Of a DNA stretch of 64,000 bases, positions 1-64,000 are shown piece by piece. The notes under the pieces were generated by a model. It saw nothing but the letters and a program-made list of their open reading frames with translations. It was not told where the DNA came from and ran no database searches. The position numbers and the translations under genes are program-made. Source of the stretch: Glaucostegus cemiculus (lineage: Eukaryota); contig CDPCPM010000048.1 in the NCBI GenBank assembly GCA_976551045.1, forward strand, positions 2,914,001 through 2,978,000, read 5' to 3'. Each line of letters starts with the position of its first letter. Positions within the stretch are counted from its first letter, which is position 1.

Positions 1-120
1 ATGGAAAGAGAAACAGTTAACATTCAAGGTTGGAGAATGAGATGTGAAGGATCATTGACCTCAACCATTAACTGTTTCTCTTTCCACAAATGCTGCCTGA
101 CCAACATTTTCTGTTTCAAA
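1..120. repeat. Inverted-repeat element, Penelope terminal-repeat family (cut by window edge)
   Basis: ggaaagagaaacagttaa ... ttaactgtttctctttcc are complementary arms, followed by the family motif tgctgcctgacc. Confidence 0.6.
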
Positions 121-699
121 TTGCCATTTTTTCCCATTTTTATTATACAAGTACAGTTTGGCCTATATGATTAGTGGCTGCAGTACTGTATTATTGGTTT
201 ATTCTGTTTTATTATAGCACTCTTGGGATAAAACATGACAAAGATGATTGGGTAATTCCTTTGTTAATTAAGCTTGGTATTACACTGTTTTCAGTGGATT
301 TCAATTATTGCTATTTTCTGGAGAACTTACACTACCTTTACTGGGAGAAGTTGCTGTAGTTTCCTCTACTCTTTAAATAGAAAGCTAACAGAGTACATGG
401 AATTTCTTGGCTGTACAATGGATTGTTTACTTCAAGTCCTTACCCTGCCAACCTCTAACATGCTGCCCGACCTAGCACTGGAAAAACCTTTAAAAGGCAG
501 TGCATATCTATTTTACAGAACAACATCCTTCACTGAGTTCAAGTCCTTTAATCAGTATTGATGACAGGAGCAGGAATGAGCATTCCAGAAGTCTCTTAGC
601 TAGAAAATGACACATGCCAGCAGGCACAAGGAGCATTGCTCAGCAGCAGTAATTGCAACTGAGCAGTCTGGCAGTGTGGGGGCAAAGAATAAGTGCTCT

Positions 700-1680
700 G
701 AATATTGTCTGTCGCTCTTCCCTGACTGGATAACCAGATTTTGTGGGATCGCTGTTACTGTGATCAAAATCAACCAAGTTGGAAACTCATCACTGGGACC
801 CAGACCATGCAGACCCTTATGGACACCGTGGAGTGATTACCCAGAGGACCACACTGATCATAGTCCAATAACTCTGGAGATTCAGCACTGATGTTGCTGC
901 CCTGAGCACTTCCCAATGTATGGGAGAAGCATAGTTCATGGAGAAATGAAACTATACCTCCTTTTGAAAGGATAAACAGAAAACAAGAACCACCCAGGAT
1001 TCACAGTAGTAGCTTTGACATCAGAATGAACATACACTGACTTAATATATTTCCTTCTGGAATCAATGATTGCTTCAGGACTATCTGTCCCAGTTTTATA
1101 AGACACCAATATCTCAAAGCTATCAGGCCACAAGCTCCAATGTAAACAATGAAATCAAGAGGAATCTTATTCCAACTTTTACCAAACCATTTCTGGCATT
1201 AACTTGTGGAACAGGACCACTGGAAACATTGGAATGGGGAAGGGAAAGTGCATCCAACAATGCAGATCACAAGTTCAGGACAAATCTAATCCAGCTAATT
1301 CTTGCCCAGTCAGTCATCAGCAACATGCTGCAAGATGACAGTGTTATCAAGCAGCATTTGTACACCAATAACCTGCTCACTATGCCCAGTTTGATCCACA
1401 GCTCATCATGACCCAAGTCCAGAGATGATACAGAATGATTGCTCTTGACATCAAAGCAGTGTTGACAAATCATGGGCTTCAAGGAGTCTTGGTGAAACTA
1501 AATATAATGATCACCAGGGAAAACAAAGAAAGACCATGTTAGAAGTCAGTCATCACGGCAGAAGTCTCTTAGGGCAGCATTCCAGGCACCACCATCTTTA
1601 GCTGTTTCATTGACAACGTTCTGTCCACCAGCGGGCCAGATATAGCAATATAAGTTAATGATTACTCAACATTCAGTCGA
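700..1680 (+). mobile_element. Ancient non-LTR retrotransposon fragment (CR1/L2 group RT)
   Basis: Degenerate RT motifs: ...SVIKQHLYTNNLLT..., and attgctcttgacatcaaagcagtgttgac resembling ALDIKAAFD. Confidence 0.6.
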
Positions 1681-1699
1681 TGCCAGTTCTCAGAGTAAT

Positions 1700-1960
1700 A
1701 TTTCCCATAACCTATTCTCCCCACATTTCAATCAACTCCTCCCAGATTCTAACCCCATCTACACTAACAGCAATTTAAAATGACCAATTAACTTGCCAAA
1801 TGGCACGCCTTTGGGATGTGGGAGGAATCTGGAGCAGCCAGAGGAAACCCATGTAGTCACAGGGAGAACATGCAAACTCCCCACAGACAGCATCAGAGGT
1901 CAGCATCAAACCTAGGTCACTAGAGCTGAGAGGCAGCAGCTCTTCTCACCGTGCTGCCTC
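1700..1960 (-). mobile_element. tRNA-derived V-SINE (HE1-like), older copy
   Basis: V-domain-like core tgtgggaggaatctggagcagccagaggaaacccatgtagtcacagggagaacatgcaaactcc, with a tRNA-like head at the right end. Confidence 0.8.
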
Positions 1961-2107
1961 TGGGAATTCCTCCAATTGTCAAGGAAGCTCATTAAACCGA
2001 TGAAGAACCCAAGTCAAGTGGAGCTGCTTGAATTCCTGAAATCATCTTTGTGTGTGCAGGGGGAGAATGTGAATATCACTCCTTCGTGATGTTGAAGAAA
2101 TATTAGA

Positions 2108-2349
2108 TATTTTTTTTTAGTTACAGCGTAGTAATAGGCCCTTTTGGTCCAACGAGTCCGTGCCGCCCATTTTAAACCCCCAAATTAACCTACCCGTACG
2201 TCATTTTTTTTTAAATGTGGGAGGAAACCGGAGCACCCGGAGGAAACCCACGCAGACACAGGAGAATGCACAAACTCCTTACAGACAGCGACGGGAATCG
2301 AACCCCGATCGCTGGCGCTGTAACAGCGTCGCGCTAACCGCCACGCTAT
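2108..2349 (-). mobile_element. tRNA-derived V-SINE, young copy
   Basis: Minus strand shows an A-box-like TAGCGTGGCGGTTAGCG, B-box GGTTCGATTCC, V-domain, CR1-like 3' end and A tail. CpGs are retained. Confidence 0.9.
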
Positions 2350-2479
2350 CCCAAATGCTTTGACCATAGCAGACTTCAAGGCAGGAGATACATTCAGATT
2401 AAGAAATCACCCTGTCGTACATCGCAGGGAAAATCATTGCACAAACCTTTGAATCCTTATTAGTTATTTATTTTTTTAG

Positions 2480-3220
2480 GACAGTTATCGGTGGCAAGGT
2501 CAGCATTTTTTATTGGCTCGCTACAGCTCTTGAACAGCTGCAGTTTTTCCTGAACAAGGTTCTCTCACACTGCTGTTAGGTAGATAGCCCCTGGATTTAG
2601 ATCCAATGAAGAAATGTGGTAGATGTTCTTGTCAGGATGGAGTGCAATTTGGAGGAGATGCTGTAGATGGCAGTGCTCCCTTGCACCCGCTGCCCTTGTC
2701 CTCTTTGATGGTGGAGGTCACAGGACTGAGGGGTGCTGTCAGAAGTATTCTAGCTGAGTAAGTGCACTTACTTCAGTGACAAAGCTATATTCAGCATGTG
2801 GACAGTATTCCTTCATGCTTCTGATTCATGTCTTGCATGATGGAACAAGTTTGGAGTGTCAAGAGATGAGTCATTTGCTGCAGTTTATCCAGCCTCTGGC
2901 ACATTCATGTGGCCAAGTATTTATGGTCCAGTTAAGTTTCTGGTCAATGGTGACTCTAAGGATGTTGATAGTGGGGAAACCCAGCAATGGTAATGCCACT
3001 GAAGGTCAGAAGTAGTGGCCAGACTCTTAACAGAGATGTCATTCCCAGCAGTAAATGTTTCTTGCTGCATGCTGGCATGGCCTGCTTCATTTGCTGAGGA
3101 GTCGCAAAAGCATTTGAATATGGTTCAGTGAACATTCCCATTTGACTTTATAATGGAAGGATGGTTGAAGATAGTTGATCCTAGGAAAGTGCAATAAATC
3201 CTGTGATGATGTCCTGTTAG
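2480..3220 (-). mobile_element. Ancient LINE 3' fragment
   Basis: Same family as 33040-33740 and 44600-45640 (cttgaacagctgcag, cagttaagtttctggtcaatggtgac). Confidence 0.55.
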
Positions 3221-6200
3221 TACTAAGGCCAAGGTCCTCCATTCCTAGCAAGTCCTAATCAGATGCTCTCTGCCCTGGCAATACAGACTCACTGTGGGAA
3301 CTCTGGAAAACAGGAGTACCTTCCAGATACCAGAAGGAAGTGATGGAGGAGGTCCATGGCAATGATTTTCCCCACGGCCGACAGCGGGCAGAACACTCTG
3401 TGGAATCCACTGTCATATTTGTCTCCTTAACATGCAAAAGTAACACCCACTTAAATCTTTCTTTAGTTGTGTTTATTTAACTTACCCGAAGCTTTGGCAC
3501 CATGCTAAATAAACAGCCATTGTAATTTGTGACTGTACTAAATTTACAAAAAGACTACAATAAAGTATGCTTGCCAACATTCCAATTCATTCCAAGTAGA
3601 AGACACGCTGATAGGACACCATGGGAAGCAATCTTATTAAGGAATTCTAAAGGACTTCTTGATCGGTTTGTCAAATGAAGGTTGGCCCACAATGTGGACC
3701 CCTAACTTAAGTGAGTCAGACATTAAAAACAAAAAGTCTACCAATAAAAAACACTTCATGAAAGAAATGCAAAATGCCATATTGCAGAAGATCAGCAATC
3801 CAGATATCCATCATCCAAAATAGCTATTAAAAAAATTGCACATTTAAGATTTGGATTGCAATGGATTACGAGTTTCCAAATCATAAGCTTCTGTGCAATG
3901 CTGGATTCCACGTATTTGGGTAAATACAATAATTAAATGTTTTTGAAACTGTTATATTAACATTAAGCACACTATTACATTTAAAATTTACATTGAGTAT
4001 ACAAATATAGGACTTGTAAAGAATGACAAAGATATCCAAAAGGTAATCTATCAAAGACCCTATTCATAATCCAATTGTGACCACACTTTGTGGTCCCTAG
4101 GATCTTGGGCTGAACATCTTCTAGTGTATAACTTGAGTCATGGGCATTAAAAGAGTATTTGTATCCAAGCTGGGGATGCAGAAAAGAATTGGTTGGATAA
4201 ATTGTAAGTCAATAGAAGAGAATGCAAGGAAAATAAAGCATGAAATCTACAATAGCTTAGGTACTGAATTAGTTCTTGTTGGTTCCAGCACACATAGGTT
4301 AAAGCTAATTACCAACGGTATCTACAATATAAATTCTATTTTGGATTAAATTCACATCTTAGCACTCTACTAAACAGCTTACCAGTACCCATCCTTGCTT
4401 ATTGCTGAGTGGTCCAGCAGGTTTTTCCATTAGGCCTTGATTAGATCTTGGAGCCATACTCCCTAATAGTCACAATGTCAAACTACAAATTTCAAGCTCA
4501 GTGAGAAGTCCTTCATTAGAACAGCTATTAATCACTACAATATTCAGGTTGATAAAAGTACAAACAATGTGATACAGAAGGTATAAAATACAAGCCATTT
4601 TAAATGTTAAGACTAAGATGAAGATACCCTAGGTAAACATCATCCAACAGCATTGGATGTTATATTTTCTGTTCCGTTGACAGTTTTAACTTAAAGTAAT
4701 TGGTGTTCTTATTTATACGCTGTATGATTCCTGGATGCTTTATTAAACCTGCTAACAAAACATACTCACTACACATAATATTGGTATCAACATATGTGGT
4801 TTATCACTGCCATTGCACCAAGTTGGGAATGCATCTAAAAGGTCAAAACGTTTGGCACAGATTTATGATTCAACCTACTCCAATCAATTCAAACATCCTG
4901 TGTAATGGATAAAATGACTGATCACTGACTATCGTTTCAATAACCTTTCTTCACGTACATCAGCCAAAGATTTTGAATGGGGGGAATCCAAGGTCAATTT
5001 AGCTTCCGATAAACTGGCCTGAAGCCAGCAGAAAAACAGATGTGCATGACGTAAGCCATCAAAAGTCATATTAAAGGGAACATGATGGTGTGTTTGTTCT
5101 TCTAGCATTAAGAATACCAATTCTTTATCTAATTAAGCAAATTTGTTTGCTGGTTTAAACTCTGCAGAATTGCCTAGTGGTATCCAGTTTCTGGTTGCTG
5201 AGATTAACAGGAAGTGCATGTTATATTCCAATAAACCTGATTATTGCAGCAGTCTTTTTTTTTTAAAGATATTACTAGATTTCTTATTTAGATTCTGAGC
5301 AAATTTTCTTTCCGATAGTGGCTGGTTCTGAACTACAAAAGAATAGCACAAAAATAGTGCTTAGTTGGTATCAGTAAACTTGCCACAAGTAACACAGCTG
5401 GGTATTGAAATAATTCCAATGGAGTATAGTGGAATCAAATCATAGAGGTAGAGTTGATGGTTACTGGTGTGTAATACACTTAAGACCAAATTGAAGAGAA
5501 ATTTCTAGGTATATGCCCACAATTAAAAATCCTAAATTGGGATACCAGCTTTAAAAATATGCATTGTCAAATGACTAGTGCATCACTATCGCCTATCAAA
5601 ACACAGTACAAACAATAAATTATTTTTAACTTGTTGCAGGGAAACTTTCTGGTAACCCAACAGGTTTTGAACCAGTCTGGCTACTTACTTTCAATAAAAG
5701 GTAAATGCTTCAGACAAAAATTACTAAATCGTCTTTCAAGACCAGGTATTGTTTTTTTTCAAAAACAAGAAAACATTGGTGTAACAGTTTGATAATCTGC
5801 CAATGTTGATCACTTAAAGTTTCATTTAAACTTTGATTGACGTTCAAAAAATTGCTAGTAACTGCAGTTTCTTGCTGCCATTTTTCAATAATTTACAACT
5901 AGATCACATGCTATTTGATTGGGCAGTTCCATGAGTGCTTTTAGTTCACCCTATTTTAGCTGAGAAGCTTCATTCAATTTGCACCACAGTTCTGTTTCAC
6001 CTGTTAGATATGCAAATTGAAAAATGTGAAATCGTCAAATTGTTTAGCACTTTGTTGGATTTCTTCAAGCAAAGATGAGGCACCAGGTTGGTACTGAATA
6101 TTCTCAGCAGAGCCACTTATCTTTGTCTCTTGCAAATGGGGAAGGGGAGGGGGGAGCGCAGGGGTTGGCTGACAAGACACTGGGCTCCCTATAATACAAT

Positions 6201-6258
6201 GAAATGCACTCAGTGACCAAATTGAGAAAGCTGTTTTTGATGATTCCCATATGCATAC

Positions 6259-6315
6259 CTCACCCATTTGTGCTTCAACAATCTGCTGTGCCAGTTCCTC
6301 CATACTGTTTGCCAT
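6259..6315 (-). CDS. NR2C1: NR2C1 (TR2) first coding segment, within exon 2 (exon spans 6259-6337)
   Basis: tgtatttcttccag|GATGTGCTC...TGA ATG GCA AAC AGT ATG GAG GAA CTG GCA CAG CAG ATT GTT GAA GCA CAA ATG GGT GAG|gtatgc = MANSMEELAQQIVEAQMGE. Recalled human NR2C1 N-terminus is MATIEEIAHQIIEQQMGE. Phase-0 donor after QMGE. Lies downstream of FGD6 on the same strand, as in human. Later exons were not found in the window. Confidence 0.82.
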
Positions 6316-7989
6316 TCAGATTATTCATGAGCACATCCTGGAAGAAATACACAGATTTATCCAGTGGATAATAGAGTCAAAGAAAATTACAGAATCCTCA
6401 TCAGGTGAAGAAATATATGACAGTTTATACCTACAAATGACAGGTGCACCAAGTTCCAGTTTTTAAATAAATGTAACATCATTTCTTGTTCCCTAAAATA
6501 AGCATAAAATCCTAGAAATGATAAAACATTGATAAAACACAGACCATAACCTCAGAACATCCCAGACTAGTGTCAATATATTCACGCATGAACATGTGCA
6601 TTAATGGAATGATCAGCATTTAATGTCCATCAGAACCTGCCAGAGGCCATTTAGTTCTGAAGTATGCTGAGGTGCAATATACAAAAAGTGTCAATGAATT
6701 TGCACAAAAAAAAGATGATGACTGCAAAGTATGTATTAGTGATATAGACCAAGGATGAAAATTAGCTTGTTTCTTCAGTAACATAATTTTAACTTTTATC
6801 CAGATGGGTCAGGAAGGAAGGAAGAAAATGAACCAAAGCTCCATTGGCATATAGAATTTGTGGCAAATTCTGGAATTTAGCCAAATAAGTTTTCATACAA
6901 GAAATACAATTGTGGCATAAATGCATAAAAGTACAGAAGATCAAATCCTATTCACAAAATTATAAAGATGAAATTGAATGTAAATCTTTATAATTCCATT
7001 CATTATGAATAACATCTAGCCACTGACAGTGTTGACTATTCTAATATCAATGGACATTAATTCAAACTGGACATAAAATATTGGAGCATGACAATAAATA
7101 GTGGAAACTACCTATGTTGCAGACAATATTTTACAAATGAAAATTAATTTGAAAGTAGACTAAGTGATCAACATTATACTTAAAGGATGAATCCAAAAGG
7201 ACCAACAGAATCGTCACACCATGGGGCAGTTCTTTGAACGATACAAGTCCTCTGCTCTACACAAACGTCCATTCCAAATTATCTCTTTGTACCTTGACAT
7301 TTTCATTAAGCTTGCACTCGTGATCTTTTGCCACTTTCCCTACTATTGGAGTTCATGTTAAAATAACATGTCAAATTTCCCTTCATTACACATACAACAC
7401 CATATAATCCACATCAGCTCAGAAACTCAAGTTTTTACTTCTTCATAACTCAGTTCTCTGTAACCACAAATTAGATATCCCATACTACTGTTAGCATCAA
7501 TTTTTCATTCAGTTATTTAATGCTAGCATACATTCCCCATCCCCATTTGGTCTAGGATGATGGAAGTCAGCATTCTTACATAAATGGAGTCCAAATGACA
7601 ACCATGTTGTAATTTATCCAAAGATATGTTCAAACGAAAAACATAATTGTGACACGAGAGTACTGACGAAGTGTTTCTCTTTCTATAGATGTTTCTTGAC
7701 CTGAGTGTTTCCAACATTCTCTACTTTTAAATTCAGATTTCCAGCAGTATTTTTTGATTTGCATTTGAGTCCATATAATGGCAATGCTCCCACAATGTAT
7801 TTGACAGGGCTCCAAGACTTTGATATCATGAAGGAATGGTGATATATGTCTATGGGTGAATTGGAAGAAAAATTTGAATGTAGTGTTATATCCATTCACA
7901 AAAAATTCTTGCTCTTCAAGGTAGTAAAAGTCAAACACTTAGGAGGTACTGCTGAAGGACGTCGAGTTGTCTTTTGGTTCTGATGCAGA

Positions 7990-8480
7990 CTGCTCAATCA
8001 ACAACATCGATCGTGTTCTATGTTAAAACTTTACTAGGTTAGCATCTCAAACCGGAATGGTCATGCTCTTCTACACTCTGCATTGAGCCAGGTTTGATCA
8101 CCTGGTTTTATTGTAACAGAGGAGCATGGCCGTGAGGTTACAGATTGTTTTCTGCTGTGACAGCCCACAGGATCTAAGGGACTGTCAGTTTTATTTTGCC
8201 AGATGTGCTCTTGATTTACATCACATAGGAAGCTGTTGCACTACAAAATGGAAGCTATCTTCATTAAGTGGGGGTGTGGTGATGAGACTTGGTCATCACA
8301 AAGACTCTGCAGTAATCACTACCAGTCAGTCACATACGAGAATGAAGTTACCCAACTTATTTCCTCCCATTGATTCTTTCACCACCTGTTACTAGCTCAG
8401 TTTGACAGCTCTGGCCTTTATGACTACCAGGCCACTTCAGATGTTAGACATCAAAATCCTGCAACCATATTATAAGCTGT
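7990..8480 (-). mobile_element. Ancient LINE endonuclease-region fragment
   Basis: Degenerate similarity to the reverse complement of the 700-1200 family. Confidence 0.4.
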
Positions 8481-9139
8481 ACCCTTGAATTGAAAGAGGG
8501 GAGAAGATACTACTCAACAGGAAGTCAATATTGAGGCATAGTAGAAATGTTATCCTCTAACTGCTAACCATGTTAACAGCTTGCAACTTCCACCTTCCCC
8601 TACCCCCACCCTAACATTCTCCAGACTTTAGTGAGATGAATTCCTGTGGAATGGAACAAATTCGGGGATAGTTGTAGAGTCTGGGACTGGATGAGAAGTA
8701 AGATTATAAGAGTATGATTATGATAAACTGCTCCTCGATAAGTCCATGGGAGAATTTGTTATACATGCTAATCCCCAGATATTGGAAAAGAGGAAGGTGC
8801 AGGATATAGTTTAAACACTTCCCCATTTCATGTTCAGGTAGTAACCTGATCATCCAGTTTTATTCCAAGTAGTTTTTTTAGATAAATAATTTCACATAAC
8901 TTGAGGCCTACTAGACCACTTCAGGGACAGTAAAGGTTCAGCTATGTTTGTGTGGGACTAGAATTGTTTGCATGCCAGGCAGGTAGAGGTATTTTTCCCA
9001 ATGATGCAAGTTTTTAATGACGAGCTGACAATTGCATTGTTTTATTTGCAGACACCAATTACTCCTAGATTTCTTTAGAACAGAACTCAAATCCTGTCTC
9101 TCCTGGTGTGATTAGAACTCAAATCGTTTAAGTTATTAC

Positions 9140-9375
9140 ACTTCTCGCAGAAGGTGGTGAACCTCTCGAACTCTCTACCCTGGGAAGCTGTGGCGGCATT
9201 GTGGGCATTTAAGGAGAATACAAATAAAGTTTTGAACAAAAAAAACAGGGAACTGAAAGCTATGGGGAACAGGCACAGAAGAGGAGATAAAGCCTGGTGA
9301 AGATTAGCATTACCTACATTGAATGGCTGGGCTGGCTTGAGTGCCAAGAGGGCTAATCCTGCTCCTATGTTCTTG
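9140..9375 (+). mobile_element. CR1 LINE 3' end
   Basis: cttctcgcagaaggtggtgaacctctcgaactctctacc ... ggctaatcctgctcctatgttcttgtg. Confidence 0.75.
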
Positions 9376-10440
9376 TGAGTTCAGTGGTAATTAGGGGCAG
9401 AAATGTAAGCAAGCAAATATAATGGAAAGCATATGGACTAAAAAGGTCAGCTCAGGGTTGAACAAAGTACCAAAGGTACAGATCAATTAGTTCAAACTCT
9501 GATGGTGGGTGGGGAAGGAAGCACTATGGAGTCAATGGTGGTGACAGCTCATTTTAATGGAGGCAAGAGTCCTAGAAGACAAGAAATACATCAGATGGAA
9601 ATGAGCATCTCAGGCCAAACAAAACATTTACCAAGAGCATCAGCAAACATTACCCACACTCACCAACGCTATTTCTAAATTCTTTCTTCCACCTATCCAA
9701 ATCTAGAAAGTTGACAGTTTCTGCCTCAACCACCAACTTCCAAACTGCATTCCAAAGCTTGTCATCTTCACTATCATCTGTTTCAAGATGTTTCTTTGTA
9801 CTTAATTTTCTCTAGTGCAGACAATAACCCAGCCTCAATACACTAGGAAGCACACAACACCCCAACTGAGCTTGGTAGATATTTTAAAACCTCATCAACA
9901 TCTCGTCTTTTATACTTTTATAACCTGTGCTGTAATATATCAGGAACTATATTTTCTTTTGCTGGATCCTAATTAGGATGATTGCTGTCTCTAATGCGTT
10001 ATGAACCTGTGCCCTAAAATTCCACAGCAATAAGCCTATTTCCATACCAAGCATTAGCATTATTTTCTGCTTTAAAACAATAAGTATCACATCATAACAA
10101 CAGAAACTGGGGAAGAGACCAAGATGTGAATTTGCAGTGATGGTCAAGCTTCATGGTTGTGCTTTGAGAGTAAAAGACAAAAATCACTTCAGACACAATG
10201 GGTCATAAGCAGAAATACTGAAGAACCAGGGAGGCAACTTCCAACAAATAATGTTGCTGTAATTTCCAATTTTGTATCTTGGAGTTATCAGAACAAAGAA
10301 CATTCTAGGTGTTATCTGGTTAGAGCATTGCATAAATTAATCTCATTGCAAGAACATTTTTTTCACTAGCATGGTGTAGCTGTATGACTAACCACCAAAT
10401 CTTTTCAAACTTAATGAGAAAGGAAGTTAACTTTACATCA

Positions 10441-10640
10441 GAGACACAAGAGACTACAGATGCTGCTGTCTGGAGCAACAAGCAATCTGCTGGAGGAACT
10501 CATCAGGTCAAGCAGTATCTGTGGGAGAAAAGGAATGCAGGTCCTGATGCAAGATTTCAACCCAAAATGTCAACAATTCCTTTCCTCCCACAGATGCCGC
10601 TCAATACACTGAGTTCCTCCAGCAGATTGTTTGTTGCTTT
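10441..10640. repeat. Inverted-repeat element, Penelope terminal-repeat family
   Basis: Arms gcaacaagcaatctgctggaggaactca... and ...ctgagttcctccagcagattgtttgttgc are reverse complements, about 60 bp each. Confidence 0.85.
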
Positions 10641-11509
10641 AACTTTACTTCAATTCTGGAAGAAGTCACCTTTACCCAAACTCTATCCTGCTATACAGAG
10701 GGAGTGGTACTGGATGGCTACCTCAGCTAACTAAGCAAGTGTGAAGGGTTGCTCCGCCTTGAAGGAGGCGGAAGATGGAAAGGAGACAAATTAAGGATGC
10801 ATTAAAGAGGGTCCATCGCAGACACTGAGCATGGTGACAACCGTTGCAGAAAGAAGACCCTGAGTTTGGAACTCAGAGGATGACAACCTCCATCAGAATG
10901 AGCCTGGCCAATTCACCTCACACAGGTAGTATTCAAGTCCAAGCCATGAGTCTTGTGATTAGTGTAATGAGTGAGAAACCAGAATCTAATGTGAAGTTAG
11001 AGAGTTAATAGTATGCTAGCATGCCTAAGTGACTTGAGTACTTTGAGAGTCTCTTTGTGTGGCATGTCAGTTGATACCCTATAGAGGTAATAGGGTCAAT
11101 ATTGGTTATTGCACATCAACCTAATTTTATGACATTGACACAACAGAACCAAAGCCTAATACTCGAGGTCTTGTTAAATTGTTATCACCTTTCTTACACC
11201 ATTGCTGATCTCATACTGCAGCAACTTATTTTCAAGTTTCAAATGGGACACATTAAACAGCGAAGTTTCCATCTAGAAACTCCAACAATACCAACAAGTA
11301 ACATTTATTGAATAGTTGCAATTCTAGTTTCTGATTCCGAATTCTCTACTACATACCTTTTGCTGTTCTTCTTTCTCCAGCTTGGCACTTTATATAAACA
11401 GCCACCTTTTAATCTGCATGTTAAAATGGGCAAGAAAATCATATTTCAATTCTTTGAAAGTAAATTCAAAAGATAGTATCAGATGAAAATAATTTTGCAC
11501 AATACAGAG

Positions 11510-11820
11510 AGCAAGAGTGCATTTACACAGCACTTTATGACCGACGGCTATTATACAGCCAACAAATTATTTCTGGACACGTTTATTGTAAAGTCAACAA
11601 GCAGTTTTCTGCACACAAAAGGCCACAAATGAAGAGATAAATGACTAGATCACCTGCTTTTGGGCCACACCATTTGCCAAATTTGGCAAATGTTAGCCAG
11701 GACAGTAGAAAATATCCTTCAATTCTCTGCCTGCAGAGAGCATTTATAATCATCGAAGGCGCGTTGCACCAAAGAATTAGCAATGGGTTAAATAGCTCAA
11801 GTCTCTGAAGAGGGCATTAA
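11510..11820 (-). mobile_element. Deu-core SINE (SacSINE/AmnSINE-like)
   Basis: gcatttacacagcacttta ... tgcacacaaaaggccacaaat ... aatgactagatcacctgctttt. Confidence 0.55.
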
Positions 11821-12320
11821 ACTTCAGACAAACTTTTGAGAGATTGAAAAGTGTTGGTGTTTTCAAAAGGACTTTGGTGTCCTTTCCCATGGATACACTT
11901 CCTATAGGACTACAGTAAAGATTCAGGCTGCTTCTTGGAATGACAGGTGTGTCATAAGAGAAACAGAGTAGGGTAGGCCTGTGTTCTCTGGAGCATGAAC
12001 AGTGACTTGGGTGAAAAATACAAAATTCTTTGAAGGCTAAACAGAGTAGATGTGGGAAGTATGTTTACCCAGACTGAGGAATCTAAAACTGGAGGTCACA
12101 GTCCAAAATAAAGAGTACACCATTTAGAACAGAAATAAGGAGAAATTTCTTCACTACCCCAAAATCCCAGCGGCTCAGTTATTGACTGTATTCGAAACAG
12201 CTGGATTTCTGGATACTGAAGGAATCAAGGGATGTGAAGCTAGGGTGGGAAAATAGTGCTGAGGTAGATGTAGAAAGGCAGATATATATGGATGAATGAG
12301 ATGATATTCCATTCTTCTAT
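11820..12320 (+). mobile_element. CR1 LINE 3' fragment
   Basis: ggactttggtgtcc (RDLGV-like) ... catttagaacagaaataaggagaaatttcttcac. Confidence 0.65.
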
Positions 12321-13699
12321 TGTAAATAATAATGCACAGTAATCATTCCATGTCTTCTTTTTAAAACTTTTAATTTATATCATTGCCATTGATTTTCAAA
12401 GGCCCCCACATTGCTGTTGACCAGTGTCCCTTTCCTCAATGTGCATATTTTGTGTTAATTTTGATTTCCTTGCAAGTTTTCCCATACATCATGTTTTAAA
12501 ATTCCGACCTATTTGTCACTCTGTTCTTTTATCTCTTGATCAACAAGATTGCACTAATTTTTACTTCTACTTTTAAGCTCTGTCCTCCTTTAGTGATCCA
12601 GGGATGGCAGGTGGAACTTTTGCCCCTTGGTGGTATAAACTGGTGTTGTCCTACATTGAAAATTCACATGAACACCTCCCACTGGGTTTACTTGCCTCAC
12701 ACCCAAGTGGATCTGCAGTTTATTATGGTTCTTCTTCTTGGAAGGAAATCGCTTTTCACTCTTTCAAACACATTAAACCTGAAAAAAGTTGTTCAGTCGT
12801 CCTCAATGTCAGGCTGTTAGCTAATTCTGATTCATTTCAAAACACTAAATTTCATATTGTCCCTGTTGTAGAAAACCCATCCTGAACAGACTTCAAAAAT
12901 GCACCAACTTTGAGACTCAAGCTGGCCCTCTTATGTCAATCCACATGGAAATTAAAATTCCCCCCTTAAAACCAGGCCTTTATTACATCCTTACCTGATT
13001 AATGTATTCTTCCACAGTTGGCCCTTTAAAAACAGTGACTTATGACTTATTACAAGTTATGTACGAAGATAGAAAGTTAGGTTTGTGGGCAATATCAAGT
13101 TCAGTGTCAGTGTGTAGTAAAATTTTTCACTGAAATATAGGTACGTAGCCAAGTGTAATATTTTCCCCCTGGAAGCCCATCTCTAAAAGACATCGAAAGA
13201 GGCTTATTCAGGCAATGAGAAGCATCTTGAGAATTTCAATTTCAAATCAAAACAAAATTCCTTTTCATTGCATTAAAAACACAACTGTCTTTCTGAAGAG
13301 GTGTTACAATTTTCCTGCTCAAATCATATCTTTCTCCTTTGTGTGGGTCACTAGCTGGACAACCCCAGAACATCAGAGCTATCCCTGGCTTCAGAGTGCA
13401 AGAAATAAAGTGGTGGGTGCTGACAGATGTCACGGTCAATGTGGCCTCCTTTGCTAATTACAACACCAAGGAGAGTAATTTTTCAGATAACTACTCCTGA
13501 TTACCCATGGCTTTTTAAATCCGATTAATGGCCTTGTGGAGTAGATTACATAGCCTCTGACAGACGGGGGCTGTCCCAATTGTGATGCAGAAGACCTTGC
13601 ATTTATTGCCGTCTTTACTTTATGGACTAAAACAATGCTTCAGAGAATTAAAGGAAATGGCTTGCGTTTATATTGCACCTTTCATGAATAGTTATATTT

Positions 13700-13962
13700 C
13701 ACGCTGGAGAAAGGTGAATCATGGTATGAATTGTGGCATTTCTCCGGGATCAGTGTTGGGGCCATTACTTTATTTATCTTCAATGACCTAGACTTGAGGA
13801 AAAGTCACAATTTCTAAATTTGCAAATGACACAAAACTTGTCAGGATTGCAGTCTGTAAAGAGGATAGTAATAGAGTGCAGCCACATGCTTGACAGCTAA
13901 AGATTAATGCAGAGAAATGCAAGGAAATGAAAATGCATTTTGGTAAGAACAAGGAGAGACAA
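13700..13962 (+). mobile_element. Older CR1 RT, 5' half (host of a nested insertion)
   Basis: GISPGSVLGPLL, NDLD and ISKFANDTKL motifs. Confidence 0.85.
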
Positions 13963-15730
13963 AATAGAAGAGTACAGTGCAGGAACAGGCCCTTCAGCCC
14001 ATGATGTTGTGCTGAACTAATTAAGCTAATGACCCCCATTTAAACTACCCTCTTCTGCCTGCAGATGGTCCATATCCTTCCGTTCTCTGCATATTCACGT
14101 GGCTACCTAAAAGCTTCAAAAACCTCTATCATATCTGCCTCCACCACCACCAGCAGTGGTGCATTCCAGGCACCCACCGCTCTGTGTAAAAATCTTGTCC
14201 CACATATCTCCTTTGAACTTTCCCCCTCTTACTTTAAACACATGCCTTCTAGTATTAGACACGAGAACTCTGGGAAAAAGATACTGGCTGTTCTCATCTA
14301 TCTATGCCTCTCATAATTTTATAAACTTTGATCAGGTCTCCCCTCAGCATCCACCACTCCAAGGAAAACAATCTAAGTTTGTCCAACCTCTCCTTATAGC
14401 ACATGCTCTTTCATTCAGACAGCATCCTGGTGAACCTCTTCTGCACCCTCTCCAGGAACCTCTTCTGCACCCTCTCCAAAGCCGCTACATCCTTCCTATA
14501 ATGGGGCAAATCAGAATTGAATGCAATACTCCAGATACAGCCTAACCAGAGTTTTATATAGCTGCTACAGAAATTACTGACTCAAACTCAATGCCTCGAC
14601 TAATAAAGGCAAGCATGCCAAACACTTTCTTTACCACTCTATCAATCTGTGTTGCCACTTTCAGGGAGCTATAGAAAGCACCCCAAGACCCCTCTGTACA
14701 TTAACACTGTTAAGGGTCCTGCCATTAACCGTGTACTTTCCCCTTATATTTGATCTCCCAAAATGCAACATCTCACATCTGCTCGGATTAAACTCCATCC
14801 GGTAAGTCTCCGCACATATCTGCAACTGATCTATATCCCGCAGTATCCTTTAACAATCTTCTACAATATCCACAAAGCCACCAATCTTTGATACTAACCC
14901 ACCCATCCATGTTTTCATCCAAGTCTTTTATACATATCATAAACAGCAGAGGTCCTAGTACTGATCCCTGTAGAATACGACCAGTCACTAACCACCAACC
15001 ACAATAAGACACATCGACCACTATGCTCTGCCTTCTATAAGCAAGTCAAATCTGACTACAAAACGGCCAAGTCACCGTCGATCCCATGCACCTTAATCTT
15101 CTGGATGAGCCTATGAGGGACTTTGTTGAATTCCTTACTAAAATCCATGTAGGCAACATCCACTGCTCTATCTTCATCGATCACCTTCGTCAGATCCTCA
15201 AAAACCTTAATCACATTAGCAGGACATGACCTGCCCCACACAAAGCCTTGTTGACTATCCGTAATTAGACCATGGTTTTCCAAATAGTCATAAATCCTAT
15301 CCTTAAGGATCTATCCAATAGCTTGCCTACCACTGACATGAAACTCACTGGTCTATAATTTCCAGGATTATCCCATTTCCCTTCTTGAACAAAGGAACAA
15401 CATAAACTACTCACCAGTCCTCCAGAACCTCGCCTGTGGCCAGAGAGGACACAAAGATCTTGGTCAAGACCCAGCAATTTCATATCTTACCTCTAACAAT
15501 ATATCCCACAGCCCCGGGGGATTTATCCACCCTAAGAGACCCAACACAATCTTTTTCTACATCTCAAAATGCCCTAGTATATTAGTACGCTCTGCAGAGA
15601 ACTCACTATCCTCCATGTCCTTCTCCTTGGTGAATACCAATGCAAAGTATTCATTTAGGACCTCACCCACATTCTCCCTCCTTTATCCTTGAGTGGTCCT
15701 ATCCTCTCTCCCTAGTTACCTTCTTGTTCA
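13963..15730 (-). mobile_element. Younger CR1 LINE (RT region to 3' tail)
   Basis: Track ORFs contain NPGNYRPVSFMSVVGKLL, VDVAYMDFSKEFNKVPHRL and QGSVLGPLLFMICIKDLDE. Typical CR1 3' end near 13965. Confidence 0.92.
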
Positions 15731-15734
15731 GAGA

Positions 15735-16445
15735 AATGCCATAAAGAATATTGTTCTAAAAGTCAGGCAGGACCAGACGGACTTGCAGGTATGTGTACAC
15801 AAATCATTGTAAAATGCCAGGGCAGGTTGAGGAAGCAGTTAATAAGGCAGACAATTCTGGGATCTGTCAATACAGACAGAATATAAAAAGCAGGAGAGTC
15901 ATTCTGAACCTTTATATAAACACTGGTCTAGCCTCATCTGGAGTAGTGTTTAACTTGGTTGCCACATTATAAGATGGATATGAAGATATTAGAGAGGGTC
16001 CAGAAAAGATTTTGGGTTCTTTTCCAGCAACCCTAATGATTCCTGGAATAAGTGGCAACAGTTACAAAGACAGATGAGAGAGACTGGGACTGTTTTCTAT
16101 GGAGGAGACCGAGAGTATAGTTGATGGAAGTGTATAAAACAATGAGGAATCTACAAAATGTGGATAGTGAGAGGCTGCTCTCTTTGGTGGAAGGGTTGAG
16201 GACTAGAGATCACAGGTATAAAATGGGGGGGGGGGGTGGAGAGAGTAACATAAAAAAAACTATGCTGTGTGACTCTGAAAATACACTGCCTGTGGATATG
16301 GTGGCTTTCATGTGGGAATTAGTAAATATATCGAGGAGAAAAAAATTTGCAAGGCTGTGGAGAAAGGCCCCATTATCATGATGGAGAGTCAGTGTGGAAG
16401 TGACAGGCCAAATTGCTTATTTCTGTGCTGTAACCATTTTGAGCT
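15735..16445 (+). mobile_element. Older CR1, 3' half (continuation of 13700-13962)
   Basis: Resumes with a DLGV/VHKSL/GQVEEAVNKA-like sequence and ends in the CR1 tail ggccaaattgcttatttctgtgctgtaacc. Confidence 0.8.
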
Positions 16446-18675
16446 CAGGGTGTTCCAAAACACTACCTTGAAATGCAGTCGTGCAGTCACTGCTTAATAT
16501 AGGGAAACACTGAAAGATTGGTGTGTCCAAATCAGTAGCAATAAGTAGAGCTTGGCATAATATTTCTTTCTACTAAACATTACAGACTGAACAAGAGAAA
16601 TATTGTAACATGACTTTCCTTCCCAACCCATAATTTAGTTGGAAATGATGCAACTGACAGGTCATTATGACCCACAGGTGCTGATACCAATCATGCTATT
16701 AATGAGAAAATTAAATCCTTAACAGGGACTGTAATTCTATTCTAATAGAAGGTCTCAAACCATGGATCAAGTAGTTTGCAAAGCCAATTTCAGGCAATTA
16801 TGCCTAGGTATACTAACAAATGTAATTAAACAAGGAAAGAAAAGGCTGAAATACTAAACGCTAGGCATTTATAAGATTTGCATATTAAAGCCTCCGCTTG
16901 GTGTCTATATCAATAAAAAACAGATGTTTCTGCTGGAAAATCTTTGATACAAAATCTTTATGCCCTTAAGTACCTGAAGAGACTTCTATATAATATTCCA
17001 CACTCTGCAAACAAAACAGAATGGTAAATAATCTATAGAACATGTTCCTAATGTAAGGTTCCAGCAGTTTCATACAAAATTAATTCTACTGATGGATATT
17101 AGCAATAATTTTAAACTTGCAAAATGCTTTCAACAACAAAAATGTCTAACTTGCAACATGCTCCACTAATTGCAGATGGGAGCAGACATCAAATCTTATT
17201 GCCAGGACCTGTCCAAGTCTGGAAATGCTCTGTCCCCTTCTTTCTTTTAATCTACAATCAAAGCTATATTGTGATCAGTGTCCTATCTTCTCCTTGTGTC
17301 TGCATCTTTTACATACATACACACAATACAGGAGAGGTCGGCATGTAGACATTCAGAAAAAAACAAAATGCTAACACTAGCACCTGTAGGATTCACAAAG
17401 CCATGAATTAAAATAATGTAGCTCTACCTGCTGACATTTTATTAAATGCAAAAGCTTAACAACTTTCAAAATATGAATCTTACAATTCCTAAACTGACTG
17501 GCAGATTATGACTCTTTTCAGAATATAGCAATACTTACTGTAAAAGCAGTCAACAAGATCATTCATTGCTACAAACAATGTTGTAAATGTCAAGGACTCG
17601 AGAGAGAATACTACACAAACTGTAGGTCGCTCTCTCAATTAAACCATTAAAAAGGATTCTGCTCTCAGCATTTTAAAAAAATGTAGCTCCATTTGTCTAA
17701 CCTTGGAGCAGTCGATTTAACTTTGTTCTGCTTAATAAGTACATTACACAGAAAGTCAACTATCTATACAGAACTACCAAATTATTCAACCAGGGAAACA
17801 ATTGATTACAAATTATGATCTTTGATAAAGAATCCTGAGTAATATCCATTTTGGCAATATGCTTGTCCTTTCTTGAAAATGCTTTCTGGAATACTTTCTT
17901 ATAGCCTGCTTTTTAACGCTGACAAAAACCCTCAAAACTTATTTTTGTCCAAAAGTCCTTTTAGATGATTATTATAGACATCATTTACTCTAGCCGTTGA
18001 CCTCATCTGCTGCTCACTGTTCTGAGTTCATCACTTATGCTTTCAGTAGTAGTTTACTTGGCCACAGTTGATCATCCTGCTGGCATTTAGTGTGAGCATT
18101 CACACCTTTTAATAAATTTAACCCTTTCAAAAAGATGTCTCACAGAGGTTTAGTTACAAGAACATAAAGTAGGGATGCCCACTGGAGAAAGGGTGAAATG
18201 AAAGCTTAGGACAAGAGGTCAAAAGCATTGCTGAAACATTTTTACAATGTCTTTGGTCAAAAGCAGAAAGGCAGTAACATTAAACAAAACAGGAGCACTG
18301 TCACTGGAGAAATAATGTTAAAGTAGAAAAGATGTTAAAGTATGAGGGGAGCTTGGCATGGTAAAGCAAGGCTCAGAATATCAAACCAAGTCCTTGAGGC
18401 AAGTGCACTGGCAGAGTAGTAGTGTCAAGAGTGTAGGGCTCAGTGCTTGCAATGTAAGCCATTGTTTTTTTTCAATATATAAGTTGGAATTGTTTGCAGA
18501 GCTGAAGTAATGTGATCTGCTTAATAAACTGAAATAGTTCAGTGTTGAAGTGAGGAAAGCATTACTAAAAAGTGGAAGCTAAGCTTTTGAGAACTGGAAT
18601 ATTTTACTTTGGAAAAGTAGAAATTTCAGATTGTCTTTCAATTTGGGATATTGTCTTTGGTCTAGAATGAGGAGA

Positions 18676-19443
18676 CTTCTTCTCAGATTGTCCTTTGCAT
18701 AACTTGTTACCACTCAAGTTCTGTGGCTTCTAAGGTGACTGATGAAGCCAAAGTGGGATCCCTAGACAATGACAGACAAGCCAAGAGGTGCTGAATAGGG
18801 CAGGCAGAAGGGTAGTGGGAGATGGTACACTTTACTCAGGGCTTTGGTGTGGCACCTGATACATGGACTTGAGGTTCTCAAGACCATCCAGAATGCTCCT
18901 TCTCCATTTAGAGCAGTCATGGGTCAGGAATTCTTACAAAACTTCTGTCCACCCAGTAATCTCTTGTCTAAACCAAACTTTGTCCGAGCTCCATCATGAC
19001 ATGTCAGTGACATTTTAGCTAACAGTGTAATTTTAACCCTTAATTCTGGTGATGTTGGTCCAGATGATGCTGATGTTGGTTCACTTATCGTGGATATGGA
19101 TTTGAAGGATTTTGTATGCTGTGTTGATACCTGTCCAGTGCTTTGAGGTATCTGTTGTAGGTAGTCCATATCTCAGACATTGAGGGTGGCAAGGTCTACT
19201 ACTCCCAATACATCATGAGCTTTGTGATAGATTTTTCTTATTCTTTAAAAGCTCTTCTGCTACCCAGCCAAAGGCAGTGCTGGCACTCTGACGGGAAAGA
19301 TGAATTTCATCATGATGTCTGCCTTCATTGACAGGTGGCTCCCAAGATATGGAAAGTGGTTCATGATCTCCAAGGTCTCATTGTGGACTGTGCATAGAGG
19401 GTTGGTGTTCTTCACCAGGGGCAGGTTGGCATAGAAACATTCT
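18676..19443 (-). mobile_element. RTE-clade LINE, 3' part
   Basis: HNETLEIMNHFPYLGSHLSMKADI, a C-terminal ISHLRSH-like motif, and a short GAA-type tail. Confidence 0.8.
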
Positions 19444-19444
19444 G

Positions 19445-21070
19445 TTGCAAATGTCCAAAAAATCCAAGGAAGAAGGAAGGAACACCAACTCCAAGAGAGC
19501 CTTCTTCCTGACAAAATGCTTGAAGCATGGTCTTCTCAAAACCATTCAAAATTATTTGCCAGATAGACAAGCACAACACATAATGGCAACACCTCCCAGA
19601 GCAGTGGCACCTGTTTATACCATCATGTAAACAACATATCACAAAGGTAGTCACATCCCCTATGCAACAACATGTAATTACGACTGCTGGACTGACCACA
19701 ATCTAGGCTGCTCTATTATCTCAATTAGCCTGGCCCTAAAACAACGACTGCATCAGAAACTCTGCTTCAAGAAAAATCAATATTGAAAGTCTTAAAGACC
19801 CCACAAGTATACCTCTTCTCACACAGCTTGATGACCCCAACCAACAGGAGCCATGATGCTCAGAATTTCTGCACTGTCCTGAAATCCATCTTAATCAGAG
19901 CCTGTGAAGAGATTTCTGGCCCCATTGACAGAAAATAACCAGTTAAATTTTGAGAATGACCTGGAGATCCAGGAATTAACCACAAGTGCAAGGTGTTCTT
20001 GGGCTAAAAGCTCCACCACACCTCAATAGAAAAAAAGTTATTTAATAGACACCACTGAAGGTAGAGGGCCAACAGAAAACCCATGGCCTAAACAGCAAGT
20101 GGATAGAGTACAAGAGGTCATCAACTTGCTGATAATAGAATCACGACAGAAGCAGATTCTTCAGCACTGTCAAAGCCACCTACAGCCCAGATATCCAAAG
20201 CTCCACCTCAGAGCCAAGAATGGGAGGTGAAATTGTCAATGACAGAGGCAATTAGCACCCACTGGAAGGAATACGTGAAGATCTTTTCAACTCTGTCACT
20301 GTCCCTGACGTGAAAGTGGTTGACTCCATCCACAGCAAACCTTGCTGCCAACCCTGACAGACAAGAAATCGAAAAGGCCAAATGCCATCTGAGAAACAAA
20401 ACCTTCAAAGCAAAGTCCCTGATAAAGTTCTAACACTCAATAAAAGAACTTTAGTTACAAATTCACAACCTCATCTTTCATGTCTAGTCAGCAGAAGGAC
20501 ATGCCAGAGGACTCCGATGGCATACATGTGACTATCTTCAAGATAGGAAACAAATCCAATTTTGTTAGTACAGAGGGGTGTCACTTCTTCCTGCCACTGG
20601 AAAATTCAGCGCCATGGTCTTCCTCAATCGCCTCCTCCCAATGACTGAAAACCTACTCCCCAAATCAGAGTATAGACTCCGTCCATCTGGAGGCACAATG
20701 GACACCATGTTCACAATGCGTACATCCGTGAGAAATGCAAGAAGCGCCATTGACCATTATTTACGACCTACTGACAAAAGCCCTCAACTAAGGGGAAGGG
20801 TGGAGGATTCTTCATAAAGTTAGCTGCTGCAGAAGTTCATTTCCATCATGCATCTGCTTCACGATTACTTGTAAGCCACGATCTTAACCAAAAGGTCTAC
20901 AACAGATCCAATTATCAGTGTAGAATGGTGTCGAACAAGGTTATGTCCTGCCCTGCCACTCTTCAAAATATCTTTTGCTCCAGTGCTGCACCTTGCCTCA
21001 AATAAGCTTCACACTAGAGCAGGACTGTTCTATAGGACAAATGAGAAATTGTTCAATCTACATTACCCAC
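19445..21070 (+). mobile_element. RTE-clade LINE, 5' part (end of endonuclease to N-terminal RT)
   Basis: TNSKRAFFLTKCLKHGLL; YRGVSLLPATGKFSAMVFLNRLLP...LLPKSEYRLRPSGGTMDTMFTMR; YRTNEKLFNL. Confidence 0.8.
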
Positions 21071-21217
21071 CCTCAGTGATCCAGCTGCAGTACACAGACA
21101 TACATTTAGGTATACACACAATTGGAGGTGGAGCCAAACATCACTAGCAATTCTTTGACTGAGACTAACAACTTCAGATTGACTCACAAAGTGGTAGCCA
21201 TTGTTATTTGACATATT

Positions 21218-21765
21218 AACGTAGAACGTAAAATAGTACAGCACAGGAAGAGGGCCTTTGGCCCATGATGTTGTGCCAAACCAATTAAATTGGTAATTAA
21301 ATGCCCAACTGAACTAATTATTTCTGCCTACACAATGTCCACATCCCTCCATTCTCTTTCAGGTGCTGAGCCTTTAAAATGCCTCTAACTTATTTGCCTC
21401 CACTACCACCCCTGGCAGTGCATTCCAGGCACCCACCACTCTGTAAAAGACTTGCCCCACAAGTCTCCTTTTAACTTTCCCCCTCTCACCTTAAATGTAT
21501 GCCCTCTAGTATTAGACATTTCGATCCTGAAAAAAAGATACTGGCAATATAAGCCTCTCAATTTTATAAACTTCTATCAGGTCTCTCCTCAGCCTCTATC
21601 ACTCCAGAGGAAACATCCCAAGTTTGTCCAACCTCTCCTAATGGCACATGCCCTCTAATCCAGGCAGCATCCTGGTAAACCTCTTCTGCACCCTCTCCAA
21701 AGCCTCCACATCCTTCCTATAATGGGGTAACCAGAATTGCATGCAATACTCCAGATACAGCCTAA
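21218..21765 (-). mobile_element. CR1 LINE 3' end
   Basis: Highly similar to 13965-14540 (tgcattccaggcacccacc, catcctggtaaacctcttctgcaccctctccaaagcc). Confidence 0.9.
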
Positions 21766-22584
21766 ACATGACTACAACTTTTTAGCCTGTCACTTTTATT
21801 CTCTCTCATTTCCAAATTGGCCTTCACTCCTCTTCTGGACCAACGTTTTGTTTCATTATGTCCCATTACCGATGGCTTCCATTTTGTGCCAACATTCCTT
21901 TTGTCTACTAATCTCTCCTGGTTTACAATTTATTGCAGACCCTTCCTCTCCTCTTTCTGCACCTTTAAACTCCCGTCTCTTTTTCCAGTTTTAATCAAAG
22001 ATCATTGACCCAGAAACATTAATTCTGTCTGTACAGATAGGCCTATTGAGTATTTCTAGCATTTTCTATTTTTAATTTCAATCTGCAGCAACTGTGGTGT
22101 TTTGTTTTTAGTAAATAATGAAGGGATTTGACTCAATCCAAAGGAACAGGCAATTCAAACAGGATGGGTTAAGAAAGAAGGGACAAGCTGGTTAAGTTTT
22201 GTAAACAGAACTAGAACACAGCTGCTCATAGGGAGACATTGGACAAGTTCCGAGAAATGACCTACTTAATGACACAAAAACAGTAGATGGGTTACAGAAC
22301 CCTTCACCCAGTTGCCATGGTCTTCTGGAGCTGTCTTTGAGGTTAGAGAGGAATCTTTCATTTAATTGCCTCCTAAATTGCTTAAACATTTTGCTTCTTG
22401 TAGAAGTCACACTAAGCCAGGCAGGTACTTCCTCCATCTATCTCTCTCCCCTTCCTTTAGTGCAGCTCTTAAAGTGCATTTGAGTGAGCATTTCTGAAAC
22501 TACCTCTTCTGGTTCCGTGTCAACTCTTATGGAATTATGCTTTTATGAAGCACCCTGGGACATTTTACTATGTTAACACCAAAT

Positions 22585-24700
22585 TACATTTATATACTGC
22601 CTTTAAATGCAATAAACTGTCTCAAAGCACTTCACGAGCATTGTCAGAAAAAATTTAAGACACCATCATAAGGTATTGGGTTAATGGACCAAAAGTGTGG
22701 TTAAAGAGACAGCTTTTAAAGTGCACCCTAAAGGAAGAGAGAAGGGAGCAAAAGTTGTGTGAAGAGTTCCACAGCTCAAGCAGCTGAAGCATGGCTGCTG
22801 CTGGTGAAGTGATTGAACTTCGAGATGCTTTGGAGACCAAGAGGATTGTCAAATCTAAGATTTAGGAAATTACAGATTAAAGCAGGGAGAGGCCATGGAG
22901 GTGTTTGAAAACAAGGATGAGTATTTTAACATTGAGTCACTTGCAAACTAAGCCAATATATGTCAACAAGTTACAGTAAACAGAGCTTGGTGTGAATTAG
23001 TTTAAGGCCAGCAAAGTTTTGGAAGACCTTAAGGTTACTTTGGGTGGAACAATCAAGTCTAAAAAGTTTCAAAAGTATGAATGTGCATTTCAGCTGTAGA
23101 ATCAGAGAAAGATTTGAAAGAGATCATGGAAATAGGTCAGATGTCTTGGTGAGGAAGCAGGTTTGTGATTAGAAGTTCATTTCAGGGCAAGTATGAAGCC
23201 AAAATTGCAAACAGGCCAGTTCATTCCTAACTACTGAAAACTGTCTGAGGCTGAAGTTTGTGACAGGACTTTGTTATGTCTAACATATAAATGGGAGAAA
23301 ATTTTTGCTCTTCTCACACAGGATATGATAAATCTTACAGTGGAGTGGTCAGTAGAGACTATAGCGAGGTAGAACCTGATGCACATGAAAACTCACAATT
23401 TATCAGGTAATGTAGCTGAGAGGTCAAATGCATATAACAGATAGGAGGGGGGCCAAGATAAGGATTTCAGAGGCAAAAGTGGCACAAAGAGAAACTATTG
23501 CAGGTTATTCTCAGACTTAAAACTGATCAAAATGGGGACAGCTGATTGGAGTCAGCCCAATTGACCAGCACAATAAAAATGAAAATTGTAATTGACCGTT
23601 AAAAGGTTTGATTGGCCAGCTCACTCTTATGGCATTTTAATTTGTCTGAGTGCCAGACAATGTAATAAGTACAACATCCCTTCTTTGATGACCCTAGTGG
23701 GTAATGGGATCAAGATAAATATGGGTTCTCAGAGGAATCAAATGATCGGCACTGGGTTTATTTATATAATGCCAGACCAAATTACGATTCATCCAGATCT
23801 TTATGAGAAGGTAGAGAATGAAACAGCTGCTTTTGGAAGAGGATATAGTACAATTTGGGTGCTAGCATACGTGCAGAGGTTAACTTTATAACTCAAGGTG
23901 ACAATATCAAGCCAAGGCATTTTAAATGGTGAAGACTGGGAAGGAAGGACCTCAAAAGTGGCATATATTAGTTATGAAGGGACTGGTAGTCAATATAGTG
24001 CAAACTACGAAGACAAGAGACAAGACCTTACCCAGGGCTTGAGGCTAAAATGGAAAGGGGCCCTGGAGATGGATGCGACAATCATAGTGTTAGAGGCAAG
24101 CGGATAAAATCTAACATACAGATATCAGTAAAAACACCATCTACAAGAGACTTCAAAGTCCATGGCGTTTGTACCAACAAGTAAATACATATAAACAGGG
24201 AACTGATAGTTTGTGCGAGTTAAGCAGGACAAGGAATTCTGCACGGACAAGGACTGTTATAACTGATGAATAAAGACTTGCTTGATACAGTCCTAAAAAA
24301 AGGAAGCAGCAGCTGATGACAGATGATCTTTGAGGCTGGGAAAGGTTTGAAGTAGAAATGTGAGGAATGGTCTACGATAAAAGAATTGAATCTGGTGGTA
24401 ATATAATCAGCCATTAGTAGTTTGTAGGACTAGAAGTGGGTTAGAATGTTTGCACTCAATAAGGGAGGAGGCAGTGGGAGCCTGAATACTAATCGTTTTC
24501 CTGCAATAAGATTAAGGATAGAGGGCTTCAGTTGAGTGAATAAATATTTTGCATGCTGGTGAAGAACAGGCAGAGGCCAGTAATTCAGTGGTTGATTCAG
24601 GAAGCCAGATTGAGCTTTGTTAGTAGTTTGGAAGAAAGAGAAGGGTCAAAGTGAAGGAAAGTGAGAGTGCAAGCCCTATTGCAAGTGTGGTTATTGGATG
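22585..24700 (-). mobile_element. Old L2-type LINE fragment
   Basis: L2-like 3' end (ttacatttatatactgcctttaa...ctcaaagcacttcac) followed by degenerate purine-rich body. Confidence 0.55.
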
Positions 24701-27007
24701 ACCAAGGCAAATCATGAATTTTTAACACTTTTGCAAGGATCAAAAAGAGCTCACTTTCCTACATGAATGCTTTATTCATAATTCAAATGCCTTTCACTTT
24801 ATATTATCATTTGAAAGCTGTATGTCAGAGGATACACTGGTAATCAAGCTATTTTAGTATTCTGGACCTTGATTCATTTGACATGACCTTCAACTCGATG
24901 CCAAACCTCAATCTAACCTGAAACTTCAAAATAAATTAAATATGCTCAGTCCAAAAGAATCATTTTTTGGGGCATTTATGTTAGCAAGAATTTTTCATTA
25001 AAAGATGATCCAATGAGGTATATTGATTTTGAGATCATTTCCTTATTGACCAGCTTCTCTTTTAACATGCATATCATTGTAATACTTGAGACCTCAGACA
25101 GAGAGCCAATGCTAGCACATTATGTCTATCAAATTTTACAACAGAAAAATGTAAGGCATCTCAATATTGGGGGTCAAGGTCAGGTTCTGGGTTAACAGAT
25201 GAAGGAGTAAGGGTAGTTGCTTCAAGAAATTTCCAAAATATTTTTGTCACTCCATATTTTACCTTTTGGATCAAAATGCACTTTTAGTTATACAAGACTT
25301 AGCAAAGATGCAAAACAACACTATAAATATCAAAATAGCTCACTAAAGGTGACCCTGACTTTTCCATTAACTCTGCAACTTTAAGACTTAAATAATATCC
25401 AGTGTTGTCAATTCTGGATTAGGAAGACATGGATTATACTTTTAACCCCTGCAGAACAATGATGTCTTAAATTGAAAATGCAAATATGAAGAAAATGCCA
25501 CAAAGCACATTTTAATACAGGAAACTTTCTAGCCTTCACTTGAGTAGAATTCGAATAAAAACAACACCAGCATTATTCAATAGTCCTAGTTTACAGACCA
25601 ATGAAAAGTTCACACACGCAACACGTCATCTAGTCACCAGTTTCTGTTCAGAATAGTAAATAGTCAATCAAAATACTTGAGTGCACGTCTGTCTTGAAGA
25701 TAATTTCTTATGCTGTGTTTAGAATATTTCCAACTATTCTATTGAATTTCATTGCTAAGCTAGTTTTTGATGAAGGGCACACAGGGTTTACCTTAACAAA
25801 CAGGATCACTGTTCTCTAGTGGTTAAAAATTCCCATCTAAGGAGATTTTATGGAAATAGAAATTAAAGGATGGTAATTGCTTGAAATTGGTATGAACTTG
25901 ACCCTCATAAGCGCAAGAAGTGAGTTTAGTTGAGAAGCAGAGTATTCTGAAGTCTTGTAAAGCATTTAACAGCAAGTTACAAGTCCTGTTGCTCTGCCCC
26001 ACGTAGACCTCCTCAATGCATCATGGGATATTTTGTCCAATCTTCACACTGTCCCTTTAAACTGTAAATTTTGTGCTGTTAATCTAAACTTGTATCAAGG
26101 CTTCCCACCATTTTTATAATAAACCAGTCAAGGATTCTCATCTCACCAATTTGGACTGAAATCCAATCTTCTGTCATTCCAAAGTATACATTATGTAATG
26201 ATTTGAAGATGTAACATCCATGCGAATGTGAAGCAATATACTGGCATTCTACCTACATAAGTGAGTAGAAGAGTAACAGTACATACATTGAACTCAAGGC
26301 CACCACAAACATCCAATGCAAATTATAACCTGCCATTGTTCTCCAAGATTAAAATTAATATTGGACAGACATTCCATCAAAGCAAGAATGAAGGCATGGT
26401 GAAATCAGTAACTGTGAATGAGTTTCCTTCAACTCTTATCAGTAAATTCAAAAAAAGTCAAAACAGGATGTCAAACGATGTGATTAATCTTTCTAAATTA
26501 GCTTTAGTCACACTGTTAAACAGTAAAGGTATCCAACATCCTGAAATGCTTCCCTAGATTTTCACTATAAATTTCAATTCCAGCACAATGCAAAGTTGTT
26601 AATATCACTCCATTATGAATATGTAACCTTTTTCCCCAGCAGTGTCCACCAACACATTAAAGTGTTATGCTCTTTCAAAAAGGTTAATTGCAGGTCAAAG
26701 CTTTCAATAAAGTGAACTCAGTAACTCAAAAAGAAACATTACTTCATCCAAGGGCCAATACTGAGGGCCATATCTGGCCATTGTTCAGCCTCCAACCCTG
26801 CTTCTGCCATGGTGGTGGTCGTGAGATCATGGGTTGGAGCAAAGTCAATGGGTCATGATCCTGATGCACAAGCAATTTTTCAAAGCTCCAGGTTTGTGGC
26901 AACAAAGTACATAGATTAAGTTGGCACAGGATGTCGGGAGCACACAACGGTGGAAGAAGTGGGGCAATTAGCATCTGTGAGGCCAGGAAAAAATGGCTTG
27001 ATGGAAA

Positions 27008-27270
27008 TAAGAATTGGAATTGGTTTATTGTTGTCACAGGTACCGAGATACAATGAAAAACTTAGTTTTGCAAGCTATTCATGTGAATTACATCAAAACA
27101 TGAAGTACATCAAGGTAGTACAAGGGAAAAGCAATAACAGAATGCAGAATAAAGGGTTACAGTTATAGAGAGTGCAGTGCAGGTAGACAATAAAATGCAA
27201 GGGCCATGATGAGGCAGATTGAGGTCATGAGTTCATCTTTAATGTACATGAAGAGGGCCATTCAAGAGTC
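27008..27270 (-). mobile_element. LINE 3'-end repeat (Rex/L2-like, CCAATW tail)
   Basis: aattggaattggtttattgttgtcacaggtaccgagatacaatgaaaaac. Same family at 43568-43835 (-) and 51980-52220 (+). Confidence 0.75.
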
Positions 27271-27714
27271 ACATTATTATTGAACAATGCTCAGGGCCTT
27301 AAATTCTCACAACTCTACACGGTTCTTATCCTGGAAAGGCCACCTGGTCACAGCAATTGTGTATGATTATCATGCATTAAAAAATTAATGTGCTAAGCAG
27401 GCTGTGTTAATTGCATACATTAACTGCGATTAACTGACAGCCCTAATAAATATTTACACAGCTCCCTTAACATGGCAAAATATTCCACACTGCACCACTG
27501 GAGTATTATTAAACAAAATTTCACCCAATCACACATGGTTGAAAGGACCAGTTTTCAGGATGTCTTAAATGGGGTAAAGAGACAGGAAGCTAAAGGTGAA
27601 TGGGAACCCATGAAGTCAGAATTCTCTGGTTTTAGGTATTCAGCACAGGGTCACTCATCCCCTGAAACCATAAGCTTTTCCAATATCTACAGAACAAGTC
27701 AGGAGGGTGTTGGA

Positions 27715-28060
27715 ATACTTGAACATTCATTCCGCCACCATACACTATGGTTACAGTGTACACCATCTACAAAATGCACTGCAGTTACTTTCCTGAGCTA
27801 CTCAGACTGCAGTTACCAATCTGCAACAGGCTTATGGGAACACCAGTTGGCTTGAAGTGAGTCACACACCATTCTAACATGGAAATGTACTAACGTCCCT
27901 TCAACATCACTGGGTATGAATACTGATGGAACTCCCAACCCAATAATCCCCCAGAACTTTACCAGAACAGCAACAGTTCAAGGTGGCTCACTACCATTTT
28001 CTCAATGCTGACTAGGGATAGGTAATAAATGCTGGCCTTCCCAGCGAAACCCAATCCTAG
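27715..28060 (+). mobile_element. Ancient LINE 3' end
   Basis: tgtacaccatctacaaaatgcactgcag ... gggataggtaataaatgctggcctt. Confidence 0.65.
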
Positions 28061-29789
28061 AAAATTAACAAGTAGCCTTGCGGGTAGTTTTAGGGTTAAG
28101 AAGTGTGGGGCCTCGGAACACTGTTAAAACAGGAACATTTAAAAAGCGAGGTCCCTTGTGGAAGTCAGCAAGGACCACTGGATAACCAGGAGGATGCAAG
28201 TAAGGTTATGAACAATTATTTTCTTTAGATACTGTTGTCATGCTATTTCCAACAGTCACCTTTACTCTTTGCCTCCATTTATACTCAGTTCTCTTACAAT
28301 TACTAAAAATGACACAATAGCACTACTTTCCCCACTCTCCAGCCCCATCTTCCCAATCCGAAGACATTACCTTTTCTCAACACCCCCTCTGGAATAGCTA
28401 AACTGAAATTAAAGCACAAAGCATTAAGCAAAGAGGCAGGAAAGAGAAACCTAAGTTTAATATGGAATAAACTACAAGAATACTAAAACCAATGCTCACC
28501 AATTCTTAAAAAAATGAAGGTCAAGTTAGCTTTTTAAAAAAGACTTCACGAATGGTTCAGTTTTCAACATTTTTTATACAAGTCATTTTATCTTTTCCTC
28601 CTCCACACTGAATAATGCACAAGCAAACTTCAGTGGATTTGAACAGCACATTGCAAATCCAGACGACAGCAACGAATCCTGTAGAACCTAGAAAATCAGA
28701 AGCCACTTGGCCATTCTGCCCTTGAAGCATAATACACCATTCAATACAATTGTGGCTGATCCTCCATTTCAATACCACCTTCTCACTGTTTCCTTAAACA
28801 CTTGATGCCATTGTATCTAAAAAATTATCTACTGCTTAAATATATTGAATGGCTCGGTCTAAACACTGAATTTTGGAGACAAGAGAATGCAAATCCTTGA
28901 ATTTTGCAGTTGTTCAAATTTCAGATGCTTCAATGGGATCTGCTCTCAATCTTCTAAACTATTGCAAATACTGACCTACTTGACTCATCCCAGGAACCAG
29001 TCTAGTCAATTTTATTTTCATCTGCATGGAAAGTGGAATACTGCTAAGTCACTTTGGAAATTAACTTTGGGCACTTGTTGATTCAGCCAGTGGCTGCAAT
29101 ATCAGACAAACAGGAAAACTAACCTTTCATGCCAAGAATATAGTTCAATGCTGATAATTTAATTGCTGGGGCATGTAGAAATGTCCACTAATTTGAAATT
29201 AGCAACACAAACAGCAAAATCAAATTCAAAGTGAACTTTTGAGTTATCCAAGGTTGAATTGTGAGTGAATTACAGAATGAAATAGCACAGGAGGACACCC
29301 AGCTGATCATGCCAGCTCAGTGATCCATTTTGCAGCAAATATTTGCTTTTCAAGTATTTCTATACATTACTTTTGCTTCTATCACCTGTTCAGGCAATGC
29401 ATTCCACATTACAACAATTTATTTTGCATAAGAATGTTTTCCTCATATTGGACTTGGTACTTTTCCCTATCAACAATTTCTGAAGGGTTGCCATCCCTTT
29501 TCACTGTAAAAAGGATTGCTTTGTTATTCCTGAAACCCTTTCATTTTTCTTTGAAAATTATTAACACCCATTTAACCTTTTCTGAAGGCTACTATCCTTA
29601 CCTTTCCGCATTACCAAGCTTCTTTGTCCCTAACACTTGTGTACTTCTACAACCTCTCAGGCCTTAACACCGCTCTAAATATGAGGATGCCCAGAATCAA
29701 ACATGACAGCTAAACGTTTCATAATGGTTTGGCAAAACTTTGATGCTTTAAACACACCATGTCTCCTTTAATAAAGTTGAAAGTTGCAT

Positions 29790-30560
29790 ATGATGCAGCC
29801 TCCTCTATATCAGCGAGACCAATTACAGATTGGATGACCACTTTGCTAAGCACCTGTGCTCCGTCTGCCACGGCTTTCTTGAACTCCCAGTTGCCAGCCA
29901 TTTTAATTCCCTGTCCATTCCCACACTGACATATCTGTCTCTGGCCCCCTCCACTGTCAAGGTGAGGCCAAATACAAACTAGAACAGCAACTTGTGTTCC
30001 GCCTGTGTAGTCTACAACCCATTGGCACGAACAGTGGATTATCCAATTTCACGTAACCTGCTCCCCATTTCATTCTCATTCTGATTTACCCAGTTCCTCC
30101 TCCACACACCCAACCCCCTTCCTCAGCTCCCTATCACCTAGTTTCTTGTCCCTACCCCATCTGCCCATCACCCCCACACTCCTCCCACTGGGTCCCCCGT
30201 CCCCACTGTTCCTATCTGCCCACTCCACCGCCCCCCTTATTTGGTTGCATCCCCATCTTCCTTTCCTATCAGAATCCAAGATCTGCAGCCTTTTGTTGCC
30301 TTCACCCATCACCTCACAACTTTTGTTGCAATTTCCACTCTTCCCTCCCACGTCTGACTCCATCTAACAATTTTCTTCACCCGAATCCACCATCCCTTGC
30401 CAGTTCTTGCTCCACTCCTTTCCCTCACCTCTTTGTACAGGCTATCTGCCCTCTACTCTCAGTCCAGGTGAAGGCTCGACCCAAAATGTGTACTATCCAT
30501 TTCTCTCCATAGATGCTGCCCAACCCCCTGAATTCCTCCAGCAGTTTGTTTTTTTGCCAA
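29790..30560 (+). mobile_element. Penelope-like element 3' end (GIY-YIG endonuclease remnant, 3' region and terminal repeat)
   Basis: CSLLYISETNYRLDDHFAKHLCSV...PVASHFNS...LHCQGEAKYKLEQQLVFRLCSLQPIGTN...SNFT* with one frameshift and stop at 30054-30056. A C-rich tract and the terminal-repeat arm follow. Confidence 0.9.
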
Positions 30561-33039
30561 AAATTGAACATGTTTGTTTGAAAAAGCTTGTTCAACTTGT
30601 TCTACTACTTTCAAAGATTTGGATACATCCTCGTCTCTCTCTTCCTCAAAGCCCTTAAAAATTGAACCATTTAGTTTGCATTGCCTCTCCTCACTTGTGC
30701 TACTGATATGAATCAAGGTGCACGTCATTCATACTAAATTCTCAATCTGGCACGTCTGCTTACTTCCCCTAGATCATCGCCAAAATACCCAATTCTCATT
30801 GTTTCCCACTTTAGTTTTTATGTCATCTACAATCTTTAAAATCATGCATTAAAAACTAATGACCTAGACTTGGACATTGAAAGAGCAGGGATTTTAATAC
30901 CAGATTCTCGGGAACACCACTCTACAATTCCCTCCTATATGAAAACTATTCACTGCTCCTTTCTGCTTTTTAGCCAATTTTATATCCACACTGCCACAAT
31001 CCCACAGGTTTTAATTTTACATATAAGCCTAAAAGAATCCAATATTATATATCCCTACTCCAAATTGCTTCCCCGTAGACTTTAAAATTAGTCAACTTTC
31101 AGCAAACAAGGGGACAATTAATGCAAAATAGACAATATAAAGAGGCATCTGATACGCCATTCCATTACCTTATCAGAGGAAATTTTGGAGCAAACCTCTT
31201 GCCCCAAGACTAGTACCTATTCAGGAACACCAAAGGGAGCATGTTGCACCAATGGACAATTCATAGAGTTTAAGGGGACAGCATGATTCTCTTGAAGTTT
31301 CCTAGTTCCCAGGGTAGGAAGTCTTTCCACTGACCCTGCGCCAATATAAACTTGGTTTCCGCACAGCTGTCCACATTGAAAAGGGGAGAAATTGGCTACT
31401 TTGGAAAAAAAACTTGTCTTTCCCTATGTCCATAGCAATAATAACAAGGACATTGAAACACCATTAACATAGGAAGCAAAGTCCAGTGATATTATCTCCA
31501 ATAGCTCACAGTCTCACTGTCTTCACTCCTACTGGGTCTGGGCCCAATGCAGCAGAGAAAAAAAGAAAACATGACACAGGGGAAAGAGAAAAATACAAAT
31601 TGTGCTTATATAGCCAGTGGAACATTAATGAAAAGGGAACCAGAATGAGATATAGGTGGATTGGGCAAGAGAGAGGAGGAGTGTGCCAAAGTGCCAATCT
31701 GGAAAGGTCTACAATACAATGTCATTGTGAATCCACATCTTTTGGCCTCTAGCATCATTCAATTCTCCCATTATTAACACATACACACAGCACTGTTCTG
31801 CATTTATTTTTCATTATCTTGAAGCTCTTTTGCAAATTCCAAGTCAACCAAATTTCCAAAACAATAAACTGTTGACCTTGAATGAAGCTAATGTACAATT
31901 TCAGTTTTTTGTATAAATATTTCTCTCAAAGGCTTCATAGTATTTTTCTATGTACATAATTGTCAGCAGCAATTCAAAGCCTACTGCTTTTTAGTAATCT
32001 GCCCATTGATTTAACAATATTTAAATGCAAGAACTTAGCATTTCACATGCCAACAATACTGCATAGACAAATAAACAATTAAAGTTTGTATTCCGTTTGC
32101 TATTTCAAGTACCTGCAGCATAAATAGATTTTCTACCCATTCGTAAATAATGAGTAGAATATTTGGCCACCCATTTATTTTTCTTTAAAAAGGAAGCAAA
32201 ATGGTGGACGCTGCCAAAGTAAATCAGAAAACTTTCCCATCTCATCACGTGATATCAGCAGAATATAGCAGTAGCTCCTCAGCTCCAATAATGGAAGTTT
32301 AAAAACTGAGTTTTCTATCTCTTCAAAATAGAGAAACTATGAACTTCTTCAATAATTCATAAGTACACAATTATTATACATCAATAGCCTTGGACAATTC
32401 AGTGATTCTATGATATAATTCATAAGTGCTAAATCCACCACCTACCAAATGAATGCGAGTCGAGCTTCACTGGAATCACAGAATTCAGATCAGCTGGCAA
32501 ACAAAAATAACTGGAAAACTTATAGGTTTCCAGACAGTGACAATATCAAACCAAATTTTCAAGATATGGGGAAATTCGACATCTTGTATGAGTACATCTT
32601 ATAGTTAGCTGTAACCCACTAACCCAATTATTTGCTCTTGTTATCATTTAAAATAAAACATTGGAAGGGGACTTTGCAGAAGGAAAAATGGATGCCATCA
32701 ATCGACAAGTTGAGGAATCTGGACCAAAAGTACAATTAACTATGAGACTTTTTGAAAGAAAGATCAATCACAAAAGCCTTTGATGAACCCTGTGGTGTGA
32801 GTTAAGACAAAACTTCTACTATTGCTTTGGGCACTGCAAGTGCAAAGGTGACCTGATTCAGAGAAGAAGCATGCTGTCAAGTACAATGCATCCAAACAAG
32901 TTTATCTTACTGTTTCATCTGACACATCAACATCTCAAACCACGTTGAATCCTATGTATACTAGCAGTTACAACAAATATCAATGAGATAATAATCAATT
33001 AAGTCTTTTTTTTTCTTTACTTAAAAGCAGTAGTTAATT

Positions 33040-33740
33040 TCTGGCAAAGCCAGTATTTACTCCTGATCCACAATCACCCTTGAGAAGGTGACAAGCTACC
33101 TTGAACTGCTGCAGTCCTGCTGTTGTAGGTTTTGAAGGCACTGTAGCCTTGGGAGAGTAACTGCACCGCAACTGGTGAATGAAACATAATGCAGTCATAT
33201 GCACTGGTGAAGATCGCAACCTATTTAAGGAGATGGACGAAAACCAATCAAACAGGGTGGTATCAAGGTTGAATTTTGTTGGAGTTGCACTCAAACAAGT
33301 AAACAAAGGATCTTCCATCACATTCCCAATTTGTGCCTTATAGAAAGGCTCTGTGAATTAGGGGTGTCAAGTACCATAGCCTTACTAGCACCAGACCCAG
33401 AGTTGTTGCCATAATGTTTTTGTGGCTAATCTGGTTAAATTTCTGATTGGTGTGGATTCTGAGGAAGTTGATGTTGTGATACTAGTTTACACAATCTCAA
33501 AAGTTACATTCTTATTGGAGGTGGTCATTACCTGGGATTTACGAACCACACATTACTTCCCACTTATCAGCCTATGTCAGAATGTCATCTAAAATCTTGC
33601 TACTTGAAGACATGGGCTGTCTCATTGAAGAGTTATGAACATTTGTGCATTCATCAGTGAACTTACCCACTATTGACGTTATGATGCCAAGAATGCCACT
33701 GACGAAGTAGGTAGTTGGACCCAAGCCACTTCCCTGATGA
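33040..33740 (-). mobile_element. Ancient LINE fragment
   Basis: ggcaaagccagtatttac...ccttgaactgctgcagtcc; HQGSGLGPT motif in ORF 33572..33790. Confidence 0.6.
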
Positions 33741-33742
33741 AC

Positions 33743-34090
33743 TTCAGAATCAGTTTTATTGTCACAACCATATACATACATAGTATGCATAGGAGCGAGA
33801 TACCATCCTTCTCAGGTGCTCATCCCATTAAATAACAACCAACAGAGACACACAGACACACTTAACAAAATAAACATTAAAAAACATTAAACATTAAAAA
33901 CTACAGAAGTTAAAACTAAATTAAAAATGGCTGGTAAATAAATAAAGTTAAAGTGAACGGGCTGATGGCAGGCATTTAAAGTGCTGGTGCATTTCTGTGC
34001 ACCTAGCATCCCTTAGTGTTAACAAGGAAGATGGAGGGATGGGAGAGTTCGCAGTTCTGATGGCTTGCTGAAAGAAGCTATTGTTCAACT
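33743..34090 (-). mobile_element. Rex/L2-like LINE 3' end
   Basis: tcagaatcagttttattgtcac tail; gttctgatggcttgctgaaagaagctattgttcaac. Confidence 0.55.
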
Positions 34091-34099
34091 TGTGCAATA

Positions 34100-34360
34100 A
34101 TGCCCTGTTTTTACTAATATTGGTTGAGGAATAAAAGCTGTCTGAGAAATTGGGGAAAACCTGTCCTCCTCCTCTTCAAATAGTGCCATGGCTCTTGTAC
34201 ATTTGCTTGTGGAGGCAACAGAACCTCAATTCAATGTTTCAACATTGTTTCTGACAGTACAGCTCCCCTTTAGTACTGCACTTGGGTATCAGTTTAGTTT
34301 ATACACTGAAGTGGGACTTGAATCCTCAACTATCTCACTCAGAAGTGATAGCATTGCCTT
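34100..34360 (-). mobile_element. Deu-core SINE fragment
   Basis: cttcaaatagtgccatgg ... ctgacagtacagctcccctttagtactgcac ... gtgggacttgaatcc. Confidence 0.6.
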
Positions 34361-35869
34361 GAATCAGTGCTTTTTGAAAAAAAATTCTTTTGAAATCCAG
34401 CCAATGAATAACACAGAAATTGAAAGATTCAGAAAGAATTCAAAACCACCAATTACTGGAGACCCAACTTTTGTTTGGATAATTCGTTATTTGATTCTTT
34501 CAACCCAACTTAAGCAAACAGGATCATAACACTATAAAATGAGAGCTCTAAATTAACTACTGAAATTGAAAACAAGAGAACTGTGAACTCACAAATCAAG
34601 TCACATGAAAGCTATAAATTTATAACAAATGCAAAGTGCATCAAATTTAATCTACACTGAAAAACATTTATTTTACTTTCAATACTATAAAAGTATTAAA
34701 CATGATGAGTGAAATTAAAGGAAACCAGCAACGATCAAAGAAAATGCATGTTTGCAGCATCTAAAACAAGGAACCAAGAACATTGAGCCAACAGGTCCAG
34801 TTTTTCTACCACATACCTGCTGCCTACATACCGCACTCACACCCCATCCCAAAAAACCCACGATTCAATTTCTGTTATCAAGTGCAACTTCCCTACCTTC
34901 ACACATCTCAATACTATTTGCTCCAAGCACTGCACTATTGGCAAGCTCCACATTCCCAAATTCCTCCTAGTTTTATTTTGTGTCCCCTTAATTCTGAACT
35001 CACAAATGGGAAGTCTATCCCTATCCACCCTACTGAAGGTTTACAAAAATGTTTTTTATTTATAGACAGCATTCTTGAAATGATGAATGTTATCAATCTC
35101 ATTGTGGTGGGATCGCTGATAGAGTACATAATTTTATTGGCATGGATATTGCGGGGAAATGTTCTGAGGTCAGGATTAGCTGGAGGGAAGCAGCAGTCTT
35201 TTGACAATTGAAACTAAACCAGGGTGTGGCTTAGACCGATGTCAAGATTTTTAATTGTTCATTTTGTGGTTGGGGCTTGCTCTGCTCCACCTGTCACCTC
35301 ATGAAATCCCATTTTCATACTGAAGGCCCCTCCATCGCCCAGGACTTTGACACAAGGAAGCAGCTGACTACTACCAACAACTGTGTGGATCCAACAAGTT
35401 TTATCTTTATTCTGAAGTTAGTGATAAGGGTGGCTAGCCTCAGACCGCAAATTCTGGCCCACAATTTTATTTGATCTACAATGCTAGATGGCAATTTAAT
35501 GTTTATTCTAGGGTTCCACATAAAGAGAAGTGCTCTGCTTTTATCAGCACCTACTTTCACTTTCTTGACAAAGCTTTTCTTTTTAAATTGTGTCCTAAAA
35601 ATACAGATGAAAAGAATAATTTTTTGGAAGTAACCACCACACAAATGTAACATTAATATATGCAAATATAGCTCTAGCTCTTCAATACCCACTCAAATTC
35701 AACATCACTGAGCCCAGTTATATTTACATAACTGCAATCTTATTCGAAGCGTATGTGTATTGCTGAAGGTATGCTTTAGAAACAGTTAAGTAGGTTTTGC
35801 TCACAAGAATAAATGCACTCTGGCTGTCTGCCACTCCCATTTACTCACAATCAGCAGTTAATGGAAGTG

Positions 35870-36330
35870 GACATGAGACTGCAGATACCGGAATCTGGAG
35901 CAACAAAATCTGCCGGAGGACTCAGCGGGTCGAGCAACATCAGTGGGAGGAAAGGAATTGGCAACGTCTTGGGTCGAAACCCTGCAGTGACACTTTGATG
36001 AGGTGGTGGGGGCCGGGGAATCAGAAGTTGCCCAAATGGTGGAGAACATATGAGGTGTCCCGGTTGTAGGTGGGAAGGGACTAGACAATGTAGACTCAAG
36101 GTGTGAGGAGATAATTTTGGTGGAGCAAGAGCAGGCAAAAACAATAGGCCTAGCAGGATCTTAGGTAAGAGATAGAAGTGGTGCAGGGTTGAGGCACTCG
36201 CAGATCAGAGGCTGTTGGGGGCAAGATCCCCCGATGTAATGAGATCTGTGACAGTGTGGAGATGACGGCCTGGTGTTTGTTAGTGGGGTTGTGGTCAAGG
36301 GGCTGTTAAGAGGAGGTATTCAAAAGCTGT
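35870..36330 (-). mobile_element. Penelope-like element: terminal repeat joined to an RT fragment
   Basis: Terminal arm at 35870-35990. The minus strand of 36060-36330 gives FYLLPKI, RPIVFACSCSTKIISSHLESTLS, typical of PLE RT. Confidence 0.8.
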
Positions 36331-36539
36331 TTGATGTTAATGCAAGGTGTTGCCAACAAAATCATTAAAGCAGCATTAAGAACCTCCTCATGATCACTTC
36401 ACTCCTGCCTGGACCATTCAGCCTCAAAACATATTACAACCTTATTCCAAAAGTATGCCAAAGCACTAAATTGCAACAATAAGATGAGAGTAATGACCAC
36501 TGACAGTGTGACATAAAGGAACTCCAGTAAAACTGAAAT

Positions 36540-37470
36540 CAGACAATTAAGAAAATTCTCTGCTGGCTTGTGTTATGAAGATGGCAGTGATCTGAGGTCA
36601 ATTACCCAACCTCCCACCACACTACACTGTTTCGTGAGTTCCAAGGCAGTGACCTAATCCCAAGTGTATTCAACTACTTCAATGACCTTCACTGCATCAG
36701 AGAAGGCCAGGAGTAAATATGCTGATCAATGATTGTAGACTAATCTGTGGTTCAGTTTGCAAATATTCAGATAAGAAACCCACAGCATCTATGCTCAGAA
36801 TGATTGATAGCAAGTAATATTCACAAAACAGAAGTACCCAGGAATAATCAACACCCTCAATATTCAATGGCATGGTCATTAAATCCCCCATCTTCAACTT
36901 TGACCAGAACATAATACTGAAGTAATTGTGGCTGATGTAATTATCAGGATGGAGGCTTGTGCATTTTGCAGCAATTGACCTCGTTCCTTTCTCCCCAGAA
37001 ACTTTCTGCTGCTGACAAAGCACAAATCAATAGTGCGATAGAATACTCGCCACCTGCCTGCATGAATGCAGCTTGAAAAACACGCTCAATACCATCAAGT
37101 AGTGTACTTTAGATCGGCACCCCATTCAGCACCTTATTCACGCACTCCATTCAAATTGGCACAACATAACTAGTGTGCACCACTTACAAGGTGCAGTACA
37201 GTTAATTACTCTGGCTGCTTTGACAGCACCTGTGATATCAATGACTGGTAATACTTGGGACAAATGCAACAGGCACGTGAAAACACCACTTCCAAGTCAC
37301 AGATCATCTTGATTTAGATGTTCCTTCATTATCACTGGGTTAAAATTCTGAAAGTTCCTACCAAAGAGCAACATTCTGCCATTGACCATTCTGCAGTGAA
37401 CATTGAAGTCAACTCATCATCAGCTTCAGAAAGGCATGCTGTCAAGTAATAAGTGTTGGCTTTGCAGTGG
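36540..37470 (+). mobile_element. Ancient LINE fragment (RT to 3' end)
   Basis: gagttccaaggcagtgacctaatcccaagtgtattcaactacttcaatgacctt ... gaatactcgccacctgcctgcatgaatgcagc. Confidence 0.6.
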
Positions 37471-37549
37471 TACCATCATGATACAACTTAATAACCAAAC
37501 ATTAAAACTGCTTACTTTCTACTGAAGAATTACAAATCACAAGTGAAAG

Positions 37550-38200
37550 ATCAGGAAACTGCTCCTCCTCCACTGTCTTGATGCATCACATGGTCTTCTC
37601 AATTCTTATTCACCATTATATCCACAGTCAAAAACATCATTGCTCAACTACCAACCATTTGCAACCCAGGTTTCATTTTTGACCCCAAAAGGCACTCACA
37701 ATAACACACCTGCTCATCCATTTCACATTTGTTACACTATCCCGATACTCACCCCTCCCTTAATTGGATTACTGATGAAATCCTCAACCATACCTCTGGC
37801 ACATAAGAACTTGATGATGCTTCTCCCATCTTCCTTCAACTTCCTCTCAAAATTCTGCTGCCCCCATACCCTAATTCACACCCAGTTTTGTTCACCCTTC
37901 ACCAGTCTTTGGAAATCTCCAATGGCTTCCCATCCAGCAACATTCTGAATTCATTTTATGGCTTCCTATTCCCCCAACCCCCACTTCTACAAGTTCCATC
38001 AACGGCTCTCCGAGAGCTTTTCATTCCTACAGTTCTGCCTCTTAAAGCAACCCAATTTTAAATAATCCTTTCACCGGCACTGTGATTTAGTTCCGGTGAC
38101 TTATATTCTGGAATGCCTTCTTCAAACCTTTTTGCCCCTATTCTCATTTAAATTGCTTAAGACCTAATGCTCCAGTTGTGCTTTTGGTCAACTATCCTAG
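37550..38200 (+). mobile_element. Old L2-type LINE fragment
   Basis: Pyrimidine-rich body and an L2-like end (ctggaatgccttcttcaaacc ... gcttttggtca). Confidence 0.45.
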
Positions 38201-40044
38201 TGAAGACAACAAAGTTAGGGATGATGGATGTACATGACTTGGCATGGGATAATCAGCAGTCAGCTCAAGTATGCAAAATGTGGAAGATGGAAAGCCTACA
38301 AGAATATTAAATACAGTATCAGACAATACAAACGCATAGATAATTATTGTGGACAGAGATGGCACTTGATAACGTTCTGGAAGTAGGGACAGAAATAGTC
38401 TTTATAATGGAGATGATACAGGTTACAGCATCCGATAGAGTTAATGACAAAGCAAATTTGCTGAAGAACATCGAAAAACAGCTTTGGAAAGGCTAAACAT
38501 TCCAATGTTGTCTAATCAAAACAAGAAAGTGAAATGATGTCCAAATCTGAATTCGAACTTAAAAAGAGATCACCTCAGACATATCAATAATTAGCATGAA
38601 AGTCAACAGTTGACATCCTCTGCAAATTCTAGCATTGAGATAGACATATACAAAGTATACCTACGTCAAAGTTAAGCACAAGTGACAGAAAAGCTGCAAG
38701 TTATCCGAGGGATCAACACTTTACTGCTGCAACCTACATAATTCCTGCAGCTGACAAGCTGGATCTTCCAGCACCTAGCTGGAACTCAGATTCTGCTGCT
38801 GTGGAGACAACACTGGGCACAGGTCTACATGCAGCACAAACTTTTCCCCCAGCTAAATACAAAATGTGGGAAGTGTGGATGACAAAATCCACAGCCATTC
38901 AACCATTTAAATGTGCACAAGGAAGTTAAAAACACTTCTGTGGTCAATTAAGGTGCTACATAGGCACTGTGTTGTGCCATAGATGAAATATCATAGAGAG
39001 TTTGCCATCCCCCATTCTAAATTTACTACCATAGAGCAGAGTTTACTTGAAACACACTTAACATACAGAAATGCACTTTTCCTACTTAAGGTGCAGTAAA
39101 TGAAGACCAAATTATCACTGCATCCCAAGTAAACAATCATACATCATAAGGTATTGAAGCATTGACTGCCATGACATCCTCTACATTGCAGAACTGGTAG
39201 AACATATTCAAGGCTACTGCATTCAAAAGTATACACACGGAGCATAGCAACAAATGATTAAGCAAAACTGATCCGTGCCGGTGCTTTAATGAAAAAAGCC
39301 TGTAAACAATCACCTCCAACTACCCCTTCGTCTCTTCACCAAGCAACCCCTTAACATTTTCTAAGCAGCAGGTTCCACCTTATTACTGCACATAAACATT
39401 TCTCATTAATTCTTAATTTGGTCTGTTAGGGATGATATATCCATGCTGTCTTGTTTTGTAAACCATGCTCAATGGAAATACTTCTCCTCATCATTCTATC
39501 AAATATCATTGTTTTCGCTCGTTTTCTCCTTTCCAGAGATACCAGCCATGGCCTGCTCAATTCTGATAAATCTTGCTGCCGCTCTTTAGTATCCTCTCTG
39601 TAGCATGAAGGCAGTAGGGATCAGAGAATGACATAGCACAGTAGGAAGCCATTCATGCCTGTCTACTCCTCGAAAGAGCTGTCCAATTAATCCCACTCCC
39701 TGCTCTTTCCCCCAAAGCCCTGAAAATGTCCTTTTTCACTCCAGACTGCATCTCTCACAAAATCTAAACCTAAAGGCACATGGACATTTTATTCGCGTTA
39801 CCGTTTACAGTAACAAAAACAAAAAAAGCTTTTCAGTCTGTCTTGTGGGCAAATATCCAATGTCCGGGTTGTATTTGCTCCCTTATTTTCAGCTGCTGCA
39901 GTTGACATCATCAGGCTGCAGTTCGTCGAGGAACATTCTCCCATTAGCAAAATGTTTTGTTTGCAAACCTACAGATTAAATGACCCATTTTGGGGAGCGA
40001 TGCGAAGTATTCAAACTTGGGGAGGGGGTGGTTGGTTGATCCTC

Positions 40045-40064
40045 GGGGGGGGGGGGGGGGGGGG
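40045..40064 (+). repeat. Poly-G tract (20 nt)
   Basis: Read directly from the sequence. Confidence 0.9.
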
Positions 40065-40797
40065 CAGAATATCCCCTGCGCTGCGGGACGGAGGGCGCAC
40101 CCTCTGCATTGGGAGAGGGGGGGGGAACCAAATCCAGCCCGCTGACTGCCTGCGCCACAGCAGGCCTCGGGTGCCAGTCCGGACGCCGGGGCTCTCGGAG
40201 GCCGCTGCCGGGCTCGACGACCTGTTGGGAGTCCCATGTAGGAGACCCTCACGGTGACAGCCCGGGATTATATTGGGGGGGGGGCAGGACAGTCAGTGAG
40301 CCCTCGGCCCGAGGGGTTCCTGTGCCGGGTCCGGCCTGGCGCCTCTCCCTCGCCTACCCCCGGGGTTGAGGAGGTGGCAGCCGGCTGGTCGGTCGGTCGG
40401 TCGGGCAGGCGGCGGGGAGCCGAGGCTGCGGCTGCTCTGGGTGAAAGGTCACGGAGAGGGGGTGAACCGCTGTCGTCAGATATGCAAAAGCAGCGGCCGC
40501 ACGGCGCTGCCCGAAGTGGGTCTGTCGGCGGGTCTGCGGCGGCTCTCGGGACTCCCACCGGCACCCCCGCCCCGTCTCCTCGGCCCAAGTATGGCCGGCC
40601 GCAACCACCCCCCCCCCCCGAGGCCTTGCGGCCCGCTCCCTTCCCCTCAGGACCGTCGCCGCTCGCCGTGGCTGGGGCCTGGGCTCGGCGGGGCGGCGCC
40701 GGGGCCCTGAGATGGCGGTGGTTCCGCCGCCGCCGCGGTCGGAGCCCGCCCGGCCGCCGCTCCGACGGGACGTTCAGGCGCCCTTCCCGCCTCTTAC

Positions 40798-40910
40798 CTG
40801 AGACGTTATTTTTCAAACGGGCGGAAAAAGCCCCGAACGTTTCTTCCCCCCCGGTTTCTCGGCTCCGCGGCGGGTCAGAGTTCGTGACCTCTCCCTCGCT
40901 TCGACAGGCG
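40798..40910 (-). other. NR2C1: NR2C1 non-coding exon 1 (5'UTR; TSS position approximate)
   Basis: Consensus donor CAG|GTAAGA on the minus strand at 40798/40797 inside the CpG island. No minus-strand ATG between 40910 and 40798. Confidence 0.7.
40872..40890. promoter_or_regulatory. Composite nuclear-receptor response element (DR1 + IR0 + IR7)
   Basis: Plus strand GGGTCA-g-AGTTCG-TGACCT; minus strand AGGTCA-CGAACT-c-TGACCC. Three RGKTCA-type half sites in 19 bp. Confidence 0.8.
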
Positions 40911-40921
40911 GCGCATGCGCA
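40911..40921. promoter_or_regulatory. NRF1 binding motif
   Basis: GCGCATGCGCA, the palindromic NRF1 core, next to the inferred TSS. Confidence 0.7.
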
Positions 40922-40983
40922 CTCCCTCCCTCCCCACCAAGGCGGGGAGGAGGAGGAGGAGGACGACGACGAACGACGATGCG

Positions 40984-40993
40984 CAAAATGGCG
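40984..40993 (+). promoter_or_regulatory. YY1 motif
   Basis: CAAAATGGCG. A second YY1-like AGATGGCGG occurs near 40710. Confidence 0.6.
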
Positions 40994-42239
40994 ACGCGGC
41001 CAGTTAATGGGCGCTTGGACGTGTGCCAAAAAAATCCCAAAAAAACAAACGCTAGCTCTTCCTGCAGTGGAAAGGTATCTGTTGTGTTTTTTTTTGGTTG
41101 GCCTTGCCGTTCGGAGTGCTGCGGAGCCGGTGAAGGTCGCCCGAGGGGGCGGGGGGTGGCGATGGTGGTCAGCGGCTCCGAGGCGCAGGCGGGGCGGCTG
41201 ATGGCGCTCGATGAGAGCCCGTCAGCTCCCCCATTTTCTGCGGGCCCGGAGCAGGCAGCTACCCACCCCCTCCCTCCTCCCCATCCACAGGCTCGGTCTC
41301 TGCTCCTCTCACATCCACCTCAAGATAAATTATTCATTCTACCAGGAGCTTTGGCTGTTGAAAAATAACCAGTGGAAAGGGGACAAAATACAGAAAAACA
41401 AATACCAACAATTAGAAATCAAGGGAGTAGAAGCCTGAAACATATTTGTGAGAGAAGTATAATTTTTTTTGAAAAATGAGCGTCTTTTTCCCAAATGGTT
41501 CAGAGGTCTCTATATTCCCACACAACTTAGTGCAAGGTCAAGTTTCCCTCTCTGTATAAAACCTGCCTCAATTCATGGGTAGCAGCTGGACTTTGTGATC
41601 TCCTGCGATTCCTTTACTCCCATTGTGTCAATACTCTTGCGTTTTCCACCGCAGGAAGAATTCATGCAGATCTCCACTCTTTGAATTCAAACAATTCTAT
41701 TCCCCCATCACCTTCAGACTCACAAAACAACATTGATTTCTTGTCTGAGATTTGTTTTCATACTGTCCCACTATTTGTGGTCTGCCCCCCATAAACCTTT
41801 CCTCCTTTATCATCTTTAATATTTCCTTTAAAACCCCTTTCGGTAAGCTTTGCTGTATTAGTTACTGTAGGAGCTGAATTTTTGTTCATCCTGACAATGT
41901 ACTAATAAAGATGCTTTACAGGCCAAAGTGTTGTTGATCCCTGATTTAACCACCTCTGGTCACATCCTTCCCTCCCTGACCTTCAAAAGTACCAATTTAA
42001 AATGAAAACATGCAATTTGTAATTAAAATAATTATTTGGTTAAAAGATAAAAGCTGGGAATCTGAAATAAAAGTACAAACAATCACAAACAAAATATAAG
42101 AAATATGCAGCATGAAAAATCTGAAGTAAAATTCACATTCTACGTGAAGTAAAACATTCTGTAAATTTGTACCATACATACCATATTATCAAATAGAATA
42201 TAAGGAAACAAAATAAAAAGATGTTACTTTGAAACTGCC

Positions 42240-42460
42240 TAGCGGTTAGCGCGACGCTGTTACAGCGCCAGCGATCAGGGTTTGATTCCCGTTGCTGACT
42301 GTAAGGAGTTTGTACGTTCTCCCGTGTCTGCGTGGGTTTCCTCCCACGTTCTGAAAGACGTACGGGTAGGTTAATTTGGGGGTTTAAAATGGGCAGTGCT
42401 GACTCGTTGGGCCGAAAGGGCCTGTTACCACGCTATAAATAAAATTTATTAAAAAAAGAA
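42240..42460 (+). mobile_element. tRNA-derived V-SINE, young family (same as 2108-2349)
   Basis: agcggttagcgcgacgctgttacagcgccagcgatcagggtttgattccc ... gggcctgttaccacgctataaataaaa. Confidence 0.9.
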
Positions 42461-42859
42461 ATAGAAATACAAGAATCCTAAAATAAAACATAAAAGTTAA
42501 TAAATTAAATAGTTAAGAACCCTAAACTTAGAATTGATAAAGTATAAGCTATTTCAAGTAAAAATCTATGGAAATTTGGAATAATCATTTTTAAATAAGT
42601 AAAGTAATCTGAATAAAAATAGTATCACTTAAAGAAAATAAATAAAAATATGAAAAATGCAATAATAAAATATAGCAAATATGATTAAAAGACTAAATAT
42701 CAGAAACCTGTGGATGCTGGACGTCTAAAATAAAAACAGAAATCACTGGAAACACCAAGCAGGTCAGGCAGCATTTGACTGAAATAAATCTGGTTAAAAA
42801 AATGGGGAAAATAAATTTAGGAAAAAAAGTAATTTAAAGTACACTTGCATGTATGTATC

Positions 42860-43560
42860 AGGGGCAGGAGTAGGGCACTCAGTACATTGAGTCTGGTCTG
42901 CTACTTAATAAGATCATAACTGATCTGTAATCTCAACTCCGTATTCCTGCCAATCCTGTGGTAACCTTTCACCCCCTTGCTTATCAAGAATCTATTTAAC
43001 TCTGCTTTAGGCATATTTGGCTTCTCCCACCCTCATCCACATCCACACACAGGAGAGCAAAGATACAGGTAGCCCTACACCCAATTGTGACGCTTGCAGC
43101 CACCAGCTCAGAGATTGTCACTTACTCATTTCTCTTTTTGAAAACTGCCATTGAAAGCGTATCCTAAATCCCACAAATTCATTGCATGAATAAACATTTC
43201 CTCGTGTTGGCCTGGGTCTTTTAGCCTTCAGCTTAAATCTGTGCCCCATGGTTATCGGCCTGGAGGCTATTGGAAGCGGGTTCTTTCATCTGATCCTTTC
43301 ACAATTTTAAACGTTTCTGTCAATTCTCCTCTTGGCCTTCTGTGTTCTAAGAATAATCCCAACTTCTCCAATCTATCCAGAACTGCAGTTTCTTATTCCT
43401 AGAATCATTCTAATAAATGTCCTCTGTACACTATTCAGAAGCTAAGGTGTGGTGCCCAAAATTAAACATAATAAACCAGCCGGGGCTGCAGTACTCTTAA
43501 AGATCTGTTTAGCATAATCCTTTGACTTTTATATTGTATGCCTCTTTATAAAGTCTACTT
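42860..43560 (-). mobile_element. CR1 LINE fragments
   Basis: ggcaggagtagggcactcag ... aataagatcataactgatctg; cattctaataaatgtcctctgtacac. Confidence 0.6.
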
Positions 43561-43567
43561 TCAAGTA

Positions 43568-43835
43568 AATTGGTATTAGTTTATTATTGTCACTTGTACC
43601 GAGGTACAGTGAAAAATTTGTCTTGCATACCGTTCATACAGATCAATTCATTACACTGCATTGATGAACTACGGGGTAAAAACAATAACAGAATACAGTC
43701 ACAGCTACAGGGAATTGCACTGCAGGTAGACAGTAAGGTGCAAGGTCATAACAAGGTAGATTGTGAGGTCAAGAATCAATTTCATCGTATAAGGGAACCA
43801 TTCAGTAGTCTTATCACAGTAGGATTGAAGCTGTT
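43568..43835 (-). mobile_element. LINE 3'-end repeat (same family as 27008-27270)
   Basis: ttggtattagtttattattgtcacttgtaccgaggtacagtgaaaa. A short (TG)n follows at about 43837-43858. Confidence 0.8.
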
Positions 43836-44599
43836 TTGTGTGTGTGTGTCTGTATGTGAGAGACAAATAGAAGAGCCTTAATAAATTTGGACATTTGAAA
43901 TGATAAATACAAGACAACAATTCCAAAATGCAAATAATTTGATAAATTAAAGCAATCTGAAATTTATAAAGGTCCAGACATTTAATCTAAAAATGAAAAT
44001 GAATTCTGAAAACGTGACATTCTGAACATCAATTTGAAATAAGATACCAATGAAATTTGGCATCAAATGTGACAGATAATTGAAAAGAAATCAAAATTTG
44101 AAATAGAAAGTAGAAGAAATCCAAAACCAAAATTACATAAAATCCAAAATAAAAAGTATTGGAAATTTGAAACCACAAATATAAAATATTGGAAACAAAA
44201 TTTAAGGGTGTGGGGGAGGGGACTAAATTAAATTGTATTTTCTTTGCTGGAAAAACATTGGATAATTTTTACTGTGTCCGCTTGTCTTAGTGCTGTTTGC
44301 ACACAAAATTCGTGCTCTAACCTCAGCACTGACAGATCTGTTTACTGACAGGGGACATTTACAGGACCCACTTCTGTGTGTATTCAGCAGCAGCTGAAGT
44401 TACCTCTTGTTGATCGAAGGCATGCATGCCTCCATCTTTTAAAGGGGAAGTGCCATGTGGCTGTACCTAGTGGCGCAAAGTCTTTGGAATGTTGGTGGAA
44501 ATCATAGTAGAGAACAGGTGCAGCTCTGGTGGATAGACAAACGGGGGAGACTCCAAGAACTTGGCATCATCAATGTTCGCAGGCCCAGACAGTGTTCAA

Positions 44600-45640
44600 G
44601 TGATCTAGACAAGGACAAAGCATCTGAACCATGTTAAGCCAGAAGTACCAAGTAGATAATCCATCTCAGCTTCCTCCAAAGATTCCCACCATCACAGAAG
44701 CTGGGCTTCCAACAAATTCATTTCCCATTAAGTGATACACTGATACCACTGAGAACATTGGCAAAGCCTATGGGGAACAAGCAACATCCTGGCTGCAGTA
44801 CTGAAGACTTTCACTCCAGAATTAGTTGCAGCTCTAACTGAGCTGCACCAGTACAGCTACAATACTGACATCTATTCAACAGTAAGGAACATTGCTCAAG
44901 TATATCCTGTTCACAGAAAGCAGCACAAATCCGTTACTGCCCAATCTACTCTCAATTACCAGCAAAATGATGCAGGGTGACCCGTGCAGTGTTAGTAAAC
45001 AGTGCTTACTTTTTAATAACTTGCTCATTGAGTCCCAGTTTGAACTAAGCCAGGACCAGACTCAGCTCCAGACTTCATCACTGCCCAGGTTCAAACATGG
45101 CAAACAATGCTGAAATACAGCATTGAGGTAAGACTAACTGGCCGTGACATCGAGGCAGCATTTGACCAAGCATGGCATCATGGAGATGTGGTCAATGAAG
45201 TCAATGGGGATCAAGGAGAAAATACCTCAATGACTGGAGTCATTTCTTCCACATAGGAAGATGGTCATAGTTGTTGGTGGTCAATCATCCCACCTCCAGG
45301 CCATTGCTGCAGGAGTTATTAACTCAATCATTAACTGTTGCATTTCAATCATTAACCTTCCATGACAAGGTTTGAAGGAGGAATGTTGACTGATGTTTGC
45401 ACGGTGTTCAATTTCATTCACAGCTCTTAGCAAATGCAAGAGTCCATGCCTATATACAGCAAGTCATCCAGGGTCAGAATGATAAGTGGCAAGTTGGCCC
45501 ACAGCATATCCAATAAGAGAGAGTCTAACTACCTACCCTTAACGCTGAGTCCCCCAACATCAACATCATGGGCGTCACTGTTGACCAGAAATTCAACCAG
45601 AACAGGCCACATAAATGCTAGATAAGGCTACAAGAGTTCA
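44600..45640 (+). mobile_element. Ancient LINE RT fragment
   Basis: gtgacatcgaggcagcatttgaccaagcatggcatca resembles DIKAAFDRVWH; gtatatcctgttcacagaaagcag resembles VCPVHKKQ. Confidence 0.75.
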
Positions 45641-45809
45641 GGTGGGGAAGGGTCCTTGCTGAATAGACAAGGAGACCAGGCTTGATCTACTTTAAGGTTG
45701 TAAATGAATCAAAACTAATGATCTGCTAATGTTAAGTTATGCTATACCATGGCTTGGGCATTCTGTATTGCATACATTTGAATTTTTTGATGACTAAAGT
45801 ATGCTTGAA

Positions 45810-46680
45810 ATTTAACAAAAAGCCTTGTTCTGAAATTGGTACTCAGCTCTGAATACTGATGAGTGTGGTAGTTGCCCTGGGGAGTATAGCCCGAGCCAAG
45901 TGCATAGCGTTATGGGTTGGTCATATCTGGGTAAGAGGGCGGGGAGGGGAAAGGCAAGGAAAATAATGGCGATAAGGGATTCAGAAGTAGTGGAGGGGCT
46001 GATAGCTATATCTATGAATACAATCATAATCCAGTACGCTAGGTTGTCTCTCTCTGCCAGGGCCAAGAATATCACTGAGCGGTTACTGAACATTGTTATC
46101 GGAAAGGATAACAGCCAGAGGCCATGGTTCATTGTTCAATGAAAGTAGCGATACAGGTGTATAAAGAAGGTACAGTTTGTTTATCAGCTGAGATGTAGAA
46201 CAGAAGAGCAGAGAGGTCATGTTGGAACTGTGTAAAACAGCAGTTAGCCTACAGAACGGTTCTGGTCAGATTTTCCAGGAAGAGTGCAGTGGTATTGGTG
46301 AGGGTGCTGAGATTCACGAGGACTGAAGAAACTTATTTATGTGCAGAGATTGGCTAGATTGGGACATATTCTTTGGAACAGGGGAAGACGAGATATAATT
46401 GAGGGGTATAAAATCAAAGGGCCCTAGACAAAATGGATAGAGGGATTAAAGGGAAATTGAAGATTTATTTTTGCACCTCAAGGAGCAGCAGAGGTCTAGA
46501 ACCCGCTGGACAGCCTTACTTCATGTGAGAAGTATCTGGATGGGACTTTGGGTGCTGTAACCAGTAAGATTGCAGTCCAACAACTAGGAAGTGGGATTGG
46601 GTTAAAAAGCTATTTGGTCCAGAGCGACTCGATAGACCAAATGACTTCCAATATGCTGAAAATTTCTATGGATTATAAAA
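45810..46680 (+). mobile_element. Internally deleted CR1 (ORF1 esterase-like remnant joined to ORF2 3' end)
   Basis: KIMAIRDS...LSARAKNITERLLNIV resembles CR1 ORF1 (VIGDSIVR...LPGARVKDITERL). CR1 3' sequence begins near 46140. Confidence 0.65.
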
Positions 46681-47119
46681 CCTTGAAAGCAAAGGAAACA
46701 AAAACTGGTCAGAATACAGAAAGGGCAGACAAGTGATAAGAACATTGGTGTTATTAACATTAGTGAAAAGACTAATGATCACAAGATATCACAGGCACTA
46801 GGTGAACTTTCCTGTGGTATTTTTCATCATGAGAGGCAGTGAAGGGTATGATACTATTTTTGATAAAAATAGAACTGTAATGCGGACACAAGTTAAAGTG
46901 TGCTGTCAAAAAAACCTTGTGGAGGAATTGGATGATGTTGGAAAATGTGCACGGGACTCACAGTGTGTAAATAACCTGTTTCATCTTGGCTCAGTGCAAT
47001 TTGCAATTGTAATTTGTGCCAACTTCTCATCATAATAACACAGCTCTGTCCATTGGCTCCGAATTACAAACTGGTACTTTGAGAATTGCTGGCAACAGAT
47101 GCAACTAATTGATGCTGAA

Positions 47120-47405
47120 GGAAACTAAGAGGGAGTTCCAGCTGTTGCTCGGTGGGTAGAACAGAAAAGTTCAGGCAAACGCTCCATTGCAGCACTGAGA
47201 GGCAGTACTGGATGACATATGTTTCACAACCAACATCACCAAGACAGATTGTATGGCAATTACCAGTTTGTAGTTGGTGAATGTTTCTTATGCACAAAGC
47301 TTTGTTTCCTACAATGCAATGGTAACTTCATTTCAAAGTAATTCATTGACTGTAAGATGTTTTCAGATGTCCTGAAAGGTGCTCTAGGAATGCAGGGCCT
47401 CCTTT
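47120..47405 (+). mobile_element. Deu-core SINE
   Basis: gcagcactgagaggcagtactg ... caacatcaccaagacagatt ... ttcaaagtaattcattgactgtaagatgttttcagatgtcctgaaaggtgctct. Confidence 0.7.
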
Positions 47406-47459
47406 CTTTTGCTTTTAGCCTTGTTGGAAATCATTACTTAGCCAGAGCAGGGTTGAAGC

Positions 47460-47680
47460 AGATGGCTCAATGTTTGGATCTGGCACTGGATATCCCAGTG
47501 GAAGAGATAGAAGGAGAGTGGTCTTCCATGCACAACGACCCAGAAGCCATCCTGGTCCACATGAAATGCCCAGGCCACAGGTGGCAACCATGGCTCTTAG
47601 CAGGAGGTTTGCACTCAGGACCTGGGGTGCATTTCCCGATAAAGTTTAATGATTCCACATGCATGATCAAAGTCAGTGAA
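47460..47680 (+). pseudogene. Degenerate Myb/SANT-like domain remnant, probably from a Harbinger transposon
   Basis: DLALDIPVEEIE...W...(RTW)...KFNDSTCMIKVS resembles Harbinger-associated Myb/SANT (MSANTD/NAIF1-like) domains. Recognised by eye only. Confidence 0.45.
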
Positions 47681-49994
47681 TACATCATCAATCCCATCTC
47701 CCTACAGTTGCATCATTACATATAAGCACTGCTCCATGCTGTACACCACCCACAATGATATGTGGCAATCAGGACACCTACCTGATATTCATGTGCCTCA
47801 CCACCCTTCATGTACTTATCATTACTCCAAAGCACACACCTACAGCTTGTGGTTTACACATTCTCTCAGCTATGGCTGACACATCACATAGACACATTGC
47901 AACACACTCCCTAACACTTTCCCCTCTTGCTTGTTCTAAAATGTGTCAGACCATCACCGTCAGCTGTGGTGGACTGCTAGCAGACACCCTCACGTCCATT
48001 GGCTCAGCAGCCTGAAGCAGAGAACACTGGCCAATGTTGGCGTGAGAGCAGCAGTGTAAAGACCCTTGAAGATGATTGATGAAAAAGTCGATGTGCTCAT
48101 ATCTAATTCTCACTTCCACGTCCCACTTCACCTGCAACCCCTAATCTTTTATGATTTGCAAATTACAAATAGTTTGAGCATGCACTTCTTGGATGTCCTC
48201 TCTCCTCAATTCACCATGACCACATCCCCGAGTCTTTCTCCTCTCAGATACCCAAAATCTGCCTCCCAGACTCCATCTGCTGAGCCACTAGCTTTCCCCG
48301 TTCGGGGCAAAAGCAGAGGTACCTCAGTACCCATGGAGTTAGGTGGAGAGTCCAGTTGATGACTGGGCCTGGTGCAGTGCAGTGCAGTGCAGAGAGGCTG
48401 CCCCCAGAAAACACTGACGGGGTCTGGCAGAAGGGGAGAGCTGGGGTATCAGTAGAGTCTAAGAACCTATAGCAGGCGAGACTTGGTGCAAAATCTGAGA
48501 GGTGGCTCCCGGTGTAGGGACGGGGAACCCCAGCAAGACTGGGTTCTACCGTTGGCCTCTGTGGGACTTTCTGTAATGGAATGTAAAGACAGAAGAGGCA
48601 TCATCCTTAACTCAGGAAGTTGCAGACTCAATGCGTGTCGCAGGTCCTGGGCATACTTCTGCTCGAATGCCTTAGTTGCCTTCCAAACACAAACAGGGGT
48701 TGGGGTTGTATTTGAGTTTAAGATTCAACAAGTTTGGAACGGAAACCAAGACGGCCTCAAAACCAACAACTTCTTGTTCAACTGGATGGCCAGGTGCCTA
48801 ATCTGCACCCAGGAAATGATTTAATCATTCATACATGTCCCTTCATTTTAGCAGCCATTTTATATTTAACCAGAATCAGCCTTTTTTCACAGGCCTCTGG
48901 ATGTCCGACAGCTGGAAGCTGGTGAAAAGGGCTGAATCCATTCCAGATTATCAGACATTGTCTGTTGTTGATCCCAGCAAAATGAAAACCACATCAACAC
49001 AGATTACAGACAATACTAATTAAATGTCCATGAAATGCCTCATGTACAGTATGGAAAGGTATTAAATAAATGAACAAGGAGAAGTTATCTGTTCCCGACA
49101 TCTGACCATTAAGCTCTAAAGGTAACATATGAGTGAAAGCTACGTGGTTTTCACAAAAAGCTTGCAGTTCACACTTTTATCTCAGAAAGCAAACATCTTC
49201 CACACACCCAGGTCAGGAAACTGGACACATTCCACTCCCCCTCCCCCCGTCTACTCTCATTAACCAGCCTGTTTCATTGTGGCAGCTTCGACTGGGAATC
49301 CCTTGAGCTCATGCACATCTGCCTGTCTCTGACCAGTGTAAACTCTGGGCAGGGTTGGTAATTCAAAGCATCTTACAGCCCACTATGTCTGCAACAGCTC
49401 TTTAGAAGAGCTCTTTGAAGCTGCCAGTGAGAGACCTGCCCAGAGCCGGGCTGCTCTGGGCCAGAGGGTCCTGAGTCCACCATGGGGTGGATCTAGACCT
49501 GACATCAGCTGGGCTGCAGGGACAAGGCAGACAGCAGGCAGAGTCAAGTTGTTACCTCAGATCTTCAGCCCTCTTCCAGTGCTTCAGGATAAGCAGGGTG
49601 GTGACATCACCAACTGCTCTGTTTAAAAGGCTTATGACTCTCTGGGTATTCCTGGTTCCACTCCATGGTCTCCAGGAAAACTGATTCCCTGACTTATGGA
49701 ACTGACAGCTTTCAGATGTAGGAGCTCCTGTACAATCCACGACTGATGGCAACCCTGATCATAATATGTACACCCACAATAAGCCCAACAAGATGTGATC
49801 TATCAGGAAAAGCACAAAAAAACCCAGACTAAACTCCAGGCCAAATGTGGGTAAATATGGAAATGTTTGTTTCACTCTCTACTCACACACGGGAAAGAAC
49901 ATCCCTGCTTTCCTTACAGGGATGCCATGGGATTTTCATGTCTGCTTGAGAGCCTGAAGCTCAATAAACATTGAAGTCAGGGCCTACACAATAC

Positions 49995-50845
49995 TGAATC
50001 AGAATCAGGTTTATTATCACCAACATACATGAAATTTGTTTCTTTGTAGCAGCAGTACAGTGTAAGACATAAAGACATAAAAATTACTATGAATTACAAA
50101 ATATAAATAGTGTAAAAGAGGAATGATAACGTAGTGTTCATGGGTTCATGGACCGTTCAGAAATCTGATTGTGGAGGGGAGGAAGCTGTTCTTGAAACGT
50201 TGAGTGTGGATCTTCAGGCTCCTGTACCTCTTCCCCGATGCTAATAGTGTGAAGAGGGCGTGTCCCAGATGGTGAGGGTTCTTAATGATGGATGCTGCCT
50301 TCTTGAGGCACTGGCTTCAATGGTGGGGAGGCTTGTGCCCGTGATGGAGCTGGCTGAGCCTACAACCCTCTGCAGCCTCTTTTGATCCTGCACATTGGAG
50401 CCTCTATACTAGGCTGTGAAGCAACCAGTCAGAATGCTCTCCACTGTACATCTGTAGAAATTTGCAAGAGTCTTTGGTGACATACCAAATCTCCTCAAAC
50501 TCCTAATGAAATAGGAGTTGGGCCCAAGATAGATCCTCTGAGATGCTGAAGCCCAGGAACTTGAACCTGCTCACCCTTTCCACCACTGACCCATCAATGA
50601 GGACTGGTGTGTGTTCTCCTGACTTCACTTTCCTGAAGTCCACTATCAATTCCTTCGTCTTGCTGATGTCGAGTCCAAGGTTGGTATTGTGACACCACTC
50701 AACCAGCCGATCTATCTCACTCCCGTACACCTCCTCATCGCCATCTGAGATTCTGCCAACAACAGTGGTGTCATTGGCAAATTTATAGATGGTATTTGAT
50801 CTGTACCTAGCCACATAATCATGAGTGTAGAGAGACCAGAGCAGT
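49995..50845 (-). mobile_element. Rex1/Babar-type LINE (RT to 3' tail, internally deleted)
   Basis: SLYTHDYVARYRSNTIYKFANDTTVVGRISDGDEEVYGSEIDRLVEWCHNTNLGLDISKTKELIVDFRK; tail aataaacctgattctgattc. Confidence 0.9.
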
Positions 50846-51734
50846 GAGGAGAGAGATAGAAACATGTTTATCAGTGGTGAGGCTAGACAGGAGTTTAATT
50901 GATATCGGAGCTCAATGAACAACTTTGTTGATGATCAGAGAGTGTGGGAAATTAGGCAAATCTAGGTGGAGTCAAAAGGGGAGTTGTATGAGAATCAAAG
51001 AGAAATCTAAGGAATGACCACATTGAGTAATTAAGAAGCTCTGAATATTGTAGTGAAATTTGCCTCTTTCATTCTCTCTGGAAGGTGGTATATTAGGAGG
51101 AGACCAATCAGCTCCTTGTAGTGCTCCACTAGTTAATTAGTGTAAGACCCCATCTGAGAAGTAGAGCAGTTAACTTGACCCTGAGACATTCCAGGTTACA
51201 GACACAGCCTCTGGTGAGGTGCGCAGACAGCAATGATGTCAGATGTGCTTATGGTTGGAGGGAAGATTTGGGTGGGGAGAGTGTTTCCTCAATGACCTGA
51301 AGATTTGCACCAGGTCCCTGAGCATTTTCATTTGTTGAGAAAGGTGACAAATCCAGAAGTTCCCAGGTATGCCGAGCTGTACTACAACTCAATTTGCCAA
51401 TCCTTGCTCCACATCCCTTGAAATCTAATCTAACAAACATCTGCCAGTTCTCAGGCTGACATAATTCATATCAGCTCTAGGTCACAAAGTGCCTCACAAG
51501 TCCAGAGCCCTGTGTGACAAAATGCTTATTGATTTCCGATATGCCTTAGCTCTAAGTTCTGTGACTAATTTCTCGGAATCTCAAAGCATGCCTACATTTG
51601 CAGGAATATAGCAGATTTCCCGGAAATAATATACTCTTGATTTCTGAATTTGTTTCCAAGGTTCAGGTCTAGATTCTCCCAGGTGTCCTGGTCACTATTT
51701 ATCCTTCATTAACCTTATTGCTGAACATGAGATA

Positions 51735-51836
51735 AAAATCAGAGAACACTGGAACCACTCTCAGTAGGTCAGGCAGCCTCTGTGGAAAGAGAAACACTTA
51801 GCGTTTCAGGTGTAGGACCCTTCTTCATCAGGACTG
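51735..51836 (-). repeat. Penelope-type terminal repeat arm with hammerhead-like core
   Basis: Minus strand CTGATGA-agaagggtcctacacct-GAAACGC. Confidence 0.65.
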
Positions 51837-51979
51837 CTCAGTATGAAGTCTTGCTTAAGTTGCACTCCAACAGAAACTCCACAAGTAACGTTGGCTGTAA
51901 AGTTCCTGGAACGACTAAAGGTGCTGTGTAGTGCAACTTTACCTGTCAATATCGAGCCAGTCTGTTGATTAACTCTGGC

Positions 51980-52220
51980 CCGGACTCTGACCTCACGATC
52001 TATCTTGTTGTGACCTTGCACCTTATTGCACTGCACTTTCTCTGTAGCAGTGACACTTTACTCTTCTGTTATTGTTTTTACCTGTACTACATCAATGCAC
52101 TCTGTACTAACTCAATGTAACTGCACTGTGTAATGAATTGACCTGTACGATTGGTTTGTAAGTCAGGCTTTTCACTGTACCTCGGTACAAGTGACAATAA
52201 TAAACCAATACCAATACCAA
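51980..52220 (+). mobile_element. LINE 3'-end repeat with (CCAATA)n tail
   Basis: ttttcactgtacctcggtacaagtgacaataataaaccaataccaataccaa. Confidence 0.85.
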
Positions 52221-52574
52221 GCTAGCCTACCCCAATACTACATGGAAAAGGATTTTGAGTAATTTTGGTAAATTAAAATAACTAAAACAATTAATGAATT
52301 AGGTAGTATTTTTAATGTGTATAAAATAATTGTGAGTTGCACTCTATATAAAATGTAAATTTTCTGCCATGTGTTCCCCTTTACTGTTGGTTTATTCCAC
52401 TCAATTTCATTGACTGTAAAACCACTTCCTCTGACACTTAACTAAAACCAGGACAGGAAGACTTCAGTATTTAGCCATTGTTCATTGGGTTGGGAAGGTT
52501 GTATGTTCTCAAACTGTTATTGTTCCACTCTAGACTTAGCCTGAGGTTTATTCTACAGAAATATTACAAAATCC

Positions 52575-52755
52575 GAGTGCTCTGGTTTCCTCCCACGATC
52601 CAAAGACATACGGGTTAGGAAGTTGCGGGCTTGCTATGTTGGCGCCAGAAGTGTGGCGACATTTGTGGGCTGCCCCCCAGAACACTACACAAAGATGCAT
52701 TCTACTGTGTTTCAATGTACATGTGACTAATAAGGATATGTTATCTTATCTTATA
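52575..52755 (+). mobile_element. 5'-truncated V-SINE with (TTATC)n tail
   Basis: gtgctctggtttcctcccacgatccaaagacatacgggttagg ... gtgactaataaggatatgttatcttatcttat. Confidence 0.8.
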
Positions 52756-52979
52756 TCATCGCTTAATTTTGCTGATTCTTATTGGGCTGAGAAGAGAGGC
52801 AAGGGGGGGGGGATCTACAAATCTGTGAGAGTTTCAGAATAAATCAATAACTATGAAGAATACACAGGCTCCCTGGGATTATAAATTGAATGCAATAGCA
52901 AGGAATTTATGGTAAACCTTTTGGCTCAACTTTGGAATTCTCTGCTCAGTTCTGGGCACCACAGTGGAGAAAGGGCAGA

Positions 52980-54260
52980 AGAAACAGAAGCAGGAGGAGG
53001 CAATTTGGCCCCTTCAAGTCGGCTTCAGCCTTCAATTAGATCACGGCTGCTCTTTTATCTCAGCACCATTTTCCAGCACTAGCCCTGTATCCCTCAATCC
53101 CCTTAATACTCAGTCTCTGTCTTGAATATACTCAGTGACTGAGGCTCTCTAAAATTCTTGGATAGAGAATTCTAAAGATTCAAAGCCGTTGTGGTGAAAA
53201 AATTTCTCCTCGTCTCCTGAATATTTCTGAAATGCCCAACCCCTTACTTTGAGTCTATGACCCAAATTCAAGACATCTGAGCTGGGGAAACAATCCTGGA
53301 TTTACCCTGTCAAGCCCCACAAAATTTTATTTTAATGTTTCAATGAAATTACCTCTGATTCTTCTGAACTCGAGAGCACATGCCCAGCTTATTTGATTTC
53401 TTCTCACAAGGCAAACCCCTCATCTCAGGAATCAATCTGGTGAATCAAAAACAGAAGAAGCTGGAAATACTCAGCAAGTCAGGCAGTATCAATGGGGAGA
53501 GAATATGAGTAGAAAGATCAGGTCAATGAATGGAATATAATGCAGAAAATGCATTCTTGGTTGAAGAATGTCTTTTTAAAAATGATGCAAGATAAATGAT
53601 AGGGTGATTGACTTGAAATGTTAACTCTGTTTCTCTTCCCATAGATGCAGTCTGACCCGCCGAGTCTGACCCGCCGAGTGTTTCCAGCATCTTTTGTTTT
53701 TATTTCAGGTTCCCAGCATCTTGTTATTCTGGTGAACTTTGCTGCTCTACCTCAGCCACTAATACATCCTTCAATAGGTGGAGAGGCCAGACCTGTACAC
53801 AGTCTTCAAGGTGCACTCTCACCAGGGCCCTATGTTATTGCAGTAAGAAGTCCTTGCTCCTGTATTCAAATCTTCTTGCAGTAAAGGCTAGCAAACTATC
53901 TGCCTTCCTAATTGTTTGTTGGACCTTCAGTGATTCATGTAGAAGGATGCCCAGGTCCCTCTGAACAACAGTTCTTTATCTTACATCATTTAAACAATAC
54001 CCCACCTTTCTATTTTGCAACCAACACTTTTACCATTATATTCATCCATCAGGCCCACTCCCATTCCCTTGGCCTGCATTTATCTGCTTGAAATCTCTCT
54101 GCATCCTCCTACCAACTCCCACCTAGCCTTCTATCATCAGTAAACTTAGATATCTCAAAAAAAATCTTAACATATCTGTTGATTGTGATTTCCCTTACAT
54201 AAACCCACAATGACTCTGAGCAATCCTATGATTTGTCTCTGTATCCTGTTACCTCTTCCT
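52980..54260 (-). mobile_element. CR1 LINE interrupted by an inverted-repeat element (about 53445-53722)
   Basis: CR1 tail near 52985. The CR1 text ...ggaatcaatctggtgaa breaks near 53445 and resumes at ctggtgaactttgctg near 53729. Confidence 0.75.
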
Positions 54261-56423
54261 CCACAGATTCTTTTACTATTATTGTTTTTATTCTTTAGAA
54301 TTTCACAGCAATATCAATTATGGTTTGGTTTTAAATGTTTTTGAAAGTTCAATGTTTTTTGTTTGAAAGATGATGTATACTTGAACTGATTTCAACATTC
54401 TCTGACTGTGATATTTTAAAAATAGCTGAAAGGTTTTTGACAGCAACAAGCTGTCAATGCCTTCCAGGGCATTGCAAGGCGGGGCCTCAGGATAAAACAC
54501 TGAGGTCCACCTGCTGGTTGGAGCTGGTTCTGCCTCTTGTGCATGGAGGGTCAGGTCATTTGACCTTCCTCAGCTGGAAAATGTGATGTGGGCAGGCAGA
54601 CACTGTGGGCAGCAAGTCTGGGCACTGGTGTGATCAGTGAAAAGGAAACAAGTACAGTAAATAAGAAAACAATTCAGAGCTTTATGAATAAAAGCAAGAG
54701 AATGGAAGCCCTCTCAAAAACCCAGCACAGGCACAGGATAAACAACCTATTTGGAAGAATTACTGGAACACTTGTGCCAATTAGGTACAAAAACTACCTC
54801 ATAACTTTTTAAAGAAGTGACTCTATGCACCAAATGTTGGCTGGGCTGCTGAACATATTTATTTTCCATTCAGTTATATTCTCACAGTAAATTATAATAA
54901 AATTATTATGGGAGCTGGACAGCAAGTGTATTCTGTCTGTTCACAGCAAATGCGGAAACCCATCAGTATGATGAAGGGTCTACATTAAATCAAAGAATCC
55001 ACAAATGTCATTTTCATTCCAGGAAACAGTGGTGCAGGCAGAAATCAAGACTGTTAGGTGGTTACTCAGAGAACAAAGCCTTTTGTTTTTAAACAATGCC
55101 TTTTGGAGATCTAAAAAATATACTGATCTTGCTTAATGGACACCTTATTGGCTTGTAGTAGTCATACCACATATTTACGCAACTTTTTTTTTTACACAAA
55201 CCCATTTTCCTTCCAGCTTCTGCTGTCATTACATAACTTCTGGAATCTGGAACACTTCAGCCAAGGTTTATTCAATGTTTAATGCAAAGAGGCCTAGTAC
55301 AATGAAGCAAATATTTCATTTATATGTTATACTTTTTATCTCTGTAATCATCATTTAGATTTCCAATTGAGTTTATTCAATGGCAGTAGGGCCATGGACT
55401 CCTGTTCCTCTTTCTTATATAAACTCACTGTACACATTTTGAAGAATTTAACTTACAAGTTAACAAGACCAAGGCTTTGCTGGGGGTGGAATACAAGGAG
55501 AGAGGGATGATGTGTGGTCATCAAAATTATGGAATTTCAGTCTTTTCAGTAGCATGATTTGCTAACTTTTGTCAGAGTCAAATGACTAACAAAAGAAATA
55601 AATTAGCATCAAACTCAGATTGGGTGGATAATGTGTATTGTTTTAATGATTAAAGTTTAATTGCATTTATAAATCAGCAAGATGAGTACGATGCAAGATT
55701 TAAACAAGAAGTGAATATCACCACTGGCTACCAAGATACAGCAAACCCTGAGACTGATACCAAGATTTGTAGATTGCTGTTGAGCCTCCCATCCTGATAA
55801 AGGCTAAACATTAGTTCAAGCAAATTATTGTCTCAAATATGCAAAGCCAAATTGCATTTTAAGGAAGTCTGAATCTGAAATGAGGTTTGCTGATGAATTA
55901 TGGCATTTATGCCTTTAAAAATGTTAAGAAAACTATTAGTTAATTTGAAGCATTTTCTCGGAAGTGATCTGGCCCTTCTCATGAAAAGGTTGTACTCCAC
56001 TATCTATAAACCTATTTATTGCTAGTGATGGAAGTCATTAATTTGAACTGTTCACTCTGTAATTTAGGCAGTACCAAGGGAATGAGGAACAGATGAACTG
56101 TTCTTTACAAAACTTTGATAGATTATAGTTTTTCTGGGGAACATTTTCATCTTCATCTGTATCCTGGCAACATTATTTTAGCTGCTACTAGTCTGTAAGT
56201 TGTCTATTCAGAATTTTGACTGATGTAGCTTGTATTCATGTCAAAAATTACCAAGATGAAAATTGAAAGAGGTTTAGGTGCATTTTAGTGGACTCGGCAA
56301 TTTGTAAGGAAAACTAAAGAGCTAACAATTGAAACAGTGCTTAAAATAGGGTATTGAACAGAGAGAGCTGGTGTTGTACAAACACATCTTTGATGACGGA
56401 TGGGCAAATTAGAAAGGAGGCAC

Positions 56424-56583
56424 GAGACTGCAGATGCTGGAATCTGGAGCAAAAAAACAAGATGCTGGAGGAACTCAGCGGGCCAGGCAGCATCTGTGGA
56501 AGGAAATGGACACTCAACCAGCAATTCCTCTCTTCAGTTGCTGCTTGACACTGAGTTCCTCCAGCAGTTTGTTTTTTTGGGAG
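56424..56583. repeat. Inverted-repeat element, Penelope terminal-repeat family
   Basis: aaaaaaacaagatgctggaggaactcag ... ctgagttcctccagcagtttgttttttt. Confidence 0.85.
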
Positions 56584-57379
56584 TAAATTAGAAAATCTAT
56601 TGAAAAACAAAGAATCGCATATGATTTTGTTAAACAAAAGTTATGATGAACCAACAAAGATAGATGATCCAATTGCAGATCAGAAAGAAAATTGCACACA
56701 GTAAATAAGTTCTGAATATTATTCCAAACAAGTGTAGAAAGCCAGGACACAAGCAAGACAAAGTTAAAGCATTTTCAATCATCTTGAAGACATTGTGAAC
56801 CTTCTCTTAAAGTTTCTACATCCCAGGCTTAGTCTGTAGCAAACTCGATCACTTCACAGTACCATGAAATTGTTGACTGTACCAAATGGATGAAGGGATA
56901 TCAAAGTTGCTTCCAATCCAGTATTGTGGGCTCCAAAGTGAGAATCCTGGTTGGGGAAAAATCTGGGTGGTAAATAAAATGCTTAAGGCTGTTCAGGAAA
57001 TAGAGCCTTCCTCAGTTAAAGGTCATTATGAATGGCTTGGGATGATAGTGGCTGAGTGGGGTGTTTTCACTGCTGCAGGATGAATCTGTGCCTTTTGGCC
57101 AGGAAATTGCACAGGAGCCTTTCAACCCATACTCAAAACTGTGGGTGGCTGTGATTTTAGCTACCGGGCAGCAGTGGGTAGGAGGATGAAAAGTTTACAG
57201 CACAGGTTCTGGGGCAGGCTGCAGGCTTCATACAAGGCACCTGTTCAGGTTTTGTGGGGAGGGAAGAGTGTTGATCAGCAACTGAGGAATGCCCCTAATG
57301 AAGGCAGCTGGGGAGTGGAGGGGAAGTGGGTAGAGAACAGGGAGAGGGTGGTTGGAATTGAGTGGCTGAGAGGGAAAGG

Positions 57380-57830
57380 TTGCTTGTACTTGGTTTCCAC
57401 AAGCCAGTGCCTTCCTGCCCATTCTTCCTTAATTGGGCAGTTAGAGATTTCCATGTCAGTAAGGGTGTCACATTTTTCTTAAGGAGATTTTGATAATGTC
57501 CTTGAAGCATTTCCTCTGTTTTCCTGGACATCTCTTGCTATAATGCAACTTATTTAGGGATATTTGTATCAGACCTGTGGTGGCCCTGGCCTGTCTTCTG
57601 ATCATGATAGGAGTTCAGTGGGTGGAGACGTCGGTCTGCAGAGGGATTCTGACACTGGCTCACTGGCACTGATCCACAGCCATAGATTTTGAGATTTTTG
57701 TAGCGACAGCATTGATAGTACTTTTGCACTGGTCCTAGATGCCTTCTGTAGGTTTTCCGAAACTTTCAGGATGGTGTGATCACTGCTGCTTCACAGACTG
57801 TCAGCTTAGTGTCAGGTTTGAGGTCTTGGT
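57380..57830 (-). mobile_element. RTE-like LINE 3' fragment
   Basis: tttgataatgtccttgaagcatttcctctgttttcctgg reads PGKQRKCFKDIIK on the minus strand, resembling the RTE C-terminus. Confidence 0.55.
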
Positions 57831-58254
57831 CTTTAAACATATTTTCCAATTCATCCACAACACCGGCATTTTCAAGTGGAAAAGTGCCAAATAGGCTTTG
57901 TCCACAAACAGCAGCACATATCCAGTCCAACAAATATTGCCCCATTTGCTGTTACAGAGCTGTGTAAGAGAGGAAACAACACTTGCATTTACATAGCACC
58001 TTTATTGTAGAAAAATGTCCAAGGCACATCACAGAGGTATAATCAGAAGCCAAGTGTATAAAAGATAGATTACATCTAAATTCTGATTTTATTGGACATA
58101 GGCTCAAACTAGTACAGGACAAATTTATAATTGATTTTTCTTCACACAGTGATCAAAACATGGAATGGATGTTTAGGCAATGTAATTAAGGCAAATACTC
58201 CAGAAATATTTTTTTAAACCTGTATTTGTATTGTGCTAAATTATATCCTTAACT

Positions 58255-58530
58255 ACTGATATCAAAGTTGTAGGCAAATGTGACATTTCATTCACAAAAG
58301 ATCCCAGCAAATGAGATGAACAGTTGGTTACTCTTTTTGAAGTGTGTTTTAGGGAGCAGCATTGGTCAACCCTTCTTGAAAAGACTATTTCCTCATGAAG
58401 GAGCTTCAGTTTAATGCCTCAACCAAAAGATGGGATCTCCCTCAAAGAAGGACTCCTTTAGCCATGCAGCTGTTTTCAGAGTGGGACTGAAGTAGGTACA
58501 CATGTGCCTCAAGGGCGAAAGTGCTACCAA
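58255..58530 (-). mobile_element. Deu-core SINE fragment
   Basis: cacaaaagatcccagcaaatgagatgaacagt ... cttcagtttaatgcctcaacc ... gagtgggacttgaa-like head. Confidence 0.5.
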
Positions 58531-58739
58531 ACTAGCAAACCCTCTGAACCGGTAGAAACCTGTAAATCTGGAATGAAGCAATATCAATCTTATGACTTGG
58601 AAGTACTGCTGATCTGTCACCAGGAAGTACAGCTTTAGCACTTGGGTAAGGTAAGGAGCTAAAAAAGTGGAAAATATTTGGACTGTCAAATCCTTCATCC
58701 AAGATGTTCTTGGTTTTACCATCCCTTACTCAAGCCAAA

Positions 58740-60071
58740 ATGTTGATATGTATTCATCTTTCCAGACATTTATAAAAAGTTAGTACTGAAAAAATTAACA
58801 GGAGTATTTTACAAAAATTGGCACTTTGAACTCTATGATGTTGAACTTCTATTGCTCCACAAAGAATCATAAATTCTCATTACAATACTTAAATAAATAC
58901 ATAAATCTAACTCATGCCTGCATGTATAAATCCTTGCCAGACTATTTTACCTTAAATATTTTACATACACCCACATATTAAATAAGGCAAAATAGAATAA
59001 AGTTAAAATATACAGGAAAATTGGGGTAGCATTTAACAAGCTTTTCAATGGACTTAAAATGCACATTTTAATAAACTTGGTAAATCACAAGAATTAACAT
59101 GTATTTGATTTCAGTGCTACACAATCATGTATTTGTCCAAAGTTACCCCACTTCTCACTTTTTATAACATATTACACAAATTCATATATTAGAAGTGTTC
59201 ACTTTCCCAGCAGTCACAGGCCTCCAAACTAGTTTAGGTGCCAAGAAGCAGGTAATGATTTTGTTTCTCCTATTCCCTTTGAACCACACTGGTTGTGGCG
59301 CCATTGACACTGGCAGTCCATCAATAAACTACCAAATTCTCCTGTTTGTTTTCTGTTGCTGTACGGATTCAGTCTGTTTTCAGCTGTAGGGCACCATCAT
59401 TAAGTCCAATGTCTTTATTTAGCATCCATGCATCTGTACTTTCTACCCGATTTGCACGGGCAGTGTTCAGGAACAGGGATCTGAGCAGATCTTAGACAGG
59501 AGCACTTGGGGGTCACCCAGATGAAATCAACTAGATTTCACAAACTTGATCCTTTGATCTACAGTCTCCAGTACCACACCATGTACTGATTTATCTCATG
59601 AAATCATCAGGGATAGCAAACGATAGCTCCATTAGCTACATCTATATATCACAATAATAAATCCTTATATTTCAAGGTTACTGACACACTTTGGAATTGT
59701 AGCATAGAAACAGGTCATGACTTAAGTCACAAAAATTGCTGGTGATCTACCTACAAAATATGTAGCTAGACCAATGAAACATTGACTAATCTGTGTTTTG
59801 AAGACCCCAAGTAGAAAACTGCAACGGCCAAATTTTCTTCATGTGTGCTGGTTTTCAGAGAACACCATAGAGTACAGAGTGAGGGTTTTGGAGTTGAAGC
59901 AGAACCTTTGCAATTCATTCTGCAATCTGAGATGAATCTTTACTCATAGGTGTGAGTTTGAGTATAGTTTTCTTTGAAACATCAACACCATACTTCAACA
60001 CCCAAGTTTAGTGTAGTTTTCACTAAATTATTTCTTTAAGTCTTTCCACCAAGTGGGTGTCCATTTTGTTG
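58740..60071 (-). other. FGD6: FGD6 3'UTR (distal end uncertain)
   Basis: Follows the stop codon, contains no repeat I recognise, and is U-rich on the minus strand. Candidate poly(A) signals are AATAAA at 59414-59419 and ATTAAA near 59067-59072. Confidence 0.55.
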
Positions 60072-60108
60072 TTATAGCACAGTAGCTTCCTGGAAAACCT
60101 CGACCCAT
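60072..60108 (-). CDS. FGD6: FGD6 last coding exon (37 nt of CDS including TAA)
   Basis: tttcaatttctcaacag|A TGG GTC GAG GTT TTC CAG GAA GCT ACT GTG CTA TAA = (R)WVEVFQEATVL*. The phase fits the preceding exon (AG+A = Arg). Recalled human FGD6 C-terminus is WIEAFQEGTIL*. Confidence 0.9.
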
Positions 60109-61434
60109 CTGTTGAGAAATTGAAACATTTATAAATTACTGTAATTCTTGTGTCTCACAGAACCCTATGTACAAAGCAATGAACCACAATTGTGAAATAC
60201 ACAATAAGTATGTTAAAAAAAAACACGACTGTCCCTCCCCTGTGCCTGGAGAATAGTAAAACTTAGGGGGATGCAAATTACACAAAGCATCTCCAACTGC
60301 TTAGTGGGTGACCCGACTTTGGTACTTTAAGAAGTGGAATAGGGTGTTTCTTCCCTCTGCCTTCTTTCCTGTTGTTTACTGGGCATTTCAACAAAGGCCT
60401 GTTGAAATTTAGTTTAACAGTCTACCCCCAAATATGGAAGCTGGATGGAGGGGAAGAGGGGAAGGGAGCATCTTTGGGGGTACAGGGACAACCCTGATTT
60501 TATGCTCTGACAGCATCAAAAGGAAGTTGGCATATATATTGCCAAACTCAATCCAAAAGTGTGATTTGTAATCTGCAATATGTATCCCTTCCTCTACAGG
60601 GATACACCCTAGGCATGTTTACACGTAGATACTTCAGGATACAGCTAGATAGATTAAGTAAAGGTAGTTACAGAAATTGGGAGACAAACCATTGCAATTT
60701 CTGGCTGTGATTTCACTGTTGAAGATAATTATAGAAGTAAATTTTGAGTGAGATAAGGCAGTATTGCAGAGAGATCCAAGGATGCATCAACATTGAGCAA
60801 GCAGGGGGTAAAAATATGAGCTAGACCTTTAGTATTTTTAAGTTTCTGCATCAAAATGCTTACACAACTATTGTGAAGCAATGAAAACCAGTTTATATTA
60901 TATAGAGGATTCAGAATGCCAGACGGGTAGCAATTCAATCTTAGATTTCACTTCTTCAAAAAATAGTTATTTGTTCATGTGAAGTGGTGTTTGCTAACAA
61001 GGCTGGCATTTATAGTCCATGCCTAACTACCCTTGAACTGAGGAGACATTTGAAAATCAACCACACTGGTGAACCTTGAGCTAGGTACCAGACAGCAGAG
61101 TTCCTTTTCTGAAGTATGCTCAGGAACCAATGGGGTTTTGCCACTATCCAGTAGTTTCATAGTTACTGTTCCTAACACTAGATTCCGATTACATATTCAT
61201 TCATGAAGCCAGATCTGATGAACCAAACATTCACTGATTAGGGGTATCATCATATTTAAAATTTGACTATCCAAACTAATTGACTGACCTGCTGTATGGC
61301 ACTGATTATCCATTAAATTGTACAGAGCAACTTTTCAGTTTACAATATTCCAAAACTCTTACTGTTTCTACTTCCTGACAACATTTCCATTATAAATTCC
61401 TAGCTCCACAATTTTTTTGTGGAATTTGCAGGAG

Positions 61435-61640
61435 ACAGATTTCTTCACTGGTGGGTTGTGAATCTTTGGAATCTTCTACCACAGAATGCCACATACTTCA
61501 GTCAGACTTTAATAGATTTTGAGCTCTAAGGGGATCAGGAAACATGGAGCTGGACAGGAAAGTGGACTTGAGACCCAGAAAGAGCCCTGATTTTATTGAA
61601 GAGCAAAGCAGGTTCAAGAGACCTCATGGCCTATGTCTTC
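61435..61640 (+). mobile_element. CR1 3' end in the last intron of FGD6
   Basis: atttcttcactggtgggttgtgaatctttggaatcttctacc. Confidence 0.7.
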
Positions 61641-61676
61641 CAATGAGATTGCGCAAGAAGAATAGAGATCAGGTAC

Positions 61677-61805
61677 AGGCACAAGAGACTGCAGATGCTG
61701 GAATGTGGAGCAACAAACAACCTGCTGGAGGAACTCAGTGGGTTGAGCAGCATCTATTGGATGGGGGGTAGAGGGGGAAGGAATTGTTGATGCTTTGGGT
61801 CAATA
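61677..61805 (-). repeat. Penelope-type terminal repeat arm
   Basis: cacaagagactgcagatgctggaatgtggagcaacaaacaacctgctggaggaactcag. Confidence 0.8.
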
Positions 61806-62404
61806 TAAGGTGTAGCCCTCATAATAAGTATGTTTAGAGGGGATCAGGTAACTTGATACGATTTAGGCACCATTTTAGGCATATTCTATCCTATTTTTAT
61901 ATAGGAGTCGATAATCTTCCCATGGAGTTATAAATTAAGTAACAATGCAGTAGTGACTTTAAAGTTGTTAAAAGGCCTGAGTTGTCCATCGACAGGGCCT
62001 TTGTTTCCACTGCTTACGGCCTTATCACTGCTTTGTGGAAAGACTACAGCAATGAAGCTGACAGGATGTTGGTCATAAAAGGGAAGTGAGCACCACAGGA
62101 GAGATGAATGCAGGGTGTGGGCTGGATCCAGCATGGTCTTGTCCATTACTTCTCCTGCCCAAGGACCCATACTGTGGCTATTCTCTTCCTTTTCACATAA
62201 CTGTAGATACTATACTATTTTATATTTCTTAATGGCTTAATCTTATTCAGTGTTTCCCTTTATTTTTTACTACCCTTGGCTCGTTTCCAATCCCAAATCC
62301 CAAATCTCAGGTTTACTACTCTTCTTGGTAGTCTTTTCATTTAGTCTGTGTATCTGCGTCCTAGTAGATCTGCGTATCTAGTCAATTGTATCTGCGTCCT
62401 CTAC

Positions 62405-62780
62405 GTCCTCTGGCAGCTTGCTTCAGACATCATTACCCTGTGTGTGGAAAAACCTGCCCCTCATATCTCCTTTAAATTTTGCCCTTCTCATTTTAAACCT
62501 GTGCCTTCTAGTTCTAGACGCCCTTGCCCCGGGAAAAAAATTCTAACTATCTATCCCCCTCATAATTCTATAAACGCCTTTAAGCTGACCCCTCAGCTTC
62601 CTGTATTCCAGGTAAAATAGGCCCAGCCTTTCCAGTCTCTCCTTATTCCAGCCATCCATTTCAGGCAACATCCTGGTGAATCTCTTCTACACTCTCTCCA
62701 TTCCTACCATATCCTTCCTCCACTGTGGCAACCAGAACTGTACATAATACTCTAAGTGGGGTCTAACCAATGTTTATAGT
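62405..62780 (-). mobile_element. CR1 fragment in the last intron of FGD6
   Basis: caggcaacatcctggtgaatctcttctacactctctcc ... ggcaaccagaactgtacataatactctaagtgg. Confidence 0.8.
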
Positions 62781-62830
62781 TTGGATCTCCAGCATCCATG
62801 GTGTTTGCATTTGCAGTTTGTTTTACTCAC

Positions 62831-62982
62831 CTTCGGGCAGTGTGAGGATCATCTGCTTTAAACACATAGAACAGTGTTCTTTTATGAAACAACTGAAAGA
62901 TCACTTTGAGTTCTGAAAGGTCATCTTGCACTTCTGAAACTGTGAATCCAAGTAATGGTTGGCTCTCCAAAGCGGCCACATC
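62831..62982 (-). CDS. FGD6: FGD6 penultimate coding exon (C-terminal PH domain), 152 nt
   Basis: Minus strand reads ...ccaaaaaaag|GATGTGGCC...GCCCGAAG|gtgagt. Translation DVAALESQPLLGFTVSEVQDDLSELKVIFQLFHKRTLFYVFKADDPHTAR(R) closely matches human FGD6 as recalled (DVAALESQPLLGFTVIQVKDENSESKVFQLLHKNMLFYVFKAEDAHSAQK) and matches FGD5 less well. Canonical AG/GT ends. Confidence 0.9.
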
Positions 62983-64000
62983 CTTTTTTTGGAAAAATAC
63001 ACCAGAAATAAAGCTTTATAGAACATTCAATGCGTCAGATGCATTAAATAACATTAATATTTGCTGTAACTAATCGAAGCTTTTGTCTTTGTGGACTATA
63101 AAGGAGCATGCATGGAATTCTAAATCCATAAAAGACAACAGTGATAATAAAACTGATTCTGACTCTAAGTCCACATTTCACTTTCATTTCTAGAGCAAAT
63201 GACACCAACACATTTGATCTAATAATGCACACCAATAAAGGTGCAGCCTTTAACTGTTCTAGTAAGGTGAGGTTGCAAGGCTTAGCACCTCACAGTCAGA
63301 CAGCCAACCTGCACCAGATATTTTCCTATATTTTTATATATTTCAAACTCTGGAGAGAAGTTAATATGTGATCCCTTCAGGGCTTTGCCCTCTACATTTC
63401 TGCCCATCCCTCTTTGACTTGTTGGAATAAAATGCAACAAATAATAGGGAACCACCAATATGTTCTCATCTCCAAATGCTGGAGCCTCACCAACCACTGA
63501 GCAATACAAATGTACTAGATCTCTACCTTCACCTGTCAAGACACATTACTAGATCTACACAAACCATTTAAAGAGTTCATAGCAATGCCACTAAGGGAAT
63601 GGAACTAGCATGAAAGCTTCTAATCGAAATACAATTTGAATATCTGAAGTGGAAGCAGGCTTTTCCCACCTGTCCAGTACAAGAATGAAGAGATAGAAAT
63701 TGCTCACTGGACATGCAGGTTCCTGAAATATATTGTTAATTGTCGTAGACCACACTGCGGATGTTGCATGAATTGTCAAGATAACCTATCAGTTTTTGTA
63801 AGGTTAAAAAATATTGTGTTGTTACCTTTTGTATAACTTTATTACAGGAACAAAGTTAACACACTTTCTTACTACTGACACAACTTCTATTTATATAGCA
63901 CTTTAAACACATCAAAATATTTGAAGGTGGCTCTTAGGAGAGGGGAATGTTAGGAAAGGGATTGAGGAAATAAATTACAAACTTCAGAACCTTGGCAACA

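Follow-up and report, generated by a model that had tools for sequence, protein, structure and literature searches.

A three-half-site IR0/DR1 element at the 5' end of a ray gene, a probable orthologue of the mouse Tr2-11 retinoic acid response element

Introduction

The closest described counterpart of the element considered here is the IR0 element of mouse Tr2-11 (Nr2c1), which TR2 itself is reported (Lee and Wei 1999) to bind, with damping of the induction by retinoic acid (RA); the idea of feedback at this promoter would then be already known. The mouse element reads GGGTCA CGAACT in a published table of RA response elements (RAREs; PMC4490549), and another report describes it as the principal RARE of the gene, with RAR/RXR gel-shift, reporter and ChIP data, biphasic RA control in P19 and 3T3-L1 cells, and an exchange between PCAF and RIP140 in 3T3-L1 cells (PMC1874640). 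TR4 (NR2C2) is found at the human promoter of NR2C1 (TR2), according to the legend of a ChIP-seq figure covering four human cell lines (PMC3019231, Fig. 1B), and the supplement of the same study gives an NR2C1 primer pair; the human peak is not resolved to a motif of the type described below. A DR1 with an A or G spacer is the commonest repeat in the promoter peaks of TR4 (PMC3019231, PMC4014424), DR1s occur in under about one third of all TR4 peaks, and many peaks depend on ETS factors (PMC3019231). The TR4 erythroid supplements searched gave no NR2C1 row (PMC4014424).

Other receptors recognize the same arrangements. In a binding study, RXRA without ligand prefers IR0 and then DR1, an order that 9-cis RA reverses, and both COUP-TF and PPARG prefer DR1 (PMC10345098). 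Composite response elements are described as common receptor hubs (PMC4446430), among them the DR1/DR0 of Pou5f1 (Oct4), and AGTTCG half-sites are reported to be functional in Alu DR2 RAREs, the methylated ones decaying to AGTTCA (PMC1785376).

The element, its link to RA and TR4 occupancy are therefore already known in mammals. In a literature search that left out most subscription journals and the TR2 papers of the 1990s, we found no report of the element in fishes or elsewhere outside mammals, of its DR1 register, of a fixed spacing from NRF1, or of an IR7 together with TR2; three further papers (PMC11121135, PMC12191391, PMC3024949) contribute nothing on the element. Here we describe a related motif in the ray Glaucostegus cemiculus and consider what it might do.

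Results

Gene identity and transcript structure

The window, that is, the whole 64-kb stretch of ray DNA analysed here, contains a 3' coding exon of FGD6 at 62830..62985 on the minus strand (98% to sawfish, 92-94% to other rays and 86-92% to sharks, which marks the DNA as that of a batoid); it makes FGD6 the upstream neighbour, on the same strand, of the gene discussed below. The tandem order is FGD6-NR2C1, and a label in woodchuck fits it: two woodchuck proteins that their sources name NR2C1 (P0024 and P0100) are C-terminal fragments of FGD6, probably the product of a fused gene model. The window holds one candidate coding exon of NR2C1, at 6259..6337 on the minus strand, with an ATG at 6315 and 19 codons; it is probably the first coding exon, its translation presumably resembling the NR2C1 N-terminus. 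Searches of this 19-aa sequence against the PDB and a set of 5.8 billion proteins did not confirm the NR2C1 identity, nor did a search of a representative protein set, in which the one match was a repetitive protein of 1999 aa. Taking synteny with FGD6 and the presumed likeness of the 19-aa exon together, the gene is very probably NR2C1. This first coding exon is also accompanied by two upstream ATGs, one opening a very short ORF and the other an out-of-frame ORF that overlaps the main start.

Sequencing reads of relatives came from 4 of the 23 runs listed (X10, X18, X19 and X21), of which X21 is RNA from a related species. There are 22 X21 reads on the window, always with the first mate on the plus strand. 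Thirteen of them leave the window sequence at 40798, directly before a GT donor at 40797-40796, and the loose ends of the spliced reads agree with 11413-11384 at 29 of 30 bases, where an AG acceptor precedes. This splice evidence puts the last base of exon 1 at 40798, makes intron 1 about 29.4 kb long and places the transcript on the minus strand. The same reads and acceptor define a non-coding exon 2 of 57 nt (11357..11413, minus strand), whose 3' end is predicted from the GT consensus; this exon divides the leader region of 34.5 kb into introns of 29.4 kb and 5 kb. No splice leading from it to the candidate coding exon was observed. Three X21 reads exit at 40716 without a GT donor, which probably reflects divergence of the intron.

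The mean depth of X21 RNA is 5.5 over 40871-40900 and 1.3-3 as far as 41200. These reads cover the motif described next, which puts it within the first exon of at least some of the relative's transcripts, unlike the Tr2-11 IR0 as it has been described. No transcription start site stood out in the X21 RNA reads.

Geometry of the element

Positions 40890-40872 read AGGTCA CGAACT C TGACCC on the minus strand, a 19-mer with three nuclear-receptor half-sites. The first (40890-40885) and the third (40877-40872, GGGTCA on the plus strand) agree with RGKTCA without mismatch, and the middle one (40884-40879, AGTTCG on the plus strand) differs from it at one base. A preliminary description of this DNA had read an IR0, a DR1 and an IR7 in the single motif, and all three are geometrically present in 40872..40890. 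The IR0 and the DR1 have the middle half-site in common; since the two together generate an IR7 automatically, the IR7 is a by-product of their overlap, and nothing separate speaks for it.

The IR0 register (40879..40890, minus strand) consists of two inverted half-sites with no spacer and is identical at 11 of 12 bases to the mouse Tr2-11 IR0, a likeness that the preliminary description had pointed to and that the published RARE table bears out (PMC4490549). The shared bases include the atypical half-site, and the two elements occupy the 5' ends of genes that are likely orthologous, downstream of FGD6; the one difference is base 1, which is A in the ray and G in the mouse. The DR1 register, GGGTCA-G-AGTTCG (40872..40884, plus strand), is promoter-proximal and departs at one base from a repeat of RGKTCA with a one-base spacer. 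Its purine spacer and its setting in a CpG-island start are those of the promoter-proximal DR1s of TR4 and TR2 in two studies (PMC3019231, PMC4014424), in which human NR2C1 is listed as a TR4 target; the ray element differs in that its 3' half-site is AGTTCG and is common to an IR0, and the exact human site is not given in that text.

Chance was assessed with dinucleotide shuffles of the CpG island (n = 3000) and with shuffles of the whole window (n = 60). None of the 3000 island shuffles contained a trio of half-sites within 19 nt whose mismatches totalled one or fewer. Looser definitions were met by chance more often, in 12/3000 shuffles for clusters within 24 nt, in 38/3000 within 30 nt, in 671/3000 when two mismatches were allowed in 30 nt, and in 248/3000 under a further looser definition. 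Over the whole 64 kb, two 19-nt clusters were observed, at 40872 and 25171, against 0.1 in shuffles. The second (25171-25194, plus strand) is a DR0-like run of half-sites beginning GGGTCA AGGTCA GGTTCT in AT-rich sequence of intron 1.

CpG island and NRF1 site

The only CpG island of the window extends over approximately 40001..41250 (GC 0.61-0.80, CpG observed/expected 0.60-1.26) and contains the gene start. Within it, the palindromic 10-mer GCGCATGCGC at 40911..40920 is a predicted binding site of NRF1. It lies exactly 20 bp from the element, and 74 bp separate the motif from the GT at 40797-40796, so that the distances of about 20 and about 75 bp given in the preliminary description hold. 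An ATG falls within the palindrome, and the relative X18 carries one substitution inside it, at 40916. Further out, 40985-40993 on the plus strand is a YY1-type motif; it points away from the gene and is accompanied by a donor-like site near 41075. None of the 22 X21 reads represents plus-strand RNA in this region.

Conservation in close relatives

Substitutions were counted in X10 and X18, in which all of them could be placed (14/14 and 33/33); X19 and X21 stood outside the count, as 4 of 6 and 10 of 14 of their substitutions lacked a position. Neither X10 nor X18 has a substitution in 40872-40890, and their read depth shows no deletion there, insertions being not fully excluded by this measure. 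However, the 19-mer is not conserved above its local background, the probability of zero substitutions being 0.39 for X18 and 0.54 for X10.

A block in intron 1 (40398..40491, plus strand) stands out from its flanks more clearly than the 19-mer does: when X10 and X18 are pooled, a single position varies among its 94 nt, compared with 14 among the neighbouring 95 nt. It contains a second DR1 with a purine spacer, GGGTGA-A-AGGTCA (40439-40451, plus strand), whose perfect half-site is likewise followed by CG, as well as a further pair of half-sites at 40460-40468 and an octamer-like site at 40482-40489 (plus strand).

A distant match

A metagenome collection scanned with a degenerate form of the 19-mer gave 75 loci, 74 of them with 30 upstream bases. 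All but one of the 75 look unrelated, many being bacterial; 31 (L009, L010, L016, L017 and others) carry one and the same palindromic variant, many of them within bacterial coding sequence of a similar kind, so that the number of matches is inflated. The remaining locus, L023, has a 19-mer identical to that of the ray and, upstream of it, the NRF1-type 10-mer at the identical offset of -30, a spacing that had been stated ahead of the scan. This is 1 of 74 loci against 0.0005 expected from per-locus composition; for the 10-mer anywhere in the 100 bp upstream, 0.046 would be expected among the 74. At 79 bp downstream there is a donor-like site, compared with 74 bp in the ray, while the spacer and flanks of L023 are AT-rich and not alignable with those of the ray. 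The GCTAG/GCTAA richness downstream, a teleost trait, suggests a teleost gene start, and the source of L023 is likely a bony fish. As L023 is a single contig without a coding exon, it could represent nr2c1, nr2c2 or another gene.

A second candidate, L022, has a G-form 19-mer behind GC boxes; it was counted as a chance match, having neither the NRF1 site nor a matching donor. Viral sequences gave 20 matches to a pattern of the NRF1 site plus a half-site and none to the 19-mer, and a scan of prokaryote genomes gave six matches, every one with a bacterial or archaeal title. Primers published for the human and mouse promoters, four in all, aligned with the ray island no better than with shuffles (96-282/300).

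The deep conservation that had been proposed for the element thus draws independent support from the whole module in L023, whereas the comparison of close relatives, in which the 19-mer does no better than its neighbourhood, lends it none. The third half-site, and with it the DR1, and the NRF1 site 20 bp away are common to the ray and L023; the comparison with the mouse covers the 12-mer, and the DR1 register may be absent in mammals. The internal CpG of the element is kept in the ray, L023 and the mouse, and in the ray lies in an island where CpG observed/expected reaches 1.26. Its retention in such a setting argues for a CpG that is unmethylated in the germ line, and the methylation sensitivity suggested for it finds no support.

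Discussion

The ray motif is probably the orthologue of the known mammalian element, with some new anatomy. On balance, we favour the view that the ray element works as a hub under constant occupancy, at which feedback by TR2/TR4 is set against RXR dimers, rather than as an on/off switch for RA. Under this proposal, NRF1 would keep the CpG island open and set basal transcription. As the IR0 and the DR1 have the middle half-site in common, we infer that two dimers could not use it at once: TR2/TR4 in the DR1 register would provide feedback that sets the dose of NR2C1 against total TR2 plus TR4, and an RXR-containing dimer would alternatively occupy the IR0 register. RA would then affect the output only in those cell types in which RAR, with its co-regulators, prevails in the competition, and the second DR1, in intron 1, would likely reinforce the same feedback loop. 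A comparable arrangement is that of Pou5f1, whose DR1/DR0 also has three half-sites, overlapping registers and competing nuclear receptors (PMC4446430); the ray element differs in combining an IR0 with a DR1, in belonging to a nuclear-receptor gene and in its fixed spacing from NRF1.

The strongest competitor, which we consider unlikely, is that the element acts mainly as an RA-inducible RARE, with RAR/RXR on the IR0 driving a pulse of NR2C1 expression, to which TR2 in turn puts an end. The mouse reporter, gel-shift and ChIP data and the biphasic response of P19 and 3T3-L1 cells speak for it (PMC1874640), as does the activity of AGTTCG half-sites in Alu RAREs (PMC1785376). Data from F9 cells bear on it in both directions. 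The F9 peak table contains two 500-bp windows (chr10:93610551-93611051 and chr10:93610823-93611323, mm9) that start 272 bp apart and 2.5 kb past the end of Fgd6; the peaks are weak and overlapping, and are assigned to Nr2c1 by their distance from Fgd6. At 0, 2, 24 and 48 h of RA, coverage in the first was 5.3, 4.7, 10.8 and 8.4 for RAR and 16.3, 20.0, 18.7 and 19.8 for RXR, and in the second 4.1, 5.0, 9.6 and 6.2 for RAR and 13.9, 11.9, 15.7 and 16.3 for RXR (PMC4446430). RAR coverage therefore roughly doubles by 24 h in the first (5.3 to 10.8), as an RA-driven element would predict. However, RAR is not clearly raised at 2 h, both windows are classed as non_dyn, and Nr2c1 is not among the 3971 genes listed as RA-regulated in F9 cells in the material available, which do include Cyp26a1 and Fgd6 (PMC4446430). 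Moreover, an NRF1 site in a CpG island is an architecture of the housekeeping type, and the supporting work that we found is that of one laboratory. Of the RA and autoregulatory switch envisaged in the preliminary description, the feedback part is hence plausible, given TR4 at the human NR2C1 promoter, but not new; the RA part agrees with the P19 and 3T3-L1 data and is weakened by the RXR-dominant, non-dynamic peaks and the lack of Nr2c1 regulation in F9 cells. If taken at face value, the two F9 summits would parallel the two ray elements, which lie about 430 bp apart, the signals being weak and overlapping. That the mouse peaks lie just past Fgd6, as the ray element lies past an FGD6 on the same strand, supports the gene assignment.

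It ranks next, and is likewise improbable, that the element has been kept for other proteins that bind DR1 or IR0, such as RXR homodimers, COUP-TF, HNF4 or PPAR/RXR, without real feedback by TR2/TR4. RXR exceeds RAR at every time point in F9 cells, the binding preferences of RXRA, COUP-TF and PPARG would suit such an element (PMC10345098), and composite elements often serve as hubs (PMC4446430). Against this, TR4 occupies the human NR2C1 promoter, by the legend cited above, and, among 25 rows of the F9 table, RXR is likewise above RAR in most of the untreated peaks, so the RXR/RAR ratio alone is not diagnostic.

It would be tempting to go further and see in the locus a switch between registers, although this strikes us as a rather doubtful extension. 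A rigid module of NRF1, 20 bp and IR0/DR1 would have been kept for more than 420 million years; RXR without ligand would sit on the IR0 and, given a rexinoid, would move to the DR1 and compete there with TR2/TR4, such that NR2C1 would read the ligand of RXR rather than that of RAR, the intronic DR1 serving as backup. Within such a scheme L023 may be a paralogue, in which case the loop would be older than the genome duplications of vertebrates.

A chance cluster, with the mouse and L023 matches arising by coincidence or convergence, is very improbable: the 74 unrelated loci among the 75 metagenome matches show that the 19-mer alone arises by chance in large collections, and the window has a second cluster at 25171, yet no island shuffle reproduced the motif, the mouse match is at the same gene, and the NRF1 offset in L023 is identical. 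We give least credence of all to retention for a role other than receptor binding, either as a hairpin of the 5' leader RNA or as a B box for TFIIIC. The motif is transcribed, pairing between its IR7 arms is feasible (5 bp in L023), and there is some likeness between AGTTCG and the B box of Alu. Even so, a conserved leader fold was rejected on folding z values of -0.12 to -0.98 and on structures that differ between the ray and L023, and an RNA polymerase III B box (GWTCRANNC) on a T in place of the A and the lack of any island match.

The hub with competing TR2/TR4 and RXR dimers thus remains the reading that we prefer. The ray motif opens no new kind of system. If the element has indeed been kept from rays to mammals, however, a much-cited atypical RARE, known largely from the cell-culture work of one laboratory, would gain evolutionary support, and it would be recast as one half of an IR0/DR1 composite held at a fixed distance from NRF1. 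It would also offer a small and testable model of how the dose of TR2/TR4 is set, and of the constraint on spacing between NRF1 and a nuclear receptor.
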